From the IMG/VR virus record IMGVR_UViG_2526164631_000020: a stretch of 11,771 bases of DNA; one strand, 5' to 3'. This stretch comes from a virus (taxonomy: Duplodnaviria > Heunggongvirae > Uroviricota > Caudoviricetes). How positions within the stretch are numbered: the first letter of the stretch is position 1; each line of letters starts with the position of its first letter. Of this stretch, positions 1 through 11,771 are shown piece after piece. The translations under genes were made by a program, and so were the position numbers. A model generated the notes under the pieces. It was given only the letters and a program-made list of their open reading frames with translations, did not search any database and was not told the DNA's origin.

Positions 1-132
1 AGTGTGAAAGATATGACAATTACGGTAAACGGCGTGGCGACAGGTAAGGTGCAGATCCCTGTGGTGAGCGGAAATGGTCAGTTCGCCGCAGTGGCTGAAG
101 TCACCGTTACTGAAGCGGGCGCTGCAGGGTAA
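1..132 (+). CDS. V: Major tail protein V, C-terminal fragment (5' end lies outside the window)
   Basis: Frame is open from base 1 to TAA at 130-132 (translation ...[22 protein letters not shown]). It ends 13 nt before the G start, with SD GGAGG at 135-139 in between. Assignment is by position in the conserved lambda order V-G-T-H; the sequence itself was not matched to V. Confidence 0.5.
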
Positions 133-145
133 ACGGAGGTAATAC

Positions 146-577
146 ATGTTTCTGAAAACAGAACAATTTGAATATAACGGTGTGTCCGTCACGCTTTCCG
201 AGCTGTCTGCGCTGCAGCGTATTGAGCATCTTGCCCTCCTGAAACGGCGTGCAGAACAGGCAGAATCCAGCGGCAACCTGCAGGTAAGCGTGGAAGATCT
301 CGTCAGAACCGGCGCGTTTCTGGTGGCGATGTCCCTGTGGCATAACCATCCGCAGAAAACGGCATCACCGTCAATGAATGAGGCTGTGATGCAGATCGAA
401 CAGGAGGTGCTCACCACCTGGCCTGCGGATGCCATTGCCCGGGCGGAAGATGTGGTGTTGCGTCTGTCCGGGATGAGCGGGGCTGTTCATGCGGATACTG
501 ACAGCACCGAAGTGGCGAAAAATAACGCGCTGACTGATGATGATTTTTCTGCGGGAAAGTCTTCGACGGCGAGCTGA
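146..577 (+). CDS. G: Tail assembly chaperone gpG
   Basis: 143-aa ORF with ATG at 146 preceded by SD GGAGG. Translation (MFLKTEQFEYNGVSVTLSELSALQRIEHLALLKRRAEQAES...) closely resembles lambda gpG as I recall it, and the size matches (lambda 140 aa). The slippery heptamer sits 6 codons before the stop. Confidence 0.9.
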   Translation: MFLKTEQFEYNGVSVTLSELSALQRIEHLALLKRRAEQAESSGNLQVSVEDLVRTGAFLVAMSLWHNHPQKTASPSMNEAVMQIEQEVLTTWPADAIARAEDVVLRLSGMSGAVHADTDSTEVAKNNALTDDDFSAGKSSTAS

Positions 578-1017
578 ATTTTGCCCTCAGACTGGCGCGA
601 GAGATGGGGAGGCCTGACTGGCGCGCCATGCTTGCCGGGATGACATCCACCGAATATGCCGACTGGCGACATTTTTACCGCACGCATTATTTTCACGATA
701 CCCAACTGGATATGCATTTTTCCGGGCTGACGTACGCCGTACTCAGCCTGTTTTTTTGCGATCCGGATATGCATCCCTCTGATTTCAGTCTGCTTGTCCC
801 CCGGCATGAGGAAGAGCAGGTGGAGAGGCTGGATGAGGACAAAATGCTGATGCAGAAAGCGGCAGGACTTGCCGGAGGCGTCCGGTTCGGTGGGGACGGA
901 GGGGGCGATATTTTATCGTCTGCGGATGTGGCGGATGTCATGGTGGATGATGCCGCATTAATGAGGGCTTCAGCGGGGATTCCAGGAGGTGTGAGATATA
1001 TCCCAGCCGGTTGGTGA
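146..1017 (+). CDS. T: Tail assembly chaperone fusion gpG-T, made by programmed -1 ribosomal frameshift (G frame 146-559, then T frame 559-1017)
   Basis: Heptamer G_GGA_AAG at 553-559 lies in the G frame near its end. The -1 frame is open from there to TGA at 1015-1017, and the ORF track shows the T-domain frame (604..1017) with no plausible independent start or SD. This is the conserved G/G-T arrangement of lambda-like phages. Confidence 0.8.
553..559 (+). promoter_or_regulatory. -1 programmed ribosomal frameshift slippery site (GGGAAAG)
   Basis: The sequence gcGGGAAAGtc reads A-G-K in the G frame (codons 551-559). A one-base slip back re-pairs the tRNAs on GGG AAA and continues in the T frame. 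Confidence 0.8.
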
Positions 1018-1063
1018 TCTTATTATTGACCTGAGTCTGGATGCGGTCCGTTTCGATGAGCAG

Positions 1064-2353
1064 ATGAGCCGGGTAAGGCGTCATTTTTCCGGACTGGAGA
1101 CTGACGCCAGAAAAACCGCCGGTGTCGTTGAGCAGAACCTGAGTCGTCAGGCGCTGGCTGCACAAAAAGCCGGGATTTCCGTCGGGCAGTATAAAGCGGC
1201 CATGCGAACCCTGCCCGCACAGTTTACGGATATCGCCACGCAGCTTGCCGGTGGTCAGAATCCCTGGCTGATCCTGCTGCAACAGGGCGGTCAGGTGAAG
1301 GACTCCTTCGGCGGGATGATCCCCATGCTCAGGGGGCTTGCCGGTGCGATCACCCTGCCGATGGTCGGGGTCACCTCGCTGGCGGTGGCGACAGGTGCGC
1401 TGGCGTACGCCTGGTACCAGGGGGATTCCACGCTTTCAGCGTTTAATAAAACCCTGGTTCTTTCCGGTAATCAGTCCGGACTGACTGCCGATCGTATGCT
1501 GACTCTCTCAAGAGCCGGGCAGGCAGCAGGGCTGACGTTTAACCAGGCGAGAGAGTCACTGGCAGCCCTGGTGAATGCCGGTGTGCGTGGTGGTGAACAG
1601 TTTGATGCCATCAACCAGAGTGTCGCGCGTTTTGCGTCTGCATCCGGTGTGGAGGTGGATAAAGTCGCTGAAGCCTTCGGGAAGCTGACCACTGACCCGA
1701 CGTCGGGACTGATGGCGATGGCGCGCCCGTTCCGTAACGTGACGGCAGAGCAGATTGCGTATGTTGCGCAGCTGCAGCGTTCCGGTGATGAGGCCGGGGC
1801 CTTACAGGCGGCGAACGAGGCCGCAACGAAAGGGTTTGATGACCAGACCCGCCGCCTGAAAGAGAACATGGGCACGCTGGAGACCTGGGCAGACAGGACT
1901 GCACGGGCATTCAAATCCATGTGGGATGCGGAGCTGGATATTGGTCGTCCTGATACCGCGCAGGAGATGCTGATTAAGGCAGAGGCTGCGTTTAAGAAAG
2001 CAGACGACATCTGGAATCTGCGCAAGGATGATTATTTTGTTAACGATGAAGCGCGGGCGCGTTACTGGGATGATCGTGAAAAGGCCCGTCTTGCGCTTGA
2101 AGCCGCCCGAAAGAAGGCTGAGCAGCAGACTCAACAGGACAAAAATGCGCAGCAGCAGAGCGATACCGAAGCGTCACGGCTGAAATATACCGAAGAGGCG
2201 CAGAAGGCTTACGAACGGCTGCAGACGCCGCTGGAGAAATATACCGCCCGTCAGGAAGAACTGAACAAGGCACTGAAAGACGGGAAAATCCTAGCAGGCG
2301 GATTACAACACGCTGATGGCGGCGGACGAAAAAGGATTATGAAGCGACGCTGA
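1064..2353 (+). CDS. H: Tail length tape measure protein H, N-terminal segment (the frame is open from 995 but has no ATG/GTG/TTG before 1064; the ORF is cut short by frame disruption near 2292-2330)
   Basis: 429-aa ORF, Ala/Gln/Glu-rich and coiled-coil-like (…RRHFSGLETDARKTAGVVEQ… …KAEQQTQQDKNAQQQSDTEASRLKYTEEAQKAYERLQ…), matching the lambda gpH N-terminal half as recalled. Located between T and M. Ends at TGA 2351-2353 after an aberrant tail (…KILAGGLQHADGGGRKRIMKRR*). Confidence 0.8.
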   Translation: MSRVRRHFSGLETDARKTAGVVEQNLSRQALAAQKAGISVGQYKAAMRTLPAQFTDIATQLAGGQNPWLILLQQGGQVKDSFGGMIPMLRGLAGAITLPMVGVTSLAVATGALAYAWYQGDSTLSAFNKTLVLSGNQSGLTADRMLTLSRAGQAAGLTFNQARESLAALVNAGVRGGEQFDAINQSVARFASASGVEVDKVAEAFGKLTTDPTSGLMAMARPFRNVTAEQIAYVAQLQRSGDEAGALQAANEAATKGFDDQTRRLKENMGTLETWADRTARAFKSMWDAELDIGRPDTAQEMLIKAEAAFKKADDIWNLRKDDYFVNDEARARYWDDREKARLALEAARKKAEQQTQQDKNAQQQSDTEASRLKYTEEAQKAYERLQTPLEKYTARQEELNKALKDGKILAGGLQHADGGGRKRIMKRR

Positions 2354-2373
2354 AAAAGCCGAAACAGTCCGGC

Positions 2374-3561
2374 GTGAAGGTGTCTGCGGGCGATCGTCAG
2401 GAAGACAGTGCTCATGCTGCCCTGCTGACGCTTCAGGCTGAACTCCGGACGCTGGAGAAGCATGCCGGAGCAAATGAGAAAATCAGCCAGCAGCGCCGGG
2501 ATTTGTGGAAGGCGGAGAGTCAGTTCGCGGTACTGGAGGAGGCGGCACAACGTCGCCAGCTGTCCGCACAGGAGAAATCCCTGCTGGCGCATAAAGATGA
2601 GACGCTGGAGTACAAACGCCAGCTGGCTGCACTTGGCGATAAGGTCACGTATCAGGAGCGTCTGAATGCGCTGGCGCAGCAGGCGGATAAATTCGCACAG
2701 CAGCAACGGGCAAAACGGGCCGCCATTGATGCGAAAAGCCGGGGGCTGACTGACCGGCAGGCAGAACGGGAAGCCACAGAACAGCGCCTGAAGGAACAGT
2801 ATGGCGATAATCCGCTGGCGCTGAATAACGTCATGTCAGAGCAGAAAAAGACCTGGGCGGCTGAAGACCAGCTTCGCGGGAACTGGATGGCAGGCCTGAA
2901 GTCCGGCTGGAGTGAGTGGGAAGAGAGCGCCACGGACAGTATGTCGCAGGTAAAAAGTGCAGCCACGCAGACCTTTGATGGTATTGCACAGAATATGGCG
3001 GCGATGCTGACCGGCAGTGAGCAGAACTGGCGCAGCTTCACCCGTTCCGTGCTGTCCATGATGACAGAAATTCTGCTTAAGCAGGCAATGGTGGGGATTG
3101 TCGGGAGTATCGGCAGCGCCATTGGCGGGGCTGTTGGTGGCGGCGCATCCGCGTCAGGCGGTACAGCCATTCAGGCCGCTGCGGCGAAATTCCATTTTGC
3201 AACCGGAGGGTTTACGGGAACCGGCGGCAAATATGAGCCAGCGGGGATTGTTCACCGTGGTGAGTTTGTCTTCACGAAGGAGGCAACCAGCCGGATTGGC
3301 GTGGGGAATCTTTACCGGCTGATGCGCGGCTATGCCACCGGCGGTTATGTCGGTACACCGGGCAGCATGGCAGACAGCCGGTCGCAGGCGTCCGGGACGT
3401 TTGAGCAGAATAACCATGTGGTGATTAACAACGACGGCACGAACGGGCAGATAGGGCCACAGGCGCTGAAGGCTGTTTATGACGTAGCCCGTAAGGCGGC
3501 AATGGATGTTGTGACCGGGCAGATGCGCGATGGTGGTCTGTTCTCCGGAGGTGGACGATGA
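2374..3561 (+). CDS. H: Tail length tape measure protein H, C-terminal segment (different frame from the N-terminal segment; frame open from 2317)
   Basis: 395-aa ORF (…QAELRTLEKHAGANEKISQQRRDLWKAESQ… …GGFTGTGGKYEPAGIVHRGEFVFTKEATSRIGVGNLYRLMRGYATGGYVG…) matching the lambda gpH C-terminal half as recalled. Its stop TGA 3559-3561 overlaps the M start ATG 3558 (ATGA), as at the lambda H/M junction. Confidence 0.8.
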   Translation: MKVSAGDRQEDSAHAALLTLQAELRTLEKHAGANEKISQQRRDLWKAESQFAVLEEAAQRRQLSAQEKSLLAHKDETLEYKRQLAALGDKVTYQERLNALAQQADKFAQQQRAKRAAIDAKSRGLTDRQAEREATEQRLKEQYGDNPLALNNVMSEQKKTWAAEDQLRGNWMAGLKSGWSEWEESATDSMSQVKSAATQTFDGIAQNMAAMLTGSEQNWRSFTRSVLSMMTEILLKQAMVGIVGSIGSAIGGAVGGGASASGGTAIQAAAAKFHFATGGFTGTGGKYEPAGIVHRGEFVFTKEATSRIGVGNLYRLMRGYATGGYVGTPGSMADSRSQASGTFEQNNHVVINNDGTNGQIGPQALKAVYDVARKAAMDVVTGQMRDGGLFSGGGR

Positions 3562-3887
3562 AAACCTTCCGCTGGAAAGTGAAACCCGGGATGGATGTGA
3601 CATCGGCTCCTTCCGTCAGGGAGGTGCGCTTTGGTGATGGCTATTCCCAGCGTGCGCCTGCCGGGCTGAACGCTGACCTGAAAACGTACAGCGTGACGCT
3701 GTCTGTCTCCCGTGAGGAGGCCACGGCGCTGGAGTCGTTTCTGGCAGAGCACGGAGGCTGGAAGGCCTTTCTGTGGACGCCGCCTTATGGTTACAGGCAG
3801 ATAAAGGTGACCTGCACAAAATGGTCGTCGCAGGTCAGTATGTTGCGTGTTGAGTTCAGCGCAGAGTTTAAACAGGTGGTGAACTGA
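3558..3887 (+). CDS. M: Minor tail protein gpM
   Basis: 109-aa ORF (MKTFRWKVKPGMDV…WTPPYGYRQIKVTC…LRVEFSAEFKQVVN), the same length as lambda gpM and very similar as recalled. SD GGAGGTGGA at 3547-3555; start overlaps the H stop. Confidence 0.9.
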   Translation: MKTFRWKVKPGMDVTSAPSVREVRFGDGYSQRAPAGLNADLKTYSVTLSVSREEATALESFLAEHGGWKAFLWTPPYGYRQIKVTCTKWSSQVSMLRVEFSAEFKQVVN

Positions 3888-4585
3888 TGCAGGATATCCG
3901 GCAGGAAACACTGAATGAATGCACCCGTGCGGAGCAGTCGGCCAGCGTGGTGCTCTGGGAAATCGACCTGACAGAGGTCGGTGGAGAACGTTATTTTTTC
4001 TGTAATGAGCAGAACGAAAAAGGTGAGCCGGTCACCTGGCAGGGGCGACAGTATCAGCCGTATCCCATTCAGGGGAGCGGTTTTGAACTGAATGGCAAAG
4101 GCACCAGTACGCGCCCCACGCTGACGGTTTCTAACCTGTACGGTATGGTCACCGGGATGGCGGAAGATATGCAGAGTCTGGTCGGCGGAACGGTGGTCCG
4201 GCGTAAGGTTTACGCCCGTTTTCTGGATGCGGTGAACTTCGTCAACGGAAACAGTGACGCCGATCCGGAGCAGGAGGTGATCAGCCGCTGGCGCATTGAG
4301 CAGTGCAGCGAACTGAGCGCGGTCAGTGCCTCCTTTGTACTGTCCACGCCGACGGAAACGGACGGCGCTGTTTTTCCGGGACGTATCATGCTGGCCAACA
4401 CCTGCACCTGGACCTATCGCGGCGGTGAGTGCGGTTATCACGGTCCGGCGGTCGCGGATGAATATGACCAGCCAACGTCCGATATCACGAAGGATAAATG
4501 CAGCAAATGCCTGAGCGGTTGTAAGTTTCGCAATAACGTCGGCAACTTTGGCGGCTTCCTTTCCATTAACAAACTTTCGCAGTAA
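3887..4585 (+). CDS. L: Minor tail protein gpL (tail tip assembly, C-terminal Cys cluster)
   Basis: 232-aa ORF, the same length as lambda gpL. Start ATG 3887 overlaps the M stop (TGATG). The C-terminus carries the Cys motif C..C(x5)C..C (…DKCSKCLSGCKFRNN…) that is consistent with the Fe-S cluster site of gpL. Confidence 0.9.
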   Translation: MQDIRQETLNECTRAEQSASVVLWEIDLTEVGGERYFFCNEQNEKGEPVTWQGRQYQPYPIQGSGFELNGKGTSTRPTLTVSNLYGMVTGMAEDMQSLVGGTVVRRKVYARFLDAVNFVNGNSDADPEQEVISRWRIEQCSELSAVSASFVLSTPTETDGAVFPGRIMLANTCTWTYRGGECGYHGPAVADEYDQPTSDITKDKCSKCLSGCKFRNNVGNFGGFLSINKLSQ

Positions 4586-4590
4586 ATCCC

Positions 4591-5334
4591 ATGACAGAGA
4601 CAGAATCAGCGATTCTGGCGCACGCCCGGCGATGTGCGCCAGCGGAGTCGTGCGGCTTCGTGGTGAGAACGCCGGAGGGGGAAAGATATTTTCCCTGCGT
4701 GAATATTTCCGGTGAGCCGGAGGATTATTTCCGGATGGCTCCGGAGGACTGGCTGCAGGCAGAGATGCAGGGTGAGATTGTGGCGCTGGTCCACAGCCAC
4801 CCCGGTGGTCTGCCCTGGCTGAGTGAGGCTGACCGGCGGTTGCAGGTGCAGAGTGATTTGCCGTGGTGGCTGGTCTGCCGGGGGGCGATTCACAAGTTCC
4901 GCTGTGTGCCACATCTTACCGGGCGGCGCTTTGAGCACGGGGTGACGGACTGTTACACGCTGTTCCGGGACGCTTACCATCTGGCGGGGATTGAGATGCC
5001 GGATTTTCATCGTGAGGATGACTGGTGGCGTAACGGTCAGAATCTCTATCTGGATAATCTGGAGGCCACAGGGCTGTATCAGGTGCCGTTGTCAGCGGCG
5101 CAGCCGGGCGATGTGCTGCTGTGCTGTTTTGGTTCATCGGTGCCGAATCACGCCGCAATTTACTGCGGCGACGGCGAGCTGCTGCACCATATTCCTGAAC
5201 AACTGAGTAAACGAGAGAGGTACACCGACAAATGGCAGCGACGCACACACTCCCTCTGGCGTCACCGGGCATGGCACGCATCTGCCTTTACGGGGATTTA
5301 CAACGATTTGGTCGCCGCATCGACCTTCGTGTAA
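4591..5334 (+). CDS. K: Tail tip assembly protein gpK (MPN/JAMM-like plus NlpC/P60-like domains); an alternative internal start at ATG 4735 gives the 199-aa form annotated in lambda
   Basis: 247-aa ORF. JAMM-type motif HSHPGGLPWLSEAD (H-x-H-x7-S-x2-D) at codons 68-81 (nt 4792-4833). Downstream there are Cys/His-containing stretches (…GVTDCYTLF… and …NHAAIYCGDGELLHH…) typical of NlpC/P60 peptidases. Overlaps the I start by 103 nt, as in lambda. Confidence 0.85.
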   Translation: MTETESAILAHARRCAPAESCGFVVRTPEGERYFPCVNISGEPEDYFRMAPEDWLQAEMQGEIVALVHSHPGGLPWLSEADRRLQVQSDLPWWLVCRGAIHKFRCVPHLTGRRFEHGVTDCYTLFRDAYHLAGIEMPDFHREDDWWRNGQNLYLDNLEATGLYQVPLSAAQPGDVLLCCFGSSVPNHAAIYCGDGELLHHIPEQLSKRERYTDKWQRRTHSLWRHRAWHASAFTGIYNDLVAASTFV

Positions 5335-5873
5335 AAACGGGGGCCGAAGCTATCCGTGCGCTGGCCACACAGATCCCGGCGTTTCGTCAGAAACTGAATG
5401 AGGGCTGGTATCAGGTGCGCATTGCCGGGCGTGATGCAGGCGAAACCGAATTATCTGCCCGTCTTAATGAGCCGCTGGCAAATGGTGCCGTGATCCACAT
5501 TGTGCCGCGTCTGGCGGGTGCCAAAAGTGGCGGTGTTTTTCAGGCAGTGCTGGGTGCGGCGCTGATTGCTACGGCAATCTGGATGCCGGGAATCAGTATC
5601 GCTTTCAGTGACATTCTCTTTTCTATGGGGGCAGCGATGACGCTTGGTGGTGTTGCACAGATGCTGGCTCCTAAACCCCAAACCCCCCGAACGCAGACAA
5701 CGGATAACGGCAAACAGAACACCTATTTCTCCTCACTGGATAACATGGTTGCCCAGGGCAATGTTCTGCCTGTTCTGTACGGTGAAATGCGCGTGGGGTC
5801 ACGCGTGGTTTCTCAGGAGATCAGCACGGCAGACGAAGGGGATGGTGGTCAGGTTGTGGTGATTGGTCGCTGA
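5232..5873 (+). CDS. I: Tail tip assembly protein gpI
   Basis: 213-aa ORF beginning inside the K 3' end (the K/I overlap conserved in lambda). N-terminus MAATHTLPLASPGMARICLYGDLQRFGRRIDLRVKTG…, a hydrophobic central segment, and C-terminus …VLYGEMRVGSRVVSQEISTADEGDGGQVVVIGR. Appears about 10 codons shorter than lambda gpI by recollection. Confidence 0.85.
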   Translation: MAATHTLPLASPGMARICLYGDLQRFGRRIDLRVKTGAEAIRALATQIPAFRQKLNEGWYQVRIAGRDAGETELSARLNEPLANGAVIHIVPRLAGAKSGGVFQAVLGAALIATAIWMPGISIAFSDILFSMGAAMTLGGVAQMLAPKPQTPRTQTTDNGKQNTYFSSLDNMVAQGNVLPVLYGEMRVGSRVVSQEISTADEGDGGQVVVIGR

Positions 5874-5891
5874 TGCAAAATGTTTTATGTG

Positions 5892-5911
5892 AAACCGCCT
5901 CCGGGCGGTTT
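5892..5911 (+). other. Intergenic stem-loop between I and J (possible attenuator or RNA-processing structure)
   Basis: Perfect 8-bp inverted repeat AAACCGCC (5892-5899) / GGCGGTTT (5904-5911) with a 4-nt loop, followed by a T-rich but interrupted tract (ttgtcgttta). Confidence 0.3.
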
Positions 5912-5933
5912 TGTCGTTTATGGAGCATGACGA

Positions 5934-8900
5934 ATGGGCAAAGGAAGCAGTAAGGGGCATACCCCGCGCGAAGCGAAGGACAACCTGAAGTCCACGCAAC
6001 TGCTGAGTGTGATTGATGCCATCAGCGAAGGGCCGATTGACGGTCCGGTGGATGGATTAAAAAGCGTGCTGCTGAACAGTACGCCGGTGCTGGACAGTGA
6101 GGGGAATACCAATATCTCCGGTGTCACGGTGGTGTTCCGGGCTGGTGAGCAGGAGCAGACTCCGCCGGAGGGATTTGAATCCTCCGGCTCCGAGACGGTG
6201 CTGGGTACGGAAGTGAAATACGACACGCCGATCACCCGCACCATCACGTCGGCAAACATCGATCGTCTGCGTTTTACCTTCGGTGTGCAGGCACTGGTGG
6301 AAACCACCTCAAAGGGGGACAGGAATCCGTCGGAAGTCCGCCTGCTGGTTCAGATACAACGTAACGGTGGCTGGGTGACGGAAAAAGACATCACCATTAA
6401 AGGCAAAACCACCTCACAGTATCTGGCATCGGTGGTGGTGGGTAACCTGCCGCCGCGCCCGTTCAATATCCGGATGCGCAGGATGACGCCGGACAGCACC
6501 ACAGACCAGCTGCAGAACAAAACGCTCTGGTCGTCATACACCGAAATCATCGATGTGAAACAGTGCTACCCGAACACGGCACTGGTCGGCGTACAGGTGG
6601 ATTCGGAGCAGTTCGGCAGCCAGCAGGTGAGCCGTAATTATCATCTTCGCGGGCGCATTCTGCAGGTGCCGTCGAACTATAACCCGCAGACGCGACAATA
6701 CAGCGGTATCTGGGACGGAACGTTAAAACCGGCATACAGCAACAACATGGCCTGGTGTCTGTGGGATATGCTTACCCATCCGCGCTACGGCATGGGGAAA
6801 CGTCTTGGTGCGGCGGATGTGGATAAATGGGCGCTGTATGTCATCGGCCAGTACTGCGACCAGGCAGTGCCGGACGGCTTTGGCGGCACGGAGCCGCGCA
6901 TCACCTGTAATGCGTACCTGACCACACAGCGCAAGGCGTGGGATGTGCTCAGTGATTTCTGCTCGGCGATGCGCTGTATGCCGGTATGGAACGGGCAGAC
7001 GCTGACGTTCGTGCAGGACCGACCGTCGGATAAGGTGTGGACCTATAACCGCAGTAATGTGGTGATGCCGGATGATGGCGCGCCGTTCCGCTACAGCTTT
7101 AGCGCCCTGAAAGACCGCCATAATGCCGTTGAGGTGAACTGGATTGACCCGAACAACGGCTGGGAGACGGCGACAGAGCTTGTGGAGGATACGCAGGCCA
7201 TTGCCCGTTACGGTCGTAACGTCACGAAGATGGATGCCTTTGGCTGTACCAGCCGGGGGCAGGCACACCGCGCCGGGCTGTGGCTGATTAAAACAGAACT
7301 GCTGGAAACGCAGACCGTGGACTTCTGCGTGGGCGCAGAAGGGCTTCGCCATGTGCCGGGCGATGTCATTGAAATCTGTGATGATGACTATGCCGGTATC
7401 AGCACCGGTGGTCGTGTGCTGGCGGTGAACAGCCAGACCCGGACGCTGACGCTCGACCGTGAAATCACGCTGCCATCCTCCGGTACCACGCTGATAAGCC
7501 TGGTTGACGGAAGTGGCAATCCGGTCAGCGTGGAGGTTCAGTCCGTCACCGACGGCGTGAAGGTAAAAGTGAGCCGTGTTCCTGACGGTGTTGCTGAATA
7601 CAGCGTATGGGGGCTGAAGCTGCCGACGTTGCGCCAGCGCCTGTTCCGCTGCGTGAGTGTCCGTGAGAACGACGACGGCACGTACGCTGTCACAGCCGTG
7701 CAGCATGTCCCGGAAAAAGAGGCCATCGTGGATAACGGGGCGCACTTTGACGGCGACCAGAGCGGCACGGTGAATGGTGTCACGCCGCCAGCGGTGCAGC
7801 ACCTGACTGCCGAAGTCACCGCAGACAGCGGGGAGTATCAGGTGCTGGCGCGATGGGACACACCGAAGGTGGTGAAGGGCGTGAGCTTCCTGCTCCGTCT
7901 GACCGTAACAGCGGACGACGGCAGTGAGCGGCTGGTCAGCACGGCCCGGACGACGGAAACCACATACCGCTTCACGCAACTGGCGCTGGGGCGTTACACG
8001 CTGACAGTCCGGGCGGTAAATGCGTGGGGGCAGCAGGGCGATCCGGCATCGGTATCGTTCCGGATTGCGGCACCGGCAGCGCCTGTCACTATTGAACTGA
8101 TACCAGGGTATTTTCAGATAACAGCGGTCCCGAAACTGGCTGTATATGACCCGACGGTGCAGTTTGAGTTCTGGTTCTCGGAAAAGCGGATTATCGATAT
8201 CAGGCAGGTTGAAACCAGCGCGCGTTATCTTGGTACGGCGCTGTACTGGATAGCCGCCAGTAGCAATATTAAGCCGGGTTATGATTATTACTTTTATATC
8301 CGCAGCGTGAACACCGTAGGTAAATCGGCATTTGTGGAGGCCGTCGGTCGGGCGAGCGATGATGCGGAAGGTTATCTGAATTTTTATAAAGGGTTGATCA
8401 ATAAAACGCATCTCGGCAAGGAACTGCTGGAAAACTTTGAGCTGACGGAGGATAACGCCAGCAAACTGGAGGAGTTTTCGAAAGAGTGGAAGGACGCTAA
8501 CGATAAATGGAATGCCATGTGGGGCGTCAAAATTGAGCAGACCAAAGACGGCAAACATTATGTCGCGGGTATTGGCCTCAGCATGGAGGACGCGGAGGAA
8601 GGCAAGCTGAGCCAGTTTCTGGTTGCCGCTAACCGTATCGCGTTTATTGACCCGGCAAACGGGAATGAAACGCCGATGTTTGTGGCGCAGGGCAACCAGA
8701 TATTCATGAATGACGTGTTCCTGAAACGCCTGACGGCCCCCACTATTACCAGCGGTGGCAATCCACCGGCATTTTCCCTGACACCGGACGGAAAGCTGAC
8801 TGCTAAAAATGCGGATATCAGTGGCAGTGTGAATGCGAACGCCGGGACGCTCAACAATGTCACGGTAAATGAAAACTGTACGATTAAGGGCATGCTGGAG

Positions 8901-9347
8901 GCGACCCAAGTCAGAGGGGATTTCGTTAAAGCTGTATCCAAATCATTTCCGAAACAGGCTGGTACGTGGGGTAACACGGAAACACCAAACGGGACGGTTA
9001 CAGTCACCATCAGCGATGATCATAACTTTGACCGTCAAATCATTATTCCGCCCATTATCTTTAACGGAATAGCGTATAGCTATCCGGGAAGTGGTAATAA
9101 CCCGGGAGGTACAAGTTACACGGGTTATGGTTTTGAAGTTCGCAAAAACGGTGTATTAATCGCATCCAGAGAAACTAAAGGGGCCATTCCCGGTAGCTAC
9201 AGTGCGGTTATTGATATGCCGAGTGGCAGGGGAAGCGTCACTCTGGAGTTTAAGGTTTTCCATAAAGGCAATCAGTGGGCAGGTAATATCACCGACTGTA
9301 CGGTGATTGTGACCAAAAAAGCCGCTTCCGGCATCAGTATTCGTTGA
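5934..9347 (+). CDS. J: Central tail fibre / host specificity protein gpJ
   Basis: 1137-aa ORF (lambda J is 1132 aa as recalled) with SD GGAG at 5922-5925. The N-terminal ~1000 aa look lambda J-like ([35 protein letters not shown]…). The C-terminal ~150 aa are the expected receptor-binding region. Confidence 0.9.
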
Positions 9348-9365
9348 AATTGTTATAACCCATAT

Positions 9366-9393
9366 AAGGGCACCAGAAATGGTGCCTTTTTTA
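9366..9393 (+). terminator. Rho-independent terminator downstream of J
   Basis: GC-rich hairpin GGCACC (9369-9374), loop AGAAAT, GGTGCC (9381-9386), followed directly by TTTTTT (9387-9392). Lies 19 nt after the J stop. Confidence 0.65.
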
Positions 9394-9416
9394 TTGCAGA
9401 AAAGCGAGAGGTAATT

Positions 9417-10016
9417 ATGCGTAAAGTTTGTGCAGCCATTTTGTCCGCAGCCATCTGTCTGTCCGTATCCGGTGCGTCTGCATGGGCGTCTGAACATCAG
9501 TCCACACTGAGCGCGGGGTATCTTCATGCCCGGACGAACGCTCCCGGTAGCGATAATCTTAACGGGATTAACGTGAAATACCGTTATGAATTTACGGACA
9601 CGCTGGGGCTGGTGACGTCATTCAGCTATGCAGGAGACAAGAATCGCCAGCTTACCCGTTACAGCGATACCCGCTGGCATGAAGATTCCGTGCGTAACCG
9701 CTGGTTCAGCGTAATGGCGGGGCCGTCTGTGCGCGTGAATGAATGGTTCAGCGCGTATGCGATGGCGGGTGTGGCTTACAGCCGTGTGTCGACTTTCTCC
9801 GGGGATTATCTTCGCGTAACTGACAACAAGGGGAAAACGCACGATGTGCTGACCGGAAGTGATGACGGTCGCCACAGCGACACCTCTCTGGCGTGGGGAG
9901 CTGGCGTGCAGTTTAACCCGACCGAATCCGTGGCCATTGATATTGCTTATGAAGGTTCCGGCAGTGGTGACTGGCGCACTGACGGTTTCATCGTGGGTGT
10001 CGGTTATAAATTCTGA
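9417..10016 (+). CDS. lom: Lom-like outer membrane beta-barrel protein (Ail/Lom/PagC/OmpX family), lysogenic-conversion moron
   Basis: 199-aa ORF with SD GAGAGG at 9405-9410. N-terminal signal peptide ([24 protein letters not shown]). C-terminus …[24 protein letters not shown] is identical in character to the lambda Lom C-terminal beta-strand with terminal Phe; the N-terminal two-thirds are more divergent. Confidence 0.85.
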
Positions 10017-10042
10017 TTAGCCAGGTAACACAGTGTTATGAC

Positions 10043-10070
10043 AGCCCGCCGGTTCAGGCGGGCTTTTTTG
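10043..10070 (+). terminator. Rho-independent terminator downstream of lom
   Basis: Perfect 8-bp stem AGCCCGCC (10043-10050) / GGCGGGCT (10057-10064), loop GGTTCA, followed by a T6 run (10064-10069). Lies 27 nt after the lom stop. Confidence 0.75.
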
Positions 10071-10080
10071 TGGGGTGAAT

Positions 10081-11394
10081 ATGGCAGTAAAGATTTCAGG
10101 TGTACTGAAAGACGGCACAGGAAAACCGGTACAAAACTGCACCATTCAGCTAAAGGCCAGACGCAACAGCACCACGGTGGTGGTGAACACGGTGGCCTCA
10201 GAAAATCCGGATGAAGCCGGGCGTTACAGCATGGACGTTGAGTACGGACAGTACAGCGTCAGTCTGTTGGTGGAGGGATTTCCGCCGTCACACGCCGGGA
10301 TTATCACCGTGTATGAGGACTCAAAGCCGGGCACACTGAATGATTTCCTCGGTGCAATGACGGAGGATGATGTCCGGCCGGAGGCACTGCGCCGTTTTGA
10401 ACTGATGGTGGAAGAGGTGGCGCGTCACGCTGAGGAGGCGAAGAAGAATGCCGGAGAGGCGGAGACGTCAGCGAGGAATGCCGGCATATCAGCCAGTCAG
10501 GCAGAAGAGAGCGCTGCAAATGCTGACACTTCAGCAGGGGAGGCATCGGAGTCAGCCCGGCAGGCGGCAGAAAGTGCAGCCTCAGCAAAGCAGTCAGAGG
10601 ATGCGTCCTCGTCCTCGGCTTCTGCGGCCGCTCAAAAAGCCAGTGAGTCATCACAAAGTGCAGCAGAAGCTGAATTGTCAAGAAAGACGGCAGAAAGTGC
10701 AGCCGGTAATGCAGCCAGGGATGCAATGACCGCAACAGAAAAAGCCCGGGAGTCAGCAGAAAGCGCACAGTCAGCGGAACAAAGCAGGATAGCGGCGGAA
10801 GACGCCGTAAACCGAATCCCCACCGTGGTGGGACCTCCCGGGCCAAAGGGAGAACCGGGGCCCGCGGGTCCTCAGGGGCCGAAGGGAGATAAAGGAGAGC
10901 GTGGCGACACCGGTCCTGTCGGGGCAACCGGTGAGCGGGGACCGGCAGGTGATGCTGGTCCGGCAGGCCCGCAGGGGCCGAAAGGCGACAGGGGAGAGCG
11001 GGGAGAGACCGGTCTGACGGGAAATGCAGGTCCACAGGGTCCAAAGGGAGATACCGGTGCGGCAGGCCCGGCTGGCCCACAGGGACCGAAAGGAGAAACA
11101 GGTGCGGCTGGCCCGGTGGGGGCAACCGGACCTCAGGGACCGAAGGGCGACCCGGGGGAGACACAAATCCGTTTTCGTCTGGGGCCGGGAAACATTATTG
11201 AGACAAACAGCCATGGCTGGTTCCCGGATACAGATGGCGCACTCATCACCGGACTGACCTTTCTTGACCCCAAAGATGCCACACAGGTTCAGGGTTTTTT
11301 TCAGCATTTGCAGGTCAGGTTTGGTGACGGGCCGTGGCAGGATGTTAAGGGGCTGGATGAAGTGGGCAGTGATACAGGCAGAACAGGAGAATGA
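10081..11394 (+). CDS. stf: Side tail fibre protein with lambda Stf-like N-terminal anchor, Ala/Ser/Glu-rich low-complexity segment, collagen-like Gly-X-Y region and a ~76-aa C-terminal tip domain
   Basis: ATG at 10081 (the ORF track starts at GTG 10075). N-terminus [38 protein letters not shown]… matches the lambda Stf N-terminus as recalled. Contains 37 consecutive G-X-Y triplets. Stop TGA at 11392-11394. Confidence 0.85.
10831..11163 (+). repeat. Collagen-like Gly-X-Y triplet repeat region inside stf (37 uninterrupted triplets, with GPQGPKG recurring five times)
   Basis: Translation [111 protein letters not shown]. The nucleotide sequence is GC-rich with imperfect internal repeats. Confidence 0.9.
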
Positions 11395-11395
11395 C

Positions 11396-11665
11396 ATGAA
11401 CGTACTAAAAAAACTTATGCAGCGTCTGTGCGGTTGCGGAAAGCATGATGACCGTGAACACGGGGAGTTACTTACAGCACAACTGCGTCTGGGGCCGGCA
11501 GACATTCTGGAGTCAGATGAGAATGGCATTATCCCGGAGCAGGCCAGGGTAATCACGCAGGTGGTGATACTGGATGCGGATAAAAAGCAGATACAGTGTG
11601 TGGTAAGACCGCTGCAAATCCTGCGTGCTGACGGGACGTGGGAAAATATTGGCGGGATGAAATAG
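11396..11665 (+). CDS. Hypothetical 89-aa protein, paralogue of the stf C-terminal domain
   Basis: ATG at 11396 with SD AGGAGA at 11385-11390, one base after the stf stop; TAG at 11663-11665. The segment LRLGPADILESDENGIIPEQARVITQVVILDADKKQIQCVVRPLQILRADGTWENIGG aligns with stf [60 protein letters not shown]. An identical 13-mer CGTCTGGGGCCGG occurs at 11176-11188 and 11486-11498. Confidence 0.6.
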   Translation: MNVLKKLMQRLCGCGKHDDREHGELLTAQLRLGPADILESDENGIIPEQARVITQVVILDADKKQIQCVVRPLQILRADGTWENIGGMK

Positions 11666-11771
11666 CCGACGAGTTCACAAAAACCGAACAGATCTGCCTG
11701 ATTGCCGAGGAAGAGCAACCGAAACTGATGGTAATTGACTCGATCCAGGTGATGCATATGGCGGATGTACC
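11632..11771 (+). pseudogene. radA: RadA/Sms-like recombinase gene fragment (internal RecA-like ATPase-domain segment, 5'-truncated; runs off the window end)
   Basis: Frame opens after TGA at 11629-11631 and reads RDVGKYWRDEIADEFTKTEQICLIAEEEQPKLMVIDSIQVMHMADV. The stretch EQICLIAEEEQPKLMVIDSIQVMHMADV (from about 11686) matches my recollection of an internal region of E. coli RadA/Sms (the hydrophobic-IDSIQ motif). The preceding residues do not resemble RadA and there is no N-terminal zinc-finger region. Confidence 0.45.

Follow-up and report, generated by a model that had tools for sequence, protein, structure and literature searches.

The window analysed here comprises 11,771 nucleotides and is identical to the entire 11,771-bp contig AIHA01000060.1 of the draft assembly GCA_000250215.2, which was obtained from Escherichia coli DEC12A, an EPEC strain of serotype O111:H2. 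The draft belongs to the DECA collection (accessions AIEV-AIHS), published in 2012. The paper describing these genomes is reportedly that of Hazen et al. from 2012. Literature searches yielded nothing on the sequencing method used for DEC12A or on the identity of strain 12A, a finished genome that is used for comparison below. The contig carries a lambdoid tail module, in which the tape-measure gene H is located between the chaperone genes G/T and the genes M-L-K-I-J, an order as found in lambda and in E. coli prophages. At the homologous place relatives have an annotated CDS of 2562 nt. In the DEC12A contig two fragments of H are deposited in GenBank instead (EHX21741.1 and EHX21742.1). The features relevant to this locus are as follows:

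1-1147, + strand: left part of the contig with alternating bases of two prophage copies (copy B and copy A), a chimeric consensus according to a three-way alignment.
998-3561, + strand: lambda-type tail tape-measure gene H, 853 codons after removal of both extra bases.
998-1000, + strand: start codon of H, changed from ATG to ATA by a private G to A exchange at position 1000, which in gene T, overlapping H at this point, replaces V by I.
1064-2353, + strand: deposited ORF EHX21741.1 (429 aa), N-terminal fragment of H that starts at the internal Met23.
1728, + strand: private A to C exchange, Q244P in H.
1932, + strand: private T to A exchange, V312E in H.
2293, + strand: extra A no. 1, shifting H from frame 2 to frame 0 (CCTGCAGG becomes CCTAGCAGG; CTGCAG becomes CTAGCAG).
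2295-2324, + strand: QADYNTLMAA, ten codons of H left in frame 0 and flanked by the two insertions.
2326, + strand: extra A no. 2, shifting H from frame 0 to frame 1 (GGCGGCGAAAAAGG becomes GGCGGACGAAAAAGG; GGCGGCG becomes GGCGGACG).
2351-2353, + strand: premature TGA that terminates the N-terminal fragment, whose last 19 residues (AGGLQHADGGGRKRIMKRR) are out of frame.
2380-3561, + strand: deposited ORF EHX21742.1 (393 aa, GTG start), C-terminal fragment of H.
11687-11771, + strand: 85-nt piece of radA (encoding QICLIAEEEQPKLMVIDSIQVMHMADV) joined to the sequence directly 3' of the tail-fibre assembly gene, a spurious contig end.

Two further observations concern the neighbouring genes. Near the end of gene G (146-577) and upstream of T (604-1017) the window contains GGGAAAG (553-559), the slippery heptamer at which the -1 shift of lambda G/GT takes place; programmed frameshifting of this tail chaperone therefore appears to be conserved. 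The K-like ORF (4591-5334) encodes 247 aa with Prok-JAB and NlpC/P60 domains and is annotated in relatives as a C40 family peptidase. Lambda K is annotated with 199 aa in J02459; this difference in length is probably a matter of start codon annotation and not of biology.

According to the original prediction H is split over three reading frames within about 40 nt by two 1-bp insertions, and all coordinates involved were confirmed by translation and alignment. In frame 2 the H-like translation runs from the ATG at 1064 to ELNKALKDGKIL (KDGKIL) and continues out of frame to the TGA at 2351-2353. The short segment in frame 0 is flanked by a TAG (2292-2294) and a TGA (2340-2342), and in frame 1 the H sequence resumes as KKDYEATLKKPKQSGVKVSAGDRQ from position 2329 and reaches its stop at 3561. 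The frame of H is thus moved twice within 33 nt. As deposited, H does not form one continuous ORF of about 853 codons of the gpH type, since it lies in three frames and lacks its ATG. Deletion of 2293 and 2326 yields a single ORF of 853 codons at 998-3561, in agreement with the roughly 850 aa that had been predicted for the repaired gene; a continuous ORF is likewise present in the finished genomes of the lineage (see below). The repaired protein is identical to lambda H in 805 of 853 residues, which bears out the proposed lambda H-like identity, and to WP_112081519.1, the intact H of copy A in strain 12A, in 846 of 853. Precomputed Pfam assignments place TMP_2 (PF06791) on the 429-aa fragment and Tape_meas_lam_C (PF09718), together with a weak PF24622, on the 393-aa fragment.

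The alignment at the nucleotide level that had been suggested as a check was run against H of lambda, E2348/69, strain 12A, FDAARGOS_1059 and five other phage alleles (85-97% identity). It confirmed the two extra A's: exactly two single-A insertions, at 2293 and 2326, distinguish the window from these sequences as far as indels are concerned. The bases flanking both positions are invariant across all aligned alleles. The insertion at 2293 destroys a PstI site (CTGCAG). Lambda gpH (J02459, CDS 10542-13103, AAA96548.1, 853 aa) occupies the same position between G/T and M-L-K-I-J and has the same length as the repaired protein; its nucleotides around the insertion site are identical to those of the window except for the two A's. 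Over the whole gene the differences from lambda are the two extra bases (2293, 2326), a start codon that reads ATA where lambda has ATG, and about 48 amino acid substitutions. The probability that two independent random indels fall at most 33 nt apart in 11.7 kb is about 0.0055, and the two A's are therefore best regarded as the product of one local event or as an artefact.

Next, all H copies were counted that match a 77-nt query centred on both insertions, including paralogs that remain hidden when only the best place per record is listed. None of the 6,794 places found (3,726 records from 5,426 complete E. coli genomes) contains either extra A, and the best score was 75 of 77; a hidden paralog carrying the insertions was rejected as their source on these grounds. 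Phage genomes gave the same picture: 122 of 128 records match over the full length of the query, and all of these align 219 bases to its 221, that is, without both bases. The exact string around the insertion at 2293 has no match in viral, species-representative genome and metagenome contig collections, and a scan for the exact string around the insertion at 2326, which covered the viral collection only, gave no match there. The tail peptide AGGLQHADGGGRKRIMKRR, which is made only when both insertions are present, occurs in no other protein cluster. Small ORFs caused by other frameshifts in the same ~100 nt of H (window ~2200-2400) were seen in other public E. coli assemblies (P0031-P0035, some with contigs >5 Mb). 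Their lesions are mostly located at the A-runs GGGAAAATCC and GCGAAAAAGG, and P0033 has two compensating shifts in H. These cases resemble DEC12A in that small ORFs result from frame changes in H, but the lesions are different ones and none has the tail AGGLQHADGGGRKRIMKRR.

The closest complete genomes are those of E. coli O111:H2 strain 12A (NZ_CP077479.1) and FDAARGOS_1059 (NZ_CP066032.1), both with 99.5% identity over window positions 69-11686. Only these two of 5,426 genomes match window 11300-11686 at 100% (next best 98.7%), and only these two reach at least 99% over window 1700-1960 (next best 96.9%). Based on these allele-specific matches both genomes carry the prophage allele of the window and belong to the same lineage. 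From its name, its serotype and the allele-specific identity we infer that strain 12A (NZ_CP077479) is DEC12A itself or a clonal sibling. In the prophage of strain 12A at 3131153-3142768 and in FDAARGOS_1059, the same H allele is present as one uninterrupted ORF of 853 codons, an intact 2562-nt CDS (WP_112081519.1) with neither A. Compared base by base with these genomes, the two A's are the only indels in 11.6 kb, and positions 1933-3966 are otherwise identical. The lesion is thus not repeated in independent assemblies of the lineage. The H of the window differs from that of 12A and FDAARGOS_1059 by the five private changes and by a four-residue patch (residues 34, 42, 43 and 47) derived from a second prophage copy. 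Downstream of the region matching the window (L003, 14711-16514), the prophage of strain 12A carries NleG-family T3SS effector pseudogenes with an IS2 interruption and, after these, espW. Effector cargo of this kind is typical of EPEC, and the draft contig lacks it.

Besides the two insertions, and beyond what the original prediction had described, H contains the loss of the start codon (ATG to ATA) and the exchanges Q244P (1728) and V312E (1932). Position 1000 is G in lambda, E2348/69, copies A and B of strain 12A, FDAARGOS_1059 and Z1323CEC0013. At all five private sites lambda, E2348/69, both copies of 12A and FDAARGOS_1059 agree with each other against the window. Z1323CEC0013 does so at all sites except 1932, where its local sequence differs and the T is still present. 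The substitutions at 1728 and 1932 were found in none of 6,783 places of complete genomes (best match 259/261). These five (1000, 1728, 1932 and the two A's) are the only differences in window 1-11686 that match neither copy A nor copy B, and they all lie within positions 1000-2326, that is, in 1,327 nt of an 11.7-kb contig. In the other ~9 kb of copy-A-like sequence no private difference was detected, and the other tail genes (G, T, M, L, K, I, J, lom, stf and tfa) are intact. Simulation gave a probability of about 0.0007 for such clustering under random placement, which points to one locally bad stretch. If a dead tail module were decaying neutrally, its changes would not stay within half of one gene, whereas those of a locally poor consensus would.

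Strain 12A contains six to seven places that match the window and hence several lambdoid tail modules. When the window was aligned three ways with copy A (3131153-3142768) and copy B (starting at 1927303) of strain 12A, it proved to consist of 14 alternating runs of A- and B-type bases. Runs 1 to 7 are B 1-504, A 529, B 532, A 600-681, B 696-738, A 797-1022 and B 1090-1147; runs 8 to 14 are A 1328-3870, B 3967-4169, A 4256-7220, B 7238, A 7244-11073, B 11139-11175 and A 11189-11672. Exactly 50 of the 53 substitutions that separate the window from copy A are copy-B bases. The first 200 bases of the window are 100% copy B, and positions 11600-11685 are 100% copy A. For window 1-1200 no complete genome gives a match of at least 99%, though A or B accounts for almost all bases. 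Some of the B-type tracts are single bases with A-type sites 6-18 nt on either side, a pattern that fits a consensus of mixed reads better than recombination. At the other end the junction between the tail-fibre flank and radA was found in no complete E. coli genome. The radA piece itself carries one private mismatch: in 4,846 genomes it has a match of 98.8% over 84 nt, and no genome matches it at 100%. It looks like a chimeric, low-quality contig end. The bases of the contig switch between paralogous copies and no single locus is matched throughout; the contig is chimeric and a faithful copy of no single locus.

Taken together, the split of H is most likely a local sequence or consensus error in a chimeric draft repeat contig, which we hold with considerable though not full confidence. 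The draft origin of the contig and the intact H in the finished genomes of the lineage make a sequence error the most probable cause of the break, which would then be of little biological interest. The contig would have been assembled across several near-identical prophage tail modules of DEC12A, and the two A's, the lost start codon and the two missense changes would be consensus errors within one poor stretch of 1.33 kb that presumably arose during sequencing or consensus calling. The earlier expectation that a broken tape measure renders the prophage defective or cryptic is not upheld, since H is intact in the finished genomes of the lineage; the reservation made with it, that the break could be an assembly error, is the reading favoured by the data, the contig being chimeric.

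Some points speak against an error. The mixing of reads from copies A and B would not directly explain the two A's, because the contig is purely A-type over 1328-3870; it follows copy A at 182 consecutive informative sites in the 2.5-kb stretch that holds both insertions. In addition, neither insertion site is a homopolymer. The original prediction had noted this correctly, as seen in the alignments, and had counted it against a typical sequencing error, an argument that carries little weight because the same 1.3 kb holds other private errors outside homopolymers.

Specific mechanisms for an error were examined as well. An artefact in which a SNP column was split in two was not supported as the specific cause: none of the eight aligned reference sequences has a substitution to A at either site. 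In strain 12A the nearest differences between copies A and B lie 8 and 11 nt downstream of the insertions. A basecalling error at a methylation motif (CTGCAG) was rejected, as the window's eight remaining CTGCAG sites show no change, the site at 2326 has no such motif, and a draft from 2012 predates nanopore sequencing. With the 454 flow order TACG, each of the two insertions (T[A]G and G[A]C) could result from one spurious A flow, a fit expected by chance for half of all insertions outside homopolymers. Template switching at a quasi-palindrome was considered because of the inverted repeats AATCCT (2287-2292) and AGGATT (2333-2338), but by eye the insertions do not improve the palindrome.

Among the alternatives to a sequence error, the lesions could be real. 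The DEC12A stock of 2012 would then have carried a strain-private, inactivated H with a lost start codon, two +1 frameshifts and two missense changes, would have made no tails from this module, and the prophage would be defective. The lesions are indeed present in the deposited sequence, where H is annotated as two ORFs, and the frameshifted H genes of P0031-P0035 indicate that pseudogenes of H, or errors in it, are common. EPEC and EHEC are rich in defective lambdoid prophages. We nevertheless consider a real pseudogene unlikely: the same allele is intact in two finished genomes of the lineage, a cluster of five private changes in a 1.33-kb part of one gene, with the remaining ~9 kb of copy-A-like sequence free of them, is unlike neutral decay, all the other tail genes listed above are intact, and the chimeric contig copies no one locus faithfully. 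If the five changes were real and had arisen together, they would represent one localised mutation burst, for example by error-prone repair or through a recombination tract, limited to the 5' half of the H gene carried by the DEC12A stock. Such a burst would have disabled the tape measure in one lambdoid prophage among several resident in the same strain, leaving the rest of the tail module untouched, and is in our view very improbable. Finally, functional frame changes, either as two programmed +1 ribosomal frameshifts or as a deliberate synthesis of H in two polypeptides, are effectively excluded, because neither insertion is shared by any of the relatives (122 phage records and ~6,800 copies of H), the sequences AUC CUA GCA and GGC GGA CGA contain no slippery or shift-prone motif (no X XXY YYZ heptamer and no prfB-like motif within 2285-2330), and the natural start codon of H is destroyed too. 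Recoding is used in tail modules, as the slippery heptamer of the neighbouring G/GT illustrates, and a C-terminal ORF starting with GTG is present at 2380; however, this GTG has no obvious Shine-Dalgarno sequence upstream. The programmed -1 frameshift of lambda G/GT is likewise a frame change in the same tail module, but it is conserved in relatives and occurs at a slippery heptamer, whereas the frame changes in H are unique to this contig, +1 in sense and without a slippery motif. The length of the lambda tail is set by one continuous gpH chain.

Returning to a consensus error as the preferred explanation, H in the real chromosome of DEC12A is most likely a single intact ORF of 853 codons, as in the finished genomes of the lineage. 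The protein would be a normal lambda-type tape measure, which determines the length of the tail and assembles with the G/GT chaperones and the tip proteins M-L-K-I-J encoded next to it. Short draft contigs of E. coli that consist of lambdoid tail genes alone are often a collapsed or chimeric consensus of several prophages, and frameshifts in such contigs should be read as prophage decay or as recoding only with support from reads. Should the lesions be true after all, one of about six lambdoid prophages in this EPEC O111:H2 strain would be unable to make tails, which is a common and unsurprising state.

Follow-up and report, generated by a model that had tools for sequence, protein, structure and literature searches.

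Gene J and its surroundings

The window, by which we mean the whole stretch of 11,771 nucleotides analysed in this study, carries a lambdoid tail gene J, the source element of which is an E. coli prophage. The features of J and of the segment downstream from it are listed below.

5934 to 9347, plus strand: gene J, tail tip attachment/central tail fibre protein, 1137 aa plus stop (open reading frame list and translation)
5934 to 8880, plus strand: lambda-like part of J, about aa 1-982, with hub domains, FNIII domains, helical shaft and beta-prism fibre
8850 to 8905, plus strand: mosaic junction, aa 973-991 approximately, in the linker between fibre prism and receptor-binding domain (30-nt identities, blastn)
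8898 to 9344, plus strand: 434-type receptor-binding domain, aa 989-1137 (94% identity to 434 J, 37% to lambda J)
9366 to 9389, plus strand: terminator-like hairpin after J, a T run following its 10-bp stem; phage 434 has the identical sequence downstream of J, annotated there as a terminator
9417 to 10016, plus strand: lom, Ail/Lom outer-membrane beta-barrel (Pfam Ail_Lom, E 1e-119)

The Pfam domains of J are arranged in the order FNIII-A_GpJ, Phage-tail_3, Ig_J, Ig_J_second, Phage_Tail_Tip and Ig_GpJ_C, and the identical J protein is carried by 13 public contigs. The C-terminal segment, to which the initial annotation had drawn attention as a possible host-range determinant, matches exactly aa 989-1137 of J (window 8898-9344), hereafter referred to as the tip. 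Its start had been set at 8890, which adjoins the mosaic junction almost exactly, because DNA similarity to lambda ends at about 8880-8903, but which is 8 nt too early and out of frame, the interval 8890-9347 being translated with stops. Two reverse-strand open reading frames overlapping the tip segment (8558-9010 and 9156-9527) were taken as by-products of the J frame.

The 5' part of lom belongs to the same lambda-unlike block as the tip, and similarity to lambda returns only at 9882 (blastn). The order of genes here, consisting of lom, a collagen-repeat side tail fibre and a small Phage_fiber_C open reading frame, is as in phage 434. A search of the window against Rfam gave no match, and the surroundings of the J-lom junction showed no promoter-like site.

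Divergence from lambda J at the mosaic junction

J is five residues longer than lambda J (1137 versus 1132 aa; lambda J taken from NC_001416), as noted beforehand, and the global alignment of the two proteins gives an overall identity of 88%. The identity is, however, unevenly distributed. It is about 98% through aa 700; bins of 50 aa score 0.96-1.00 in that part, and those between aa 701 and 900 reach 0.82-0.94. The bin of aa 901-950 is fully conserved (1.00), after which the successive bins fall to 0.76, 0.42, 0.30 and 0.35. The N-terminal 1000 or so residues had been described as lambda J-like, and the match does extend over about 985 residues; up to this point J is nearly the same as the gpJ of the lambda structures (PDB 8XCK, closed; 8XCJ, with LamB). 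For the last 149 aa the identity decreases to 37%, with indels at lambda aa 1011/12 (+2), 1051 (+6), 1078 (+1), 1099 (+2) and 1109-14 (-6); the net gain of five residues, distributed over four loops, equals the five extra residues of J. These indels lie near positions 1012, 1048/49, 1077/78 and 1107, the four hot spots by which the natural J lineages are defined (PMC6646904).

The same break is observed at the DNA level. The identity to lambda is at least 93% before about 8850 and at most 67% from 8880 onward, and by blastn the window positions 12-8903 are 90.9% identical to lambda, with no similarity detected past 8903 within J. In 30-nt windows across the junction the lambda identity declines from 0.97 through 0.80, 0.67 and 0.53 to 0.40, while the 434 identity stays at 0.83-0.97 throughout. 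A recombination junction near codon 985 probably unites a 434-type tip with a lambda-like J body.

The doubt raised in the initial annotation, that the end of J could not be matched to the LamB-binding end of lambda J, was borne out: near-identity of the last 150 aa to lambda J is absent, as the tip has 37% identity to lambda and each of its four variable loops carries indels. This divergence is a plain sequence fact, to which chance statistics are not applicable. The tip lacks the close similarity to lambda J aa 990-1132 (approximately), loop lengths included, that would mark the LamB-specific lambda type: the identity is low, indels occur at five places and blastn similarity ends at 8903. 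The Ig-like fold is common to both tips, and the lambda motifs DDHxFDRQ, KNG, DMPxGxG and KKxxxGISI are also present in the tip of J; they occupy the predicted top-face loops and the C-terminal tail.

Relationship to phage 434 J and predicted fold of the tip

The best phage matches of the whole window are 434 and lambda h434 imm21, each 93% identical over 96-97% of the length. Phage 434 J (OL657226, UMO75286.1) is likewise 1137 aa long and 95.8% identical to J overall. The alignment of the two tips, one of the comparisons proposed beforehand, gave 140 identical residues out of 149 (94%) with nine substitutions and no gaps, and therefore all four variable loops are equal in length. The substitutions are, from window to 434, S1004A, Q1008K, A1009V, N1019D, S1049D, Y1050D, S1061R, R1099G and W1115R. 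After clustering at 75% identity or above, the tip was grouped with 434, apart from 10 other domain types.

The C-terminal part of J (aa 1001-1136, window 8934-9341) is matched by Pfam PF12421 Ig_GpJ_C (formerly DUF3672) with E 2.3e-26; the score is 92.9 bits, where the cut-off is 26.2, and the match spans profile positions 1-134 of 135. This family is described as a 'C-terminal receptor binding domain', and here it follows the full set of J domains. A structure model of the tip, also proposed beforehand, was made with AF2 (mean pLDDT 79.4, 13 strands), and the predicted fold is that of the solved lambda gpJ tip and of the A8 gpJ-OmpC complex. In Foldseek its best four PDB matches were 8xck, 9wcb, 9wca and 8xcj (E 1.5e-16 to 8e-16), with TM 0.69 for lambda gpJ (E 1.5e-16) and 0.70 for A8 gpJ (E about 2e-16); all matches after the gpJ tips had E > 5e-5.

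Four variable segments are predicted to lie on the receptor-facing side of the tip. For this assignment we combined the strand order of the AF2 model with the four bottom loops described for lambda (PMC11101478).

8943 to 8990, plus strand: predicted receptor-facing loop region L1, aa 1004-1019, with a 2-aa insertion relative to lambda aa 1011/1012
9069 to 9122, plus strand: predicted loop/hairpin L2, aa 1046-1063, with a 6-aa insertion relative to lambda aa 1051
9174 to 9191, plus strand: predicted loop L3, aa 1081-1086 (ETKGAI), with a 1-aa insertion nearby (window G1087; lambda aa 1078)
9255 to 9290, plus strand: predicted loop L4, aa 1108-1119, with a 2-aa insertion (1099) and a 6-aa deletion (1109-1114) relative to lambda

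Eight of the nine differences from 434 are located in these putative receptor-facing loops: 1004, 1008, 1009 and 1019 in L1, which is hypervariable between domain types; 1049, 1050 and 1061 in L2, where S1049, Y1050 and S1061 set the J allele apart; and 1115 in L4, where W1115 is R in 434 and sites 1108, 1110 and 1115 are polymorphic within the 434 type. The entropy between domain types is high also in L3. A long 434-specific loop has been predicted to touch OmpC (PMC12502783); as that paper gives no 434 coordinates, we infer that this loop is L2.

Receptor assignment and alternative readings

Phage 434 uses OmpC as its receptor, and replacement of lambda J by the 434 gene transfers the use of OmpC (PMC11101478; PMC12502783). 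By homology, that is from the 94% identity to 434 J, the receptor of the tip is most likely OmpC rather than LamB, and the proposal in the initial annotation of a different outer-membrane receptor gains support because the tip is of the 434 type and not of the lambda type. In our judgement the last 149 aa of J probably constitute a 434-type (h434) receptor-binding domain that is joined near codon 985 to the lambda-like body and docks to OmpC. Judging from the homologous lambda gpJ, the central tail fibre would end in three copies of the Ig-like beta-sandwich, and their variable bottom loops L1-L4 would dock into the outward-facing opening of a trimeric porin, which for the 434-type domain would be OmpC and not LamB. 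By analogy with the lambda structures, the docking would spread the three tip domains apart, and this motion would pass up the beta-prism and the helical shaft, which are near-identical to those of lambda, to open the tail tip for DNA ejection.

Three other characterised tips of the gpJ fold, A8 and 1A2 (PMC11338833) and phi330 (PMC12502783), all use OmpC. The A8 tip, an OmpC binder, derives from natural J variants of E. coli phages, and the 1A2 chimera is related (Brodel et al. 2024, PMC11338833). The tip of the A8 gpJ chimera (PDB 9WCA; 9WCB with OmpC of E. coli EDL933) shares its fold with the tip of J but differs in loop sequences and lengths, the identity being 44% in global alignment and 49% over 181 Foldseek columns. 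The A8 domain type forms its own cluster, which includes many O157 sequences, and with 44% identity and a separate cluster the tip of J was not assigned to this type. The sequence and origin of 1A2 gpJ were absent from the supplementary text of PMC11338833 and from the available passages of 10.1101/2025.02.28.640725.

Tips 97-98.7% identical to that of J over 149 aa were found in Ayreon, ev099, Perceval, PhiR49_1, phi458, the cdtI phage and long-tailed Stx1a/Stx2c-converting phages. Ayreon and one aligned Stx1a phage differ from J in the tip only at Y1050D and S1061R. Phages with 98-99% identical tips grow on K-12 derivatives, as Ayreon was isolated on KD471 (PMC5764929) and phi458 was isolated or forms plaques on MC1061 (PMC9701743). 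Our literature search yielded only genome announcements, and no receptor data, for Ayreon, ev099, Perceval, PhiR49_1, mEp332 and phi458, and no receptors for the cdtI phage and the long-tailed Stx1a/Stx2c phages with similar tips. A review of STEC phages lists none for long-tailed Stx phages beyond the unconfirmed FadL and LamB (PMC8065619), and a receptor-prediction preprint (10.64898/2026.04.02.716166) covers the gpJ of Drexlerviridae, with lambdoid tips absent.

Since the nine differences from 434 are mostly in hypervariable positions, the range of OmpC alleles recognised by J could differ from that of 434. In its stronger form, which we consider quite unlikely, the fold and mechanism of the tip are kept and the substitutions in L1, L2 and L4 retarget it to a subset of OmpC alleles other than that of 434, or to a porin such as OmpF. 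The nine positions are indeed variable ones (mean entropy between domain types 2.03 versus 1.37 bits, permutation p = 0.015), several substitutions alter the charge (from 434 to window these include D1049S, D1050Y, R1061S, G1099R and R1115W), and Y1050 and S1061 occur together in the J allele in place of D and R. Moreover, binding of gpJ to OmpC can be allele-specific, as for the 1A2 tip, which works on EDL933 OmpC and fails on MG1655 OmpC (PMC11338833), and one to four domain substitutions can switch the receptor of lambda to OmpF and that of phage 21 to OmpC (PMC6646904, PMC11336670). Against retargeting, the loop lengths are those of 434 on a scaffold that is 94% identical, and the Ayreon tip, only two residues away from that of J, belongs to a phage isolated on a K-12 derivative. 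Furthermore, a crude count of codon changes between the tips of J and 434 gave about 20 synonymous and 9 replacement changes; with this approximately twofold excess of synonymous changes the divergence looks like allelic drift and not an adaptive burst, and we claim no positive selection for the tip. It is likewise rather unlikely that the Y1050/S1061 allele, with S1049, R1099 and W1115, recognises OmpC variants different from those of 434 or a second porin. If it does, the L2 hairpin polymorphism, in which the D1050-R1061 pair is exchanged for a coupled Y-S pair, would switch the host range among EPEC/EHEC prophages.

A very improbable reading takes J as a relic in a tail-defective prophage, with a specificity that the element does not use and that serves only as recombination stock. 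In the tape-measure gene H of the contig (region at about 998-3561 of the window), the start codon reads ATA instead of ATG, and two 1-nt insertions divide the gene into two open reading frames. The window is, however, a whole draft contig, three long or complete assemblies with the identical J encode an intact 853-aa tape measure and have neither insertion, a near-identical prophage in CP077479 has an intact H, and the reading frame of J itself is open over its full length. Because H is intact in these relatives, its lesions resemble errors of draft assembly or a mutation private to this contig. The relic reading would in any case be compatible with the preferred assignment of a 434-type, OmpC-docking tip, because it concerns the use of the domain and not its target.

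That the tip still binds LamB as that of lambda does, its divergence being neutral, is hardly credible: the fold and conserved motifs are common to both tips and the lambdoid phage 21 natively uses LamB (PMC11336670), but the tip has 37% identity to that of lambda and indels in every one of the four variable loops, and the near-identical 434 tip represents the classical non-LamB host range (PMC11101478).

The 434-type tip of J, ordinary rather than unusual, is a module that has long been known and is very common. The J gene of this prophage is best annotated as a host-range allele of the 434 type that probably targets OmpC, and not as one that binds LamB, with little import beyond annotation. 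For engineered lambda particles directed to OmpC it is of some practical interest that 434-type loop polymorphisms may tune the OmpC alleles recognised. Among 5426 complete E. coli genomes, the same DNA module as the tip of J was detected in 2111 and the lambda-type module in 98. In E. coli genomes it is thus the tip of lambda itself that is rare, outnumbered about 20-fold by the 434-type module.

The J gene and its lambda-unlike end

The tail tip attachment protein J is encoded by one gene, and the initial annotation had singled out its last 149 residues as the segment determining receptor specificity in lambdoid phages.

J gene in the window
5934..9347, + strand: J, single long ORF, 1137 aa

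These residues occur once, exactly, at aa 989-1137 (window 8898-9344); the span 8890-9347 proposed for them begins 8 nt too early and in the wrong frame, in which it contains stop codons. Its start falls almost on a mosaic junction. In agreement with the initial annotation, J is 5 residues longer than lambda J (1137 aa vs 1132 aa; NC_001416), and its N-terminal part, to about aa 985, is lambda J-like. After global alignment the two proteins are 88% identical overall, the identity in 50-aa bins being 0.96-1.00 to aa 700, 0.82-0.94 for aa 701-900, 1.00 for aa 901-950, and then 0.76, 0.42, 0.30 and 0.35. Over the last 149 aa the identity to lambda J is 37% (global alignment), far from near-identity, and the suspected departure of this end from lambda was thus borne out. 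A second, milder variable patch is located in the helical-shaft region (aa 801-850, window about 8334-8483), which is only 82% identical to lambda and to phage 434 alike, with flanks of 90-100%. The greater length of J is due to the tip, where the indels sum to net +5.

Indels of the window tip relative to lambda J (lambda residue: change in the window)
aa 1011/1012: +2
aa 1051: +6
aa 1078: +1
aa 1099: +2
aa 1109-1114: -6

These indels lie close to the four hot spots, 1012, 1048/49, 1077/78 and 1107, by which natural J lineages are defined; the laboratory shift of lambda to OmpF also requires residues 1012 and 1107 (Maddamsetti et al., PMC6646904).

The DNA identity to lambda, at least 93% upstream of about 8850, is no more than 67% from 8880 on, and the blastn alignment to lambda ends at 8903 and restarts only at 9882, within lom. 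The lambda-unlike block, 8880-9881, runs from the J tip across the intergenic terminator into lom, taking in about two thirds of that gene at its 5' end, and as judged from this comparison the J tip and 5' lom appear to move as a single exchange unit relative to lambda. Since hairpins matching annotated phage 434 terminators follow both genes, lom would be a separately terminated unit.

Terminator-like hairpins in the window
9366-9389: 3' of J, matching a terminator annotated in phage 434
10043-10064: 3' of lom, matching a terminator annotated in phage 434

Assignment of the J tip and its predicted receptor

Pfam detected the full lambda-J architecture on the window J, its last domain (aa 1001-1136, E 2.3e-26) being Ig_GpJ_C ('Tip attachment protein J, C-terminal receptor binding domain'). 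The best phage-genome matches to the whole window, at about 93% identity over 96-97%, were phage 434, its clear-plaque mutant 434B and the hybrid lambda h434 imm21. The J of phage 434 is of the same length, 1137 aa, and 95.8% identical overall; the alignment of the C-terminus with 434, as suggested by the initial annotation, showed the last 149 aa to be 94% identical and free of indels, with nine substitutions (window to 434: S1004A, Q1008K, A1009V, N1019D, S1049D, Y1050D, S1061R, R1099G and W1115R). After tblastn of the 149 aa against phage genomes, the records split cleanly into 74 with at least 90% identity and 169 below 60%, the top matches (98.7%) being ev099, Ayreon, Perceval, PhiR49_1 and long-tailed Stx1a- and Stx2c-converting phages. 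Y1050D and S1061R are the sole differences of the window tip from those of Ayreon and one aligned Stx1a phage, and over aa 989-1137 the alignments showed no difference between the window J and the representative sequence of a 330-member protein cluster. By these sequence comparisons, the J tip of the window is of the h434 type, one allele of a module that is very common and has long been known.

This assignment supports the initial proposal that the receptor is not LamB, and by homology the most likely receptor is OmpC, because OmpC is used by phage 434 and, once it carries the 434 J gene, by lambda (PMC11101478, PMC12502783). OmpC is also bound by three other characterised tips of the same fold, A8, 1A2 and phi330 (PMC11338833, PMC12502783). 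Ayreon (PMC5764929) and phi458 (PMC9701743), which were isolated or plaque on K-12 derivatives, carry tips 98-99% identical to that of the window. One to four substitutions in this domain can shift receptor use (PMC6646904, PMC11336670), and OmpC-binding tips can be allele-specific, 1A2 working on EDL933 OmpC but failing on MG1655 OmpC (PMC11338833); a changed OmpC allele range for the window allele is therefore conceivable though rather unlikely, and the use of another porin is less likely still. Binding of this h434-type tip to LamB is highly improbable.

Predicted structure and variable loops of the tip

Residues 960-1137 were modelled by AlphaFold2 from an input alignment of 21 sequences, giving an all-beta tip domain of 13 strands (mean pLDDT 79.4). 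Foldseek against PDB gave four standout matches (E 1.5e-16 to 8e-16, TM about 0.7; the next ones above E 5e-5), all of the same fold as the model: 8XCK and 8XCJ, the lambda central fibre in closed and LamB-bound states, and 9WCA and 9WCB, 'A8 gpJ 713' in closed and OmpC-bound states. The PDB sequence search agreed with this result, and neither search included a 434-type tip among its PDB matches.

Alignment of eleven tip types revealed four hypervariable segments, at window aa about 1004-1019, 1046-1063, 1077-1090 and 1107-1121, separated by the conserved motifs DDHxFDRQ, KNG, DMPxGxG and KKxxxGISI. Since the chain enters the tip domain from the fibre above and loops alternate between the ends of the beta-sandwich, the strand order of the model would place all four segments at the distal end, in line with the lambda complex, where four bottom loops, L1-L4, are inserted into LamB (PMC11101478). 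Variability between types is higher at the nine sites that differ from 434 than in random nine-position sets (2.03 vs 1.37 bits, p = 0.015), and the recurrent polymorphic sites within the 434 type are 1004, 1008, 1009, 1019, 1049, 1050, 1061, 1099, 1108, 1110 and 1115. Y1050 and S1061 co-occur, replacing D and R, both in a hairpin 6 residues longer than that of lambda, which may correspond to the long 434-specific loop predicted to touch OmpC in an AlphaFold3 model (PMC12502783). Synonymous differences from 434 in the tip are about twice the replacements, and therefore no positive selection is claimed.

By homology, the tip domain would trimerise at the end of the central fibre and the four distal loops would dock into the mouth of the trimeric porin; docking would then spread the three domains, with relay through the beta-prism and helical shaft to opening of the tail tip, following the mechanism described for lambda (PMC11101478). 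In the window J these relay parts are near-identical to those of lambda.

Distribution and genomic context

Of 5426 complete E. coli genomes, 2111 contain a megablast-level match to the 444-nt tip module (8904-9347), and a single genome can have as many as 7 copies; the equivalent lambda module was found in 98 of the same genomes, always at 99% identity or above, and the five top-ranked records listed were laboratory K-12/B or DE3-type strains. With a limited homologue sample yielding at least 11 tip types when clustered at 75% identity, these counts indicate that departure from lambda is the norm and lambda the rare case. The exact J protein is present in 13 public contigs.

The window is identical to the entire draft contig AIHA01000060.1 (assembly GCA_000250215.2), and aligns at 99.3% to a prophage of E. 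coli O111:H2 strain 12A (CP077479), the identity reaching 99.9% for 5934-11771 (J through the side tail fibre region). The draft may come from the same strain (DEC12A). The 12A prophage adjoins potAB/pepT and has genes for type III effectors (NleG-family and EspW) at its end. Its similarity to the window stops at 11686, leaving 11687-11771. In complete genomes the next genes (14848-18568 of the 12A prophage locus) are NleG-family fragments, IS2 in some, EspW and another NleG-like gene, placing the tail module in a prophage carrying type III effectors.

Side tail fibre region of the window
10081-11394: side tail fibre, with Prophage tail fibre N-terminal domain, collagen-like G-x-x repeats (Pfam Collagen) and Phage_fiber_C
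11396-11665: small ORF, 89 aa, made up of a second Phage_fiber_C copy

The side tail fibre also has an alanine/serine/glutamate-rich stretch, and the counterpart of the 89-aa ORF in phage 434 is annotated as a tail fibre assembly chaperone. The tape-measure gene H (998-3561) looks disrupted in this contig: its start codon is ATA (G to A at 1000), where lambda and the 12A prophage have ATG, and two single-A insertions near 2293 and 2326 cause a frameshift, leaving ORFs 1064-2353 and 2374-3561. These lesions are probably draft-assembly errors or a private mutation, because both insertions are absent from the intact H of the 12A prophage and from three assemblies, long or complete, that encode the identical J protein together with an intact tape measure of 853 aa. 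Mismatches to the 12A prophage number 76, and 47 of them are in window 1-500 (V end and G gene), which could be a collapsed or chimeric contig-end repeat or a real mosaic boundary. Five more are clustered inside the side tail fibre gene within a 37-nt stretch (11139-11175), in or beside the collagen-like repeats, possibly from repeat-driven misassembly or gene conversion.

Follow-up and report, generated by a model that had tools for sequence, protein, structure and literature searches.

Predicted intrinsic terminators flanking lom in a lambdoid late operon: one kept with J, one carried by an optional lom cassette

In lambdoid phages, polymerase that starts at the late promoter and is modified by Q reads through terminators (lambda Q antitermination). 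In lambda itself, lom stands between J and stf (orf-401; NC_001416, 18,904-19,649), with a terminator position on either side of it. Lom is described as a moron product (PMC3594210), and lom has been counted among the few genes expressed from the lambda prophage (PMC7067206). A further article, quoting Liu et al. 2013, describes lysogenic expression of lambda lom and a strong rise late in infection (PMC12366544). A microarray study from 2007 left lom undetected in a lambda lysogen and stated that little is known of the lom promoter (PMC2147009). Lom of Phi24B is reported to be expressed equally in lysogens and in induced cells, independently of induction (PMC3342100).

We analysed a stretch of 11,771 nt (the window), which carries the tail half of the late operon of a lambdoid phage, with all genes on the + strand. 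G (146-577) and the tail assembly gene T (604-1017) are followed by the tape-measure gene (about 1000-3561), and M, L, K and I lie between the latter and J. The J gene (5934-9347) encodes a tail tip/host-specificity protein of 1137 residues. The protein matches six Pfam domains specific to J, the receptor-binding domain of the C-terminus among them, and an E. coli genome with 100% identity across positions 9300-10120 annotates it as gpJ. A spacer of 69 nt (9348-9416) separates J from lom (9417-10016), which encodes a 199-residue protein of the Ail/Lom family, a predicted eight-stranded outer-membrane beta-barrel. A Shine-Dalgarno sequence, GAGAGG, can be read at 9406-9411, 5 nt before the lom ATG, and the phage 434 record annotates a ribosome-binding site just 5' of the lom start. 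The next gene, stf (10081-11394), encodes a side tail fibre with phage_tail_N, collagen repeat and Phage_fiber_C matches in Pfam; an SD-like GGGGTGA stands at 10072-10078, and the start of the gene agrees with the annotation in a related E. coli genome, in 434 and in lambda. The initial annotation had placed lom between the tail-tip and tail-fibre genes, and indeed a full-length Ail/Lom reading frame is flanked by J and stf. J-lom-stf is here the standard segment of the late operon of lambda/434-type prophages.

Two further features of the window lie outside this segment. The tape-measure gene is broken into two reading frames (1064-2353 and 2374-3561), with two extra A residues 33 nt apart (2293 and 2326) relative to a close relative that has an intact coding sequence of 2,562 nt and is 99.3% identical to the window across its length. 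The split points either to a defective prophage or to a homopolymer sequencing error. At the other end, a second reading frame with a Phage_fiber_C match (11264-11665, +) overlaps the end of stf in another frame. A related E. coli genome has at this place a 270-nt gene annotated as 'tail fiber C-terminal domain', followed by IS2 and T3SS effector genes (espW). In the closest genome (E. coli FDAARGOS_1059, 12562-16975), IS2 comes after the tail-fibre end of the prophage, together with DUF1076 genes, espW and a chaperone-like gene regulated by bfpT; this region is a typical EPEC/EHEC effector-exchange locus adjoining potAB.

The segment 9300-10120 (821 nt) is widespread. Of 5,426 complete E. coli genomes, 4,734 have a match, with 15,571 matching places in total (median 2 per genome, maximum 14) and 100% identity in two genomes; 223 phage records match as well. 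Phages 434 (OL657226; 96.5%), Ayreon (MF807953) and cdtI (99%) are 96-99% identical to the window over this segment and differ from it by point changes only. The GenBank records of 434 and Ayreon already annotate terminators after J and after lom, at homologous positions. A terminator-flanked lom is therefore an ordinary arrangement that is already known and annotated in public records.

Downstream of J, 18 nt past its stop codon (9345-9347), begins a hairpin, AAGGGCACCA-GAAA-TGGTGCCTTT (9366-9389), in which positions 9366-9375 and 9380-9389 form 10 pairs that include a single G-U and have a G+C-rich core of 7 bp. The stem runs into six T (9387-9392), extended as TTTTTTATT to 9395. The RNA fold reaches -15.6 kcal/mol (z-score -3.4), and none of 200 shuffles was as stable. 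We refer to this predicted intrinsic terminator of the J module as tJ (9366-9395, +). Variation of the hairpins was followed in 80 IMG/VR loci whose Lom is 95-100% identical to that of the window, which yielded 18 distinct upstream and 13 distinct downstream sequences. Among relatives the arms of tJ read GGGCACCA/TGGTGCC, GGGCGCCA/TGGCGCC or GGGCGTCA/TGACGCC, and in Stx1_14040 GGGCACCT/AGGTGCC. When 12 distinct alleles are aligned, three pairs of the stem show substitutions in both partners (GC/AU, CG/UA and AU/UA); 90.8% of the alignment cells are paired, against at most 62% with slid partners, and no shuffle out of 500 reached the pairing or the covariation score. As the alleles are few and connected by recombination, this covariation is supportive, not conclusive, for a selected structure. 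Two singleton alleles have mismatched hybrid stems (L014, -7.2 kcal/mol; L060, -10.6 kcal/mol). One IMG/VR locus (L050) has the same arms but the loop TTTC in place of GAAA, which looks like an inversion of the loop. At the position of tJ, lambda has an unrelated stem, CGTCCG-GGAA-CGGGCG, followed by TTTTATTAT, and hairpins of another sequence, each with a T-run, are found at corresponding positions in lambda, Stx1_14040 and 933W. What is conserved in tJ thus appears to be the structure rather than the sequence.

The second hairpin, AGCCCGCC-GGTTCA-GGCGGGCT (10043-10064), starts 26 nt past the lom stop codon (10014-10016). It is a perfect 8-bp stem (10043-10050/10057-10064) with seven G-C pairs, followed by a T6 run at 10064-10069, and its RNA fold (-18.2 kcal/mol, z-score -4.0) was likewise not equalled by any of 200 shuffles. 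Across the 80 IMG/VR loci the stem of this predicted intrinsic terminator, tlom (10043-10069, +), is nearly invariant, and the rare changes go to G-U, so that pairing is kept. Lambda has nearly the same sequence, with one G-C pair turned into G-U, and 933W and phage 86 show an unrelated hairpin plus T6 about 23 nt past the lom stop. Between the lom stop codon and tlom lies a perfect 13-nt palindrome, TAACACAGTGTTA (10026-10038), which folds as a small second hairpin and is identical in lambda, in 434 and in 78 of the 80 loci examined; we estimate that 11.8 kb would contain about three palindromes of this kind by chance, so that alone it is not significant.

The hairpin plus T6 that the initial annotation had seen after J and after lom are thus present, at 9366-9392 and 10043-10069, and both are stable and conserved. 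Each is a G+C-rich stem-loop followed by a U run, on the same strand as the gene and 3' of its stop codon. The structure is kept through compensatory changes in tJ, through changes to G-U only in tlom and through replacement by other hairpins in relatives. Hence tJ and tlom carry every sequence feature of intrinsic terminators, in conserved form, and would be expected to terminate transcription.

The whole window was also scanned for such elements. A permissive terminator scan found 14 sites against 9.9 +/- 3.2 expected, that is, no overall enrichment, with tJ and tlom as its top-scoring sites. A strict scan, which required one hairpin folding at -12 kcal/mol or below, directly next to a run of five or more T, returned three sites, all on the + strand, against 0.15 +/- 0.36 in 60 dinucleotide shuffles (maximum 1). 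The third of these sites lies within the coding sequence of T (723-757, +), where CGGGCTGACGTACGCCGTACTCAGCCTG is followed by T7 (-15.4 kcal/mol); the T gene of lambda has a homologous hairpin followed by T5. Across the whole window, Rfam yielded three matches at E <= 1, all at chance level and none near lom. A repeat search over 9300-10130 listed the tJ hairpin, together with short repeat pairs judged to be chance, and did not list the tlom stem.

We then looked at loci in which J and stf are adjacent, searching with a chimeric query in which the final 300 nt of J were joined to the initial 300 nt of stf. In phage ev207 the two halves of the query lie about 54 nt apart, with no lom; the J stop codon is followed by a compensated variant of tJ, GGGCGCCAGAAATGGCGCC, then by TTTTTTATT, then directly by the stf leader TGTGGAGTGAGTATG. 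By an exact-pattern scan, the same lom-less tJ-stf junction occurs in 86 IMG/VR contigs, which show 20 variants of the sequence and three or more distinct 3' ends of J. The lom-containing junction has at least 120 IMG/VR matches. In one lom-less locus (L171) the J end and the hairpin are identical to those of the window. The J-stf junction of HK97 was considered as a guide to the breakpoints at the DNA level and set aside, since its DNA does not align with that of the window; the comparison relied on ev207 and the IMG/VR loci. Four lom-less loci, which differ in the 3' end of J, align to the window as far as 9395 and again from 10064. The breakpoints of lom fall in both T-tracts, with an overlap, or microhomology, of about 5 nt. 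Because the alignments break at 9395 and 10064, the optional cassette is delimited by sequence comparison to about 9396-10068 (+), which is missing in lom-less relatives and comprises the Shine-Dalgarno sequence, lom, the 13-nt palindrome and tlom, while tJ stays with J.

The initial annotation had taken the hairpin after J as the upstream bracket of a lom unit. This does not stand, since tJ persists in ev207 and in the 86 lom-less IMG/VR contigs. Lom-less relatives keep tJ with the same stem variants and have the stf leader directly after it; judged from these alignments, tJ is therefore the J module's own predicted terminator and not part of the lom unit. Because tJ is present also where lom is absent, its selective role may differ from the insulation of lom and may concern, for example, the ratio of J to stf expression or the stability of the J mRNA 3' end.

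The slot between J and stf is a known collecting point for accessory genes: HK97 lacks lom and has stf next after J, and HK022 and N15 carry cor and other small genes there, with a hairpin and TTTTTTATTG before the next gene. The base composition of lom differs only slightly from its surroundings (G+C 55.0% against 56.6% for the window; GC3 58.5% against 64-68%). A regional compositional outlier lies in J, whose last 600 nt (8748-9347, the receptor-binding end) have 48% G+C against about 56% for the window. The locus had initially been read as classic moron architecture, and this description fits in part. lom is an extra gene between genes that are adjacent in relatives, it has its own downstream terminator (tlom lies inside the indel), and the literature calls Lom a moron product; on the other side, no promoter of its own was found and its composition is not that of foreign DNA.

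The cassette contributes only 21 nt of sequence 5' of the lom ATG. No convincing sigma-70 pair had been recognized in the J-lom spacer beforehand, and two scans reproduced this result. A sigma-70 scan of the window gave no promoter-like site near lom. A weight-matrix scan covering 8900-9430 and the spacers of lambda and Stx1_14040 found no conserved usable promoter; atypical, activator-dependent or in-hairpin starts are beyond the reach of such a consensus scan. A 6.7-bit site in the spacer cannot serve lom because its -10 hexamer sits on the ATG. The best site able to serve the gene, TTCGTT-17-TATAAG, scores 4.0 bits, and its hexamers are not conserved among alleles. Farther upstream, the best site within J is TTGACC-19-CATTAT (9028-9058), which has a poor spacer and lies about 330 nt before tJ. 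A start within the tJ hairpin from the -10 hexamer TATAAG (9363-9368), by which transcription would escape termination, was also considered and rejected: the hexamer varies (AATAAA, TATACG, AGAACG) and the -35 is poor. A weak site, TCGTCC-17-TATAAA, which overlaps the terminator tail (5.7 bits), occurs in lambda only. In 933W, the 90-nt spacer before lom is rich in A+T and holds sites that score 10.6 and 9.5 bits, equal to the best of the window, and no terminator stands upstream. As to stf, its ATG lies only 11 nt past the U-tract of tlom, so that it has no promoter of its own there. Space for a promoter is lacking before lom as well as before stf, and the late-operon polymerase must therefore cross both terminators. 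The proposal that lom forms its own transcriptional unit is accordingly not supported, with 21 nt upstream, no usable site above about 4 bits in the spacer and an stf gene that is also without promoter room. In this allele, the origin of a lysogenic lom transcript is not visible in the sequence.

We regard it as probable that J, lom and stf share one antiterminated lytic transcript and that tJ and tlom stop unmodified polymerase in the repressed prophage. During lytic growth, Q-modified polymerase from the late promoter would ignore both hairpins, and J, lom and stf would be carried on one long transcript. In the repressed prophage, unmodified polymerase would stop at tJ, which would block stray transcription out of J, and tlom would keep any transcription of lom out of the tail-fibre genes. 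The main competing model is an autonomous moron, in which a promoter of its own, situated within or close to the 69-nt spacer, drives lom as a monocistronic unit ending at tlom, with tJ as the upstream insulator. Such a unit would fit the lysogenic expression reported for lambda lom (PMC7067206, PMC12366544) as well as the presence of the downstream terminator inside the cassette. The weak 5.7-bit site of lambda points in the same direction, as do the 9.5-10.6-bit sites of the 933W/Phi24B-type lom, the expression of which is uncoupled from induction (PMC3342100). We nevertheless consider it unlikely for this locus, where 21 nt of cassette precede the ATG, the best usable spacer site reaches 4.0 bits, the candidate hexamers before the hairpin vary among alleles, tJ occurs without lom and the composition of lom shows no foreign-DNA signature.

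The hairpins could also act mainly on RNA: on the antiterminated late transcript they might stop 3' exonucleases or delimit processing, and so govern how stable the J, lom and stf segments are relative to one another and how much of each is made, with termination secondary. That tJ is kept between J and stf even without an accessory gene, that both hairpins stand exactly at cistron boundaries with the next Shine-Dalgarno sequence within 11-14 nt, and that tJ is conserved in structure and not in sequence would all suit such a role. Both stems are, however, followed by long unbroken U-tracts, which a terminator needs and a stability element does not, and an effect on RNA is compatible with termination and not exclusive of it; as the main function of the hairpins we judge it rather improbable. 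Finally, functionless chance inverted repeats or neutral recombination scars would agree with the permissive scan, in which terminators are not enriched over shuffles (14 against 9.9), and with cassette breakpoints that lie within T-tracts. This reading is hardly credible in view of the strict scan (three sites against 0.15 expected), of the compensatory changes that keep the tJ stem paired, of the unrelated hairpins with a T-run at the same positions in lambda, Stx1_14040 and 933W, and of the occurrence of these elements in thousands of prophages.

Concerning the protein, Lom matches Pfam PF06316 (Ail_Lom) with 397.8 bits (cutoff 23; E 1e-119), residues 1-199 being aligned to positions 1-199 of the 199-position profile. 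It is 44% identical to lambda Lom, which is 7 residues longer. Searches against the PDB matched 9wso_C, 'Outer membrane protein lom' (E 1e-49), and entries of OmpX and Ail (E 1e-18 to 1e-20), and an eight-stranded barrel is predicted from these matches to solved lambda Lom (9wso_C), OmpX and Ail. The solved lambda Lom is chain C of 9wso, an entry that holds other chains; 9wso is not among the PDB entries matching J homologs, and we found no paper mentioning the code. The signal peptide covers about residues 1-24 (..ASAWA, followed by SEHQ), with cleavage placed by the AxA rule, and the C-terminus (..VGYKF) ends on an aromatic residue, an outer-membrane insertion signal.

The last 27-30 residues of Lom (..G.G.KF) are almost invariant in comparison with the Lom proteins of lambda, Stx1_14040 and 933W, and the rest is 41-47% identical. 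At the DNA level, identity between the window and lambda jumps to at least 90% in 50-column windows from about 9943, through tlom and into stf, and a mosaic joint therefore lies within the 3' end of lom. A mere recombination joint with lambda explains the conserved C-terminus only in part: 933W Lom shares the motif on diverged DNA, with 15 of 27 third codon positions differing. Because the motif is kept in 933W despite this divergence, the conservation of the C-terminus, a feature of the whole family, is attributed to selection at the protein level. Strands and loops were assigned from the HMMER alignment to OmpX together with the published OmpX topology. On this basis, the conserved segment comprises what we take to be strand 7, surface loop 4 and strand 8. 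The variable, indel-rich segments, with the large indels and most of the substitutions, fall at the expected loops 1-3, and Lom is longer than the OmpX/Ail type where loops 2 and 3 are expected. The initial contrast between a conserved barrel C-terminus and divergent surface loops is thus retained for the variable parts, which are mainly predicted surface loops (1-3), and has to be amended for the conserved part, which is not barrel only and also includes predicted loop 4.

These results have little significance beyond correct annotation, as lom is a textbook lysogenic-conversion gene at a locus present in most E. coli genomes. They are modestly useful in assigning tJ to the J module and in delimiting a promoter-less cassette bounded by T-tracts. 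The question of where lysogenic lom transcription starts in siphovirus-type lambdoid phages gains some interest from a recent article in which adsorption of lambda is reported to be blocked by Lom, with a possible action of the protein late in infection (PMC12366544). We tentatively propose, as a possibility that we hold to be somewhat doubtful, that the T-tracts of the terminators serve as recombination joints for a portable, promoter-less cassette made of a Shine-Dalgarno sequence, a gene and a terminator, so that lom would be gained and lost through short homologies. If true, this would explain why the breakpoints are identical (9395/10064) across several J backgrounds, and why the slot holds varied genes (lom, cor), each ending in a hairpin and TTTTTT plus ATTG or GTGG. 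Its corollary would be that lom in this allele owes its lysogenic expression to transcription that leaks past tJ, or to an unconventional start, and not to a moron promoter.

Set against the known systems, the locus is closest to 434, Ayreon and cdtI. With lambda it shares the gene order, the two terminator positions and the Shine-Dalgarno context; lambda differs by its unrelated tJ stem, by a shorter U-tract (T4ATT) and by the weak TATAAA after tJ, which is absent from the window. The short-tailed Stx phages (933W, Phi24B and Stx2 phage 86) share the Ail/Lom family, the C-terminal motif and a hairpin plus T6 after lom, whereas their lom has about 40% identity, another genomic neighbourhood, no upstream terminator and strong promoter-like sites. 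Ail, OmpX and PagC belong to the same family of eight-stranded barrels (PF06316/PF13505); unlike Lom, they are encoded on chromosomes or plasmids, by genes with a regulation of their own. The morons of HK97 and HK022 (Juhala et al. 2000, reviewed in PMC3594210; for example HK97 gene 15 and cor of HK022/N15) share with the lom cassette a dispensable extra gene that has its own terminator. The lom cassette departs from them in that no internal promoter was found, its composition is not deviant and the upstream terminator pre-exists in lom-less genomes.

Follow-up and report, generated by a model that had tools for sequence, protein, structure and literature searches.

A probable EPclA-type collagen side tail fibre in a lambda-like tail module, and the small tip paralogue encoded directly downstream

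The stretch of DNA analysed in this work (the window; 11,771 nt of the viral sequence IMGVR_UViG_2526164631_000020) carries an open reading frame, stf, whose 437-aa product is very probably a standard side tail fibre of the EPclA type, encoded by a lambda-like prophage (434-host-range type) of pathogenic Escherichia coli. This fibre is already known; EPclA, the EHEC prophage collagen-like protein A, of which ECs2717 of prophage Sp14 is an example, had its biochemistry described in 2012 (Ghosh et al., 2012, PLoS One 7:e37872, PMC3368898). The window represents a lambda-like tail module with the genes G, T, H, M, L, K, I, J, lom, and stf. Directly after stf lies an 89-aa ORF which, given its AGGAG motif, the 1-nt gap and the conserved ATG, is translationally coupled to stf and is a conserved, separately expressed paralogue of the fibre tip. 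The features of this region are listed in Table 1.

Table 1. Positions of the fibre gene, its segments and the neighbouring features, counted from the first nucleotide of the window
Feature	Coordinates	Strand	Basis
stf, 437-aa side tail fibre, EPclA type (PfN-PCoil-Col-PfC)	10081..11394	+	translation, Pfam, Ghosh 2012 lengths
collar (tail-attachment) domain, aa 1-94	10081..10362	+	87/94 residues identical to Ur-lambda Stf, PDB 9E7M
putative 'PCoil' Ala/Ser/Glu-rich low-complexity segment, aa about 134-250	10480..10830	+	composition; coiled coil per Ghosh 2012
collagen triple-helix shaft, aa 251-361, 37 Gly-X-Y triplets	10831..11163	+	Pfam, triplet count, Ghosh 2012
PfC knob (Phage_fiber_C, PF06820), aa 363-426	11167..11358	+	Pfam; trimerisation module per Ghosh 2012
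intrinsic-terminator-like hairpin and T-run between lom and stf	10043..10064	+	8-bp stem, 7 GC pairs, then TTTTTGTGGG
13-nt direct repeat CGTCTGGGGCCGG, copy 1, codons R-L-G-P, start of fibre PfC	11176..11188	+	
13-nt direct repeat CGTCTGGGGCCGG, copy 2, start of PfC of the 89-aa ORF, same codon phase	11486..11498	+	
AGGAG ribosome-binding site of the 89-aa ORF, within the last stf codons	11385..11389	+	sequence; synonymous-site near-invariance
89-aa ORF, paralogue of the fibre tip, with its own PfC (aa 28-89)	11396..11665	+	Pfam, phrog_576, alignment to tip

The original prediction, made from the sequence alone, described a 437-aa ORF with a lambda-Stf anchor, an Ala/Ser/Glu-rich part, 37 triplets and a 76-aa tip, and on this anatomy Pfam, a triplet-counting script and the alignment to lambda orf-401 all agree. 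The domain search proposed at that stage recovered both the collagen repeat (PF01391) and the terminal tail-fibre domains, that is phage_tail_N (PF08400) at aa 1-133 (E 6.5e-70, whole profile covered) and PF06820 within the 76 residues C-terminal to the collagen (E 3e-35, profile positions 1-64 of 64). The Gly-X-Y run counts exactly 37 triplets with no break, and the 125 residues joining anchor and collagen (aa 126-250) are rich in Ala (31%), Ser (20%) and Glu (14%). Lambda orf-401, which is the N-terminal half of Stf, can be aligned over the first 160 aa with 76% identity, and past about aa 160 no alignment to it was obtained; collagen and PfC are found there instead, which bears out, for replacement, the earlier suggestion that the distal part of the fibre had been lost or replaced. 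The collar match to the Ur-lambda Stf chain (93% identity, E 5e-53) and matches to generic collagens were all that PDB sequence searches returned, with no solved relative of PfC. The stf ORF is intact and under purifying selection along its whole length, with dN/dS of about 0.145-0.16 in the tip and 0.23 at the N-terminus (pairwise Nei-Gojobori estimates, used for all dN/dS values given here). The gene is annotated as a tail fibre in BP-4795, in Lambda h434 imm21 and in E. coli O111:H2 12A.

The terminator-like hairpin between lom and stf occupies the same position as in lambda, and late transcription must read through it; a promoter scan of positions 9300-11771 gave no sigma-70-like sites. 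Two antisense ORFs, of 286 aa (10304-11164, minus strand) and 328 aa (10771-11757, minus strand), overlap stf and the 89-aa ORF, and are taken not for genes but for by-products of a coding sequence that is GC-rich and repetitive in its collagen and Ala-rich parts. A comparable small antisense ORF (ORF74) is annotated in the BP-4795 record.

The assignment to EPclA extends to the lengths of the segments. The commonest form of EPclA in the prophages of the O157:H7 strains EDL933 and Sakai has 437 aa, with a PCoil of 116 aa and a Col of 111 aa, copies of this length being found in CP-933K/M/O/R/U/V/P and Sp3/4/9/10/14/15 (Table 2 of PMC3368898), and EPclA copies are >90% identical among themselves (PMC3368898). 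Every EPclA feature that can be tested in sequence is present in stf: PfN, PCoil, a single unbroken Col, and PfC. [quoted passage not shown] By its sequence, the stf product would likewise trimerise, fold into a collagen triple helix and take a dumbbell shape. That the fibre folds without a chaperone, one of the options offered by the original prediction, was thus already established by the stable trimer formed by EPclA on its own (PMC3368898). The same prediction had treated the fibre as an oddity, while allowing that its architecture would be ordinary if the 437-aa form proved to be the standard fibre of a phage group lacking tfa; this is what was found, 437 aa being the modal length among 80 IMG/VR loci (45 of the 62 fibres of measurable length, range 371-441) in a fibre class without tfa. 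Comparison with related lambdoid prophages, which it had also proposed, upheld the absence of tfa and showed the architecture to be ordinary, being present in plaque-forming or classical phages as well (Lambda h434 imm21, BP-4795, the cdtI phage).

Lambda Stf is about 774 aa long, and the 437 aa found here, together with the abrupt end of the window's phage sequence at a radA fragment, could be taken to mean that the fibre is a decayed remnant, i.e., a lambda-type Stf, no longer functional, whose distal half and tfa were lost in a defective prophage. Frameshifted copies, named EPclA*, are also on record (PMC3368898). Against this, the distal half is not truncated but replaced by folded modules that were verified experimentally, the ORF is intact with purifying selection throughout, and viable phages share the identical architecture, so that decay is a highly improbable explanation. 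Many EPclA copies do reside in defective prophages, and this, with the abnormal end of the window at radA, means that the copy in the window may never be assembled. No direct evidence of EPclA mounted on long-tailed virions was found, the published micrographs being too low in detail in this respect (Ghosh et al., 2012; PMC3368898).

Ghosh et al. (2012; PMC3368898) left open whether EPclA could be a bacterial collagen-like adhesin or virulence factor comparable to streptococcal Scl1/2 or Legionella Lcl. EPclA is enriched in EHEC and EPEC prophages with effector cargo, and the collagen region of stf gave weak matches to the models Lcl, SclA and SclB; these matches however fall far under the curated cut-offs and are confined to the Gly-X-Y region. 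EPclA has neither a signal peptide nor an anchor, its N-terminus is the lambda tail-collar domain, and the gene belongs to the late tail operon. We consequently give this possibility hardly any weight, and regard the product as a side tail fibre.

Assembly of lambda Stf needs Tfa. The original prediction had stated that no tfa-like gene follows stf; this stands in so far as no Tfa homologue was found, and fails in that stf is not the last gene, the 89-aa ORF with its PF06820 domain having been overlooked. A BLASTP comparison of lambda Tfa with the 89-aa ORF returned nothing, and for this ORF Pfam reported PF06820 alone and no tail-fibre-assembly family. No tfa was present downstream of stf in the related loci, where type III effector genes and IS elements are found. 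As the window ends 106 nt past the 89-aa ORF, it is the related loci and not the window alone which demonstrate the absence of tfa.

In the proposed working of the fibre, stf trimers would attach to the tail through the 94-aa collar, where tube and tip meet, as the 93% identity to the Ur-lambda domain suggests; in Ur-lambda a collar of 12 Stf copies, arranged as 4 trimers, surrounds the gpV/gpM junction (PMC12617516). As shown for a near-identical protein, the Ala/Ser/Glu-rich segment would be a coiled coil of three chains and the 37 Gly-X-Y triplets would make up a collagen triple helix. The C-terminal 64-aa PfC knob would trimerise alone and nucleate the collagen helix, as shown for EPclA. 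The knob is presumed to be the receptor-binding tip and would presumably touch a conserved cell-surface ligand. Self-trimerising modules would thus stand where lambda has its Tfa-dependent gp37-like distal region, and with this replacement no Tfa would be needed, at least in vitro. Neither Tfa nor the downstream 89-aa gene is discussed by Ghosh et al. (2012; PMC3368898).

The 89-aa ORF starts 1 nt past the stf stop codon and 6 nt past the AGGAG motif. Its PF06820 domain (E 1e-34) is preceded by a 27-aa N-terminal peptide with a predicted short helix and a conserved Cys12, and in an alignment with the fibre tip the protein reaches 34% identity (E 1e-10). It matches phrog_576, a PHROGs family annotated 'tail fiber protein', over positions 1-89 of 89 (E 9e-60) and shows no similarity to any NCBIfam model. 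With the fibre tip as query, 80 IMG/VR loci were collected, 77 of which have the small ORF; in two the contig ends early and in one the fibre was not recognised by the screen. The small ORF adjoins the fibre in 77 of the 78 testable loci, usually with a gap of 1 nt, and both its ATG and its leader MN(I/V)LKKLMQRLCGCGK are conserved. Its dN/dS is 0.15 over the whole ORF, 0.07 in the PfC part and 0.29 in the leader. Across 43 distinct sequences the last 10 stf codons (11365-11394), which comprise few sites, have a pS of 0.006 vs 0.086 in the rest of the tip; this synonymous invariance is consistent with a nucleotide-level constraint imposed by the ribosome-binding site of the 89-aa ORF.

A search with the 89-aa ORF in a database of 5.8 billion sequences gave 172 clusters, the top 120 of which were all at most 131 aa in length and came, where the source was readable, from E. 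coli, E. albertii and Citrobacter rodentium. A PfC profile search of 1.84 billion representatives returned 83 clusters, nearly all of them short fragments of E. coli type. Four long, multi-repeat matches (P0139, P0166, P0168 and P0174) are regarded as spurious, being compositionally repetitive proteins, and P0143 shares just the last 35 or so positions of the PfC profile. Judged by these searches, the family of PfC-only small proteins is narrow. An AlphaFold2 monomer model of the 89-aa protein, built from a 14-sequence alignment, had a mean pLDDT of 51 and a pTM of 0.34 and was too poor for a fold search; likewise no confident model of the PfC domain was obtained in a preprint on phage phi24B (10.64898/2026.04.10.717836).

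What is known of the protein itself comes from short-tailed Stx phages. In Sp5 the homologue ORF68 is non-essential for plaque formation and lysogenisation (Mondal 2016). In phi24B two unique peptides, ADGTWENIGGMK and VITQVVILDADKK, with 3 spectra each, are reported in the proteomics supplement, so that about 6 spectra for the small protein compare with 2,267 for the fibre in virions (10.64898/2026.04.10.717836). The small protein is therefore translated, and purified virions contain traces of it at most. The same proteomics table holds an entry for a hypothetical fusion of fibre and small ORF with the authors' note 'Spike or just gp59?', and the small protein is nowhere mentioned in the main text of the preprint (10.64898/2026.04.10.717836). 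The idea that a frameshift fuses stf to the small ORF was rejected here, there being no junction evidence and the phi24B peptides fitting a separate protein equally well. Apart from the Sp5 deletion no literature on the role of the 89-aa protein was found, and searches under 'atfT' or 'alternate tail fiber tip' gave only unrelated plant papers. Database names disagree, with 'alternate tail fiber tip' in KU977419, 'tail fiber assembly chaperone' in OM418627, and 'phage tail fiber C-terminal domain-containing protein' as the PGAP name.

The 89-aa ORF is thus always linked to the fibre, strongly constrained and translated, and is dispensable in the laboratory in Sp5. With low confidence, we propose that its product is a dispensable accessory which may act on or with the fibre tip via PfC-PfC contacts and which would not be a stoichiometric part of the virion. 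It is possible, if doubtful, that the protein is instead a functional replacement for Tfa, i.e., a fibre-assembly chaperone which assists the folding of the PfC tip or the collagen helix and then leaves. It is encoded in the position of tfa, directly after stf and coupled to it in translation, it is under strong purifying selection, and it is made yet nearly absent from purified virions, as a departing chaperone would be; the annotation in OM418627 points the same way, though no experimental basis for it was found. Against such a role, the ORF resembles neither Tfa nor any family of chaperones, EPclA and its PfC trimerise and refold alone in vitro, and in Sp5 ORF68 is dispensable for plaques and lysogenisation whereas the fibre gene is not.

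An alternative that we hold to be unlikely is that the ORF encodes an alternative tip, either as a silent recombination cassette which changes specificity or as a subunit which co-assembles with or caps the tip. The domain shared with the fibre tip at 34% identity would fit such a function, as would the exact 13-nt direct repeat at the start of both PfC domains, in the same frame; deletion between the two copies would yield an in-frame 424-aa fibre with the alternative tip. Natural sequences of this kind do occur: in P0065 (L004 4-291), found in 2 samples, 13 collagen triplets are joined in frame, at a 'GPA' microhomology, to the PfC of the small ORF, and in the reciprocal chimera P0121 the N-terminal half of the small ORF is joined to the C-terminal half of the fibre PfC. 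ORF68 was proposed to be an 'intragenomic reservoir' for tip variation (Mondal 2016), and the name given in KU977419 agrees with this. On the other side, none of the top 120 of the 172 clusters is a full-length fibre bearing the small-ORF type of PfC, the longest having 131 aa, and in none of 160 IMG/VR loci was collagen fused in frame to the small ORF. A silent cassette would have no need for a conserved ATG, an AGGAG motif and a 27-aa leader with a dN/dS of 0.29, the phi24B peptides show that the small protein is made as such, and no frameshift signal was found (Mondal 2016).

It is more doubtful still that the protein represents a new type of fibre accessory, in which a copy of the receptor-binding knob is made along with the fibre and trimerises on its own in free form; it might then modulate specificity by capping or mixing into the tip, or serve as a homologous 'template' chaperone, by a mechanism unrelated to Tfa or gp38. 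Cor and Llp are receptor-blocking proteins, and by analogy an exported lipoprotein or receptor blocker was also considered for the 89-aa protein; this was rejected, as there is no hydrophobic stretch (best 9-residue Kyte-Doolittle mean 0.63), 'RLCGC' does not qualify as a lipobox and Tyr or His often replaces Cys14. The dispensable accessory acting at the fibre tip remains the reading that we prefer.

Further joins were observed in P0154, L019 and L050, where the fusion partners are unrelated genes of phages, among them portal and terminase, joined just 5' of the 'GALITGLTF' motif of the fibre PfC, which suggests that this site is a recurrent breakpoint. At the end of the window (11685-11771), phage sequence continues for 21 nt past the stop codon of the 89-aa ORF and breaks off mid-way in a terminator hairpin (AAAAACCGG...) that is present in related prophages. 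The sequence then passes directly into an internal radA fragment on the same strand, corresponding to about nt 477-562 of that gene with 98.8% identity. Among 5,426 complete E. coli genomes searched with positions 11660-11771, none had a match over 80% or more of the query, and none of the matches found spanned the junction of phage and radA, which may be a genuine rearrangement or insertion or else a chimera of the assembly.

The fibre finding itself matters little, this being a textbook-level component of EHEC and EPEC lambdoid prophages; at least 80% of stf and the 89-aa ORF is carried by 693 of the 5,426 complete E. coli genomes. The ligand of the strongly conserved PfC knob and the role of the 89-aa paralogue are family-wide questions not particular to the window, and answers to them would bear on the spread of Stx and effector phages among E. 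coli strains. As to the ligand, the phi24B authors argue that the PfC receptor is not BamA, and the related lambda_2B8 fibres reportedly show no BamA binding (10.64898/2026.04.10.717836).

Among known systems EPclA itself shows no difference of substance from stf, the two being alike in architecture, in lengths (PfN, a 116-aa PCoil, a 111-aa Col and PfC in 437 aa), in family and in prophage context. The closest relative of the window as a whole is a prophage of the EPEC O111:H2 strain 12A with 99.5% DNA identity, followed by E2348/69 with 97.8%, and over positions 9400-11686 the Stx phage BP-4795 and the cdtI phage are 96% identical in DNA. Protein identities to Lambda h434 imm21 are 95.8% for J, 94.5% for Lom, 95.2% for Stf and 91.0% for the 89-aa ORF. 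The window J (5934-9347) has 1137 aa, the first 980 of which are about 96% identical to both h434 and lambda; its last 150 aa are 94.7% identical to Lambda h434 imm21 and 37% to lambda. A receptor-binding J C-terminus which is 434-like and unlike that of lambda indicates a central fibre with 434-type host range. Lambda h434 imm21 (OM418627), which carries the side tail fibre module of phage 434, BP-4795 (ORF75/ORF76) and the cdtI phage share with the window J of 1137 aa, lom, stf of 437 aa and the 89-aa ORF, and also lack tfa; the genes downstream in these phages are type III effectors, whereas in the window the phage sequence gives way shortly after the 89-aa ORF to radA and not to cargo.

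The resemblance to the lambda and Ur-lambda Stf is confined to the collar domain, the position after J and lom, and the Ala/Ser-rich start of the coiled coil. Of the features that define the lambda Stf/Tfa system the window has the collar, and lacks the gp37-like distal shaft and receptor-binding region as well as any Tfa homologue, its fibre being shorter by about 340 residues. EPclB, the fibre of short-tailed Stx phages (933W L0121, Sp5 ORF67, phi24B gp61), shares its PCoil, collagen and PfC modules with stf and is likewise followed directly by a PfC-only 89-aa ORF (ORF68 in Sp5). It differs from stf in its length of 645 aa, in its two collagen segments parted by a Pf2 repeat, in its N-terminal region, and in being mounted on a podovirus tail via the adaptor gp62. 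In phi24B the EPclB homologue was identified by cryo-EM as the six lateral fibres (10.64898/2026.04.10.717836), and in Sp5 the EPclB gene is needed for plaque formation and lysogenisation, with its antibody labelling the tail ends in immuno-EM (Mondal 2016).

Follow-up and report, generated by a model that had tools for sequence, protein, structure and literature searches.

A stand-alone paralogue of the side tail fibre tip domain is encoded directly behind the fibre gene in lambdoid prophages

Why does a lambda-like prophage encode the tip domain of its side tail fibre twice, once at the end of the fibre and once as a separate small protein, and what might the second copy do? We addressed this question in an 11,771-nucleotide stretch of DNA (hereafter the window), which is the tail end of a lambda-like prophage. 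Its genes run in the order tail assembly chaperone frames G and T, the tape-measure gene, M, L, K, I, J, lom, stf and an 89-aa ORF (the small ORF). The tape-measure gene is split into two frames and the prophage is damaged. The stf frame spans 10075–11394 and is open from a GTG at 10075; homologues annotated by PGAP start at the ATG equivalent to 10081, which gives a protein of 437 aa. From N- to C-terminus, Stf comprises a PfN domain, a coiled coil, a collagen triple helix and a PfC tip, and is of the type of EPclA, whose architecture and trimeric state have been described (Ghosh et al. 2012, PMC3368898). The features at this end of the window are:

10081–11394, plus strand: stf, EPclA-type side tail fibre with PF08400 (E 6.6e-70), PF01391 collagen and PF06820; start as in the PGAP homologues.
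11167–11358, plus strand: PfC (Phage_fiber_C) domain, fibre-borne copy, at the C-terminus of stf.
11385–11398, plus strand: coupling junction, read from the sequence, with AGGAG, the stf TGA (11392–11394), C (11395) and the ATG of the small ORF.
11396–11665, plus strand: stand-alone PfC gene (89 aa), a PHROG 576 member and the equivalent of phi24B 'gp59'.
11396–11476, plus strand: N-terminal 27-residue extension of the small ORF (MNVLKKLMQRLCGCGKHDDREHGELLT), with a predicted short helix at residues 3–12 and a Cys-x-Cys motif.
11477–11662, plus strand: PfC domain of the small ORF, stand-alone copy; PF06820 at residues 28–89, E 9.9e-35.
11666–11686, plus strand: truncated 5' part of the terminator that normally lies 3' of the small ORF, with the left arm ...CACAAAAACCG alone left.
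11685–11771, plus strand: interior fragment of the host gene radA (98.8% identity), fused directly to the prophage end; context, outside the module.

The small ORF is a true paralogue of the C-terminal domain of Stf, as the preliminary description of this DNA had claimed. Pairwise alignment by BLASTP matched residues 29–88 of the small ORF to residues 366–427 of Stf with 21 identities in 62 positions (34%, E 1e-10), in line with the earlier alignment of residues ~28–89 with the Stf C-terminus. We took a score above the gathering score (25 bits) with the domain covered as membership of PF06820, and both proteins belong: residues 28–89 of the small ORF (E 9.9e-35, 119.2 bits) and residues 365–428 of Stf (E 3e-35, 120.8 bits) each cover model positions 1–64 of 64. 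At the nucleotide level the two whole domains share about 50% identity, with differences at all bases. The identical 13-mer CGTCTGGGGCCGG that had been noticed in both domains occurs exactly twice, at 11176–11188 and 11486–11498, had no match in 200 shuffles, and begins a 53-nt direct repeat of 72% identity. It encodes the conserved R-L-G-P motif. Synonymous variants (GGG>GGA, CCG>CCA) are found in 5 of 29 pattern-caught small-ORF copies from other prophages, thus the identity of the 13-mer is not itself under selection. We read the exact match as a probable product of shared ancestry and protein constraint, rather than as an independently selected site. The pair does not have the character of a diversity-generating retroelement (DGR), as had been stated. 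The two repeats of a DGR are near-identical, differ mainly at adenines and lie near a reverse transcriptase; here the domains are about 50% identical in nucleotides, their differences fall at all bases, and Pfam gave no reverse-transcriptase family for the forward-strand ORFs scanned.

The small ORF begins one base after the stf stop codon (TGA, C, ATG) and has its own Shine-Dalgarno sequence, both as first described. The AGGAG at 11385–11389 stands 6 nt from the ATG at 11396, and upstream of this ATG its frame stays open for 44 codons. Preceding the PfC domain, the 27-residue extension contains the helix at residues 3–12, taken from the secondary structure of an AF2 model at low confidence. 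The AF2 monomer as a whole was poor (pLDDT 55, from a 15-sequence alignment) and was not used for a fold search. The KK and Cys pattern of the extension is retained in a diverged homologue (P0124), and the alleles C14Y and C14H occur among related loci. We considered the L-C-G-C motif as a lipoprotein or signal peptide and rejected it, given that it is without a hydrophobic core and that the C14Y and C14H alleles exist.

In related prophages, a perfect hairpin terminator (CACAAAAACCGGAG-TCCGG-CTCCGGTTTTT) lies directly 3' of the small ORF in 96/99 loci. In the window, the match to other prophages ends at 11686 and the radA fusion falls inside this terminator. The radA fragment has 98.8% identity to radA across 4,846 genomes, and the prophage–radA junction itself was found in 0 of 5,426 complete E. 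coli genomes. The window's copy of the 89-aa ORF adds nothing new in itself, being a further example in a decayed prophage.

Both the gene and its domain call are already known from Pfam, PHROG 576 and PGAP. The phrog_576 profile matches residues 1–89 over positions 1–89 of 89 (E 8.8e-60), and PGAP names the product 'phage tail fiber C-terminal domain-containing protein'. Other labels differ in what they imply. The phi24B GenBank record describes its homologue as 'phage fiber C superfamily; contains a RLGP motif', one GenBank record has 'alternate tail fiber tip', and the curators of Lambda h434 imm21 chose 'tail fiber assembly chaperone'. Stand-alone PF06820 relatives include the PHROG 576 and PGAP entries, phi24B ADN68460 ('gp59'), BP-4795 ORF76 and AU5Stx1 atfT. 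The listed phage matches have the same 89-aa length and 91–99% amino acid identity to the window's small ORF, and share the junction of stop codon, one nucleotide and ATG after a PfC-tipped fibre gene, as well as the same downstream terminator. The window's copy differs from these relatives in its setting (a damaged prophage with a radA fusion in the terminator), not in its protein. A sequence search of the PDB gave no relevant match. For the small ORF, NCBIfam gave none, and the PADLOC defence models gave none at E up to 0.1. The Tfa families (Caudo_TAP and related) do not match it either, and Pfam at E up to 1 returned only PF06820. We found no paper discussing the small ORF in the literature on PF06820, Phage_fiber_C, RLGP, 2B8 and AU5Stx1. 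In a CMAT study of phi24B lysogens, one clone overlaps the small ORF but was assigned to the next gene.

The family is narrow and is tied to the fibre gene. A word-indexed search found 172 protein clusters, for which the only organisms named are Escherichia coli, E. albertii and Citrobacter rodentium, and at 50% identity a set of 1.84 billion proteins contains only 80 representatives of the whole PfC domain. With one genome per species, the small ORF was found in E. albertii and two evident contaminant contigs only. The segment of stf plus the small ORF, at a coverage of at least 80%, is present in about 693 of the 5,426 complete E. coli genomes. Among phage records, 296 contain the stf tip domain, and every one of them also matches the small ORF, with an identity of at least 80% in 294 and of 60–80% in 2; they include 434, BP-4795, 2B8, 933W-type phages and phi24B. 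The association also holds at the level of gene order. The small ORF is directly downstream of a PfC-ended fibre gene in the window, phi24B, 2B8, BP-4795, Lambda h434 imm21 and the diverged locus discussed below, and the two-gene module follows a 437-aa siphovirus fibre as well as the 645-aa lateral fibre of the podovirus phi24B.

We compared this layout in two sets of 80 prophage loci each, one chosen by the small ORF and the other by the stf tip. The geometry of stop codon, one nucleotide and ATG is found in 76/77 loci and also in phi24B, and the 19-nt junction AGAACAGGAGAATGACATG is identical in 116/120 junctions of related prophage loci. Every upstream frame of at least 80 codons (71/71, with 28 distinct sequences) ends in a PfC domain. 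Conversely, the small ORF is intact at 89 aa in 72/75 loci chosen through the stf tip that have enough downstream sequence. The pairwise pN/pS of its PfC domain is 0.094 in the stf-chosen set, where the fibre-borne PfC has 0.20. It is 0.048 in the other set, which was selected by identity to the small protein and is biased toward the small ORF. These values indicate that the domain of the small ORF is under purifying selection. The N-terminal 27 residues have a pN/pS of about 0.35, pointing to weaker constraint than on the domain. A second terminator precedes stf in a related locus, placing terminators on both sides of the pair, and no promoter-like site was found in one such locus (L001) between the end of J and a point just beyond the small ORF. 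Thus, stf and the small ORF look like a late pair that depends on read-through.

A diverged locus (L168) gives an indication of the age of the duplication. The C-terminus of its fibre has no collagen within the 241 residues examined and carries a PfC domain that is weakly similar. A stand-alone PfC gene of 79 aa follows, with its own AGGAGG and a terminator downstream; it overlaps the fibre gene by 14 nt, such that its ATG lies 14 nt before the TAA stop of the fibre. Across the two lineages the stand-alone copies share 65% identity and the fibre-borne copies 40%, whereas the cross comparisons give 31–38%. Thus, the copies were distinct before the lineages split, and both have been kept. The duplication is therefore old, predating the split of the lineages, and the stand-alone copy evolves more slowly than the fibre tip (65% versus 40%).

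The product of the gene has been detected in phi24B. In the part of the source covered here, the supplementary purified-virion proteome of a 2026 preprint (doi 10.64898/2026.04.10.717836) contains the peptides ADGTWENIGGMK and VITQVVILDADKK, which are unique to the phi24B homologue, gp59, a protein 91% identical to that of the window. The same table carries the authors' row label 'Spike or just gp59?', and their search database included hypothetical gp61–gp59 frameshift fusions under the names 'Fusion_6159_FS1/FS2' (doi 10.64898/2026.04.10.717836). Peptides across such a gp61–gp59 junction are absent from the part of the proteome table covered, where TGED and MNILK both have 0 matches. The main text of the preprint does not mention gp59. 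The two supplementary-table peptides could reflect a co-purifying cytoplasmic protein.

We propose, with what we consider an even chance of being right, that the small ORF encodes a late-expressed accessory subunit which docks on the trimeric tip of the fibre and forms a fixed module with PfC-ended fibre genes. The small ORF would be a functional late gene, transcribed with stf and last before the terminator. Translation would start from its own Shine-Dalgarno sequence within the last stf codons, and is probably coupled to the termination of stf. The product would consist of a short N-terminal helix and linker followed by the PfC domain. In isolation the PfC domain is trimeric, and in the fibre it makes up the knob at the distal end (Ghosh et al. 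2012, PMC3368898); therefore a stand-alone PfC with a short N-terminal helix should trimerise too. The small protein may thus form a PfC trimer of its own or join that of the fibre. It is probably not strictly needed for trimerisation, since recombinant full-length EPclA trimerises and a Col-PfC fragment refolds without it (PMC3368898). The small protein would dock on the distal tip of Stf through PfC–PfC contacts and stay on the virion, where it would either cap the tip or persist as an assembly factor, filling the place held by Tfa or gp38-type proteins on other fibres. The chaperone-like domain suggested in the preliminary description comes close to this proposal. We infer this docking, its stoichiometry and the role of the protein (assembly, stabilisation or receptor contact); what we observe is that the small ORF is a conserved paralogue, that it co-occurs with the fibre in a constant gene order and that its product is present in virion preparations. 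One point counts against a role at the tip: a distal receptor-binding tip should be more variable than the domain behind it, but of the two copies the small ORF is the better conserved. More tentatively, and at somewhat less than an even chance, the arrangement may be one of self-mimicry, in which a paralogue of the fibre's trimerisation tip caps that same tip, either with two PfC trimers stacked coaxially or through mixed assembly.

The accessory subunit can be set against known fibre systems. The PfC of EPclA and EPclB (PMC3368898) belongs to the same Pfam domain as the small ORF, and is by experiment a trimerisation module at the globular distal end. The small ORF has 34% identity to the fibre-borne PfC, no collagen stalk and an N-terminal extension of 27 residues, and is without the 12-residue C-terminal tail of the fibre-borne domain. 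A term search of Ghosh et al. 2012 (PMC3368898) found no mention of it. Lambda Tfa and the tail fibre assembly proteins of Mu and P2 (Caudo_TAP type) are unrelated to the small ORF in sequence; the small ORF is a paralogue of the tip domain it accompanies, whereas Tfa is not. The gp38-type adhesins of T2, T6 and S16-like phages are small proteins encoded beside the fibre gene that sit on the distal end of the fibre in virions, and the T4 long fibre joins gp36 and gp37 end to end as trimers with shared motifs. Neither has homology to the small ORF. Furthermore, a host-range adhesin of the gp38 type is expected to be the more variable partner, and the opposite holds for the small ORF, which is better conserved than the fibre-borne domain.

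Other readings of the small ORF were weighed against docking at the tip. The small protein may instead be a transient assembly chaperone, analogous to Tfa, whose homologous fold templates or protects the nascent PfC of Stf and which is then released rather than becoming a virion component. Its gene immediately follows stf and closes the late operon, as tfa does in lambda. It is better conserved than the tip that it would assist, and the Lambda h434 imm21 curators labelled it as a chaperone; PfC expressed alone was undetectable until fused to thioredoxin (PMC3368898). We nevertheless consider this account rather unlikely, as the small ORF matches no Tfa family (at E up to 1, Pfam gives only PF06820), full-length EPclA folds and refolds as a trimer without a small protein (PMC3368898), and peptides of the small protein are present in purified phi24B virions. 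Recoding at GAA-UGA-C, by a +1 shift or stop bypass, would fuse Stf to the small ORF and give the fibre two successive PfC domains. The small ORF is in the +1 frame and starts one base past the UGA-C stop, with AGGAG just upstream, a layout that loosely recalls the prfB frameshift site, and its frame is open for the 44 codons noted above; the phi24B authors also provided for such fusions in their search database. However, the tRNA could not re-pair in a slip from GAA to AAU. The AGGAG, moreover, overlaps the codon in the P site rather than lying 3 nt upstream of it, whereas its distance to the ATG would suit initiation there. The diverged lineage has a different junction, with the ATG 14 nt before the TAA and its own AGGAGG, and no junction peptide appears in the part of the phi24B proteome table covered. 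We regard recoding as very improbable, also as the source of a mere fraction of two-headed Stf-PfC-PfC chains. The same low standing applies to a decoy or superinfection-exclusion factor, expressed by the lysogen, that would mimic the fibre tip and mask the receptor. A small protein with a domain of the receptor-binding type, at the edge of the tail operon and next to loci with accessory genes such as T3SS effectors, could be imagined in this role, and the preliminary description had raised a decoy tip domain. However, the protein is without a hydrophobic signal sequence and its N-terminus, MNVLKKLMQRLCGCGK, reads as too polar for export. The gene has no promoter-like site, lies in a pair flanked by terminators, matches nothing in PADLOC and is tightly coupled to stf.

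The small ORF had also been suggested to be a remnant of an alternative tip left by cassette exchange, or a substrate for tip switching by recombination at the shared 13-mer. We treated these together, as a non-functional leftover or a silent cassette that replaces the stf tip. The paralogous domains do share the 13-mer, in direct orientation, and one GenBank record speaks of an alternate tip. Rare rearranged forms also exist. One (P0065) joins collagen in frame to the small-ORF domain at a contig edge, and another (P0121) joins the N-terminus of the small ORF to the PfC of stf, in a tandem of stf, chimera and small ORF; no representative protein has two PfC domains or is a read-through fusion. 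However, each of these rare rearrangements is on one contig, in two samples, and they join at GGNCCGGCAG or CAGATG microhomologies (6–9 nt) instead of at the 13-mer. Recombination between direct repeats would irreversibly delete the stf tip, and no recombinase family came up when the forward-strand ORFs were scanned with Pfam. An invertible tip switch of the Mu Gin, P1 Cin or e14 Pin type uses inverted crossover sites on either side of the alternative tips and a serine invertase. Here the 13-mer and the 53-nt repeat are direct, and no invertase family was found among the scanned ORFs; the inverted repeats amount to three pairs of 12–13 nt, none of which flanks the domains. These observations give switching at the 13-mer no support. 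A remnant is contradicted by the strong purifying selection, an ORF that is intact in about 96% of loci, the match in 296/296 phage records, the retention of both copies in the diverged lineage and the detection of the product in virions. In our estimate, a leftover or silent cassette is highly doubtful.

The residual interest of the family lies in its putative function; the window adds only another copy of the gene. Among the lambdoid phages of EHEC and EPEC, most of the Stx-converting and effector-carrying ones have PfC-tipped collagen-like fibres, of which a single genome often contains many copies. The small partner gene always accompanies these fibres and is made. If true, self-mimicry would be a kind of fibre accessory not described so far, in which a paralogue of the tip replaces the unrelated Tfa or gp38 fold. 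If the small protein caps or builds the tip, it would belong in models of phage adsorption and of the spread of toxin genes, and would have to be supplied along with such fibres when engineered lambda particles are fitted with them.

Two rearranged forms of the PfC domains (Pfam PF06820) were observed among the comparison loci. A natural tandem is present in L166 (GCA_005381265.1, positions 1382-3246), where stf, of 437 aa, is followed by a 92-aa chimera (P0121) and then by a normal 89-aa small ORF. P0121 joins the N-terminus of the small ORF to the C-terminus of the stf PfC domain, and the arrangement looks like the product of unequal exchange between the paralogous domains at a CAGATG microhomology. 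In the second form (P0065; GCA_038404665.1, L165 4-291), the PfC domain of the small ORF is fused in frame straight onto the collagen repeats, with the join at …GERGPA|DILESD…. The sequence reads as if ~560 bp had been lost between GGNCCGGCAG microhomologies; P0065 sits at the contig edge, so that the 5' part of the gene lies outside the contig.

Terminator-like hairpins were found in the comparison locus L001 after J (5292-5315) and after lom (5969-5990), and the equivalent positions in the window are just 3' of these two genes. With the terminator that follows the small ORF, these hairpins enclose the stf/small-ORF pair as a unit that would be transcribed only by read-through.

The phi24B homologue of the small ORF, gp59, lies in locus L163 (HM208303, 38090-40298). 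In the 2026 cryo-EM preprint on phi24B, the proteomics database included hypothetical gp61-gp59 frameshift fusions, and the authors labelled the proteomics result 'Spike or just gp59?'; gp59 is not discussed in the main text (doi 10.64898/2026.04.10.717836).

The features of the window that bear on the integrity of its prophage are:

1064-3561, tape-measure gene, present as two ORFs in different frames
1064-2353, tape-measure ORF 1, with a TMP_2 domain
2374-3561, tape-measure ORF 2, with a Tape_meas_lam_C domain
11685-11771, interior fragment of radA, 98.8% identity to radA

The tape-measure stretch gives a single continuous alignment with phage 434 at 94.8% identity and is 2 nt longer (2498 versus 2496 nt). 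This one-piece alignment with two extra nucleotides suggests that the split is a frameshift and, therefore, that the prophage is defective. At the right end (11666-11771), similarity to other prophages extends no further than 11686, a position within the left arm of the usual terminator after the small ORF. The prophage-radA junction was absent from all 5,426 complete E. coli genomes searched. Either a deletion or rearrangement has truncated the prophage together with radA, or the junction is a chimera of the assembly.

Sequences near-identical to the E. coli prophage stf or small ORF were also observed in a 725-bp contig of Xanthomonas pisi DSM 18956 (L170) and a very short contig of the Clostridiales MAG W0P5.003 (L171); both assemblies are almost certainly contaminated. 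Lambda h434 imm21 (OM418627, L167), a laboratory hybrid, carries T3SS effector homologues (NleB, NleC and NleH fragments) 3' of the small ORF at 4448-7648, a stretch bearing the curators' note 'imm434 region'. Effector genes of this kind would not be expected in a classical K-12 laboratory phage.

A diverged form of the fibre/stand-alone PfC module occurs in L168 (GCA_008387015.1, 23-974). Its fibre ends in a weakly similar PfC domain, with collagen absent from the 241 residues available, and the stand-alone PfC gene (P0124, 79 aa), which has a 14-nt overlap with the fibre gene, is followed by a terminator. Downstream of the module are genes for NleG and SopA-like effectors. A further protein, P0141 (565 aa), contains four tandem repeats of ~70 residues each, followed by collagen repeats. 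The C-terminal half of each repeat is similar to the second half of PfC (…VVVLDADAKTATGQMGILQVRRADGTWMEIPALKG), which suggests that PfC-like modules can also occur in series along a fibre shaft.
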